DNA from: Piromyces finnis finn
Lineage: Eukaryota; Fungi; Neocallimastigomycota
Assembly: GCA_002104945.1 (NCBI GenBank)
Contig: MCFH01000011.1
Span: 434,001 to 498,000, forward strand
Length of the DNA: 64,000 nt
Direction of reading: 5' to 3'
The position numbers were made by a program, and so were the translations under genes. Position 1 is the first letter of the stretch; every line of letters starts with the position of its first letter. Shown here in pieces: positions 1-64,000 of this stretch. Under the pieces are notes generated by a model. It worked only from the letters and a program-made list of their open reading frames with translations. It did no database searches and was not told the DNA's origin.

Positions 1-651
1 GATTTTAACTCTTTTTTTTTTTTACCCCTTATTTTTATTTAATATACTTTATTATCTTTAACCGATATTATTCTTTTAGAATGGACAATATTCTATTTTA
101 CTGCAATTCATAAACGAATTATTAAATTCATATATTTTTTTTTAACACCTTCATAATAATAAACGTTAAAATTAATTTTATTCTTTTATTTTTTTTTTTT
201 TTTTGGATTTTAATCTTGATTTTTTTTTTTTTATATAAACAATTAAGAAAAAAAAAAAAAAAAAGAAAAAGAAAGTTAACAATAAAAATAATAATAATAA
301 TAATAATTATATTATTATTTATTTTAATTATTTTTCTAAAATATAACATTATATATATATATATATATATACAATTATGTAAATTTATTTTTAATTCATA
401 TAAACATATTATTGGTATATAAGTTAAAAGTAATAAAATACAAAAAAAAAAAATTGTAATAATAATAAAAAAGAATTTTATCATTTAACTTTTTTTTTCC
501 TTTTTTTTTTTAAATAATAATTAACAACAATAGTTTTTTTTTAAAAAAAAAAAAAAAAAAAAAAATTATATATATTTGGGAATTAGTATCATTGAATTCT
601 GTAAAATTATATACTTAAATTATCATATATTTTTCTAAAAAAATTTTATAT

Positions 652-1827
652 TCATTGAATAGAATTATAATTAAATTTTGTATTTTCGATATATTGACCG
701 ATGAAAGATTTATTTTTTTGAAAATGTGAGTTATCTTGTGAATTTGAGCATTTAAAAACATTAGTGAAAGATGGCATATTTATAGAATGGCAAGAAGAAG
801 TAGTTGATTTAATATCATTCTCTATAAATGGAATAGCATTGGATTGAGGAGGTGATGAAGTAGTTTCATTAATTGAAACAAATGAACTAATGGATGATAG
901 TTTTACTTCTTTGTTTTTATCTGCATAAATTCGAAGTAATATTTGATCCATATACATAACATAATAATTAATGTATGAAAAGGAATAACGATATTCAAGC
1001 ATAATGGTATAAATACTTTCAAACTGAGAACCAAATATATAAAAGACAATGGTTACTGGGATGATAATTAAGGATAAAATAACAGAAATAATGATACGAT
1101 ATTCTGAAGTTTGTTTTAATTTTTCAAAGAAATTATTTTTCATTAATACCTTATTATCCTTATATTTTTTAAAAAGGTTTTTCCTTAGATAATAAATTAG
1201 CATGACATCGTATATAACGCTTACTATTTGAATGACCAATGAATTGGCAATTGTATACGCCATTAACGATTTGATTCTTTCAAAATCTTCTTTATCATCC
1301 TTAAATCTTGGTCTAAAAAATATGGGTACCAAAAAACAACATGCTTTTGTTAAGTTGAAAAAGATACATGTAATGTATAATTGTAGTATCCGTTCATGAC
1401 AAAGTATAGCTTTTGTTCTTAATAAAAAATACCAATCACCAATAATTTCAGAAGTAAAACAAAGCATGGGAGATAACACAAAAAACAAATACCACATTCT
1501 TTCAGTATATGCATCTATATTATCCTTATTTTCTACGAGCATTAAATTGATAATATTACTTAATGAGTAATTACTGGAATGGAAAAACCAAAACCCAATT
1601 AATATATAAATAATTGGTTTATTCCATTTATTTCTATTAATCAATAGCACTAATAATAACCAAGGAAAAAATGGATTGTTAATGTATGAAACTAATGTAT
1701 TTTCTTTATGAATATGTGTATCTGCAAATGTCGAATAACTGGTGAAAAAAGTAAAATTAGATAAATACATTTCGTCATGTCGACTGAATTGAATAAGTTT
1801 TTCTGAAAAATCGAATGGAATATTCAT
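652..1827 (-). CDS. Intronless seven-transmembrane (GPCR-like) membrane protein, 391 aa
   Basis: Single ORF with about 7 hydrophobic segments (PFFPWLLLVLLI; PIIYILIGFWFF; WYLFFVLSPMLCFTSEIIGDWY; ILQLYITCIFF; YTIANSLVIQIVSVIYDVMLIYY; IIISVILSLIIIPVTIVFYIF; YINYYVMYMDQILL) and a Ser/Asn-rich C-terminal tail. Confidence 0.7.
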   Translation of the reverse strand: MNIPFDFSEKLIQFSRHDEMYLSNFTFFTSYSTFADTHIHKENTLVSYINNPFFPWLLLVLLINRNKWNKPIIYILIGFWFFHSSNYSLSNIINLMLVENKDNIDAYTERMWYLFFVLSPMLCFTSEIIGDWYFLLRTKAILCHERILQLYITCIFFNLTKACCFLVPIFFRPRFKDDKEDFERIKSLMAYTIANSLVIQIVSVIYDVMLIYYLRKNLFKKYKDNKVLMKNNFFEKLKQTSEYRIIISVILSLIIIPVTIVFYIFGSQFESIYTIMLEYRYSFSYINYYVMYMDQILLRIYADKNKEVKLSSISSFVSINETTSSPPQSNAIPFIENDIKSTTSSCHSINMPSFTNVFKCSNSQDNSHFQKNKSFIGQYIENTKFNYNSIQ

Positions 1828-2390
1828 TTTGTAATTTTTTAATTTTAATTATTTTTTTTAAAAAAAAAACCTTTTCTTTTTTTACTATTTTTTTTGTTGT
1901 TGTTGCTGTTATTGTTGTTGTTAGGAATTAATGGCCTATATATAGCAATGTTTAATACATATATCTGTACAGTGTTGTATTATTATTATTATTTTAATAT
2001 TTGTAAAATATACACTTTAAATTATTTTTTAATTAAATTTATTATTATTAAATAAATATATATATATTTATTGTATTGTATTATTATATTTAAGTTGTAA
2101 TTTTTTTTTTTTTTTAATTTGATTTTTATACATATCCAATATTTTAAAGTTTTTTTTATTTTGTAATTATTTACAATTGATAAAATAAAAAATTAATAAA
2201 AAAATAGTTTATCGTTATGTAGTAGTTAATTTTAGGGAAACTTTATTAATTTTAACATATTACTCTTAATCCCATTAATTTTATCCTCATACACCTTTTT
2301 TTTAAAAGAAAAAAAAAAAAAAAAAGAAGATAGAAATAATAATAATAATAATAATAAATAAAGAATTTTTTTTTTCTTATTCTTCTTTTT

Positions 2391-2421
<31 letters not shown>

Positions 2422-2579
2422 GTGCTTATTGTTTATTTTTTTTTGTGATGAAAAAAAAAATGGCAAAAACTTTTTTTATTTATATATTTTTTCTTTTATT
2501 TACCAATCATCAAAAATATTTTACATTTAGGAAGATGTAACACAAAAAAAATTTTTTAAAATTATTACATATTTAATTT

Positions 2580-2838
2580 TATTAACAACCAAAAGAATTA
2601 AATTAAATTTATATTATTAATTTATTACATTGTTCTACAAACCCATCAATTTATGTATTTGTATTAATTTAATGTATTTGTATTCAATATTTAGTGGTCT
2701 AGAATCAAGCCACAAATTGTATATAAGAAAGAAATTTTTTTTTTGTATTTTAAATTTTCATAGCTATCATATATTAATAATTTTAATATATTAATAAACT
2801 TTAAATATTATAAAACAAAATATAATATACAGTTTATA
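2580..2838 (+). repeat. 5' LTR (259 bp, TATTAAC...GTTTATA)
   Basis: Identical by eye to 7457-7715; imperfect terminal inverted repeat TATTAAC/TATAAAC. Confidence 0.95.
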
Positions 2839-2852
2839 GATTAAGAGTCTCA
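2839..2852 (+). other. Primer-binding site complementary to the anticodon arm of tRNA-Lys(CUU)
   Basis: GATTAAGAGTCTCA directly abuts the LTR. Its reverse complement TGAGACTCTTAATC matches the recalled eukaryotic tRNA-Lys(CUU) anticodon stem-loop, and there is no TGG start. Confidence 0.75.
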
Positions 2853-2868
2853 ACTTACTGAAAAGGAA

Positions 2869-5379
2869 ATGTTTTCCGAAAACCAATTATCCCAAAGCGA
2901 CCGCTTGAACAAGAACAACTATGATGAATGGCAGTTCCTCATCGGCAACATCCTGAAGTCCAAGAAGATTTTTATCTACGCAAAGGAAGATGTTATAAGC
3001 TCCTTACGTGCGAAGGTCGAAGAATCAAAGCACAAGAACGGAGGAGTAGCCGAGAAAAATCTCTTAACGGAACTAGAAGATGCAGAAGCACAAGATGCTT
3101 TAGCTGCATCAATCATCAGCACCAATGTGTCCAGAGAATGCCTGGAACACATTAAAACCCTTGATACTGCATTTGAGATAATGCAAAAGTTGAAAACACT
3201 TTATCAAGGTAGTGAATCATCTGATATCCAACATTGGATGAAGAAGCTTTATTCCTTAAAGGCCAAAAGTCTAACTGATTGTAAGGATGTGCTCCACCAA
3301 ATCAGTGAAATATTCTCCGTGTTGGAATCCAATAATTCTAACTTAGGAGACTGGGAAAAAACAAGGATTATTTATTATTCCTTGCCTCAATGTATGAGAA
3401 CCCAGATACACCCTGATGGAACGAAGAAGATTAAGGATTTTTTAACTGAAGTCAATAACAAAGTTAATTTCCAAATCTACCTCCAAAAGAATATCAAATA
3501 CAATCAGTCGATTATCAACAACGAACAAGATGACTTGATGGACATTGACTTTGTAGGCCGAAGAAGCAAGAATGATTCCTCAAATCAATATTCCTCCAAA
3601 GCCAACCAGCAAGGTAACCAGAAACAATTATTATGCGCTATCTGCGGTAGGCACGGTCATAAACTCGAAGATTGTGAATATAATTTATTCACAAAGAAAA
3701 ACAAAGGAAAGAAGCCCACCGAACAAACTTCCAAGTCTTCCAAACCAAAGAAATCGAAGAACAACAAAGCTAAAAACGAAAATATTAAAAAGGGAAAATC
3801 TATATCTAATATCGAGTACGACACCGAAGAAGACTCAGGGGAAATCTCTTTCGATGAAATAAGAGCTATGTATCCAAACAATATGGATAGCATAGAAACC
3901 ATAAAACCTGAGGAAGTAATGGAGGAAAAGGAAACCAATGTTTCCACAATTAAGTCCATTCAAAACTGTGAAATCGCCGACCACACAGTATGGACTTATG
4001 ATACAGGTGCATCAGAACATATCACCTGTAATAAAGGAATTCTTAAAAACTATAAGGAGAATTCCATTACCATGAAATGTGCCAATAATTCAGTCTGTGA
4101 ATTCGAAGGAGTAGGCACATATGATGGAACAATCAATGGTTTTGAAGTACATCTTGATAACGTGTACTATTCAAAACAAATCAATAAAAATCTTCTCAGT
4201 GGTACCAAGCTCGTTAGAAATGGAATATTTTGTTATCTCAGCTCCCAAGATAACACACCTATTCTCAGTTTAAACTACCACGACAACAAGAAGAATAAAC
4301 AGTTCAATATTGGAAAATACACAGCCAACGAAAATAATATCTTCAACATTCCAATAATGAACAATACTAAAAAGGATCTTTCAATTGATACATTGGATGC
4401 TGTATCAGGAAAAGACGAAAACAGGATGTTGTGGCACAGAAGACTTGGACACTTCTACTTCAATGACATCAATAAGTATGTCAAGCTACACAATGAGTCG
4501 GCACCATCATGCATGGACTGCAGAATTGCAAAACTTAACAAGAAACCCAATAATGGAATTACACCCAAAGCAAAAGATATACTTGAAATAATCCATGCAG
4601 ATGTTATTGGGCCAGTCAAAACATCGTATACTGGCAAGAAATACATCCTATCACTTATCGATGTATTCTCAAGAAAATGTTGGGTATATCTCACGGAATC
4701 CAAATCTGAAATTCCCTCATCAGTTATAAACTTCTTTAAATTCGTTTTAAACCAATATAATAAAAATATTAAAGTGTTCAAAACAGATCAAGGCAAGGAA
4801 TTCAATAATAAATTAATTAACCAATTCTGCGAAGAACATGGGATTTTAAAGTCTTTCTCACCTCCATACAATCCAGCCAACAATGGCATGATCGAAAGAT
4901 ATAATTATACTTTAGTAAGTTGTGCTAAAACACTTTTACTATGGAGCAAATTAAATAATGACTTTTGGGACTTTGCGGTTATGCACGCAAACTTTATTTA
5001 TAACAAAATTCCACACAGCGGTATAGGATTCCAAATTCCAGATGAAGTATTTTTCAACAATAAGGTTGATCTCCGATATGTCAAGGTTTTTGGATGCGCA
5101 GCTTATTTCAAGGTCAATAAACAAAACAGAAGTAAGTTCCAAAGCAACTCCAAAATGGGGATCTTTATTGGATTCAACGAAAAATCACACTGCTACAATA
5201 TCCTTGATCCAGAAACACAAAATATTCATCAAGTACGTGAAGTGGTTTTTGATGAAGCTACACCAGGAGGGGAAATTTTCAAGCAAATAACTAAAGGAGA
5301 CAATAATACAATATCACACTTTTACCTTCACAACTTGAACTCCTACAACTCTTCCCTTCCCCGCGGTCCAGAGGACTAG
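2869..5379 (+). CDS. gag-pol: Copia ORF1: Gag, aspartic protease, integrase (836 aa)
   Basis: Gag LNKNNYDEW; zinc knuckle CAICGRHGHKLEDC; protease YDTGASEH; LWHRRLGH...CMDC zinc-binding motif; integrase core HADVIGP / DVFSR / TDQGKEF / NGMIERYN. Confidence 0.95.
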   Translation: MFSENQLSQSDRLNKNNYDEWQFLIGNILKSKKIFIYAKEDVISSLRAKVEESKHKNGGVAEKNLLTELEDAEAQDALAASIISTNVSRECLEHIKTLDTAFEIMQKLKTLYQGSESSDIQHWMKKLYSLKAKSLTDCKDVLHQISEIFSVLESNNSNLGDWEKTRIIYYSLPQCMRTQIHPDGTKKIKDFLTEVNNKVNFQIYLQKNIKYNQSIINNEQDDLMDIDFVGRRSKNDSSNQYSSKANQQGNQKQLLCAICGRHGHKLEDCEYNLFTKKNKGKKPTEQTSKSSKPKKSKNNKAKNENIKKGKSISNIEYDTEEDSGEISFDEIRAMYPNNMDSIETIKPEEVMEEKETNVSTIKSIQNCEIADHTVWTYDTGASEHITCNKGILKNYKENSITMKCANNSVCEFEGVGTYDGTINGFEVHLDNVYYSKQINKNLLSGTKLVRNGIFCYLSSQDNTPILSLNYHDNKKNKQFNIGKYTANENNIFNIPIMNNTKKDLSIDTLDAVSGKDENRMLWHRRLGHFYFNDINKYVKLHNESAPSCMDCRIAKLNKKPNNGITPKAKDILEIIHADVIGPVKTSYTGKKYILSLIDVFSRKCWVYLTESKSEIPSSVINFFKFVLNQYNKNIKVFKTDQGKEFNNKLINQFCEEHGILKSFSPPYNPANNGMIERYNYTLVSCAKTLLLWSKLNNDFWDFAVMHANFIYNKIPHSGIGFQIPDEVFFNNKVDLRYVKVFGCAAYFKVNKQNRSKFQSNSKMGIFIGFNEKSHCYNILDPETQNIHQVREVVFDEATPGGEIFKQITKGDNNTISHFYLHNLNSYNSSLPRGPED

Positions 5380-5456
5380 GGGATCTCGGTGAAGCCCCAG
5401 TCAATGCCAAGACTTCCATAAATGGAAGTAGCAGCGCCACCACCACCACAGGAAAT

Positions 5457-7436
5457 ATGACTACTAATACCAAAACTACTATTACCAGTAAGAAGGATTG
5501 TTCAAATAATTATTCAAAGTTCATTCCTATAAATGAATCTGACAATGAAATTGAGGAACTAACCTCTGATTTTAGTTCTTTTTCCCTCAACGAATCGGAT
5601 TATCCTGATTCACACTCAACATTTTCATTGAAAAATTCAACCATTTCCAAAAGAAAATCCTCTTCTTCCAATAACCCTTATTTTAAAAGAATGAATAATG
5701 GTCAATATTTTCCAAATCCAGCTTTTAAACGTAAATTTTCTAAGGATGACTCTTCTATTTATCAAAAAAAATCTAAAACCGATTTATTTGTTACTCCATC
5801 AAAAAGAAGATTCTCTGATCCCGACTTATTCTCTCTTAAGAAAAGGATTCTACTTGATGATGTTTCTAAAAATTCTTTGAAAACTTCTGATAACCCTTCC
5901 ATAAATATTATCACCGATAGTCCCCTTACCTATAAACAAGCTATTTCTGGGAAAAACAAAAAGGAATGGGTTGGGGCTATTAATAATGAATTAGATAATC
6001 TTTACTCTAACAATATTATGGAAGTTGTCAAAAGTGTGCCATATGGTAAAACCCCCATATCTACAAAATGGGTTTTTACTATTAAAAAAGATGCCTTTGG
6101 CCGTATCGATAAATACAAGGCTCGCCTAGTTGCCAGAGGTTTTACCCAAAAACTTGGCATAGATTACGAATTGACGTTTTCTCCTACTCTTAGTATTGAT
6201 AGCCTAAAACTTCTAATTGCCTTAGCTTCTAAGTTTAAATGGAACATTATGCAACTCGATATCAAGGCTGCATATCTAAACGCTCCTCTCGACTTTGCCA
6301 TCTATACACACATTCCCCAAGGTGATCGCAACTATGGCAAAGGATACTGGAAACTAAATAAGGCACTCTATGGCCTTAAACAATCTGGCCGTCAATGGAA
6401 CAATACTTTTTCTTCTTTTCTATTAAATAACAAGTTTCTACAATTATCGTCAGAACCTTGTATATTTATAAAAAAGGCTGGTAGTAGACCTCCTTCATGT
6501 ATAATCGGGTTATATGTTGATGATTTAATCATCACAGGTATCGATAAAGAAATAAAATGGATTGTCCGAAAAATCAAATCAAAATTCAAAATCTCAAAAT
6601 GCAACCCAATCGATTATATTTTAGGTATAAAAGTAGAAAAAGAAAATTTTAGCTACCATATATCCCAAGAAAATTTCATAAAGGAAATATTAAGAAAATT
6701 CAATATTAACAAAACAAGAAAATCCAGAACTCCATGCACCGGAGAAAACTTCAAGAATCAAAATAATACGCCATTCAACAAAACAACCTATAAAAGCGCG
6801 GTTGGTTCCCTAATTTACCTTTCAAAATGCACTAGACCGGACATTTCATATGCAGTAAATAAGGCTGCTAGATACTCCGAAAACCCAACTGCAACCAATT
6901 GGAAGAGTGTTACAAATATTTTAAAATATTTAAACGCTACAAGCCAATACAAAATTTGCTACGACGGAAAGGGTTCAATACAAGCCTATACAGATTCCGA
7001 TTTTGGCGGTGATACATCTGATAGAAAATCAACTTCAGGATGTATCATTTTAATGGGAAAAGGTCCCATATTATGGCAATCTAAAAAACAAACAACGGTT
7101 GCCACTTCGACTGCAGAAGCTGAATATGTAAGCACAGCCGAATGCACAAAGAAAGTTCTTTGGGTTAGAAATATTCTCAAAGAAATTTTCAATTATAACA
7201 AACCAATTACCATTTTCACTGATAATTTGTCAAGCAAAACAGCAATTGAAAATGGTCACTTAAATTCAAAATTAAAACATATTGATATAAAATATCATTT
7301 TAACAAAGATAATATAAAAAACAAAAAGATAATTCTTGAATACATTCACACTACTAAAATGCTAGCTGATGCATTAACCAAAGATGTGAACGGTCCAAAA
7401 ATGGATAACTTTACAAACCAAATATTTAATAAATGA
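5457..7436 (+). CDS. pol: Copia ORF2: reverse transcriptase and RNase H (659 aa from first ATG; frame open from 5307)
   Basis: YKARLVARGF, QLDIKAAYLNA, LYGLKQSGRQW, LYVDD; RNase H YTDSDF, STAEAEY, KHIDIKYHF, ADALTK. Confidence 0.95.
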   Translation: MTTNTKTTITSKKDCSNNYSKFIPINESDNEIEELTSDFSSFSLNESDYPDSHSTFSLKNSTISKRKSSSSNNPYFKRMNNGQYFPNPAFKRKFSKDDSSIYQKKSKTDLFVTPSKRRFSDPDLFSLKKRILLDDVSKNSLKTSDNPSINIITDSPLTYKQAISGKNKKEWVGAINNELDNLYSNNIMEVVKSVPYGKTPISTKWVFTIKKDAFGRIDKYKARLVARGFTQKLGIDYELTFSPTLSIDSLKLLIALASKFKWNIMQLDIKAAYLNAPLDFAIYTHIPQGDRNYGKGYWKLNKALYGLKQSGRQWNNTFSSFLLNNKFLQLSSEPCIFIKKAGSRPPSCIIGLYVDDLIITGIDKEIKWIVRKIKSKFKISKCNPIDYILGIKVEKENFSYHISQENFIKEILRKFNINKTRKSRTPCTGENFKNQNNTPFNKTTYKSAVGSLIYLSKCTRPDISYAVNKAARYSENPTATNWKSVTNILKYLNATSQYKICYDGKGSIQAYTDSDFGGDTSDRKSTSGCIILMGKGPILWQSKKQTTVATSTAEAEYVSTAECTKKVLWVRNILKEIFNYNKPITIFTDNLSSKTAIENGHLNSKLKHIDIKYHFNKDNIKNKKIILEYIHTTKMLADALTKDVNGPKMDNFTNQIFNK

Positions 7437-7447
7437 AATATTGGTTT

Positions 7448-7455
7448 GAGGAGGA
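7448..7455 (+). other. Polypurine tract (plus-strand primer)
   Basis: GAGGAGGA lies one base before the 3' LTR start. Confidence 0.8.
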
Positions 7456-7456
7456 C

Positions 7457-7715
7457 TATTAACAACCAAAAGAATTAAATTAAATTTATATTATTAATTT
7501 ATTACATTGTTCTACAAACCCATCAATTTATGTATTTGTATTAATTTAATGTATTTGTATTCAATATTTAGTGGTCTAGAATCAAGCCACAAATTGTATA
7601 TAAGAAAGAAATTTTTTTTTTGTATTTTAAATTTTCATAGCTATCATATATTAATAATTTTAATATATTAATAAACTTTAAATATTATAAAACAAAATAT
7701 AATATACAGTTTATA
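7457..7715 (+). repeat. 3' LTR (259 bp)
   Basis: Identical by eye to the 5' LTR and followed by TSD AATTT. Confidence 0.95.
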
Positions 7716-10700
7716 AATTTGACCCAAAAATTATTAATGTTAAATTTTTAATATATTTTTGGCGAATCATCATAAAAATAGAATCATCAATTTTTAAATT
7801 TAATGAGAATAAATTAAATATTTTATTAAAATATTATTTAATTAGATTTCTAGATTAATTTTCCAAAATTGAACAGAATAAGAAATTATAAACTAATTAA
7901 TTGATACTAGAATTATATTTTATTTATTATAACCTTTTATTATTACAAGAATTTTCATTTTCTTTTAATATCTTTATAGGATTACTTTATTTTAATTATA
8001 AAATAATTGTGATATTAATATCATTATACCCTTTTATTTAATTAGACAAGTTTTTTTTCTTTTAATAAAGTTTACTGTGTGTATAATTACAATTTTACTA
8101 ATTAAGAAATGATTTCCATAAAAATATTTTAATTTAGCTAAACACAGAAATTATTTTAATTTTATTTTAATTTTTAGTCATTATCATTCAATAATTTAAA
8201 ATAATAATATATTAATAAATTGTATTAAATAAAATTTAATAGTATGAAATAAGAAGAAAAAGAAAGCGAAAGCCTTATTAGAGTATGAATTGTTAGAATG
8301 AAATAACATTTAACTAGTTGCATTTATTATAATCTTAACCAAATAAAAAAGAATATTTAAAATAAAATTAAATGTTACTGTTTTGATTATTAAAATAGTA
8401 TTAATAAAAGTAGTTAATAAGATTAATTTTTTTTTGTTGTTTGTTTGTTTGTTTATTTTAAATATTCTGGATTTTACCAAAAATATTTTTTTGTGATCAC
8501 TTTTACAAAAAGAATAAAAAATGGAAAAGGCAAAATGTTTTACAGTGAAATTTAAAAATCTTTATTATACTCATCTCTATAAAAAAAAAGATCCTAGAAC
8601 AAGTAAAAATAAAAAAAAAGAACTTTTTCCTCTTTTTTCTTTTTTCTTTAATCTTGTTAACTCTTTATTTTTAAGTGAAAATAAATAACTCTTAAAAACA
8701 AACTCTTCAATTTTTATAATAAATAAGCTTTTTTATTTTAAAAAAAAGAATGAATAAACTTTAATGATTATCATTTTTATTAATATAAATAAATTTTATT
8801 AATAAATTATTATTCCAATTTATGGGTTAAATTAAAAAAAAAAAGTCTATTTATTATAAAAAAAGAAAGAAATAGTTTAAAGTATTTTGAAGGAATATTT
8901 CTTTTTTTTTTTTTCAACATTTTCTATAATAAATCTTCATAATTAAATGTCTATATTTTTTATTTTTATTTTTATTTTTATTTTTATTTTTTATAAAAAA
9001 ATAGAGAAATAATGAATAGTTTTTTTTTTTATTAATGAATATTATGAATATCATTTAATTTTTACCTATGTAAATTTCTTAATTCTTTTGTTTTTTTTTA
9101 AAATTTGAAAATTGTACTACCTGAAATTTTACAATAATAAAAATTGTACTACCAAGTCTTTTATATAGCTCTTTAAAAAAAATATAAAAATTTTTTTTTT
9201 TTTTTACAAGAAAGAATAATAAAATATTAATGTTATCGTTGTTATAATTAGTTTATTTTCTTTTTTATTTTAAAATCGGTACTATGGAGTAACTATGGGG
9301 TATTTTATCTTTTATTTTAAAAATTCTTCTTAAATTTTAAACAATAAATTAGTTTTTTTTCTAATAAAAATTAATCTATTATTCTTGATGAAATAATAAT
9401 ATATTACTTTTTTTTTTTTTCGCTCTTAAAAAATACACTTTATTTTATTAAATACTTTTATATAATATATATATACAAAAACCATCCTACCGATCTTTTG
9501 TTCTTTTTATTTATTATAAACAACATGATTTTCTTTTTTTTTCCAAAGAGATAATTATTTAATGTTATAATTAATATATATTAAAAACTTACTTTATAAT
9601 ATCAATTTTTTTTTTTTTTTTTTTTTTGGATTAAACTAATGTTAATAACAAAATAAATTATTTCCATATTTTTATTAAATTAATATAATAGTTTATCTTA
9701 TAAACTAATCCCTATAGTATTTTTATCATTTGTTTGTTTTCACTATTTAATACCAATTCTCTTGGTAAAAATTACTAAATAATTCTAATAAAGAAGTATA
9801 TCTTATCTACCCCTTGGAATTAGGTTGTTATTCTACATTACATTTAAATGAATCATAGTTTATTACACTAAGAATCATTTTCATTATTGCTAGACTAAAT
9901 CCACTAGTTCATATCATTTCTAAGTTTATCTTCTCTAACTGAAATAATTCCATTTAGATTATTGATGTCCCAGAGAATTTATTTTGAGATTGTTTTTTTT
10001 TCTATACTTGAGAAAAAGACTTTCCATTAATCATGATGATAATTATCAAAAATCAATCATTGAATCAAATCCCATATCCAATAGAATAATAAAGTTAAAA
10101 GAATAGGTCTTCTTAAGGTAACTGATTGTCATCAATAAAAACTAAAATCAAATCCAAATCAATATTACTATAGTAGCAATATCTTTCATATATTATTAAT
10201 TTATCCTTCAAGATATTTAGTCCACTACTAAAATCAATAGAATTTGATTTTACTATGACATGACATGATCCTTCAAGTATTTAATTAAAAAATAAAATAA
10301 TGTAATACCTCATCTTTCTATTTCCACTCCTTCCCCCCAAAAAAGGAATATAATATCTTTTTTTTTTTTTCTTTAAAAAAAAAACACAAGAATAATTAGA
10401 ATCATACACACCATACTAATAGGTTACTACTATAGGATTATTCATCATAATCAAATGATTATTTAAATAAAAGAATCCGAATTATTATTTTTATTAATAG
10501 TAGTATTAGTATTAGCATTAGGACACACTAATAATATATGAATTATAAATAATTTAAAAAACTATAAAGTGGATTTATTCTTTTTAAAACATGATATATA
10601 TTTTAAAAAAAGGAGAGGATAACAATACTTTATAAAAATATTTATGGTTTATTAATTATTTTTTATAATAGTTATTAAAATTAATTATTTATTCTTGAAT

Positions 10701-13700
10701 TTCTTATAAATCAACAAGTTCTTAGCGCCCTTTCAAAAGAACATTTTCTAATATAGTATTCCTTAAAAAATTATAAATTAGATTATTAGTCTATCATGAA
10801 GTATAAAAAATAAAAGAAAAATATTTTAAGTACTTTTAAATTAGTCGGTAAACCCAAAAGATAAATATTATCATAAAATATTAGTAACTATAGGGAAGAA
10901 AAAGAAATAGACATAAAGTATTTGATAATATTTACAATTCAATATAAAATGATATTTTATTAATGAAAAGAAATTTTTTTTTTATACTTGAAATATATAT
11001 TATAAAAGACTTGATAATATTCTATAATATACTTTATATATATTAGAATTAATATTTCAAATGAATTATAGAATCACCTAAAAAAAGAAATTAAAAAACT
11101 ATTTACATATTAACATTTTATTAGTTAATATGAATTTAAAGTGCATCAAAAAAAAAAAAAATTTTTTTTTATTATTATATAAAAAAATGATTATTTTAAA
11201 TTCTTTTTAAAGATTCATTTGAATAAAATGTTGTTTTATATATATAATTATTAATATCTTTAGAGCATGATAATTCAATAAAAATTAAAAAGTAGTTAAC
11301 AACTAATTTTTTTTTTTAAAAAATAAACTTTACATTTAATAAAAGATATCAATATCATTTTACCATTTTAAATTCTTTTTTTTATAAGATTAAAAAGATT
11401 TTTTTAATATAACCTTTTTTATCATTCTATTAATTTTTGTATACTTTTTTTTTTTAATAAAAAAACAATATATTAATATTTTTTATTATTTGATTTTTGT
11501 AATATTATAATTAAAAGAAAAAGATAATATATTATATTAAATCCACAAAGTTATAATAGTTTAAATGGCTCATGACATATTTATTTTTAACTTTAATGAT
11601 TATTAATATTAAATATTGTGATATTCATAATTATGATTCTAAGCAATTTATTTTTAACAATTCATTTTTTATAATATTAATGAAAATTGAAGAGATCAAA
11701 CTATTACTAAAGAAATGGATTAAAAGGTAATTCAAGATTCATTAGGATATTAATCCTTATAATATTAATAATCATTTCTTATAATTTTTTTTCATGCATA
11801 GAAATGTATAGGAATGTATTAGGAATGAAATGCAAATCATATCAATTTTTTTTTTTTAAATGATTCATTTTTTCTCATACTAAAAAGGTATGCATCACTT
11901 ATTCAATTACTTTTTTTTTCTTTTCATTATTACGTAAAAAATGATAATGTTTTAATTTGTAATATTTGTAATAATATACATTTTAACTTTTCCATGATAC
12001 TTTTTATACTACTATAAAGTTGAATTAATATCTAAAATGATATTACTTTTTATATTTTAGTATTACTCTTATCATGTTTTTATTAATAATTTTCTTTTGA
12101 ACCGTCACCCTTTTTAATTTCATAGTAAAAATTTCTTAATTTTTTTTTTTTGGATCGTGACCTGTCTTTTGATTTTAAGATGCTTCTAAATATTACATTA
12201 TAATTGTAATATATGAAAATTTAATGCTATTTAATTTTTAACCAATAAAAATTCTTTAAAAAATAAACATTCATCCACTTTTTTATTCTATTAAATTATT
12301 ACTATATTTAGATAAAATTAAAAAAATAAATGAATAGATAAATCAATCTTTAAATAAATTAATATATTGAAAATAAATGAATAAATATATTATTAATTAA
12401 ATAAAATTTTAAATTAATAACAATACTATAATATATTGTTATATTACAATAATAAAAATATTATTAACAGCTACAGCAATAATAGTAATAACAATAATAA
12501 CATTGTTTTAATAAAGAAAGTAATAAATCAAATTAAATGATAAATAATAATGACTTTTTTTTTATTAAAGTTCATTATTATGAGTTATTAGGATGATTTT
12601 TTTATAATACAAAAAAAAACCAAGTCCTTTATCAAATAGGATTAAAGTAACATTATCAAAAAAGCTATATTATTATGTAATAGATAATAAAAAGTTTATT
12701 TTTTATTGTAATCAGATAAATGAAATCTATTAACATTTAATATTCTATTGAATAAAAAAAAACATCAACAAATTAAGCATAGTAAGTTTAATGGAATAGC
12801 CTAAAATTAGAATAATAATATTTATAATAATAATAATTATTAGCATTACTATTATTATTCCAATTCGTATTAATAATTGTTGATAATTTAAAGATTAAGA
12901 AATTAAGAATATCAAGGTTAATAAAAAAAAACTCTAAATATTAGGTTAATTTTTATTTTGTAGTTTTTTTTTTTTCCTTTTTTAAAATATGGATGAGGTG
13001 TACTTTTTGTTACATCTAAAAAACTTAATATTTAATTAAATGGATAAATAAATAATAAAATAAATAAATAATAAATTAGATTATTAATTAATTAATTAAA
13101 TTAAATGAATGAAATGTTATATAGTTAAATAAATATATGATAATTTTCATTAATTAAATCAATTAAATGTATGAAACATTATTTAATTAAATAAATTTAT
13201 TAATTAATTATATCGATGAAATGAATGAAATAGTATTTATTTAAATAATAGAGGAATAAAATAAATGAATAAATAAATATTTCTATAAATAAATTATTAA
13301 TAAAAATTTTATTTTCCATTTCATTTCTAATTCTTTACCAATGAAAAGCTTTCAATATATTATATATATTATTTAATTTAATTTTATATACAATAGAGTT
13401 TAATGAAATAAATTAAATTTAAATAAATTTATTCATTTCCATTTTCTTTTGTTTTAAATGTGAAATGACAAAGGAACCATTAAAATGTTTTTATATTGAA
13501 ATATATTGTATAATAAATAATAAATATTTAAATTACATAGAATCACAATTGAATCATAATATATATTAAAAAAGAATTGATTTAAAAAAGTGAAAATAAA
13601 TAAATAAAAAAAACTTTTCAAAGGTAGTAAAGAAAAAGTAGCCTTTTTTTTTTTTTTATATATATATCTATATTTTAGCTTTACGTTTAGTAATTCTACA

Positions 13701-16700
13701 AATCATTCTGTTATTCCTATTTAAACATGATAGAGATTTTGTAAATATTTAAATAAAAGAATTCATTTATTATTTTAAATGAAAAAATAGTTTTACAACT
13801 CAGATTTTTTTTAAAAAAATTTTTACAACTCTACGCTTACTGATGGCTAAAAGACGGAATAAAAACTATTTTTTTTCTTAAATAAAAAAAGATTTTAGTG
13901 GCAATTTCATGCTTTTTTTTTTTTTTTTAAATTAATATAATTGTTTTTTTTCTTTTCTATTCGAACAGTAAAATGAATTGGAATATAGGAATATCCTATT
14001 TTAAATAGCTTTTAATTTTAAACAAGTTTTTAATTGAATCAGCAATTCCTTTGTCTTTCTTTTTGAATTTTTAAAGAAGAAAAAACCCACTACCTACCTA
14101 CTTTAAAATGACCTTTAACCTGTCATTCTATTCTTTTCAATTTAAAATATATAATGTATACATTTATATTTACGTTGTATTTAATTTAAACTCTGTTTTC
14201 TTTATCCTTCTACAAATTAAAAATAAATTAAAATTTTAGTTCTTTTTATATTAAATTCTAAGGGGAATAACTATAAATGGAAATATGTCTTATTATCATG
14301 TTATTTGAAACATTATTGTAACTTTAATGTAACAAAATGTAATAAAAATATAATCAAATCATAGACATTGTTTGTAAAAGGGATGGTGGAATTTCTGGTA
14401 AAATCGTTTTTCAATAACTTGAGCTATGTATATATATTATTCATTAGGTATAATTAGCAAAAGACTTTTTTTTTATTATTATTAACAACTTATTTCTAAT
14501 ATTCTTCCTATATACTATATTACCAATGACAGGTTAATTGAAAATGTTTAAAAAAATATTTATTACTAAGAAGGATCTGTCAATTTTTAACCATCCTTTT
14601 TTTTTTTATTTATTTATTCCAATAGGAGGGGTTGAATGAATTCCCAATTTTCAATTTATTTTTTTTTAAAAAAAGAACCCAAAATTCGTAAACTTTTTTT
14701 TTTTTATGATAATATTATTATTTTAACAAATTTCTTTTGCTAAAGGTAACACTTTTTATCTATTGATTTTAGTGTCATTTTTTATCTTTACTTTTTATGA
14801 TCAATAACGAGAGTCATTAATTCCTTAATCCTTTATAGTGGAATAAATAGAATAAACATTTTTCCTTTGCCTTTCCTTAGCCTACTTCATAAAAACTTTT
14901 ACCAATTTTTGCTTCTTTTTTTTTTTTATTATTTACTATTTTTAATATAATTTTTGAACAAATTGTAGAAATATTATTGGTGTGTAACCTTTATTGAAAA
15001 ACGTTTTGAACTTTAAAAAAAAACAAATAATTTCTATTTATTTATTAAAATACAAACAAGTCCATTGTTAATATATTAAACAATATATTAATTAATTTTT
15101 ACTGATTCGTTTTTTATAACAATAGTTTTAAAGTTTAATACTTGATTTTTTTAATATAAAATTTTTTAATATATGATATAATAAACTAATATTAAATCTA
15201 TAATATATTGGTTTAGTATTATCAATGGTGTAGTAAACTTTAATACTATTTATTATAATAAATTATAATATATTATATTCTTTATTTAGTTGTGTATATA
15301 ATATATAATATTATATTATTTTATATATTTATTATTCAATTTATTAATTTTTTTTACTGTATATGAATAAAAAATGATAATAATATATTATTAAATAAAC
15401 AAAAGAATATATTGATAGATTATATATATTAATATATTAACTTTGTATAATTTATTAAAAATTAACTTTTTTTAACATTTAAATTAATTTTATTTCCTAA
15501 TTTATATAAAATAATTATTTTTTCGTTTTTTTTTTAAAATTTTTTTTATTTTTTTCAATATAATTGATATATATATTACAGTACATTCAAAGCATTAAAT
15601 TATGAATTAGTTTAATATTTATTGATATATTCTACAGTAAATTATAATATATTACTATAATATATGATAAAAGGTAATTTTTTTTAATAGTTTATACCAG
15701 AAAGGAAAAAAAAAGTGGTGGTTGTTGTTAGTCATTTTATAAGTAAATAATAAATACCATCAGCTACAATTACGTTACAATTACAGTTACGTTATTTATT
15801 TTTTTTTTAAAAAAAAAAAGTACAGGAGAAGGCACAATAGTAATATTATTTGCACAATAGTAATATTATTTCCAAAAAAAAAAAAAGAAAAACAGATATA
15901 GATATAATTAAATATTATGTAATAAGTGATAACTAGAGATAAAACTATAATAATATTATCTATATAATAATATCTATATTTCAAAAGCAATAGTATTACA
16001 ATACAATGATATGTGATAATACTTTTTTTATATCATCATAGTTATTATATTAGTAATAATAGCATGGATAGAATAAAAATGGTGCCTATTTTTTTAAGCA
16101 TTCTTTATATGTTTAAATGCGGTGAAAAAAATTTTTTTATATACAAATTTATTAATAACAATTGGATGACGTAAGATAAAAAAAAAACTTTTTTTGCACG
16201 TTTTTTTTAAAAAAAATAAACAGTATAAAAACTCCTTTTTCTTTCTTTCTTTTTTTTTTTAATATTTAAAAAAAACATAGAAAAATAATAATTATATAAA
16301 ATAAAAGTGAAACCTAAACAAAGAAAAAAAAAACAAATCAAACCAAATAAAAAAGAAAAGAAAAAAAAATCAATACAATTCAATATTAATTATATAAAAT
16401 ATTTAAAAAAAAAAAATATTATTAGAGCTAAGTTTTAAAATATATAAAAGTGTCTTTTAATATTTTAACAATAATAAAAAATAATATATATATAAAATAA
16501 AAATAATAAATCTTAAAAACAACAACTACAACACACCAAAAAAAAAAAATAATAATATAATATGAAATAATATGAAATAATAGGGCTATTTCATATATTT
16601 TATAATATATATATTTTTGATAAACTAAAAATATAAAATAAAAAAAAAAGAAAAAGAAATACTATTATTTTTAATAAAATTCAATATAATTAATGTTTCT

Positions 16701-17880
16701 ATTATTTATTTATATTATAAAAGAGTTAAAAAACCCAACGTTTCTCTTTTTAGCATCTTTTTGAAAAAGGTAAAAAAAAAAAGTTTTTTTTTTAATACTG
16801 GTGATGATTGTGGTGGTGAAAGAAAAAAGAAAAGCATCAAAAATTTTTAATATTTAAAAGTTTAATTTTTTTTGATATCAAAAAAATAAAAAATCTTTTC
16901 GTACGATACGATCGAAAAAAACAATTAAAACTTTATATAAAATAGCAAAAATTGTATTCAAAAATTTTTTTATAGTTTACTTTTTTATTTATTTATTTTT
17001 TTTCTCAACAGAGAAATAGAATAATAAAAAAAAAAACAATGCTTTTATTTGAATAATAATAATAATGATAATAATATCAACAACAATAAACTATACAATA
17101 AATATCATAATCTATTTAAAATATCAATACTTTTTTTTATTTGTAAAAAACTAAAGAGAAATAAATATAATATAGGAAAGCATTGTTTAATTCAATGGAA
17201 AAGAAAAAGTTTTAATTTTTATAAATAATACAAAACAATTTATTAATCTATATATTTATCAATATATATTCTTTTAAAATCATATTTTATTTAATATTAA
17301 TAAAAGTTAGTATATTAACTTTTGATTTTCAAAATAAATTGTTTTTTTTTTAAAAAAAAATAAAAAAATCTATTAAAAAAACTCTTTTTTTTTTTGATAA
17401 GAAGACATTAAATATTAATTTTTTTTTATTTTATTTATTAATATATATTTTTTATAGGAAAAAAAAAGTGTTATTTCAAACGATAATCGTTAATCAAACC
17501 ATATATAATTTATAAACAATACTTTTTTTTTCTTTCTTTCACATATTCATATAAATAAATATTTAATCAGTAATAGTAAAACTAAATACAATCAAAAATA
17601 TTTTTTATTGCAATATTAATTAAAAATTAGAATTTTTGTGGTTTCACTATAAAATATTAAAATAATAGTAATAAAATATAACAATAATTAAAAATAATTA
17701 ATAGAATATAGTAATATATTAATATTTACCAATATTGAATAAATAAATATTAAGAATTAATTTAAAGTTTAAAGCAACAATTCTTTTGTGTAACAAAAAG
17801 AAAAGAATTAAATTAGAAGAAGAAAAAAAAAAACTTTTATATAACAAGAAGGGAAAAGTTTATTTTTATAAACAATAGTT

Positions 17881-19860
17881 ATGGCATCTATTGTTACAAA
17901 AGTTAATAAAAAATCAAATTCCATTACATCTTCAACTGTTCCCAATCCTACTATAAAAGACAAAAATTTATCAAAACCAAAAAGAACTGCCTCAACTAAT
18001 CTCGTAAGTAGTATATAAATAATACTATAAAAAAATATGGCTAAATTATTAATAATTTATTTTTACTTTAAAAATATTATAAATTATTATTATTAAATTA
18101 TTTTTATTTTAAAAATATTATTATTTATTATTATTAATTTATTTTTTTTAATTATTTTTTTTTAAAAAAAAAAAAAGAATTTTGAAAATGAATTAAAGTT
18201 AAATAAAAACGTTAAATCATTGTGCTTAAATATATCTACTAAATCTTTAATTCAATCAACTAGTTCTTCACATCAAAGTATTAATAGTTTATTTAAATTT
18301 AATTCCCCAACTACACCTACTTTTGTAAATAGTCCTACCTCTAAAAAAAGTAATTTCAAATTTTATCATCCAAACGATATTTCTACTAGTAGTGACGAAT
18401 CAGACTCTGAAAATTTAAAAGTTACAAAAAATAAAATAGATTCAGTACAAACAATAACTCCTCCAACTTCACCATTACCTTCCAATCCTACTTCACCTAT
18501 AAGTAGCAATAAATCAAACCTTAATTTAAACATTAATTTATTACTAAAAGATATTTCAGCTTTTAATTTCAAATACAAAAATAAACCAAATTTTGATAAT
18601 CCGGATTTGACGGTTCAACCCACTTCTAGTAATATAAATTGTGTTGATCAATTATTAAATTTAATTAAAAATAAACCCATTCATAAAATGGATAGTAGTA
18701 CAGAAACTTTAGTTAATTCCTCTACTGAATCTATTGATTCCCTCGATTCCAGTATTGAAGACTTAAAGAAATTAAAACTTTCATCACCCACTCCACCACC
18801 AACAACAAAATTACCAGATTTACCACCACCTTCAAGACCCGCTCCAAAATACCTTCCACCACCACCACCGCTAGAAAAAAAGGATATTAACCTTAGTTCA
18901 TTTGATATCATAAAAACTATTGGTACCGGAAGCTTTGGAAGAGTTCATTTAGTAAGATCTCGTGTGAATAAAAAATATTATGCAATGAAAGCTATACTAA
19001 AGGGTCATATTGCTAAGGAACAGCAAATAGAACATATTCAAGCAGAAAAACGAATCTTGAGTCAATTACGTCACCCTCTATTTATTCAACTTTCAGGTAC
19101 CTTCCAAACAAGAACCCATCTATTTATTATTACTAATTATGTTGCTGGAGGCGAGCTTTTTGCTGTTCTCAAGAAAAAGACAAGATTTGTCAATAATATT
19201 GCAAAATTTTATGCTGCTGAAGTTATCGTCGCTTTGGAATACCTTCACTCAAAAGATATTATCTATCGTGATTTAAAACCTGAAAATATTATGTTGGATG
19301 TCACTGGCCATATAAAATTAGTAGATCTTGGTTTTGCCAAATATGTACCTGATGTTACCTATACCCTTTGTGGCACACCTGAATATATGGCACCAGAAGT
19401 CATTCTTTCTAAAGCCTATGGCAAAACAGTAGATTGGTATGCTTTAGGTATTTTAATTTATGAAATGCTTTGTGGTTACCCACCATTCTATGATCAAGAT
19501 CAACTTCAACTTTATAAAAAAATTTTAAATGGTAAAATTTATTGGCCATCCTATATCACAGAAGAAGCAAAAGATCTTATTCAACATTTAATTACTCCAG
19601 ATCTTACACAACGTTTTGGAAATTTAAAGGATGGTGCCGATGATATTAAAAATCATCCATGGTTTGCTGGTGTCGTATGGTCCAAGGTAGAAAAATTAGA
19701 AATTGCTCCACCTTTTATTCCAGAAATATTTAATGAAGGAGATACACGTCATTTCCAAAGATATTCTGAACCATGTAATAAAGAATATTATATATCACAA
19801 GATCATGAAGCACTTTTAGATAGTGCAAATGATTATTTGGAATACTTTAAAGATTTCTAA
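17881..19860 (+). CDS. pkaC: cAMP-dependent protein kinase catalytic subunit (AGC kinase), join(17881..18003,18178..19860), about 601 aa
   Basis: IGTGSFGRV, YRDLKPEN, DLGFAK, TYTLCGTPEYMAPEV, GDTRHF and terminal YFKDF (FxxF-type) motif. An upstream exon MASIVTK...STNL ends at GTAAGT (18004); the acceptor AG at 18177 keeps the frame. Confidence 0.9.
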
Positions 19861-20587
19861 AAGAAAAAAGGGTTAGACTATTCATTTCAATATTTGATTA
19901 CCCAACCTTCTTTTATATATATAAAAAAAAAAAAGATTTAAGGGCAGTTATAGTCAAAAGAAACAAAATAAGTAATTAATAATTAATTAAATTTATCAAC
20001 AAAAAATTTATTCTTTTATTATAACTCTTCTTTTGTAAGAAACACGGAAAACAAGCCAACAAAAAAAGTGATCTAACCTATCAAATCAAATCATTACTAT
20101 TTCTAAACAAAGTCAACAACAACAACAATATCAAAATATTCCTAGATTTATAATATTTGCAAAGGAATAAAAAAAAAATATAATAATAAATAAATAGGAT
20201 TATTTATTTTTTAAAAAAGAAAAAGAATTTTTTTTTTTTTAAATTTATTTAAAATAAAATATATATAAATATATAAACCTTTTTAATTTTTTATTAATCT
20301 ATTTTCGTATGAAATTTTACATCTATTATTTTTTTTTTTTTTCAATTTATTATTTAATAAAAAGAAATAATTATTATTATTTAATAACAATATTTCTTTA
20401 TCGTTTTATTCTTTTATCTATTTTATTTATTCCCTCTTAATTACCCTCTAAACTTTTTAATATTTATATATTTATATATATTTTTTATAAAAAGAGAATA
20501 TATTTTTCTTTTGTATTACACACAAATTCATCATAATAAATTAATAATAAAAAGTCACTTTTAAAAAAAAAAATTATATTATACATA

Positions 20588-20619
<32 letters not shown>

Positions 20620-22080
20620 TAACCATAATAAAAAGTGTTCTTTTCCTATTTTTTTTTTTTTTTCTTTCTCTTTCTTTCCTAATATTATCATTATGATAAT
20701 ATAAAACATAAGGAGAATTTTAATATTAATTTGTATGACTTTTCATTTATAAAAGAAAAGTCATATAATTTAATAGTTTATACGAATAGTTATTCAGATG
20801 ATATTAAGGATATCATACCTTTACTTGTAAGCATACCTGACATAATTAAACGTATGGACGTTATGCCAGTATAATAAAAGAATATTCTTAATATTCTGTA
20901 CATAGGGTCTTATAATAATAATAATTCAAGGAAAAGAAATCAAGGACTTATGGGAAAAGTTTAATGAACACTACATTGAACATTACTTTTTTTTTTATAT
21001 TTTTTAGAAAAAATTTTATAAAGAATAGAACACTTTTGATTTTCGTAGTATATATCCATCTTTTTTTTTCATTTCAAACCAAGACATATATTGTAAATTT
21101 TGAGAATAAGAATAAGAATAATTTTATTATTTAAATTTAATTAGAATTTTCATATAAATAAGTAATTGTTTTTAATATATAAAAAGTTCCTTATTTAAGC
21201 TAAAAAAAAAAAAAGATATACAAAGAAAAAGAAAATATTTTTGTATGAGCCATAGAGTATTATCATTATTGATTGTCATTTTTTTTTTTTTAATAAAATT
21301 TATTCATTAATACTATTAATCAATAGGTTTAAACGGCCGTATCATAACCTTATTAATGATTCTATAGACTATCCTATCTATACTATTGAGAATTGAATAT
21401 GATTATATTCAATGTTTTACCCTAATTAATGAGTAACTTTATTGACTAGAATATATTATAATAATTTAAAACCCTTAATATATTATTGTTTTTTTTTTTA
21501 AATAAAAAGACTTAATTCATTTAAAATGATAATAAATCATTTTTTTAAAGAAATGCATTTAATAAGAATGAGAAATTAAAAAAAAAAAAAAACCTACTTT
21601 TAATATTAACTAGGAATTTCATAATGTCACATTTTTTTCTATCCTTTTTAATATAAAAAAAAAATTATATCTTTTGTTAATTTAATCTTTTTAATACAAT
21701 ATTAATAAATTACTATAATAAAGTAAATATTAAAAAACCTAAAATTCTAACAAAAATAATATATTAATATATTAAATTTAATAAAGAACAGCAAATAAAA
21801 AACAAGATGAAAACCTTTGCTTTCCTATAAAATGAAAGAAAAAAAAAAAATATTTTTTTCTTTGAAAAAAAAAAAAATAAAAAACAAAACCAAAACAAAA
21901 AAACGAACAATTAAAAAAAAAAAGTATAACATATTTTATATATAAAAGAAATATAATTATTTAAAATAAAAATAAATATATTTTTTAAATAATAATAAAA
22001 ACTATAGTAATTTAAAAATAATTAAAATAAAAAAATTTATATCTTATAGAAAAAACGAAAACAAATTAATTAAAAACAAA

Positions 22081-23955
22081 ATGGAATTTGAAGAATTCAA
22101 GAGTAATTTTCTTTGTAAAATTTCAAAGGGAAAAGAATCTTCTCTCAAGTACATTGAAAAAAATAAAAAAGTTGTTATGGACTTTTTGAGTAAAGAAAAA
22201 TATGTTCTTGATATTGTTAATAATTTGAATGATATTATCTTAGTATCTAAAAAATTTAGTATCTTTGAAAAAGTATTATCTCATCCTTTATTAGAAGCCG
22301 TAGAAAAGGAATTTAGAGAAAGTAATATTTTAATCCGTGCTTTTAAATCTGATTCCAAAGATAAAGAAAAAATTATTGAATGGCTTTTGAAAAAAACTAA
22401 TATCAATCCTAGTATAAGAGATGAAAACGGCTGTACAGCACTAATGTTTGCTGTTCAAGTTCAACGTATAAACTCCAATATAGAATGTTTATTACAGAAT
22501 GGTTCTAAATATGTTAATTTAGAAGATTATAATGGTAATACAGCTCTTTTCTACGCAACGGAATCTATTGTGATTTTTCAAAAGTTAATTGATCAAGGTG
22601 CAGATTACAACCATTTGAATAAAGTTGGAGAAACTGTATTAATGTATACTTGTAGAAAAAACAAGCTTAGAATATTTGAATATGTATTAAAAATCCCTGA
22701 TTTCAATGTAAATCAATATGATTACAATGGAAAAAACTTGCCAATGGTTTTAGTTGAATGTAGTCTTTGTAAAGAATTAAAAACCTTTTTTAAATGCCGT
22801 AGTGATTTTGACATCAATTTTGTCAGTAAATCCAATGAATCCTTGGTAAGTCACTTCATAAACCAATATATCTCAGAATTAAAAGAAAAGGAAAATTTTT
22901 TAATTGAAAAATATTATAAAGTTATCCAAAAATATGGATTAATGATGGAGACTCTTGTTGAATTAGGATGTAACTTTAATGCTATCATTGATGGTGACGG
23001 TAATACACCAATAATGTTTTTCATATTGATCGAAGATTATGTTTCTGCCTACTATCTTCTTAAGAAATGTCCTAAATTAGATATTTCTATAAAAAATAAG
23101 TATAATGTGAACGCAAGTTACATGGCCTTCTTTATTAATGAAGATTATTTTAAAAGTCGTCCAAAATTCCCATTAACCTATGGCTTATTTTTGAAAGTTT
23201 TCTTGGAACACCCAACATTTGATCATTCCTATTTAGACGAAAATAAAAATTCACTTTTAAATTATTGTATATTAAAAAATGAAAATGATGTGAATAGTTT
23301 TTTAAGGACTATGAATGATGAAACGGTAGGTCAAATGAACAATAAAAAAGAGACCTCCTTAATAATAGCGTCAAAATTAGGTAAAGGTTCTATTGTTAAA
23401 CAGCTTTTAGATAATCCTTATGTGAGAAAGAATATCAATCATACAGATTCCTATGAAAATACAGCCTTATTTTATGCCGTTCAATTAAGAGATCAAGAAA
23501 TCATTAAGTTATTATTGAAAAATGGTGCTAACCCCTACATTACAAATAGTGATGGAATTACCATCCTTGAAACCGCCAAAATGATGAATGCCTTTAATAT
23601 TGTAGAATTAATTGAAAAGAATTTTGCCGTCAATAATTCTAAAGAAAAAGTATACTCAGATAAAAAGGTGGAGGAGAATAAGAAGCTTGATGTTAAATTA
23701 GATAATCAAATTAGGTATTATCGTATTAATCAATATCAAAAAGAATATGATAGCCTTTTAAAATATGATTTTATTTCTTGTTATCAACCTTCTTGTTATA
23801 ATCATTTAATTCAACAATGGTTATACATTGTAATGTTTGCACCTAAAGATAATTCAGAACTTCGTACCTTTATTAATGATATGAATAAATTAGATAATAT
23901 CTTAAATAGATATATAGCTGAAAATGTTTTGGTTTCACTCTTTGATCTTCTTTGA
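22081..23955 (+). CDS. Intronless ankyrin-repeat protein, 624 aa
   Basis: Repeated ankyrin motifs GCTALMFAV, GNTALFYA, GETVLMYTC, GNTPIMF, ETSLIIASKLG, ENTALFYAV, GANPYITNSDGITIL. Confidence 0.9.
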   Translation: MEFEEFKSNFLCKISKGKESSLKYIEKNKKVVMDFLSKEKYVLDIVNNLNDIILVSKKFSIFEKVLSHPLLEAVEKEFRESNILIRAFKSDSKDKEKIIEWLLKKTNINPSIRDENGCTALMFAVQVQRINSNIECLLQNGSKYVNLEDYNGNTALFYATESIVIFQKLIDQGADYNHLNKVGETVLMYTCRKNKLRIFEYVLKIPDFNVNQYDYNGKNLPMVLVECSLCKELKTFFKCRSDFDINFVSKSNESLVSHFINQYISELKEKENFLIEKYYKVIQKYGLMMETLVELGCNFNAIIDGDGNTPIMFFILIEDYVSAYYLLKKCPKLDISIKNKYNVNASYMAFFINEDYFKSRPKFPLTYGLFLKVFLEHPTFDHSYLDENKNSLLNYCILKNENDVNSFLRTMNDETVGQMNNKKETSLIIASKLGKGSIVKQLLDNPYVRKNINHTDSYENTALFYAVQLRDQEIIKLLLKNGANPYITNSDGITILETAKMMNAFNIVELIEKNFAVNNSKEKVYSDKKVEENKKLDVKLDNQIRYYRINQYQKEYDSLLKYDFISCYQPSCYNHLIQQWLYIVMFAPKDNSELRTFINDMNKLDNILNRYIAENVLVSLFDLL

Positions 23956-24180
23956 TGCATTTTAATGATATAGATATCTTAGATGACTCTATTTTTGCAA
24001 CTTTAGTTGGATATGAAATAGTGGCTTCAGATAAGTATCATTTATATTTATTATATATATATTTTTTTTTACCTACATTTTATGTTCACACACTCCTTCA
24101 TCCTATTGAAGTCAAAATAAAAATAAAAATAAAAAAAATAAATTTATAAAATATTTAATCATTCCTAATTTTTTTTTTTT

Positions 24181-24306
24181 TTTTTTTAAAATCTATTAAG
24201 ATATTGTTTTTATTTAATTAGTATATATATATTCTTTGTATTTTTTTAAAATCTATTAAGATATTGTTTTTATTTAATTAGTATATATATATATATATTC
24301 TTTGTA
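24181..24306. repeat. Tandem duplication, about 60-bp unit x2
   Basis: tttttttaaaatctattaagatattgtttttatttaattagtatatatatattctttgta is repeated; the second copy has a longer (AT)n. Confidence 0.85.
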
Positions 24307-24379
24307 TTTAAATTGTTTGCCTAATTATAAATAATTAGTAGTAGTAGTAGTAGTAATATATAATAATAATTAATTGATT

Positions 24380-25370
24380 CAGGAGAAGCAAAGTACGCAA
24401 AGTAGATCAAACGATGATTCTTGTAATAATTTTAAATATTAAGGATGACTTTTTTTTTTTTGGTTTGTTAAGCTTATTATTTTGTTTCGTATAGTTACCC
24501 TTTTTTTTTTTTTTTTTTTTTTTTTTTGTAGGAATCACAAAATTATATAGTTTATAAAATTTATAAAATAGTTTTGTGTATATTTTTATACATGTAGCTA
24601 TAATATTTATTTTTTCATGTAGGAATTAATTTATTCTTTATGGATCAATTTCATCCAAAAATCATTTATAAAAATTTTTTATATCATCAACAAAAGTTTT
24701 ATAATTATTATTTTTTTTTTATTATTATATACAAATATTTTTTCATATCTTGAACAATTTTTAATTTTTTTGGTGATGGCATCAAATTCAAGGACCTCGC
24801 TAGTTTCTTTCGTAGAGGTCCTGAGATGTTTTGAACCTGATAAGGATAAATAAATTTCTTAACCCATCCAACAACATCAGGGATTAGAGATTGGTTTACA
24901 GACAAGAGTTCTTTAAGACCTAAAAAGGTTCTGTTTTTCACTCTCTATCTTATTTATATAAAAATATTTACCTAAAAATCATTTGGTATACTACAGAATT
25001 AAAAAAAAAAAAAAAAAAAACTAGTATAAATCCACCTGTATCAATTACTTATTTAATTAATAATATTCAGACAATGTCATACTATTCTTGGGGGGAGAAG
25101 TCATATAAATTATTAGAAAGAATCTTATCAAAAGAAAACCTTATGTCAGACACCTGTTCAAACTTTTGTCCTTATCGTACTCAAAATTTGTTAAATAGAG
25201 AAATCAGTTCATTCATTTTGTATAATGATATCTTTACTAATTTTTATTATTAAAAAATACTTTAACATTCAAAATGATTCAAAAAAATGATTTTGAATAA
25301 AAAATTAACTCTTACAAATTGTGTCATCCTCTTAGAACGGGAATGCTATAAAAGGAGATACCAGTATTTA
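24380..25370. pseudogene. Degenerate coding relic (strand and identity unresolved)
   Basis: Patches of raised GC with protein-like reading interrupted by TGA/TAA. One stop-free 77-codon frame on the minus strand (24708-24941). Confidence 0.3.
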
Positions 25371-25835
25371 TATTAATTTTTTTTTTTTTAATAATAAATA
25401 TATAGGCAGTTATTTTTAAATAGGTTGGCCGTTATTCTTATGGAAATAAAAAATTTCTTTTTAATTATTTTGTTAATAAAATTAATATACACTAGCTTAA
25501 CGTGTATTTTCTAAAAAATAATCCATTTGTTTTTAAAAACTATCAAAAAAACCTTTTTTTGTGATTCATTCAACCTTTTTTTTTTTTTTTCTAATTATCA
25601 TAAATTTAAAATTTAATGAAATATATGAAATATATAAAATAATATGGAATATTAATTAAAAATAATAATCATAATAATAAAAAGTCATTATATTTAAAAA
25701 GACGCTTTAAAATTAATATAGTGTTGTGATATAATATTTTGTTTCTGGGCAAAACTTTTTTAATTGTAAAAAGTATAATTTCAAATAATCCCATTAAAAA
25801 AAGGGTTGAATCTGAAAATAGAATAGGATAGCAAT

Positions 25836-25875
<40 letters not shown>

Positions 25876-26058
25876 ACTCGATAAAAGAAATAAACAAAAA
25901 AGAATTAAAGTTTTAAGAATTTTATTTTAATTTTTTTTTTAAAAAAAAAATTCTTAAACTTTTTTAATCTTTTTGAAAATTATAATTATGTTTATCATTT
26001 TATTAAATATTCTTTTTTTACTCTTTAAAGTAATACTATTAATCTAATCACTTTATCC

Positions 26059-26196
26059 ATTAATAACTTACCACAACAACTACTAATAAAAATAAATAAT
26101 TTCAATTAATAACTTATCACAACAACTACTAATAAAAATAAGTAATTTCAATTAATAACTTATCACAACAATTACTAATAAAAATAAATAATTTCA
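26059..26196. repeat. Tandem repeat, 46-bp unit x3
   Basis: attaataacttaccacaacaactactaataaaaataaataatttca recurs at a 46-bp period. Confidence 0.9.
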
Positions 26197-26319
26197 AAGT
26201 TATAAAATTTACTAAATTAATAGACAATAATTAATAAAAATAAAATTTACTAATATTGTTTTTTTTTATTATAGCAATAGAACGGTCATTAAAAATAAGT
26301 TTATTTGCTTATTTTAATG

Positions 26320-26357
<38 letters not shown>

Positions 26358-27040
26358 CCCATGATTAAATCAATGAAATTGAATAAATATTTATCATATT
26401 TATATCCTATCTCCATTCATTATAACCTTTTATTTTCATAATAATTTAACTTTTTATACTAACTAGGTTTATTTTATTTTTTTAATATTAAAAGTTTTGT
26501 TAGTTCAACAAACAGAACTTTATTTCTTTTATTATTAGTAACCTTTTTTTTCCTCACCGTCATCTTTTACTATTATATAAACAAGGAATATAATATACCT
26601 TTTCTAAACCTTTTAAATAATTCATCAATTGAGTTATACCACTATCGCTATAAAAAAAAAAAAACTGTTCATACTCTAAAGTAATTACTATCATTATAAA
26701 TAATTATAATGATAATTTTTATATAAAAAATCCTTTTTTTTATTGTGTCATATGAATTTAATAAAAATTAAATTTATAATTTAAAAATTGATTTTAACCA
26801 GTTTTATAATAAAATATTCCTAGTTACAGCTGAAAGTATGATTGACTATAATCATTAGTATCATCATCATAAATAGTATTAACGTATTAACTATCCTTCA
26901 CTAGTATTATTATTTTTTAATATTAATAAATATAAATATAAATAAATACCTTTTTTTTTTTTTATAATAATATTTATTATTATTAGTTATGTATTCTTAA
27001 TTCTATATTATATCCTTACTATAATCATGATTATCATTAC

Positions 27041-27256
27041 TATTTAAAATTCAAAATCCTTTTTTTTTATTATCATATGTTATCATATGAAATAACCAAA
27101 ATTTTTTTTTAAAAAAATTGACATTTAAATTAATTCAATATATTAATATATTTAAAATTCAAAATCCTTTTTTTTTATTATCATATGTTATCATATGAAA
27201 TAACCAAAATTTTTTTTTAAAAAAATTGACATTTAAATTAATTCAATATATTAATA
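27041..27256. repeat. Tandem duplication, 108-bp unit x2
   Basis: tatttaaaattcaaaatcc...caatatattaata starts at 27041 and 27149. Confidence 0.9.
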
Positions 27257-27500
27257 TGACTACTAATATATTATTATATTTATTAATAAATTATTATTTA
27301 ATTTATATTATTTAATAATTCATTTTTGAATTACTCGTTGAAAATGGATTGGTTTAAAATTCATATAGATTTTTCCAAAAAAGGAATACAAAATAATTAA
27401 TTTATTTTGTAAAACTATTAAAAGTTTAATAGAATAAAATCTTTCATCTTTTTTTTTTTTTTTTTTTTTAAAAAAATATAATTATAAATATATTTATATT

Positions 27501-27580
27501 TACAATGTCTTGTTAATCTACAATGTCTTGTTAATCTACAATGCCTTGTTAATCATCAATTTCTTGTTAATCTACAATGT
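27501..27580. repeat. Minisatellite, 18-bp unit x~4
   Basis: tacaatgtcttgttaatc units with minor variants. Confidence 0.85.
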
Positions 27581-28555
27581 TTTTTTGGATGATGCTTTAA
27601 TTTTTTATAAATTATTTGATATGAAATATGAATAAGATCCTTTTATTAATAATTACATAAAATAGATTAAAATAGTCCTGTAATAACGTGACACTAAAAT
27701 CAATTGAGGTATGAATAAATTAAAGTGATACCATAGATTTATTTTTTTAATTGAAATAATAAAAGCAAAAAATTATAATTTTATGATATGGAAATGATTT
27801 CTTTTATTATTTTTATTTATAATATTTTATATTTTATTATATTTTTATTTTTTTATACTTTAAATTGTTCATTAAACAAACAAAATCAAAGTATTTTTAA
27901 TTTTTTTTGCTTCTCATTATGAATAGCCATAAATTACATACATTTAAAACTTTAATACATTAAATATCTCCCTAAATAAAAAAGGAAATAGTATCGAGTT
28001 ACAAACCTATTACACTATAAATTATTATATTCTGTATATTGTAATACATTTTACAACATATTAAATAACCGCCGTTCATTATTTTATTTTTCAAAAAAAT
28101 TTTCCTACATAAATTAATTTTAAATTAAATTATACTAATTAAAGTTTAGTCATTAGTATTGTTGATATTTAGGATTGAAACCAGAACCAAGATTAGGGCT
28201 GGTTTTTTGTTAGAGAATTATAGAAAATAATAGGATTATTCATCATTTTTATATTATCCTACGAACATGGTTTTTTCCTTTTTTTTTAATTTATATAAAT
28301 TTGAAACATTTGTCATAAAAAATAAATGAATAAGAATTTACTAAATTCTATAAATTATAGATGAAATGCTTTTTATTGGTTCATTTTTCCATGATAAAAA
28401 AAAAAGTTTAAAAATTAGTAAAAACCTGTTTAATTAGTAAATATTTCATTATCATAATACCTATTTTATATATTTTAAATATTAGTTTTAAATATTAGAA
28501 TAGTAGTATAGACATACGATTAAAATTAAAAGGACGGCACAACATTATCATTATA

Positions 28556-28665
28556 ATATTCACAAGTTAAGGAATTCAACGAATTATACTATTTTATTAT
28601 ATTCACAAGTTAAGAAATTCAACGAATTATACTATTTTATTATATTCACAAGTTAAGAAATTCAA
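28556..28665. repeat. Tandem repeat, 43-bp unit x~2.6
   Basis: cacaagttaa(g/a)... recurs at 28561, 28604 and 28647. Confidence 0.85.
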
Positions 28666-30754
28666 TAAACCTTATTATCGTATTACATTTTCTACTTTTA
28701 TTATTCAATAAAAAAATAGTATTAAATCGTTTATTATTTTAATAGTTTTAATATATTGGAATAGTGTTGGAATTTTCTTTCTTTTAACCATTATCATAAG
28801 AAAAAAAAAATAAATATAAATAACAGGTAAAAACGAGAAAGGATGTGAATATAAAAAAGTGACATTCGTTATAAAAGAAAAGAAAAGGAATTTTATTTTT
28901 CTAAAGAAAAAACGTTTTTTTTTTTGGTATTTTTTATATAAAAAAAAAGCGAAAAAAAAGCGAAAAAAAAAAAAAATTTTTTTCTTTAAAACTATTAATT
29001 AAAATTAAAAAAAAATTTTTTTTTCTATTTAAATTATAAATACAAAAAAAGTTTTTTTTTTCTTTTTTCTTTAAAAAAAAATTAAAAAAAAACCAGAAAA
29101 AGCAAAGTTTTTTTTATTCAGAAAGTTAACAATAACAACGCCAAAAAAAAAACAAAAAAAAAAAAAAAAAAAAACTAATGATTTATTAGTTAAAAAAAAA
29201 ACGGCTTTAAACGTTGAAGTATTTTAACAAAAAAAAAAAAAAAAAAACGAAAATAAATAAAATTAAAAATTTATAAAAAAAAAACCAAATTAAAAGAATA
29301 TAATACTTTTACCAATTATTATTATTATTATTATAGAATAAAAACAAGAATAAAAATCATTTTATTAAAACAAAATACAAAAAATAAAGAAATTATATTT
29401 ATTATATATATGTTAAAAAGAATTCCAACAAAATAAACCCATCCATTTAATAGTTGTATTGAAATAAAAAAAATTCTTTTGAATAGTTTTTTGAAAATAT
29501 TAAAAATAAATCCAAATATTCCAATAGTTAATTCGAATTAAAAAAAAAAAAGTAAGCATTGACTGATTTTTAATAAATTTATATTTTTTTATTTATTTAT
29601 TCTAAAAGAGGACTTTGAATCATAAAAATAATGTATACATTAATGTTTAATGTATACATAATTTTTAAAATGTAAATGAAATGAAATTTTTGACTTTTTA
29701 AATTTGAAATAATTTTTTAATAGATTAAAATATATTAAAAAATTAATGAAATATAAATACAATTATATTATAGAATATATTGTGAAATATAAATAATATA
29801 AGAATAGAATAGAATTTGAATATATTATTAATATATTTTGGAAAAAAAGGTGATTTTTTAAAAAAAGAAAGTTAAAGAATAATAAAAAAAAAATGAATTT
29901 AAGTTTTTTTAAAAAAAAAAAAAAGTATCAACAAAATAGGAAGATATAAAATAAAGAAAAAATGCCTTCTTTTTTTTTTAGGAAATTTAATAAATTTAAA
30001 AGTGAGCCTATTATTATTTATTGTCCTAAAAAAATACTAAAGAAAAGTGTAAAGTACATCAATAGAATAAAATATAATAATGATAATAGGCTTGATGTAA
30101 AATAATGTCAAGTATAACCCCCTTATTTAATACTATTTAATTTAAAAAAAAAAAAAAGTTTTTAAAAACTTTATATATCCTTTAATAATAAATGTAAATA
30201 TTGATACACACATTGATAGGTTGTAATATTTATTAAAATGTAACGATTAAAATATAAAAAAAAGTCCTTTATTTACATAGCTATATATTGACATATATAT
30301 CTTTTTTTATTATATTAAATTTAACATGCTAACATTTTATATATATATATAAATTTTTTTTTTTAATAGTTTATTCGTATACTAAATTCATAAAACTCTT
30401 ATTTATTTTAATATCATTAACCAATACAAAGAAGAAAAAGAATTTTTAACATTGATACACACTAAAAAGCCTTTTGTGAATTAAAATCCATATTTAATTT
30501 ATTTAAATTTTGTTTGTCACTTTATTTATTAAAGAAAAGAAGAAGAAAAAAAACTTTAGAATACTCTTTACTATTAAAAGTTCAATATTTATAAAAAATT
30601 TTTGAATTAAAAAAAAAATAAATTTGGTTTTGATAACCTTTTAAAATATACCTAAATATTCAATACACACTTATTGTCTTGTGATATCGGAATATTGGAA
30701 ATATACACTTTTTTTTTTTTTGTAGACTTTAAAAATTAATTTAATATCAACACC

Positions 30755-31475
30755 ATGAAGTTCAAGGATAGAATATATTTACTTCTCTCTTACACAAATG
30801 CAACGGATATTAAAACAAAATATCCAAATTTCAAAACGATATTGTTATTAAACGTTTTTGGTGTTCTACTTTATTTTGTTATACCTACATTTTTAGCTAA
30901 AGCAATATTTACACTGATATTAATAGCTATTAACCTTTTATTTAAAGAAGTTAGAGGAATTGTTATTACATTTATACCAATTATGTTATGTAAGTAAAAA
31001 TAACAAGATTAGAAAAAAAATTTTTTTTTATACTTTATAATTAGAGAGAAAAAAAATTCAAAGAAAAAAAAAAGTGTTGTAAAAAAAATTTAATGAAAAA
31101 AAATATTTATAATTAAATATATTTTTATATACAATTATGTATGTAAATATAGGGGTATTATTATTCGCTTCTGCAAAAGATATTCCTATGAGTTGGAGAA
31201 GACCAATTGATGTTTCTACATTGTATAGTTGGGAAAAAAAGCTTGGTTCTTTTTGCTTTAAATTAAATGATTATAATAATGTTTTTTTGGACTTATTAGC
31301 TTGGTTACCTTACGGTATCATTCACTATATAATGCCATTTTTAGTTGGTATCTATTTGATGCTTTTTTATAAACCAACTTATACCTCTGCTTATCTCTTC
31401 TTTTTTGGTATCATGAATGTCGCTGGTGTCATCACTCAACTTTTCTGGCCCACTTCACCACCATGTAAGTATCCT

Positions 31476-31507
<32 letters not shown>

Positions 31508-32469
31508 TAATAGTTTTCAATATAAAAATTTGTTGTAGTCTTGAATGATTTTAGAATTAATATCATTCATTATAAAATCATCATTTTATCCTGAAATGAT
31601 TTTTGAAATGGAAGAGGATAGATATAAAAAATTGTTTAACAATAAAAATTAAATAATTGATTTTTAATATATATATTTTGCTTTATTCCCCTTTATTTTT
31701 TTTTTTTTTTCACATAGGGTATTACTTAAAAAATAAAACAAACCCAGCAGATTATTCTATGCATGGTGATCCAGCAGGTCTTCAAAGAATCGATGATTTA
31801 TTCCATATTAGCTTCTATAATCCAACTTTTACTGGAAATCCACTTCCATGGGGTGCATGGCCTTCCTTACATTCAGGCTTTGCTTCTTACTCAGCTGTAT
31901 TCCTTACTTACCTTTATCCAAAAATTGGTCCTTTCTTTTTCATTTATGTTGCATGGATTTGGTGGGCTACTATGTATCTCGGTCATCATTATTTAGTTGA
32001 CCTTATTGGTGGTTTTGTTTATGCATTTGTCAGTGCTCTTGGTGCAGTTATTTATCTTCAAATAAAGAAACCACACCACAAGGATTACGCAGAATTAAAA
32101 TCTATTATGGTTCAAGAATATGATTACAAATTATTGGCTAATGGAATTAATAATAAAGGAATGTATGGTAAGGGAGAATTGTCAGAATCTGTAAAAAAAC
32201 TTTTAGGTGAAAGTTCTGGAACAATAAATATATTAAATGATGGTGAAGAAAGTAGTATATCAAATGATCAAAATACTGCTGTAAATGATAAAAGACAACC
32301 TAATGAACATATTGTGGTTATTGATCATCAAAACTCTTTGAATATACCAAATGATCAAAACATGGATAGATTAAGTATGATTTCAAATATAGATAAGGAT
32401 TCTTCATTGGATTATCAAACAAGTATGAAAGATAGTCATATTGATATTACAAATGCAAATTATATTTAA
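30755..32469 (+). CDS. AUR1: Inositol phosphorylceramide synthase, join(30755..30989,31153..31464,31718..32469), 432 aa
   Basis: The splice model restores FIPIMLWVLLF...WRRPIDV, LDLLAWLPYGIIHY, SPPWY, MHGDPAGLQRID, AWPSLHSG and TMYLGHHYLVDLIGG (Aur1 catalytic His/His/Asp). All introns are GTAAGT...AG. Confidence 0.93.
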
Positions 32470-34434
32470 AAGAATTTTTTTTTATTTTCATGATTATTAT
32501 TATTATTAATTTTATATATATATATTTTTTTGGAATTTTAAAACAATTTATATTCAATATATATATAATATAACACATAATATTATTTCAATTTATTATA
32601 TTATTCTTTCTTTTATTATTATTCTATTATTTATTTTTTTTTATGTATAATTATTTTTTTTTTTTTTTCAATTTTTGAATAATGATTACTATCCTTTTTT
32701 TTTTTTTTTTTTCAATTATTATATTAATTATATATATATATATCTTATTTCATTTAAAAATATTAATCATTTTTTTCTTTTATTTTAATTCCTATTATAA
32801 TGATTTAGATAAATAAAAAATTAGTAGTAGTAGAATGGAAAGAAAAGAAAGAAAATAGAGAATAGAAAAAAAAAAAAAAAATTGGAAAAATAGAAAAAAT
32901 AGAAAAAAATGAAATAGATAAATATAAATCAAATCAAATAGAATAATAATAATTTTGAAGAAGAAGAAAAAAATAATGATTGATAATAATAATAATTAAA
33001 AAAAAAAATAATAATAATAATAATATAGAACAAAAAATCCAAAATATAAAAAAAAAAAATAGAAAATAAATAAGAAGGAAAAAAAAAAAATAGTTATAAA
33101 AAACATTTTTTTATTCATTCAACAAGAAACTTCCCTATTTTTTTTTTTTTTTTTGGAAATATAAAAGAAATAAAAAAAAAAAAAATCAATATCATATTTC
33201 ATCTTTTTTTTAAAAGTTACCTATTGACGTTGAATATAAACTTTATTAGTTTCAACTAGATAATTCAAGTAATATTGGAATATAAAATTCATTAGTATTA
33301 ATAAAAGCAATATAATTTGAAAATTTAAAAAAGAAAAAGTGGAATATTGATTTTTATTTAGAATGGAATTAAAATGGATTTTTTTTTTTTTTTTTAAGAA
33401 AAAAAAGTATGGAATAGTGGATATTTATTATCTATATATAGATTTTAATGTAATGGAATAAAAAAAAAAATAAGGAGAAAGAGAAAAAATTAAAAGTGGA
33501 ATGAGATTTTTACTATTTTTTCTATCCTTATAATAATTTAATTTTATTTTATTTTTATAAAGGATTTGAGAAAAGAAATCTATCAAAAGTCATTAAAAAC
33601 GATCAATTATTGGATTTATTCATTAATAATATATATTTAAAAAAAAAAAAAAAAAAATTTTTTTATATATTCTATAAAATAGCTGATTTATATTATTTCT
33701 TTTTTTTTTTATAATTTATTAATTAAATATATATAATTTTTACAATTAATTTTTCTTTTTTTCTTTCTTCATTCTTTCTCTTTTTTTTTTTTCTCTTCTT
33801 TCTTCTTTTTAATATAGAATTAGAGAAAGAATAAAAAAAAAAAAATTATTAAATATTATTAAATAGGCATCAAGATTTTATTTATATATTTATTATTAAA
33901 AAAAAAAAATTTAACAATAGAAACAACTATAATAACTTAGACACAACTTTTTAATTTAAAATGTAATTATTTTAATTCAATTATTTCATTTTTAAAATAT
34001 TCATTCATTCTTTGATAAATTCAAATTTTTTTATATTATTTTATTCGAATTCATCATTATATTAATTTAAAATAAAAAAAAAAAAAAAAAAAAACATCAA
34101 CAGAAATATATTTAAAAAATAGTAAAAAAATAAAAGGTTTTTATATTGAGTACAATAAATTATTCAATAGAACATTTATATTATTACTAATTTTGTTTTG
34201 AAAAAAAAAATAATAATAATAATAATTTGGATATATCTATGATTGTGTTTAATAAAAATTGGTATTTATTTATTTATTTTTTTTATAAAAATGGTAATAT
34301 AATGTGGTTTTATATTAATATTTTTTCTTCTCCCAATAAAATAATTTCTTAAAGGTAAATTCTAACGTATCACTGTAACACTTTTATAATTATTAAATAA
34401 ATGTAAAATCCATCCGCCATTTTTATTCTTTGCA

Positions 34435-34622
34435 ATACTTTTAATCCTGTTGGCTAAGATCAAATGTAAAAGTATTTGTTCTTTTCAGTGACAACTGAAA
34501 GGAGTTTTTTTAATGCTTCTTGGTTGTCTTACTTATTATTAAGATCAGTTGAAGCATCCTTTAGTATGCAAAAAATGCTTCAACCAGCATTTTACCACCA
34601 CTGATGTTCCTAGTTCCCGAGT
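34435..34622 (+). ncRNA. U2: U2 snRNA homologue (divergent variant or pseudogene), about 188 nt
   Basis: TGGCTAAGATCAA...GTAT.TGTTCTTTTCAGTGACAACTGAAA aligns to U2. Stem IIa TTTCAG/CTGAAA, IIc GACAAC/GTTGTC and stem III GTTGAAGCAT/ATGCTTCAAC are intact. The branch-recognition, Sm and loop IV motifs are altered. Confidence 0.85.
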
Positions 34623-35208
34623 TTTATTATATAAATATTTTTTATTAAAAAATACCATAATAATAAAGCCATTAGTAAATTTTATAAATAATAAAATATA
34701 GGTGAAAAGAAATGATAAAATATAAAGTTTGCCTATTAAAAAAAAAAGATTTTTTTTAACATTTATAATAAAAGAAGAAATTAATATTAAAAATTTATAA
34801 TTATTTATAAAAATGTAAAGTATAAAAGTTGGTAATAATACTTTTTTTTTTTTTTACCATTAATACAAATTATAATACAAATCATAATTTTTGTATTATA
34901 ATTTGACTATTTTTTATTGTATTTTAAAAAAAAAATATTTTTATTAAATATTTTAGTTATTAATCTACTTTTAATATTTATTTTATTAAATTTTTAATAA
35001 AATCCTCTAAAGGAAGTTGCTATGGATTAATTCATCAAATAAATATTATAGAGTATAAAAAAAAATGCTATCTATTAATATGTTAATGAAATAATAATTT
35101 TTATGATATATTTCAAAAAGTGTTAAACGTCTAATACTTTAAATATTCTATTATTTATTTATTTATAGGGGAATAGGAAAAAAAAAAAAAACGAAAATTT
35201 ATTTGTGA

Positions 35209-35212
<4 letters not shown>

Positions 35213-35249
<37 letters not shown>

Positions 35250-35266
35250 TAATTATTATTATTCTA

Positions 35267-35326
<60 letters not shown>
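35213..35326. repeat. (TAT)n microsatellite
   Basis: Long ATT run with two attcta interruptions, just beyond the stop of the minus-strand gene. Confidence 0.95.
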
Positions 35327-35335
35327 TAAATAAAA

Positions 35336-39902
<4,567 letters not shown>

Positions 39903-40560
39903 TCCTCTAAAAACAGTTATTATAATAACAGTTTATTTTATTTGGCGTATTCTATATATTCTATATAATTTTTTTTTTAGAATATATAAATTTAAGAGTA
40001 ATTTATCTAGGGTCTTATATTTTTAAATAAAATGAATGAAAGATTTTTATTTTTTGGTTATATCTTTTTATTATTTTTTAAAATATATTAAAATTTTAAT
40101 TATAATTATTAAAAAATTTTTTTTTTTTTTTTGCTGCTTTCATTTTGTAAGTTAATTATATATTTAATTTTATTAATAGCTTTTCCACAAAAATTGTTTT
40201 TTATTTATTTATTTATTAAATATTTTTTATTTCTTTTTATATATTCTCTTTCTTTTTTTTTTCTTTTTTTTTTTTTATTATAGGATTTTAAACTTTATAA
40301 AGTATTTAAACAATTCATAATTTTAAAATTTTCATATTCAAAGGTTATAATTAATTAATTTTATAATTAATTATTTTTTTTAAAAAAATCTTGGATATTA
40401 AAAAAATATAAAAGAAAAATATTAAAAAGAATAATTTTTAACCAATCATTTTTTATAAAATTAAACATCTTTAACTTTTTGAAAATTTTAAATTTTTTTT
40501 TTTTTTTTTGATAATTATAGAGAAATTGAAAAGACAATTTTGAAATTTTTAAATCAAAAG

Positions 40561-42105
40561 ATGGCAGATAATAAGGATAAACCACGTTTAATTGTTATTT
40601 TAGAAGGTGCAACTCTCGAAACTGTTAAAATTGGAAAATCAAAAGAAGGAAGATATAATTTATTAAATTGTGGTAAATATTACTCAAACTCTTAACAGAG
40701 AAAAATAAAAAAAAAAAAAAGAAAAAAATCAATTATTTTTAGTGGTCAATATTTGTATTTCTTCCTCTCCTTCTTTTATATATATATATAGATAGATTTC
40801 CTTTTTAAATCAAAATATAATAAGAATAATTAATATAAAACGAGAATGAAATTTTATTTTTTAAATTTAAATTTCTTGAATAAATTTTAAAATTTAAAAC
40901 TCGAGGCAAATGAAATTCAAAGTTATTTCATCATTTATTAAAAATAAATATTTTTTTTTATTGAAAATATAATAGATGATCACCAAGGTATTTTAAAAAA
41001 GAACAAAAAAGAAATTTCAGATTACAGACCAGATATTACTCATCAAGTACATATATACTTAATATGATTTATACATTATAATATTATAAAAAAAAAAAAA
41101 AAAAATTAAAAATATTGTAAAAATTATATACTTTGTCAATTTCTAATAAATTATTTTTTTTTCGATATTTTAATAATTTTAATTTTAAATCGAACTTTAT
41201 TCAAATCAAATAGTGTTTAATGTCATTGTTAGATAGTCCTTTAAATAAAGCTGGTAGATTACAAGTATACGTTCACACCGCAAAGAATGTTTTAATTGAA
41301 TTTGATCCAAGAGTTCGTATTCCAAGAACTTACAAGAGATTTGCTGGTTTAATGGGTATATAATATAATATTTTAATTTTAGTTGAATAAATTTTTTTAG
41401 ATTTGTATTGTTAAGTATTATAAATATTAATGGTTATATATATTAAATAATATTTTTTTATGTTTTTAAAAATACAACAAATTTCAAATTTAATTTCAAA
41501 AATTTTTATATATTAATTATCAATATTAACTCAAAACATAATTATTTAATGGAAATTATTAAAAACCAAATACTTAACCACGCATTAAAAAAAAAAAAAA
41601 CACTAGTCCAATTGTTACATAAATTAGTTATTCGTTCTGTTGACGGTAAAAAATTAATTAAAGTTATTAAAAATCCAATTACTGACCATCTTCCACCAAA
41701 TTGTAGAAAAATTAGTAAGTAAAGAAAAAAAAATTATATTTATATATTGTTATTTTAATGAAAATAAAAATAGATAGAAATAAATGTTATAAAAATATAT
41801 TGTAATAATAATAATAATAATAATAATAACTGGAATAACTATTAATAAATTAAAAAAATTTTTTTTTACTAATAAAAGCTATGTCCGATGAAGTTGATGC
41901 CCCAGTTAAATTAAGTGAATATTTACCAACTTTACCAGAAGATCAATCTGTTGCCTTCTTCATTGGTGCTATTGCTCATGGTAAAGATGATTGGGTAGAT
42001 GATATTATTGATGAAAAAATATCTGTTAGTAATTACGCTCTCTCTGCATCCGTTACATGCAGTAAATTGTGTAATGGGTTTGAAGATTTCTGGGGTATTA
42101 TATAA
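40561..42105 (+). CDS. EMG1: 18S rRNA pseudouridine methyltransferase Emg1/Nep1, join(40561..40672,40976..41046,41214..41355,41607..41714,41879..42105), 219 aa
   Basis: Spliced product contains [77 protein letters not shown] and [15 protein letters not shown]. Phases are consistent across four GT-AG introns. Confidence 0.95.
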
Positions 42106-43518
42106 ATGCTATGAAAAAATAATAAAAAAAATTATAAAATAAATGAAATATGAAGTCATTGTAATAAAATAAATGTAAATCATAATTCATAGCTCAAGAT
42201 AAATAATATTTACGCAAGAAAAAAAAATGAATGAAATTAACGTATAATGTATAGTTAAATCGTAAAATGTTAGAAATAGATAATTAAGTTTATAAATATC
42301 ATTTTATTATAATTAACACTTAGAGAAATTTATAACAACTTTATCAATAATATTAATTTAATTTTTTTTTAAAATTTTTAATTTAATTTTTATATATATT
42401 TTAATTCAATAAAAAAAAAATATATAAATAAAATAAATACACCTTTATAATAAGAAAGTTACTTTTTATTATTATTAAATTTTATTATTTATAAAAAGTT
42501 TCAATATATATGTATATAAAATCATAGATTGTATTGGTTTAACATAAATAATTATGTTTAATATAATGTGTAAATTTTGTTTCCAAAAATATAAAAGATT
42601 TTAATATGTATATTAAATCTTTTTATTATTATTAATATTATTATTTATTAACAAAGAATGTTAGTTTCCAAAAAATAGATATTATACATGTAAATGATTA
42701 AAGTGCTAACTTAATTATTTCTAATAAAATCATTTAAAAATTCTTTACAATTGATACAGTGCATGTGAATGATATCTATATTAATTAGACAATAAAGTTA
42801 AGGGCCTTATCTTATTTATAGAAATATTGTTATACGATTGATACAATACATAATACTATTTCTTTAGGCAAAATATCAGATAGACAAATACCTTTTTCTT
42901 CCCTTAATATAATTGTATTTTATATGTATATATATATATATGTTTCATGAACATATTTCAATTAATCGAACATATTTTCCTATTAACTACTATGACATAA
43001 ATTATACTTTAAGTGATATATATATTAAACTATTAAGCTTCCTATTTTAATTCATGCTTCAATATTTCATATATATTTGTTATTGTGAAAATAATAATAA
43101 TAACTGTAATAATAAAAAATAATATAATAAAAATTTAATATACATATTAATAATCTTTTATACTTGTAGAGCAAAAATTATTAAATATATTAAATCTAAT
43201 ATATAGTGAAAAAATTATAATAAGAATAATAAATGTACTTTAGTACTTTAAACTTTATTGAAGTACCTAACTATAAATTATTATTATTACATTTTATCAA
43301 AAAATCTCTTTTTACTTTATTCACACAGTAATTTAATAAAATATAACTCGAAAAAAAAAAAAATTTTTTTTTAAACTTTAAACTAGTTTATTATTATCAT
43401 TTTTGTTGGTTATTAAATGATACTAATTTAAAAAGTTTATAAGACATTTTTTCTTTCTTTTTTTTTTTTTTATTAGATTAAACTTTATTCATCGTTTTTT
43501 CTTTTTCATAATATTATA

Positions 43519-43660
<142 letters not shown>

Positions 43661-44334
43661 ATAATAATAATATTAATAACTGAATAAAAAAAAATAAAAA
43701 AAAAAGACAAAAAATTACAATTAAATTTGTTATATATAAAAATTTAATTATGATATCGAATAGATATTCATAACATTTAAAATAATTATGCACTTGTGTC
43801 TCTACTTAATTTGTGTATTGTTATTTTCATTTGCTACAAATACTAATATTATTAATTAAAATTTAATAAATTTTAATCAAAATAAATAGATAATGAAGAA
43901 TGCCAAATGACATAAATGAAAAAGTGTATTTTTAATTAACCTATATTTATATATAACCAATAACACTTTCATTTTTTAAAATTATACTATTTTTAACAAC
44001 TTTCTTTTTTTATTATTTATTTGATTTTATTACCTTTAATAGAATCAAAGTAGTACTAATTTTATTAATGCTACTCAATGTATATGTTTCTAATAAAAAA
44101 TAAAAATAAAAAGATAAAGTTATAATTAAATTAAATAATAAATTTGTTAAAGAAATTATTATATAAAGAAGGAATTTTTTTTTAACTTTTTTTTTTTTTG
44201 TTTTATTGTAAATATATATAAAAAAAATTATAATATACCCTTATCTACAATATACTTAATATTATACTTAAGTAAATATAATTATATAATATTAAAGATT
44301 AATTTTAATAAAATAGAAAAATAAAAATAAAAAA

Positions 44335-44964
44335 ATGTTCCAACAACATAATCTTTACGAAGATCCAAATCAATACAGAAGTGCTCCTCAAGCACAATCT
44401 CCACAAGTACAATCTCCATCTCAACCCGCTAATTCTTACACTATTGATATTGCACCACCTTCTTTTGCTTTATTACCAAATGCCCAACAACATATGGGTC
44501 AACCAGCACCAACATTTAATAGTTTCCAATCACCTTTACCTTCCCAACAATTATCACCATTAAGTCCTCCTTCTTCTTATACTACATCTTCTTATGCTCC
44601 ATCACCATCAATGGTTTCTCCTCTACCACAAAATAATTACATTTACCAACCAGTTAATAATGGTATGCCAAATTTATGTGGTAATATGCAACAGCCATCA
44701 ATATCAATGCCACAGCCACAAGCTGGCTTAGGAATGAATTATACTACTCCACAAGTAATTGATACCACTCCTCGCTTTTCTATTCCTCAACCATCAAACG
44801 GCATGATGTCACCATCACAAATGGTCTCACCATATAGTCCTGGTTTTACATCTACCTATCCAGGTCAACCATTAATGTCACCACAATCCGCTCAACCAAA
44901 TTATGCTGCTAGTACTACATCTCCACAATCCCAAATAAATTATAATCAATTAAATATGTACTAA
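44335..44964 (+). CDS. Pro/Ser/Gln-rich low-complexity protein, 209 aa
   Basis: Stop-free ORF with coding-like GC against about 90% AT flanks, ATG in an A-rich context, and many SP dipeptides. No domain recognised. Confidence 0.75.
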   Translation: MFQQHNLYEDPNQYRSAPQAQSPQVQSPSQPANSYTIDIAPPSFALLPNAQQHMGQPAPTFNSFQSPLPSQQLSPLSPPSSYTTSSYAPSPSMVSPLPQNNYIYQPVNNGMPNLCGNMQQPSISMPQPQAGLGMNYTTPQVIDTTPRFSIPQPSNGMMSPSQMVSPYSPGFTSTYPGQPLMSPQSAQPNYAASTTSPQSQINYNQLNMY

Positions 44965-46131
44965 GATTAAAGAATATTTAATGTGTATTATTATTATTTA
45001 TATATTTTTTTTTTAATTTTAATTCTCTATTTATATGAGATAATTTTAAAATAATTGTTAATTATTTTATAAAATTATTATACCAAGATTATTTCATTTT
45101 TTTTAAAATATATCTTTATATTGTTATTTAAATGACTTATGAAAATAATATATTTATAAATAAATATATATAAATTAAAACTTGTAATTTATTCCTTAAA
45201 AAAAAGTCCATAAAAATATAAAAGTAATATTTTCAATTTCTAAAGAGTTTTTTTAAAAGAAAAATAATTCAATAATTATTAAAAAAAAAAAAAAAGGAAA
45301 ACTTATTCACTAAAAGAAAGGCTTCTAATATATAAATTTATAATGTATGAATATTTTATTTATTCGTCTTATATTTTATAATATATTATATATAAAATTT
45401 TATTAGAAAGTAGACTCTTTTAATTATTATAGTTAATACATTTGGTTTATTTCATTATTATTTATTTTTACTTTTTTTTTTTTTTTTTTTTTTGATAATA
45501 ATCATATATTCATTTATTTCTATTTTATTATGATTTGATGGATCAATATAATAATGAAAGAAATCCTTTGTGGATAAAATTATTTCTATAATAATATCCC
45601 CTTATATTTTATGATTATATATATATAAGTTCATCATAACTTAATAATAAAGTTTAAAATATTTGATGCCGTTAAAAAAAAAAAAAATCATAACTTTTAT
45701 ATACACTTTTTTAATTCTACCATCTTCTTTCATGTATACTTAAATTATATGAATTAATTAAAATTTTCTATAATAAAAAATGTTATTATATTTTAATATT
45801 TCTCTCTTAATATCAAAATAGTTCTTCTAATCATCTTGTACTATAATAAACTTAAAACAAGAAGTCTTTATAATACTAATATAAAACATATTTAATAACA
45901 ATGTATTATTAACATTATATATTGTTATCTTTATTATAATCTATTTTTTATACATTAATTTATATTAACTTTATAATATAAATAATTAATAATTAATAAA
46001 ATCACAAAGTTTTTTATATCAGAATAAAATAAATAATTCCTATACTAGATTTTACCTATATGTATTTAATTATTTTTATATCATGCATTACATAGTAAAA
46101 AAAAAATATTTGATATAATTATTATGTAAAT

Positions 46132-47397
46132 CTACATCATAAATTTTAAATTTTGATCATTTTCTTTTAATCCTATTACAATTTTCATATATTTTCATAA
46201 AATCTTCTTTATTATCTGTAAATTCTTCAGCTGATAGTTTGAAATATATATCCATTTCATTTCCTCTATTTTTAATAATATAATATATTTTATCCCATGA
46301 ATAAAAGATGAATAATATCATATATCCAATAAAGTTTAATATGCTTTCAAAAGTAATTCTTTCATAACGTTCTTCCCTTAAAGCAAAATATCCAGCAATC
46401 TATATAAATAAAATAATATATTATTTAAAAAAAATATTACTAGATATATTTAACTCTATATTTATATCTTATTATTAATTTGTTAATTACTTACATTGAT
46501 TAATGGTCCTAATGAAATAATAACAAATGTTGCGTATGTTATATACTTTACACAAATAAATATATTCTCATTTACAATTGCTTTTCTTCCTCTTAAAAAT
46601 AATATTATTAAAAATATAAATGTTATTAAATTTATAAAAAAATCTGTATTGTCCAATTTACATTGATAAACCCAATAGTCTTGATTCTGAACTAGATCTA
46701 ATTTATTACTATATTTTAATATATTATATATACATATAGAAAATATAACAATTATATATCCAATGAAAACAACAATTGCTTCAACAAGTGAAGAATAAGC
46801 TTCCTTTTCTTTTACAAAGATAACAGTATTAACATTATCTGAACCTAATAAACTAAAATTTTTCGAGAATTTTACTTCACTATTGGTGTTTATTGTGGAT
46901 GCCTTATCTGAATTTTTATTTTTATTTAAATTTTCATTTGATTTTGATATGCCATTTTGTTTTTTATTAAATTCTTTTTCAAAATTAAGCAACGGATTTG
47001 AGGTTATAAAATTATTATATTTATTGTTTTTTCTTACTACTTTAATTCCCAAAATATAACTTTGAGTAATATAAATATATGAAATAAGTACTATTAATGA
47101 AACGCCAATATGTTTTAAAATAAAATTTAAAATGCACTCATATAACTCAGTGTAAGTGGAAAACAAGAAACTAAGCAAATAAATAATCAAACCAGTTGAT
47201 AACAATACAATTTTTAGATATCCGGTATTTTTAATGATACCCTGTTCTCTATGCCATTTTATAAATAGAAGATAAACTAAAATAATAACTACTGATGGAG
47301 CAACAATAATCATATTTAATTTTTTAATATTACTACAATAAATAATATATATATATAAATATATTAACAATTATTAGATATTAAAATAAATAATATA

Positions 47398-47434
<37 letters not shown>

Positions 47435-50400
47435 TTTATTATTACACATAATCAATATATATCTTATTTTCACAATTTGGTCCTTTCCATCCTGGTAAGC
47501 ATATGCACATGTTTTTGCTTTTATCATTTTTCCTTTCTTCATAAAATGGTTTACAATAGGCAGAAACGTTTATTGGACAATTGTCTTCACATTCCGGGTT
47601 TTCACAATATAACATATTATTTCTGTCGTACATTTTTATTTGATTTTCACCACAATTATTAATTTTAACTTTAATTATTGGGATATTTAGTTTAATTTCA
47701 TCATCATAGTTTTCGATAACCACTTTCAAGTAATAAATACTTGGTATTGCATAAATTTTAAAATTATTAAGATCACATCGACCTAATTAATTAACCATGA
47801 AATTATTATATCATAATAAATTCAAAATATATTAATAATTTTCATAGTCTCTTAAATATGGTTTAGGAATAGAAAATATATATAAATTACCGTTAATGAA
47901 TGACCCTATATTTCCTAATAGTATCATATCTTTTGATTTTATATTCAAATCTTTACTGTTATTACTATTATTATTACTATTATTTAAATTGTCTTCTGAT
48001 TCTAAAATTACTTTTAATGTAATTGATGAGTAATATTTCGTTACATCTTTTAAGATATTATCATATCCATCAAATAATGTAAATTTTAAAGGTAAATAAT
48101 CCCCTGAATATATATTTGCTATATAATAATCAGATTCTTTTTGTAGTGTTGTATTCATTGTAATATAAGAAGGTTTTGTACTAAAATCATTATTATAATT
48201 ACTTTCTAAATAATAGCTTTCTTTATTGATTATATTTTTATAATAATAATCCTTGATAAAAACACCACCTCCATCAATTCCAGCTTTATTAAATGTAATT
48301 TTATTATTTTTAGCATTATTTATATCCAAGTGATTAAAATTAGAATATATAGCACCACCAAAATTTTCTGCAATATTCCGATTGAAAATATTATTTTCTA
48401 TATTTAATCCTTTATTTTCATTACTTGGTATATCTTCTAAATATAAGGCTCCACCATTACTTCCACTATTTCCATCAAAAGTATTAGACATTAAATTAAG
48501 CTCCATACTATTAATATTATCTAAACAACTAAATTTTAATTTATTTTTTCAGTATTTCCATATTGATATATTTTATATTAATATTTATAGTAATTATTAT
48601 TTAATATTTAAATTAGAATAGCATACATTGCTCCACCATTACTTTTCGAAATATTATTAATAAATTTTGAATTTGATACTGATAAATCCAAATTATGACT
48701 GAAATGAATATTTCCACAATTTAACTTATTATTATTAACATTTTTTGTGAAATTACTATTAGATATAACTGCTTTTGACTTTATATTCCATAATGATAAT
48801 TACATATTATAATTTTGAAAAAATAAAATTAAATTAGTATAATTATATTAACTTACTATAAATAATATATTAATAATAATAATGTTGTTGTTGTTGTTGA
48901 TATTATTAATATCATTCATACAACACATAATTATATAATAATAAATTTAAATAAATATAAATAATAATTACATTTCTCGATGAATTTTCTATTATTGATC
49001 CATAAGATACAATATTATTAATATTTATATTTTCTATATTGATATCATTTTGATTACCCTTTATTTTAATCAATGAATCATTAGCTATTCCATCATTAAT
49101 ATTTACATTATTAAGCGATAGTTTTTGCCTTTTTTCTCCTGAATCGAAAACAATCAATGAAGTGTCTCCATTTGATCCCATACAATTTATTCCTTCAAAA
49201 TTTGTATTACTTATATCTAAATCATTAAAATGAATATAAATAATAGGATTTGAATTTGACTTTATATTATTAAAATTAACATTAATGAGTTTAAGCGATG
49301 TTTCTTCATTAAATAATGGCTTGTTTATACTATAATATTATATATATATATTGGTTTATTAAATAATGAATACTTATTTTTATTATATTTACAATAAATA
49401 TATTATTTTTATTATAGGATAATACTCTATATTGTTAAAATTTGAATCTGAAATTTGAAAATGTGTATATTTTATATCAGATATTGCAGGTATTGCATTC
49501 AATAAAGTTATATTATTAAATAATGAATTTGAAATAATGTAAGCGTTGGATTCTCTCGATACTCCTGTAAATATGCCACTTGTACCTATAAAATTATTAT
49601 ATTATATTATTTTTCAACATATTTTTATTAGTAATAATACTCATTTACTCATTTTATAATTAAAATAGATCCTTAGTTTAATAATATTTAATATAATTAC
49701 TTTCAAAAACAGAATCAGATATATTAATATAATTTCCATTTTTAACATTATTTTTAATTTCAAACAAATGCCCAAACTCAGAATAGCAATCTGTAAATGT
49801 TGAATTATTAATTCTATGGATATACAAAATCGATTTAAATAATAATATAATAGTATTGTATTATTGCATTATTATTATAATGTATTTTATTAATAATTCT
49901 TATTTTTATTCTAATATTAAATATAAATTATTTACTCTATGGTTATTGAAACTCCTTCAATAAATGGGAAATGTCTTTGTATATTAATATTTTCAAATAC
50001 GGAATTTGAAATGATAAGTTTGTCTGTGCCTTTTAATGTACTAAAGAAAGCGCCTAATGTTAATTCATCTGTATCCATATCAATTGTTGAAAAATAACCT
50101 TGATTTTTAAAGAAAAAAAAAAATAGGATAAATATTATAGTTAATAAGACATAATTACAATACTATAGATTTATTTTTATTATATATTATTTATTTATAT
50201 ATAGATTATATAATTATATATTTACATCTTTCATACTCGTATATCATATAAGAATATGAATAGAATAATCCTCTATTATTATTAAAATAGCAATCTTGGA
50301 ATTTTACTGTAAATGCATCGGGTACATGATTTTCATTGTGGGCATACGTAATTCTATGTTTATTATTTCTATTATACCATTTAAATTTTATTTATAAAAT

Positions 50401-51039
50401 AATTTTTAAAAAAAAAAATTTAAAATTATGAATTTGAAGTAAACTATTGAAATTGTATAAATAATAATATTACATAAAATTACAATGATCAAATAATACA
50501 AATGGTGCATTATTATCATTCTTATTTACAGAACATCGAACATCAATTCTAAAAAGTTTATACTCATTTTCGGTGAAAGTACAATTCTTTACCAAAAATT
50601 GAAACTTATCAGAATAACCTCTTACAAACATAATTTGTACACCATCTGTTGCAACACCACCAACCGAGTAATTCTTAAATATAATATTTTCTAATGTAAA
50701 TAATTCACCTTTATTACTATCCACACTATTAATAGATATAAAGAAGCATCCTCTTTTAGTATAATTATAATTAAAAATTGTTCCATTTTCATTTCCTAAA
50801 AATGTTACTTTATTAATAATATTTATATTTATATTAAACCAAAGTAAAGACATATCGTAGACCGGATCACCGAAATATATAATCAATTCATCCTCATGTT
50901 GGTTATTATTTATAATTTCATCTAATTTAAAATCTTCACTAAAATCTTCATTTTTTATTGATATTCTTTTTCCATATGTTAATATCATAAATAATATTGT
51001 ATATGTACTCCATAACAGAAATTTACATTTCTTCTTCAT
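46132..51039 (-). CDS. Multi-exon GPCR-like receptor: signal peptide, GGA-repeat beta-helix (pectin-lyase-like) ectodomain, EGF-like module, 7TM region
   Basis: N-terminal hydrophobic leader; GGALY/GGAIY/GGGVF repeats (47832-48506); CICLPGWKGPNCE (47442-47729); TM helices in 46483-47370. The last exon IAGYFALREE...KFMM ends with TAG at 46132. Internal exon boundaries are approximate. Confidence 0.75.
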
Positions 51040-51065
51040 TTTGATTTATATTATAAATAAATTAT

Positions 51066-51096
<31 letters not shown>

Positions 51097-52564
51097 TTTT
51101 TTAAGTTTTTTAAAATCTTTATTTTAACCTTTTTTCTTTTTCTTATTTAAACTTCTCTTTTTTATTCAACATTTTTAAATTTATGGTATTTATTTTATGA
51201 TATTTTTTTTAAATATATAAATCATCTTTATCTTTAATACAATTCTTAATATTTTTTGCCGATTTATTTAACTTAAATTATACAATTTATAATAATAAAC
51301 TTTTAAATGCCAACATTATATATAGACTAATTTTTCAAAATAGAAAACATGGACAAAAGAAAATCTTATTATTATAAAATTATGTATGTACTAAACTATA
51401 AAATAATGTCGTCTATTTTCTAATTTCATTATTATTAAATAAATATATATTAATAAAAATTACATTTTATATATATATTATATATATCTAATAATAATAT
51501 AAATTAATAATAAATTTTACTCTTTTATTTTTTCATATTAAATACATAAACAACAGCAAAATAATTTCTGGATTTGCGTCTTCCTACAATATTTGTTATA
51601 AATAATCAATTTAAGTGAAAAAGATTTTTTAAAAAAAAAAAAAAACTTTAATTTAAAATATATATATATATTTTAAGAAAATTAAAATAAATTAAAATTT
51701 TAAAGTAAAAATTATATATTTTGGTAAATTATTAATATTTTTATAATTAAAACAATTCTCAAATATATAATATTATAAAACACAGTTAATATATATAATC
51801 AATATTCAATGATATATAAAAGTACATTTAATATTATAAATACAATATATATATACAAAAAATAGGTATCATTTTATGTTTTTTAAATCATATTGATCTT
51901 AAAAATATAATGATAATGTTATATATAAAGATTTATAGTTAAAGCAAAGAACTCTTTTCCATATCTCAATAAAATAATTCTTTCATTATATTTTAAAGTT
52001 GAATCTCCAATAAATAAATAAATTATCTTTTGACTTAAAACAAATGTTAAGTATATTCAATAAGTATAATATTATATATATTATTATTATTTACTTGCAT
52101 CAATAGATGAACAAAAAAACAATAATTTTATATATATATTCTATTTAAATAAATATATAAATAAAAAGAAAACTCAACCTTTTTTATATATAGTTTATTT
52201 TTATTAATTTATATTATTAAATTGTTTAATTATTGTGCATTAATGTGTGTATAATATTATGAAAAAAAAAATAAATAAAATAAAATAAAGAAATAAATAT
52301 AACAAAATAAAATAAAATTAAACTATATAATAGAAAAAAGTAATATATTCTATTTTTTTTTTTTTTAATTTTATTTTTTTTTTAAAAAATGGATATATAT
52401 ATGTATATAAAAAAAATATATTCAATTAAAGAGGATAAGTGCTATTGAATGAAAAGAAATATATATATTTATAAAAAATAAATGAATAAATGGATAAAAA
52501 ATTAATAATAAATGATGATAAATAAAAAAAAAAAAAAGATAAAATTCTTTTCTATCCTCCTAAT

Positions 52565-55500
52565 CTATTGCATATGAATTTCCATTTCACTAATCTTAGA
52601 ATAAATGTCACCTGGCATTCGGAACTGTATACTACCAGCAAATACAGCAATAACTCTAGCTTTTCTTTGTAAATCTATCATTTTTGCTTGTCTGGTTTCA
52701 TCATTATAAGTACTTTGTTTATATTGGCACCACATATTATGAACACATGACATAATAATAACTAAAATTTCTGGGAAATTCTTTGCAATATTTTCATCTA
52801 AATTTCTAAATTCATTAGCCTTTTTCATAATAGTGGCCATATCCTTATCAAATGGAATAAGTGAAAGAGTTTCAAAGACATGAATAGCTTGTTCTAATTT
52901 GTTTTCTTTCCAATAATTCATGAATTTTAATAATCCTAGTAGAATGGTACAAGTGGTTCTATTCTTTTCACTAATAGTACAATAAATAGATTGTTGTTGA
53001 AGATAATATGAAAGAATTTTTTCGGCCATCTCAACAGAAATAATATCATAATTAGAACTTGTTGTCTTATCTAATGATGTAGACATTATGTGAGATATAT
53101 CATTTTGTCCAAACTTCTTGGTACCGTCTTGAGAATTACCAGACTTTTGTACGACTGAAAGTTGAACACGTTCATTCTTTAAGGAAATGGAACGGTTTAA
53201 TGGATCACTATATTTGATTGTTATATTATTTGATGTCATAGCTGTCTTTGTTGGTGATAAAGAAATTCCATTAGAGATAAAGGTATTTGAGTATTTGTAT
53301 TGAGCAATAGCATCACCTAACTGTTTGTTTAATAAACGAATAACATGATTATATTCTTTTGCCATATTGAAAAGAACAATGGCATCATTAATACGACCAT
53401 CATCATTACATTGATGGGCAGCTACTTTAGTGATTTTTTCAATGAACTCTTGTGATGAATGGATATAGATAAGTTTGGAATGTTTTTCAACATCTTGAAG
53501 AACCTTATTACCCACAATATTAGCTTCACCCTTTGAATCAACAAATTCATTTCTTTCAAGAATAATTTCGCATATATACATATAGGTTAAATCTGTGTAA
53601 TATTTACCTGATTGATAGATAATGTCAGAATAATAGTTATTATATTTCTTGGAATAATCAATACCATAAAGAGCAACAATGTAAATGTAATTAAGAATGG
53701 TAGAGGTATCAAACATTTTTAAGGAACGACAATATTGATGAATTAAACGTGAGAAGTTGAATTGGATGGTATTGGTAGATCTATTCATAGTTAAAAGACC
53801 AGTTTCTAAATTATTTGGTTTTAAAGGTACTCTCAATAAGCCATAATAAGCTAATACAATAGCAAAGTGAACAGCTTCAACTTGATATTTTTCAATAGAA
53901 AATAAATAAGCAATTGCCTTTTCAAATTCACCACACATAAGAAGAACGTAAAACCATTGAAGACCTTTTTGGAAAAATCCTGGACCATATTGTTGCATGG
54001 TTTGACTCATTTCACTAAGTCCATAACGTTCTTGGTTTGGTTCATCAGTTAAATGACTTTCTTGAACAAGAATTAAATGGAACCACATATAATCTTCAAC
54101 AGTTGGCATAACAATATCTCCTGGAATTTTCTTATAAGTCATATCACAACGACCAATAATCTTATATAATGCATATTTGAATGGATCACCATGAACTTCA
54201 TTAGTAACTGGATCAATAATATAACGAATATGTTCATTCCATTCTGTTAATAAACGATTTCTTAAATACTTAGAAAGCTTTTTATCTGGACTTTCTAACC
54301 AAGCCTTAAAATAGTCAACAAAATTTGAATCTTCTTCACGAGACCGAAGTTCATGTTCAATAGATATAACATATTTAAGAGCATCATTATAATGACCAGA
54401 ACGAATTAAATAATAAATTTGAGCCCAAACTGGGGTATTATTAATAAGTTCAAAGATTGGATTTTCCCATTCACCATACTTTTTAAATGTGATATTTAGA
54501 AAAGCGCGTATTTTTTGAATAACACCTGGTTTACCACCAAGCATAGCTTCTTTTGGATTTTTAATAATTTTATTTTCAATCCATTTCCAGAAAAAGTTTT
54601 CAAGATATTTTCTTGCACCATCTGTAATCATTTTTCTTATTTCAATATTATCAATTGCACTAATTGGGCCATCAACTTCTTTATTATAAATATTATATAA
54701 TCCATTCTTATCTGCCTTTCTAAATTTACTTAATTTTTGTTCATTAATAATAGATGATAATAACTCCCATGATTCGACAATTGAGCTAATTCTATAATCA
54801 TTATTACTGTTATTGGAGCTGTTGCTATTTTTATTTAATAATGATGAATCTAATTGAACTGCACATTGTTTTAAATTTGAAATTAAATTGAATGATTCAT
54901 CCTTTATTCTAGCATTATTGAATTTTTCTATTATTTCAACGTATTTCTTCTTTTTATTTATTAATAAATTTTGACTTTCAGAAGTAAATCCTTTTATAAA
55001 AAAAAAATAATTTAACATTCATTTTTAGAATTACAATAACATAATAATAATTTTATTATAAAATAAATATTTATAGTTACCATGATTAGTATTATAACCT
55101 AATGAGCTTTCATTATCTATTTTATAAATAATTTAAATATAATAATATAAAAAAAAAAAAAAGATTAAATATTATTGATTTTAAAAGGTAAATTACAGAA
55201 AAAAAAATAATGTATATATTTTAATGTATTCTCACAGTTAGAGAATATAAAAAATAATAATATAAATTAATAGTGGCTTACTTGTACTTTGGTGAGAAGT
55301 ATTACTTGTATTATTAATGTCATCAATATTGACAGAGTATTGAACAAGTTCTTCTAAAATCCTCTGTTTAGTTTTTTCCCAAGAATCATAAATTGAATTT
55401 TCATATGAATCACTATTATCTTTTGCTGTTTGTGATTTACTCTTTTCAAAAGAATGATAAATAATACTATCTAATTCGGTATTTAAAGATGCTTCTATAT

Positions 55501-55777
55501 CAGTATCATTAATAGGTTGTTGATATTCATATGTATAATTTAAAGTTAAATTATTTAATACTTGTGAAATATGTTCTGCATCAAAACCCTTATTAGCTAA
55601 TAAATAATGAGCCCTTGAATCAATACCACTATCATCTTTTGAAGCTTTTGCAACAAGCTTTCTAGTTTGTAATTCTATTTGATCGAGATTTTTTTTCAAA
55701 GGCGTTAATCCATTATTTAATATGTGACTAATTAGTTGATGTGAATTTTCTAATAATATATTGAAATCGGATTTCAT
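52565..55777 (-). CDS. NIC96: Nucleoporin Nic96/Nup93, join(55777..55282,55116..55081,54990..52565)
   Basis: N-terminal FNILLENSHQL...LDQIELQTRKL; PVWAQIYYLIRSG, DPFKYALYKIIGRCD, TVEDYMWFHL, VEAVHFAIVLAYYGLL; C-terminal FAGSIQFRMPGDIYSKI. A 36-nt middle exon keeps the frame. Confidence 0.93.
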
Positions 55778-56151
55778 CTTTCCTTTAAGCAAATTAAAAT
55801 CTTTAAAAAAATCTAAAAAATCGGAATATTGATGAATTTTAGAATTAAACTTTTGATATTTGTATTATTATTTTTTAAGAAAAAATAAAATAATTCATAC
55901 GATGAACTATATTTATTAGATTTCAATATAGGTATATATAATAATAATTAAAACGAAAATGTACATATATATTATAATATTATAAATATAAAATAATATA
56001 ATATATAGTTAGTATTAATCCAATAATAAATAATTTTGATACTTTAAAAAAGGAAGAAATTTTATTTAAATTGAATATTGACTTTAAAATTATATAATTT
56101 TAAATTTATATAAATTTAAAATTAAATTTATATTTCATAAAATCATTGGGG

Positions 56152-56191
<40 letters not shown>

Positions 56192-57056
56192 TGAATTTAA
56201 TTAACTATAGTAAATTTGTAAATTCTTATTTAGTTGACTTAATAATCATTTACAATAATTAATATTTTTGTTTAGTTATTCTATTTTATTATTAAAATAT
56301 AATACTATGTATTAATTCTTTTCATTTTTCTTTGATTATACTTCATATATATATTTTTTTTGAATATTGAATTTCTTTATGCCCATTGGATATTATATTA
56401 TAATTATAAAGCAATATACATATATTGTCTTATACATATGCGAGTTTTAATTCTGCTTACATTTTTAAAATTTCCTTAAATACAAATTATTGATGTACGA
56501 TTCTTTAAAAGATTTTAGTTTTTTAAAAAAAAAGTTTTACAAACAAAATTTTTATAAAAAAAAAAAAAAGATTCACTAGTTGTTTCCACGTGATTTATAC
56601 ATTGAAAACAATGTAAATGTAGTTTTTATGTAATGTATAATAAGAAAAAAAAAATTTTTTAAAGTTTTATTATTTTATTATTGAGATATATTTACATTTG
56701 TTGATTAATTTTTTTTTTTTTTTTTTAAATACTAATTTCAAAATAAATGAATAAATGAATAGTATTTGATATAAAAATGGGTTTTTAGCCTTATTATATA
56801 CTATATAAATATTAAAAAACTAATAAATTTTCATTAATTTCATTAAATACTTTTACTTTATTAAAATCTAAAAAAAAAAAAAAAAATTAAATACAAAGAA
56901 AATTTAAAAAAAAAAAATATTTAAAAAAGAAATAAAAAAGATTCATGATTTTTATGATATAAATTACTATAATGGTGTGACGAAAAAGTATATATTTTAT
57001 AAACTTAAAATAAATAAATAATAATTAAAATAATTTAATAATATTAAATTCATTAT

Positions 57057-59531
57057 TTAACTTTCTATAACACTATTATTATTTAATTTACTTTTTCTTA
57101 AACCATCTATCATTGAGTTTTTTGCATAATATTTACTTGAGCACATACTTTGACTTTTACTCATAGAGCTGTAATCAAATTCACTATTATCTGATAAATG
57201 AATAACAGAATCATTTATTGTAGTGCTTGTAAATGAAAAGTTACTAAATGCTTGAGATTGAGTACGACTTGGTAATTCATTTCTATACTCAATTTGACTA
57301 GCAAATTTATTGGTACTTTTAATTAATTCGGAAGACACTACATATTCCATTGGGAATACACCTTGTTTACCCGTCATTTGATTCAAACCAACTGCCCACC
57401 CATCATCAAACATTTTTAATAAAAGAATTCTATCATTAACTCTAAGAGTAAGTTCATCCTCCATTCTTGGTTCGAATTCTTGGACAACTGTCATTACTGA
57501 AAGTGGTATTTTTGCACTGCTATATTTAGAGGAATGATCATCTGCATCATCAACAGTTATCGATATAGCATTATTTATGCGACTACTACTTTCAATATTA
57601 TTAATATCGCTAAAATCAGTACTAAAGATTTTACTTGGTCTTAAACTAGAATTTTCTTCCTCCAAGTCCACATTTTCATCTATATCTTCAATTTCTGAAT
57701 CTTCTTTATTATATTCACCAATATCATTTATATCATTATTTTGTAGTATAGAATTTGTTAAAAGATGCTTGGTATATTGCTTGTTTTCATTATTTTCATC
57801 TTTAACATGCTCTTCATTGGATTGACTTTTTTCACCACGGGATCCTTCTGACATAATTGGTGAAATTGGAGCAATAAATGAATTATATTTTTTGGATTCT
57901 GATGACACTGAAGAATGATAAAATGAATTTGTCTTCTTAATATGAATTAATGGATCACTTTCGGATAACATAGATAAATCTACTATTGGGGATGCTTCTG
58001 AATCAGGTGATTTTTGACTGAGAGGATTAAGTTGGGTAGGTAAAGTGATTTTCAATAAATTTGACTGAACTCCATTTGCATTTGAAGAAGTAACTTTTGC
58101 CTCTTCATTTTTATTTATTACATAGGATGGTAATTTTCTATTGTATGTTGAGCTTGTAGAAGAATTTGAATGATTAGTAAGATTTGGTGATGGATGAAGG
58201 GAATCATTATGTGAACCATTATATGAATTTAGTGTATTATAACGGGAAGTAGTATTAATATTAATATTAACTTCATTAGGAGTAATTGGCTGTATATTAT
58301 TATTAACATTATTTGCAGCATTAATCATTGTTGCTGTTGAGATAAGTTCAGCAACATAATTACTTGCTATATTATCTTGTTCACGACTATCAATATTTTT
58401 GTTTGTTATAGGAATATTCAACGTAGGTACTACTTTTGGATCAGTTAAACCAATTGAAAATACTTTATGGTTAATGTTACTATTATTATTTGACGAGACT
58501 GAATTTTCGCTAAAATTCTGAGTTCCAGAATTATTTGAAGCTAAATGGTAGGAGTAAGATTCTTTTTCAAAATCAATTGATTTATTACCAACTCTCTTTT
58601 TATAATATATAAATCCAAAACCAACAAAAAGACTTAAAGGAACCATAAAGCCAAGGGTATATAAGATATTTCTATTTAAACTTTCGCTTTCCTTTGTATC
58701 ATCACTCTTACTAATATTACTAAAAGTTGAGCCTGTGTTGTCTCGTATATTATTATCATTTCCCATATTTGGAACAATACTATTACTTGAAGAATTAGTA
58801 TTTTTATCATTTTCATGGCTACTTACATTAGAATTGATATTGTTTTCATTGTTATTATTGTTACTACTATTATTAGATTCAATTATAACATTTGTATCTG
58901 AATTTACTGATTCAACATGTGTTTCAGTATTACCAATATTTTCATTTTCTATACTATTATTTGTAATAGTATTAGTATGTATTGAGCTTGCATTGTTTCC
59001 TACTGTACCCCCACAGTTTTTAAAATTGGTACATGCAGATTCTAAAACTGGGCCACCAGCATTAATAAAACTGTTTCCTGGGCATATTGATTTTAATTGA
59101 CTAGCTTGATTTTGACATTCGCTTATACACATATAATTAGGAACAATATTAAAATTATTTTCACTACAACGACTATTTGCTAATGATTCGTATACTTGGT
59201 AATTACAAAATAATTTTACTCTATCCTTTAATGAACTACCATTTCCACTGCAACCCAATCCACTTAATTGTCGATTTAATTCGCTAAGATTTTCAACATT
59301 ATTATTTATCCAATTAGAAAAAGATAAATAATCAGAATATCCATCAGTAACAGGTATATAATATCCTTCAAAATCACTACATTGTGAATTTCCATTATCA
59401 TTTTCACCAATTAGAAAACATTTTTTTCCTGAACTACTATTTAGTTCTGGTGACGCAAATGGATATCTAGAATGAACTTTCGGTATTATGAGTGCAGTAA
59501 TTAAAATATTTCTTAAATTTTTTAATATCAT
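57057..59531 (-). CDS. Type I membrane protein: signal peptide, Cys-rich ectodomain, single TM, disordered linker, C-terminal SH3 (824 aa)
   Basis: About 10 Cys in the first 175 aa; TM ILYTLGFMVPLSLFVGFGFIYY followed by KKR; SH3 TVVQEFEPRMEDELTLRVNDRILLLKMFDDGWAVGLNQMTGKQGVFPMEYV. Confidence 0.88.
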   Translation of the reverse strand: MILKNLRNILITALIIPKVHSRYPFASPELNSSSGKKCFLIGENDNGNSQCSDFEGYYIPVTDGYSDYLSFSNWINNNVENLSELNRQLSGLGCSGNGSSLKDRVKLFCNYQVYESLANSRCSENNFNIVPNYMCISECQNQASQLKSICPGNSFINAGGPVLESACTNFKNCGGTVGNNASSIHTNTITNNSIENENIGNTETHVESVNSDTNVIIESNNSSNNNNNENNINSNVSSHENDKNTNSSSNSIVPNMGNDNNIRDNTGSTFSNISKSDDTKESESLNRNILYTLGFMVPLSLFVGFGFIYYKKRVGNKSIDFEKESYSYHLASNNSGTQNFSENSVSSNNNSNINHKVFSIGLTDPKVVPTLNIPITNKNIDSREQDNIASNYVAELISTATMINAANNVNNNIQPITPNEVNININTTSRYNTLNSYNGSHNDSLHPSPNLTNHSNSSTSSTYNRKLPSYVINKNEEAKVTSSNANGVQSNLLKITLPTQLNPLSQKSPDSEASPIVDLSMLSESDPLIHIKKTNSFYHSSVSSESKKYNSFIAPISPIMSEGSRGEKSQSNEEHVKDENNENKQYTKHLLTNSILQNNDINDIGEYNKEDSEIEDIDENVDLEEENSSLRPSKIFSTDFSDINNIESSSRINNAISITVDDADDHSSKYSSAKIPLSVMTVVQEFEPRMEDELTLRVNDRILLLKMFDDGWAVGLNQMTGKQGVFPMEYVVSSELIKSTNKFASQIEYRNELPSRTQSQAFSNFSFTSTTINDSVIHLSDNSEFDYSSMSKSQSMCSSKYYAKNSMIDGLRKSKLNNNSVIES

Positions 59532-62450
59532 TTTTTCACTTTTAAATATAATTGTGTATGTAAATAAAATATAAAATATAAATATTATATTTTAATTTTA
59601 AAGATATTTATATTATTTAAAATTTTACCTTTTATATATACAATTTTAAATGATTTTTAAGGATTATCGGTTTCTTTATTATACTATTATTTTATACTAT
59701 AATTTATTTAAAATATTTTTTTGTTTAACATGATTATTTAAATATATATTCAAGAAAATTTTTTTATTTTTCTAATTTAATAAATGCATTCATCACTTAA
59801 AATTTGATAAATGATAATATTAACATTAGATTTTCTATATATATTATTTTTATATATTATTATTATACTAATTATATATATTTTTTAATTTATATTAAAA
59901 TAATATACATTTGAGATTTATAATGAATACTTGTATTTCAATTTTAATTTTTTTTTTTTTTTTTTTTTATAATTTCGATTTTTTTTTTTTTTTAGAAAAA
60001 AAAAATTCTTCAAAAAATAATAGAAATTGTTTATTATATTTTATTAAATAAAGTCATAACTTTTTTTTCTTCTGCTTTTTTTTTTTTAGTTTTGCTTAAA
60101 TAAAAATATTATCTGAAAATTATTGTTTTGATTTTTAATATCAATATTTGTCTTTTTTTTTCAAAATATCATTTAACAAGTTTATCTTTTTTTCGCACTT
60201 TATTTTTAATTTTATTATATAAATCTTTTTTTTTTCTCCTGTATTTTTTTATTTAGGATTAGAAGATATCTTGATTTTATTTATAAATATTTTGAATAAT
60301 TTCTTTTCATAAAATTAATATTAAGTAGTTTAGAATAAAATTAGTTTAATGATAATTTTATTTTTTCTATTAATTTATTATTTCTTTAAATATTATCTAT
60401 TATAATAACAATAAGACTATACAAAATATATATACTATATACTACTAAAGGTATAACTATATAATTATATAAAACAAATTTTACTAAATAGCTTTAACTC
60501 TTCACACAAAAAAAAAAAGAAATTTAAAGCTTATTTTTCCATATATAATTTTAAAAAAAAAAATAAAATAAAATAAAAAAATAAAAAATATAATAATGTA
60601 AATAAAAAAAATTATTTGTTATTGATTAACTTTTAATTTAAAATAATATATTGGTAATATATAATAATAACAACTTAAATAATACATAGAGGTATTACAA
60701 AATTATTTCATTGTATATTATAAATAATATATTTTAATTATTATTGTAAAATGTAAATAGAATAAATTACAAAATATACATAGAAATTTTATTAAATATA
60801 ATCTTATTTTAAAATTAATCTAATTAAATATTAATTTATATAAACACCTATTTAGTGTAATATTAAATATAATAATAATAACAATTTATATAATTTTATT
60901 GTTAATATAAAATACTATTATTCTATAATTATTATTTATTTTAATATATTTATATTTTATTAATCAACTACGTTTTAATTTATATGGTTAATATAATTTT
61001 TATCCTCTCATATATTAAAATAAAATAATATCATTAATTAAATAATTTTTAAATTAAATACATTATTACAAAAAATGAAAAATAAATTAAAATGTAATAT
61101 TAAATACATTATATATATTATTTCTACCAACAATGTTATTACTACATCGATTGTAATCTTTACCAATTATCAATACTATTTTAAATAATAAAATTACAGT
61201 ACTAAAATGGCTATACATAAAAGATTGATTGTTCATGGTTCCTTAAATACATTTTCAAAAGATGTTAATAACAATAAATTTCCTTAATGTTAATTATTAA
61301 ATTATTGAAAAATAAAAAGATAAATTTATAGAATGGCATGTTTAATGTTCACAATAAAAAAAATTATAATTCCGGCTAACTATAATAAATTCATTTTAAT
61401 ACAATTAGTAAAATAAAATGTTGACACTTACTCACACAACTTTATTATATATAATTTTAATATGAATAATTTAAAATATTTTTTTTTGAAAAAATTAATT
61501 GGGAAAAAAAAAAAAAAAAAGGAATGTATCATTGATCTTTTCATAGTTAAATTCCTAAGACTAATAATTTTTTTAAAAAAATTTAATTAATTATTTTATT
61601 TAAAAGTAAATATTTTTTTAATGGAGTCATCTTAATAAAAATAGAAAAATTTTTCTTTGTTTTTTTTTTGGTAATACTTTATATTTAAAATATATTAAAA
61701 ATAAGTTAAAAATCAATTTAATGTATGACAAATAACTTTAATTTATTAAATGATATACATTAATTTAATCCATGATTACTAAAATATTTATATTCAATTT
61801 ATAATCTATTTGATATATTAATATATTGCATGTTTTACAAGTTGATGTAACGTAACACAATTTAAATTGATTATTAAAAATTGCCAATTTAAATTTAATA
61901 TAGAACTTATGAAGAATAAGGTAGGATAGTAAGAAAGTATTAACTACTTGTTCATGACCAAGTATTCAAATTTGTTTCAAAAATATTATATAATTATATA
62001 TACTAAAATAGTTTATAGGGTAAAAAATAATAGATCTTATTAAACCTATATTTTTATTTCATAAATAATAATATAACAGTGTGTTTAACCCAAACTGTAA
62101 TAAGGTCTATGTTTTTTTTTATCTTAAGAATTAATTATATAAATAAAGCTTTTTTTTTATTTTTAAATTACAATTAAATTTCAAATTGAAACAATATTTT
62201 TTCATTTTAAGATTGGTTCACTTATTAGAAAGAATAATAAGCACATTTAAAAAAAAAAATTCTATATCACTCTCATAATATGTAATTCCATCAGAAAAAT
62301 AAATACTTTAGTAGAATTAATCTAGTTGATTAATCAAATTTTAATATGAAGAATTAAATATAAACTTTAATTATTAATAGAAATTTATTAATCCATAATT
62401 ACATAAAATATATTAAAATGATTTCAATTTAACTTGCTTAAATATGAGGT

Positions 62451-62651
62451 TTACTATATACCATAATACCGTATTATTATATTTTGAAAGTTTATCATTT
62501 AAAAAAGTTTTTTTGATTAGTTTTACTATATACCATATTATTATATTTTGAAAGTTTATCATTTAAAAAAGTTTTCTTGATTAGTTTTACTATATACCAT
62601 ATTATTATATTTTGAAAGTTTATCATTTAAAAAAGTTTTCTTGATTAGTTT
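62451..62651. repeat. Tandem repeat, 64-bp unit x~3
   Basis: ccatattattatattttgaaagtttatcatttaaaaaagttttcttgattagttttactatata starts at 62533 and 62597, with a variant copy upstream. Confidence 0.9.
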
Positions 62652-63423
62652 AACATTAATATTTATAATTCATTTTAAAAATGTATAATAAATATAATAT
62701 AATTAATATTAAAATAATAAAAAAATAATATGATTATTCATCAACTTATTCATAATCTGATATTAGAAAAAATACTTTTTTTGTACATTCTCAATCTCAA
62801 TAATAATTAAAAATACTATATTGATATAAATATTTTAAAAGTAATATTTTTTAAATTAGTGAATATGAAGTATTACCTATTAAATTAACTATTTTATAAT
62901 ATTCAATGAATTATTTTGATGATTTAGAAAAGATACGTAAGGCAGTAAGGATGGGGGGTTCCTCTCAGGACTCCTCATAATTAAAACGTAAAGTATCGCA
63001 TTTTAAATCCCTGGTCAAATATCTTACCGAGCAAATAATTTCTATTATAAACCTATTAAAAATAACTAAAAATAACAATTCTATTTTTGAGTAATATTTA
63101 TTTTAATTTGTAGTAGATAAATAGTAATTTTAAAATAAGATATAATTGTTAGTAATATTTATTTTATTTATATTATTTTTATTTCACTACAAATAAAATA
63201 AATATTACTAAGAGAATAAAAAATATACATTATATCACATTTAGGTATTTCTATTTTAATATTAAATTGTAATGGTATAAAGGTATAAAGAATTTATGTA
63301 AAATGTTTATATATTAACTTATTTTAAGAAAGATAATATAGAATAATACATTAATTTTATTCTCAAAACTATTAATAATAACCTAACCAATAAACAATTA
63401 CATTGATAAATTATGGTATAAAT

Positions 63424-63971
63424 GTCGTTCCAGTTTCTATCCTGGTTGTTAAGACCCCCGCTTAGCATTCATAAGGCTTCTGGTTCGACCCCCGCCATTG
63501 ACAGTTCTTTAGCGATTTTCCTGTTTCAGGTTTGCGCTTAAAGTATAGGGGTTAAAGGTCAATTCAGGTAAGTATAACTATACCACCGGACTCTACCCTA
63601 AGCAGTTAATTCAGATTGGTAGTTTTCTCCGTATCAAGCGGTTTTCCCACTGAAGTTTAGAGTATATGTAGGAAGGGGTATCAATTAATTCACAGATTAC
63701 TAACTATGGTCTTTGAGGGTTGTTCTCATCGTTAATCATCCTTCGCCAATAAAGGTTCAGGAGATCACTGGTGTTGGTAGCTCGGTCTTTGTGTGATAGG
63801 ATCGTTAAGAGCAATAAGCCATTCCATATTAGCCCTGCCCAGAGGGATGATTGTGCCGACGTCGTTCTGATATGGCAATGTACAATAATGTACAATCACA
63901 TACCATATATAACTCAGGGGGGTTAGATGAGGATATATGGAAGTCTAAAAAAAAAAAAAAAAAAAAAAAAA
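63424..63971 (+). mobile_element. tRNA-derived SINE-like retroposon with poly(A) tail
   Basis: Degenerate tRNA-shaped head (63424-~63503) with Pol III B box GGTTCGACCCC (63482-63492); GC-richer body; 3' hairpin; A-run from 63947; 16-bp TSD AAATTATGGTATAAAT at 63408-63423 and 63972-63987. Confidence 0.88.
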
Positions 63972-64000
63972 AATTATGGTATAAATAAATTTATACTATG

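Follow-up and report, generated by a model that had tools for sequence, protein, structure and literature searches.

Few RNA sequences of eukaryotes are as constant as the GUAGUA of U2 snRNA. A U2-like locus in which that sequence is interrupted raises the question of whether the organism possesses a variant U2 with a changed means of reading branch sites, or carries a dead copy of the gene. The preliminary description of the locus left both answers standing, under a title that favoured a variant. The evidence assembled here favours the other answer: the locus is probably a dispersed, non-functional U2 copy, that is, a pseudogene of the orphon type, although the helices that it has kept still speak for a variant.

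The window, by which we mean the whole 64-kb stretch of DNA that was analysed, has a G+C content of about 19%, and the nearest matches to the proteins encoded in it come from Piromyces sp. E2 and Orpinomyces. U2 was the sole Rfam family detected in it, even at E<=5, and no tRNAs were found there. The match to the U2 family (RF00004) lies at 34434-34618 on the forward strand and covers the full model (1-192) with a score of 54.4 bits and an E value of 5.3e-08. A full-model match at that E value represents a likeness to U2 far beyond chance, and the U2 ancestry of the locus is supported. U12 or another member of the clan was considered and dropped, since Rfam clan competition keeps U2. The score is just over the gathering score of the family, which is 46 bits. 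Three fungal-type U2 genes that were recovered from metagenomes, and that served as comparators in alignment A1, scored 132, 100 and 75 bits, the last of these being from a gene that is cut at its 5' end. Among the metagenome contigs, L006 (Ga0256305_1004691) has 68% GC and ends, at 3087-3241, in a 5'-cut canonical short U2 of far lower GC; this contig may be a chimeric assembly.

The first base of the U2-like body is probably an A, at either 34434 or 34435. The body and its elements are as follows.

34434-34622, forward strand: U2 snRNA-like body of 189 nt, 33% GC, delimited by the RF00004 match and by a drop in GC to about 8% at 34620
34453-34461, forward strand: U6-pairing helix I sequence GCTAAGATC (as RNA, GCUAAGAUC), intact and identical to the consensus
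34464-34478, forward strand: altered branch-point recognition region, reading ATGTAAAAGTATTTG where the comparators invariably have GTGTAGTATCTG
34483-34500, forward strand: stem-loop IIa, 7 bp (nt 50-56/61-67), perfect, its loop lacking 2 nt relative to the expressed U2 and the comparators
34523-34528 (nt 90-95), forward strand: GUUGUC, the 3' strand of stem IIc, forming 6 perfect bp with GACAAC at 34490-34495 (nt 57-62)
34531-34543, forward strand: degenerate Sm site ACUUAUUAUUAAG, with AUUAUUA (34535-34541) against AUUUUUG in the comparators
34548-34584, forward strand: stem-loop III, closed at its base by 10 perfect bp, GUUGAAGCAU / AUGCUUCAAC (34548-34557 / 34575-34584)
34586-34608, forward strand: shortened stem-loop IV, its loop reading UUACCACCACU without AUUGCA, where the U2 of L008 has CAUUGCAC

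When the branch-point recognition region was aligned with the three fungal U2 genes, it differed from them by a G-to-A substitution, an insertion of AAA and a C-to-T substitution. GUAGUA has become GUAAAAGUA (34466-34474) and no uninterrupted form of it, such as a functional U2 has, is present. All three comparators share an identical stretch of 30 nt, GAUCAAGUGUAGUAUCUGUUCUUUUCAGUG, which is altered in the locus by these same three changes (G to A, +AAA, C to U). The branchpoint-interacting stem-loop can nevertheless be drawn as AGATCAAATG (34457-34466), a loop of TAAAAG and TATTTGTTCT (34473-34482), with nine of its ten positions paired and a single U.U, and both substitutions convert positions that are A.C and G.U in the canonical molecule to A-U. 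The sequence and the alignment bear out what the preliminary description had said of this part of the molecule, namely that it contains a three-A insertion and two substitutions, that the substitutions make A-U pairs in the branchpoint-interacting stem-loop, and that the U6-pairing sequence is kept. Its statement that the 5' side of stem I is degenerate was too strong, for cmscan pairs six of the seven positions, although ViennaRNA predicts that a new helix, described below, out-competes stem I.

The 3' part of the molecule combines sound helices with lost binding sites. Stems IIa, IIc and III are all able to form, the GUUGUC/GACAAC pairing being one that we take, from established knowledge of yeast U2, to have the role of stem IIc. 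There is no AU(4-6)G Sm site between stems IIc and III. Loop IV reads AUUUUACC in place of the AUUGCAC of the comparators, leaving it without the AUUGCA to which U2B''/U2A' bind, and in the Rfam alignment stem IV is shorter by 12 model positions. The pattern of substitutions, as far as it could be compared, is mixed: G-to-A changes are present at the tip of stem III and in the Sm site, while the helices are kept. The earlier account of this region, in which stems IIa, IIc and a perfect 10-bp stem III were described as intact and the Sm site and loop IV as degenerate, agrees with these results at every point. With neither an Sm site nor the AUUGCA of loop IV, assembly of a core snRNP would not be expected. 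The locus therefore has the element order of the RF00004 U2 (stem I, GCUAAGAUC, stems IIa/IIb/IIc, III and IV) but departs from it in the interrupted GUAGUA, the AUUAUUA Sm site, the loop IV without AUUGCA, the changed 5' end, the loop IIa that is 2 nt shorter, and in giving no sign of a stable RNA.

The last of these differences comes from sequencing runs. In the run index the sequence of the locus occurred only in runs of one organism: run X1, which is probably the source DNA, and run X2, which is labelled as probable RNA, its type being a guess, and which has 0.39 of the sampled words. Contigs of X1 and X2 were placed on positions 34250-34800 at 80% likeness, a procedure that filtered out some contigs, including X1's own over the locus. 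The expression evidence consists of the contigs of one run from one growth condition. One X2 contig, 850 nt long and with a mean depth of 5578, can be aligned to 34507-34561, where it differs at 9 of 55 nt (about 16%). Its 5' overhang, TTCTTTTCAGTGTGACAACTGAAACGAGG, is a textbook fungal stem-loop IIa; stem IIa of this U2 reads UUCUUUUCAGUGUGACAACUGAAACGAGG, the loose end of the contig reads CAGTGTGACAACTG, and its 3' overhang is AGCATGCTAAGGGTTTCAACACAGGTGTTC. A contig of that depth with a canonical stem IIa indicates that the organism makes much of a different U2 of the canonical type. At one end the same contig breaks off near U2 nt 43-45, directly 3' to the branch-site region, and at the other it runs for some 700 nt beyond the U2 body. 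The break could reflect expressed U2s that differ just upstream, or an accident of assembly.

The locus itself is represented in X2 by a contig of 158 nt with a depth of 2.4. It is identical to 34514-34671: the 5' half of the copy is missing from it, and it extends 49 nt past the end of U2; the word share of 0.39 fits this contig alone. Such a product would be as expected from read-through, from the long UTR of a neighbouring gene or from some genomic DNA, and is unlike a mature snRNA. Judged from contigs in a run whose RNA status is guessed, X2 has no abundant, stable transcript of the locus with defined ends. The preliminary description had named a want of expression as grounds for abandoning a functional variant, and within the X2 data no snRNA expression from the locus was detectable. 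A Pol III transcript was also considered and rejected: there is a run of four T residues after the 3' end, but an internal run of seven U residues would, to go by the sequence, terminate Pol III.

The chromosomal neighbourhood makes a comparison possible with Piromyces sp. E2, the closest relative available. Two kilobases upstream of the copy lies the following gene.

30755-32469, forward strand: PAP2 / inositol-phosphorylceramide-synthase (AUR1)-like gene, with an intron, collinear with Piromyces sp. E2 contig KZ151355.1, as are four downstream blocks

The gene (31134-32469 in this comparison) has an ortholog on the E2 contig, and tblastx found five collinear blocks between 31.1-39.0 kb of the window and KZ151355.1. 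The exons are about 77% identical to those of E2 at the nucleotide level and the intergenic DNA is not alignable. In or beside the convergent gene downstream of the copy, positions 37033-37343 form a long AAT/ATT repeat that is open on both strands, encoding poly-Asn on the reverse strand and poly-Tyr on the forward strand. No U2 was found in the matching 2.7-kb interval of E2 (about 9.0-11.7 kb of L010) either with Rfam at E<=1 or with blastn at a word size of 7. The absence of the copy from the E2 site is also compatible with a loss in E2.

The metagenomes were scanned with a pattern that runs from the branch region through stem IIa and admits both the canonical and the insertion form; it returned nine loci, all of them yeast-type or other canonical U2s, from other fungi. 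A stem IIa pattern had no match in the prokaryote and viral collections. Five matches to an insertion in GUAGUA in those two collections were set aside as chance, none being a U2 either by Rfam or by eye, and the metagenome, viral and prokaryote collections yielded no U2 of the insertion type. Within the collinear E2 interval and the collections searched, no conservation of the copy in related species was found. Uniqueness to one assembly was a further finding that the preliminary description had expected to tell against a variant, and within the data searched the copy is confined to this organism. We found no relevant literature on the snRNAs of the Neocallimastigomycota (anaerobic gut fungi), nor any report of such copies in these fungi.

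How the copy came to lie where it does is suggested by the DNA on either side of it, which includes the following element.

34300-34433, forward strand: upstream stretch of raised GC, 20-30% in the composition profile against about 10% in nearby intergenic DNA

Elevated GC extends over about 34300-34622, and there is a steep fall to about 8% where the U2 homology ends. The GC of the body is between that of a typical U2 (about 40%) and that of the flanks (about 10%), which is as expected for a copy that is decaying under AT pressure. The upstream stretch is possibly promoter sequence that was copied with the gene. Within it, CTAACGTATCACTGTAACAC near -70 and TCCATCCGCCA near -20 are two patches that contain G and C, and they are candidate remnants of an snRNA promoter. 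No convincing target-site duplications were found, the copy being flanked only by AT-rich low-complexity repeats. A 5' end that is complete, some 130 nt of upstream sequence and flanks without convincing target-site duplications together argue for copying at the level of DNA. The rival origin, in which the dead copy was made by retroposition from an RNA, has in its favour that the copy is solitary and that snRNA retropseudogenes are common in animals. It does not readily account for a match that runs the full length of the model, for the upstream stretch of raised GC, or for flanks that have neither an A-rich tail beyond their general AT-richness nor a convincing duplication, and we regard an RNA-mediated origin as unlikely.

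A dispersed pseudogene that arose by DNA-level copying is the reading that we prefer, and it is favoured by the dominance of a canonical U2 in X2, by the empty E2 site, by the loss of both the Sm site and the loop IV motif, and by the low Rfam score. We infer the following course of events. A U2 gene was most likely duplicated at the DNA level, taking about 130 nt of its upstream sequence along, and the copy would have been inserted into intergenic DNA between the IPC-synthase-like gene and the convergent gene. The copying would postdate the split from Piromyces sp. E2. The copy would later have acquired lesions that a working U2 could not tolerate, in the form of the AAA insertion with its two substitutions and of changes to the Sm site, the loop IV motif, the 5' end and loop IIa, while splicing in the cell would rely on the separate, highly expressed U2 of the canonical type.

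Dead, scattered copies of small-RNA genes that are repeated in tandem, known as snRNA pseudogenes or orphons, are familiar from animals. The locus resembles them in that it stands alone and has diverged while an intact, expressed family exists in the same genome, in its loss of essential motifs for protein binding and target pairing, and in being expressed as a trace at most. It has what a pseudogene should have, namely homology to a family with an expressed member of the canonical type and the loss of essential elements. It differs from other snRNA pseudogenes in that its helices are unusually well kept for its divergence and in that upstream sequence was apparently included. Stem IIa, stem IIc and the base of stem III are perfect and helix I is untouched despite a difference of about 16% from the expressed U2; a rough estimate, as opposed to a computed one, is that uniform neutral decay would spare all of those elements well under 5% of the time. 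The substitutions in the branch region improve the branchpoint-interacting stem-loop, and GC is raised upstream as if a promoter had been kept. These features count against a pseudogene.

The 5' domain contains a further feature that counts against a pseudogene, a helix between the following two arms.

34434-34443 (nt 1-10), forward strand: 5' arm of a perfect 10-bp helix, AAUACUUUUA, pairing with the altered branch-point region
34467-34476 (nt 34-43), forward strand: 3' arm of the same helix, UAAAAGUAUU, spanning the AAA insertion

AAUACUUUUA is the exact reverse complement of UAAAAGUAUU. The only other perfect 10-bp stem in the copy is stem III, and a perfect 10-bp stem of any kind appeared in 2.75% of 2000 dinucleotide shuffles. 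In the ViennaRNA prediction the pair probability is about 0.8 for this helix, about 0 for stem I and about 0.13 for the branchpoint-interacting stem-loop. The complementarity means that the 5' domain is most deviant in just those two parts that match one another, and the alterations in the 5' end and the branch region look coordinated. The helix could be due to chance in an A/U-rich sequence, to a single template-switch mutation or to selection.

The first of the functional readings is a variant U2 with a changed branch-site specificity, in which the lengthened GUAAAAGUA loop would pair with U-rich branch sites (UACUUUUAAC) of this very AT-rich genome and the RNA would be expressed weakly or in one life stage only. 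The intact helix I and stems IIa, IIc and III, the improved branchpoint-interacting stem-loop and the raised GC upstream are all features that such an RNA might be expected to show, and a precedent exists in the variant snRNAs that are expressed in humans, including vU1, U2-2 and others (PMC3561869, PMC8457000). Like the locus, the human variants are copies of a gene for a major spliceosomal snRNA, differ from it in sequence and lie away from the main cluster. The human RNAs keep their Sm sites, are transcribed and processed, and have few changes in the parts that read the target (PMC3561869, PMC8457000), whereas the locus has lost its Sm site and, with it, the AUUGCA of loop IV. At most it gives rise to traces of an RNA that overruns the 3' end, it is not present at the collinear E2 site, and the predicted fold would hide the very branch region that a variant is supposed to use. 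A branch motif that fits the variant, TACTTTTAAC, occurs once in the window against an expectation of 0.66, so that there is no enrichment in what is a powerless test at 64 kb; the canonical TACTAAC, under the same limitation, occurs seven times against 6.5 expected. Taken with the evidence for a pseudogene, these points make a variant U2 quite improbable.

If the locus does produce a working U2-derived RNA, its GUAAAAGUA loop might be gated by the remodelled 5' end, and the RNA might serve as a condition-specific U2 for the U-rich branch sites of an extremely AT-rich genome or as a regulator of the U6/U2 pathway that does without an Sm core; we consider this a distinctly doubtful proposition. 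The remaining reading, in which an RNA derived from U2 has taken on a new role, non-spliceosomal or regulatory (a decoy, for example, or a structured non-coding RNA), and masks the branch region with its 5' end, can point to the 10-bp helix and its rarity among the shuffles and to the selective keeping of GCUAAGAUC and several stems, but it is very improbable, given that there is no sign of a stable transcript, that the copy is single and known from one organism only, that the helix is A/U-rich and its post hoc p of about 0.03 is weak, and that one template-switch mutation or chance could yield it. The readings weighed here overlap, so our confidence in one of them is not to be set against the others as if they were mutually exclusive.

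As a pseudogene, the locus carries little weight in itself, being one more dispersed copy of an snRNA gene, in this case in the anaerobic gut fungi. It does serve as a warning for annotation, in that an Rfam match to U2 that is barely above threshold in these genomes need not mean a working gene. Were the variant reading true, the locus would represent a naturally occurring U2 whose branch-site reader is altered and masked by the RNA itself, and would offer a rare handle on the choice of branch sites.
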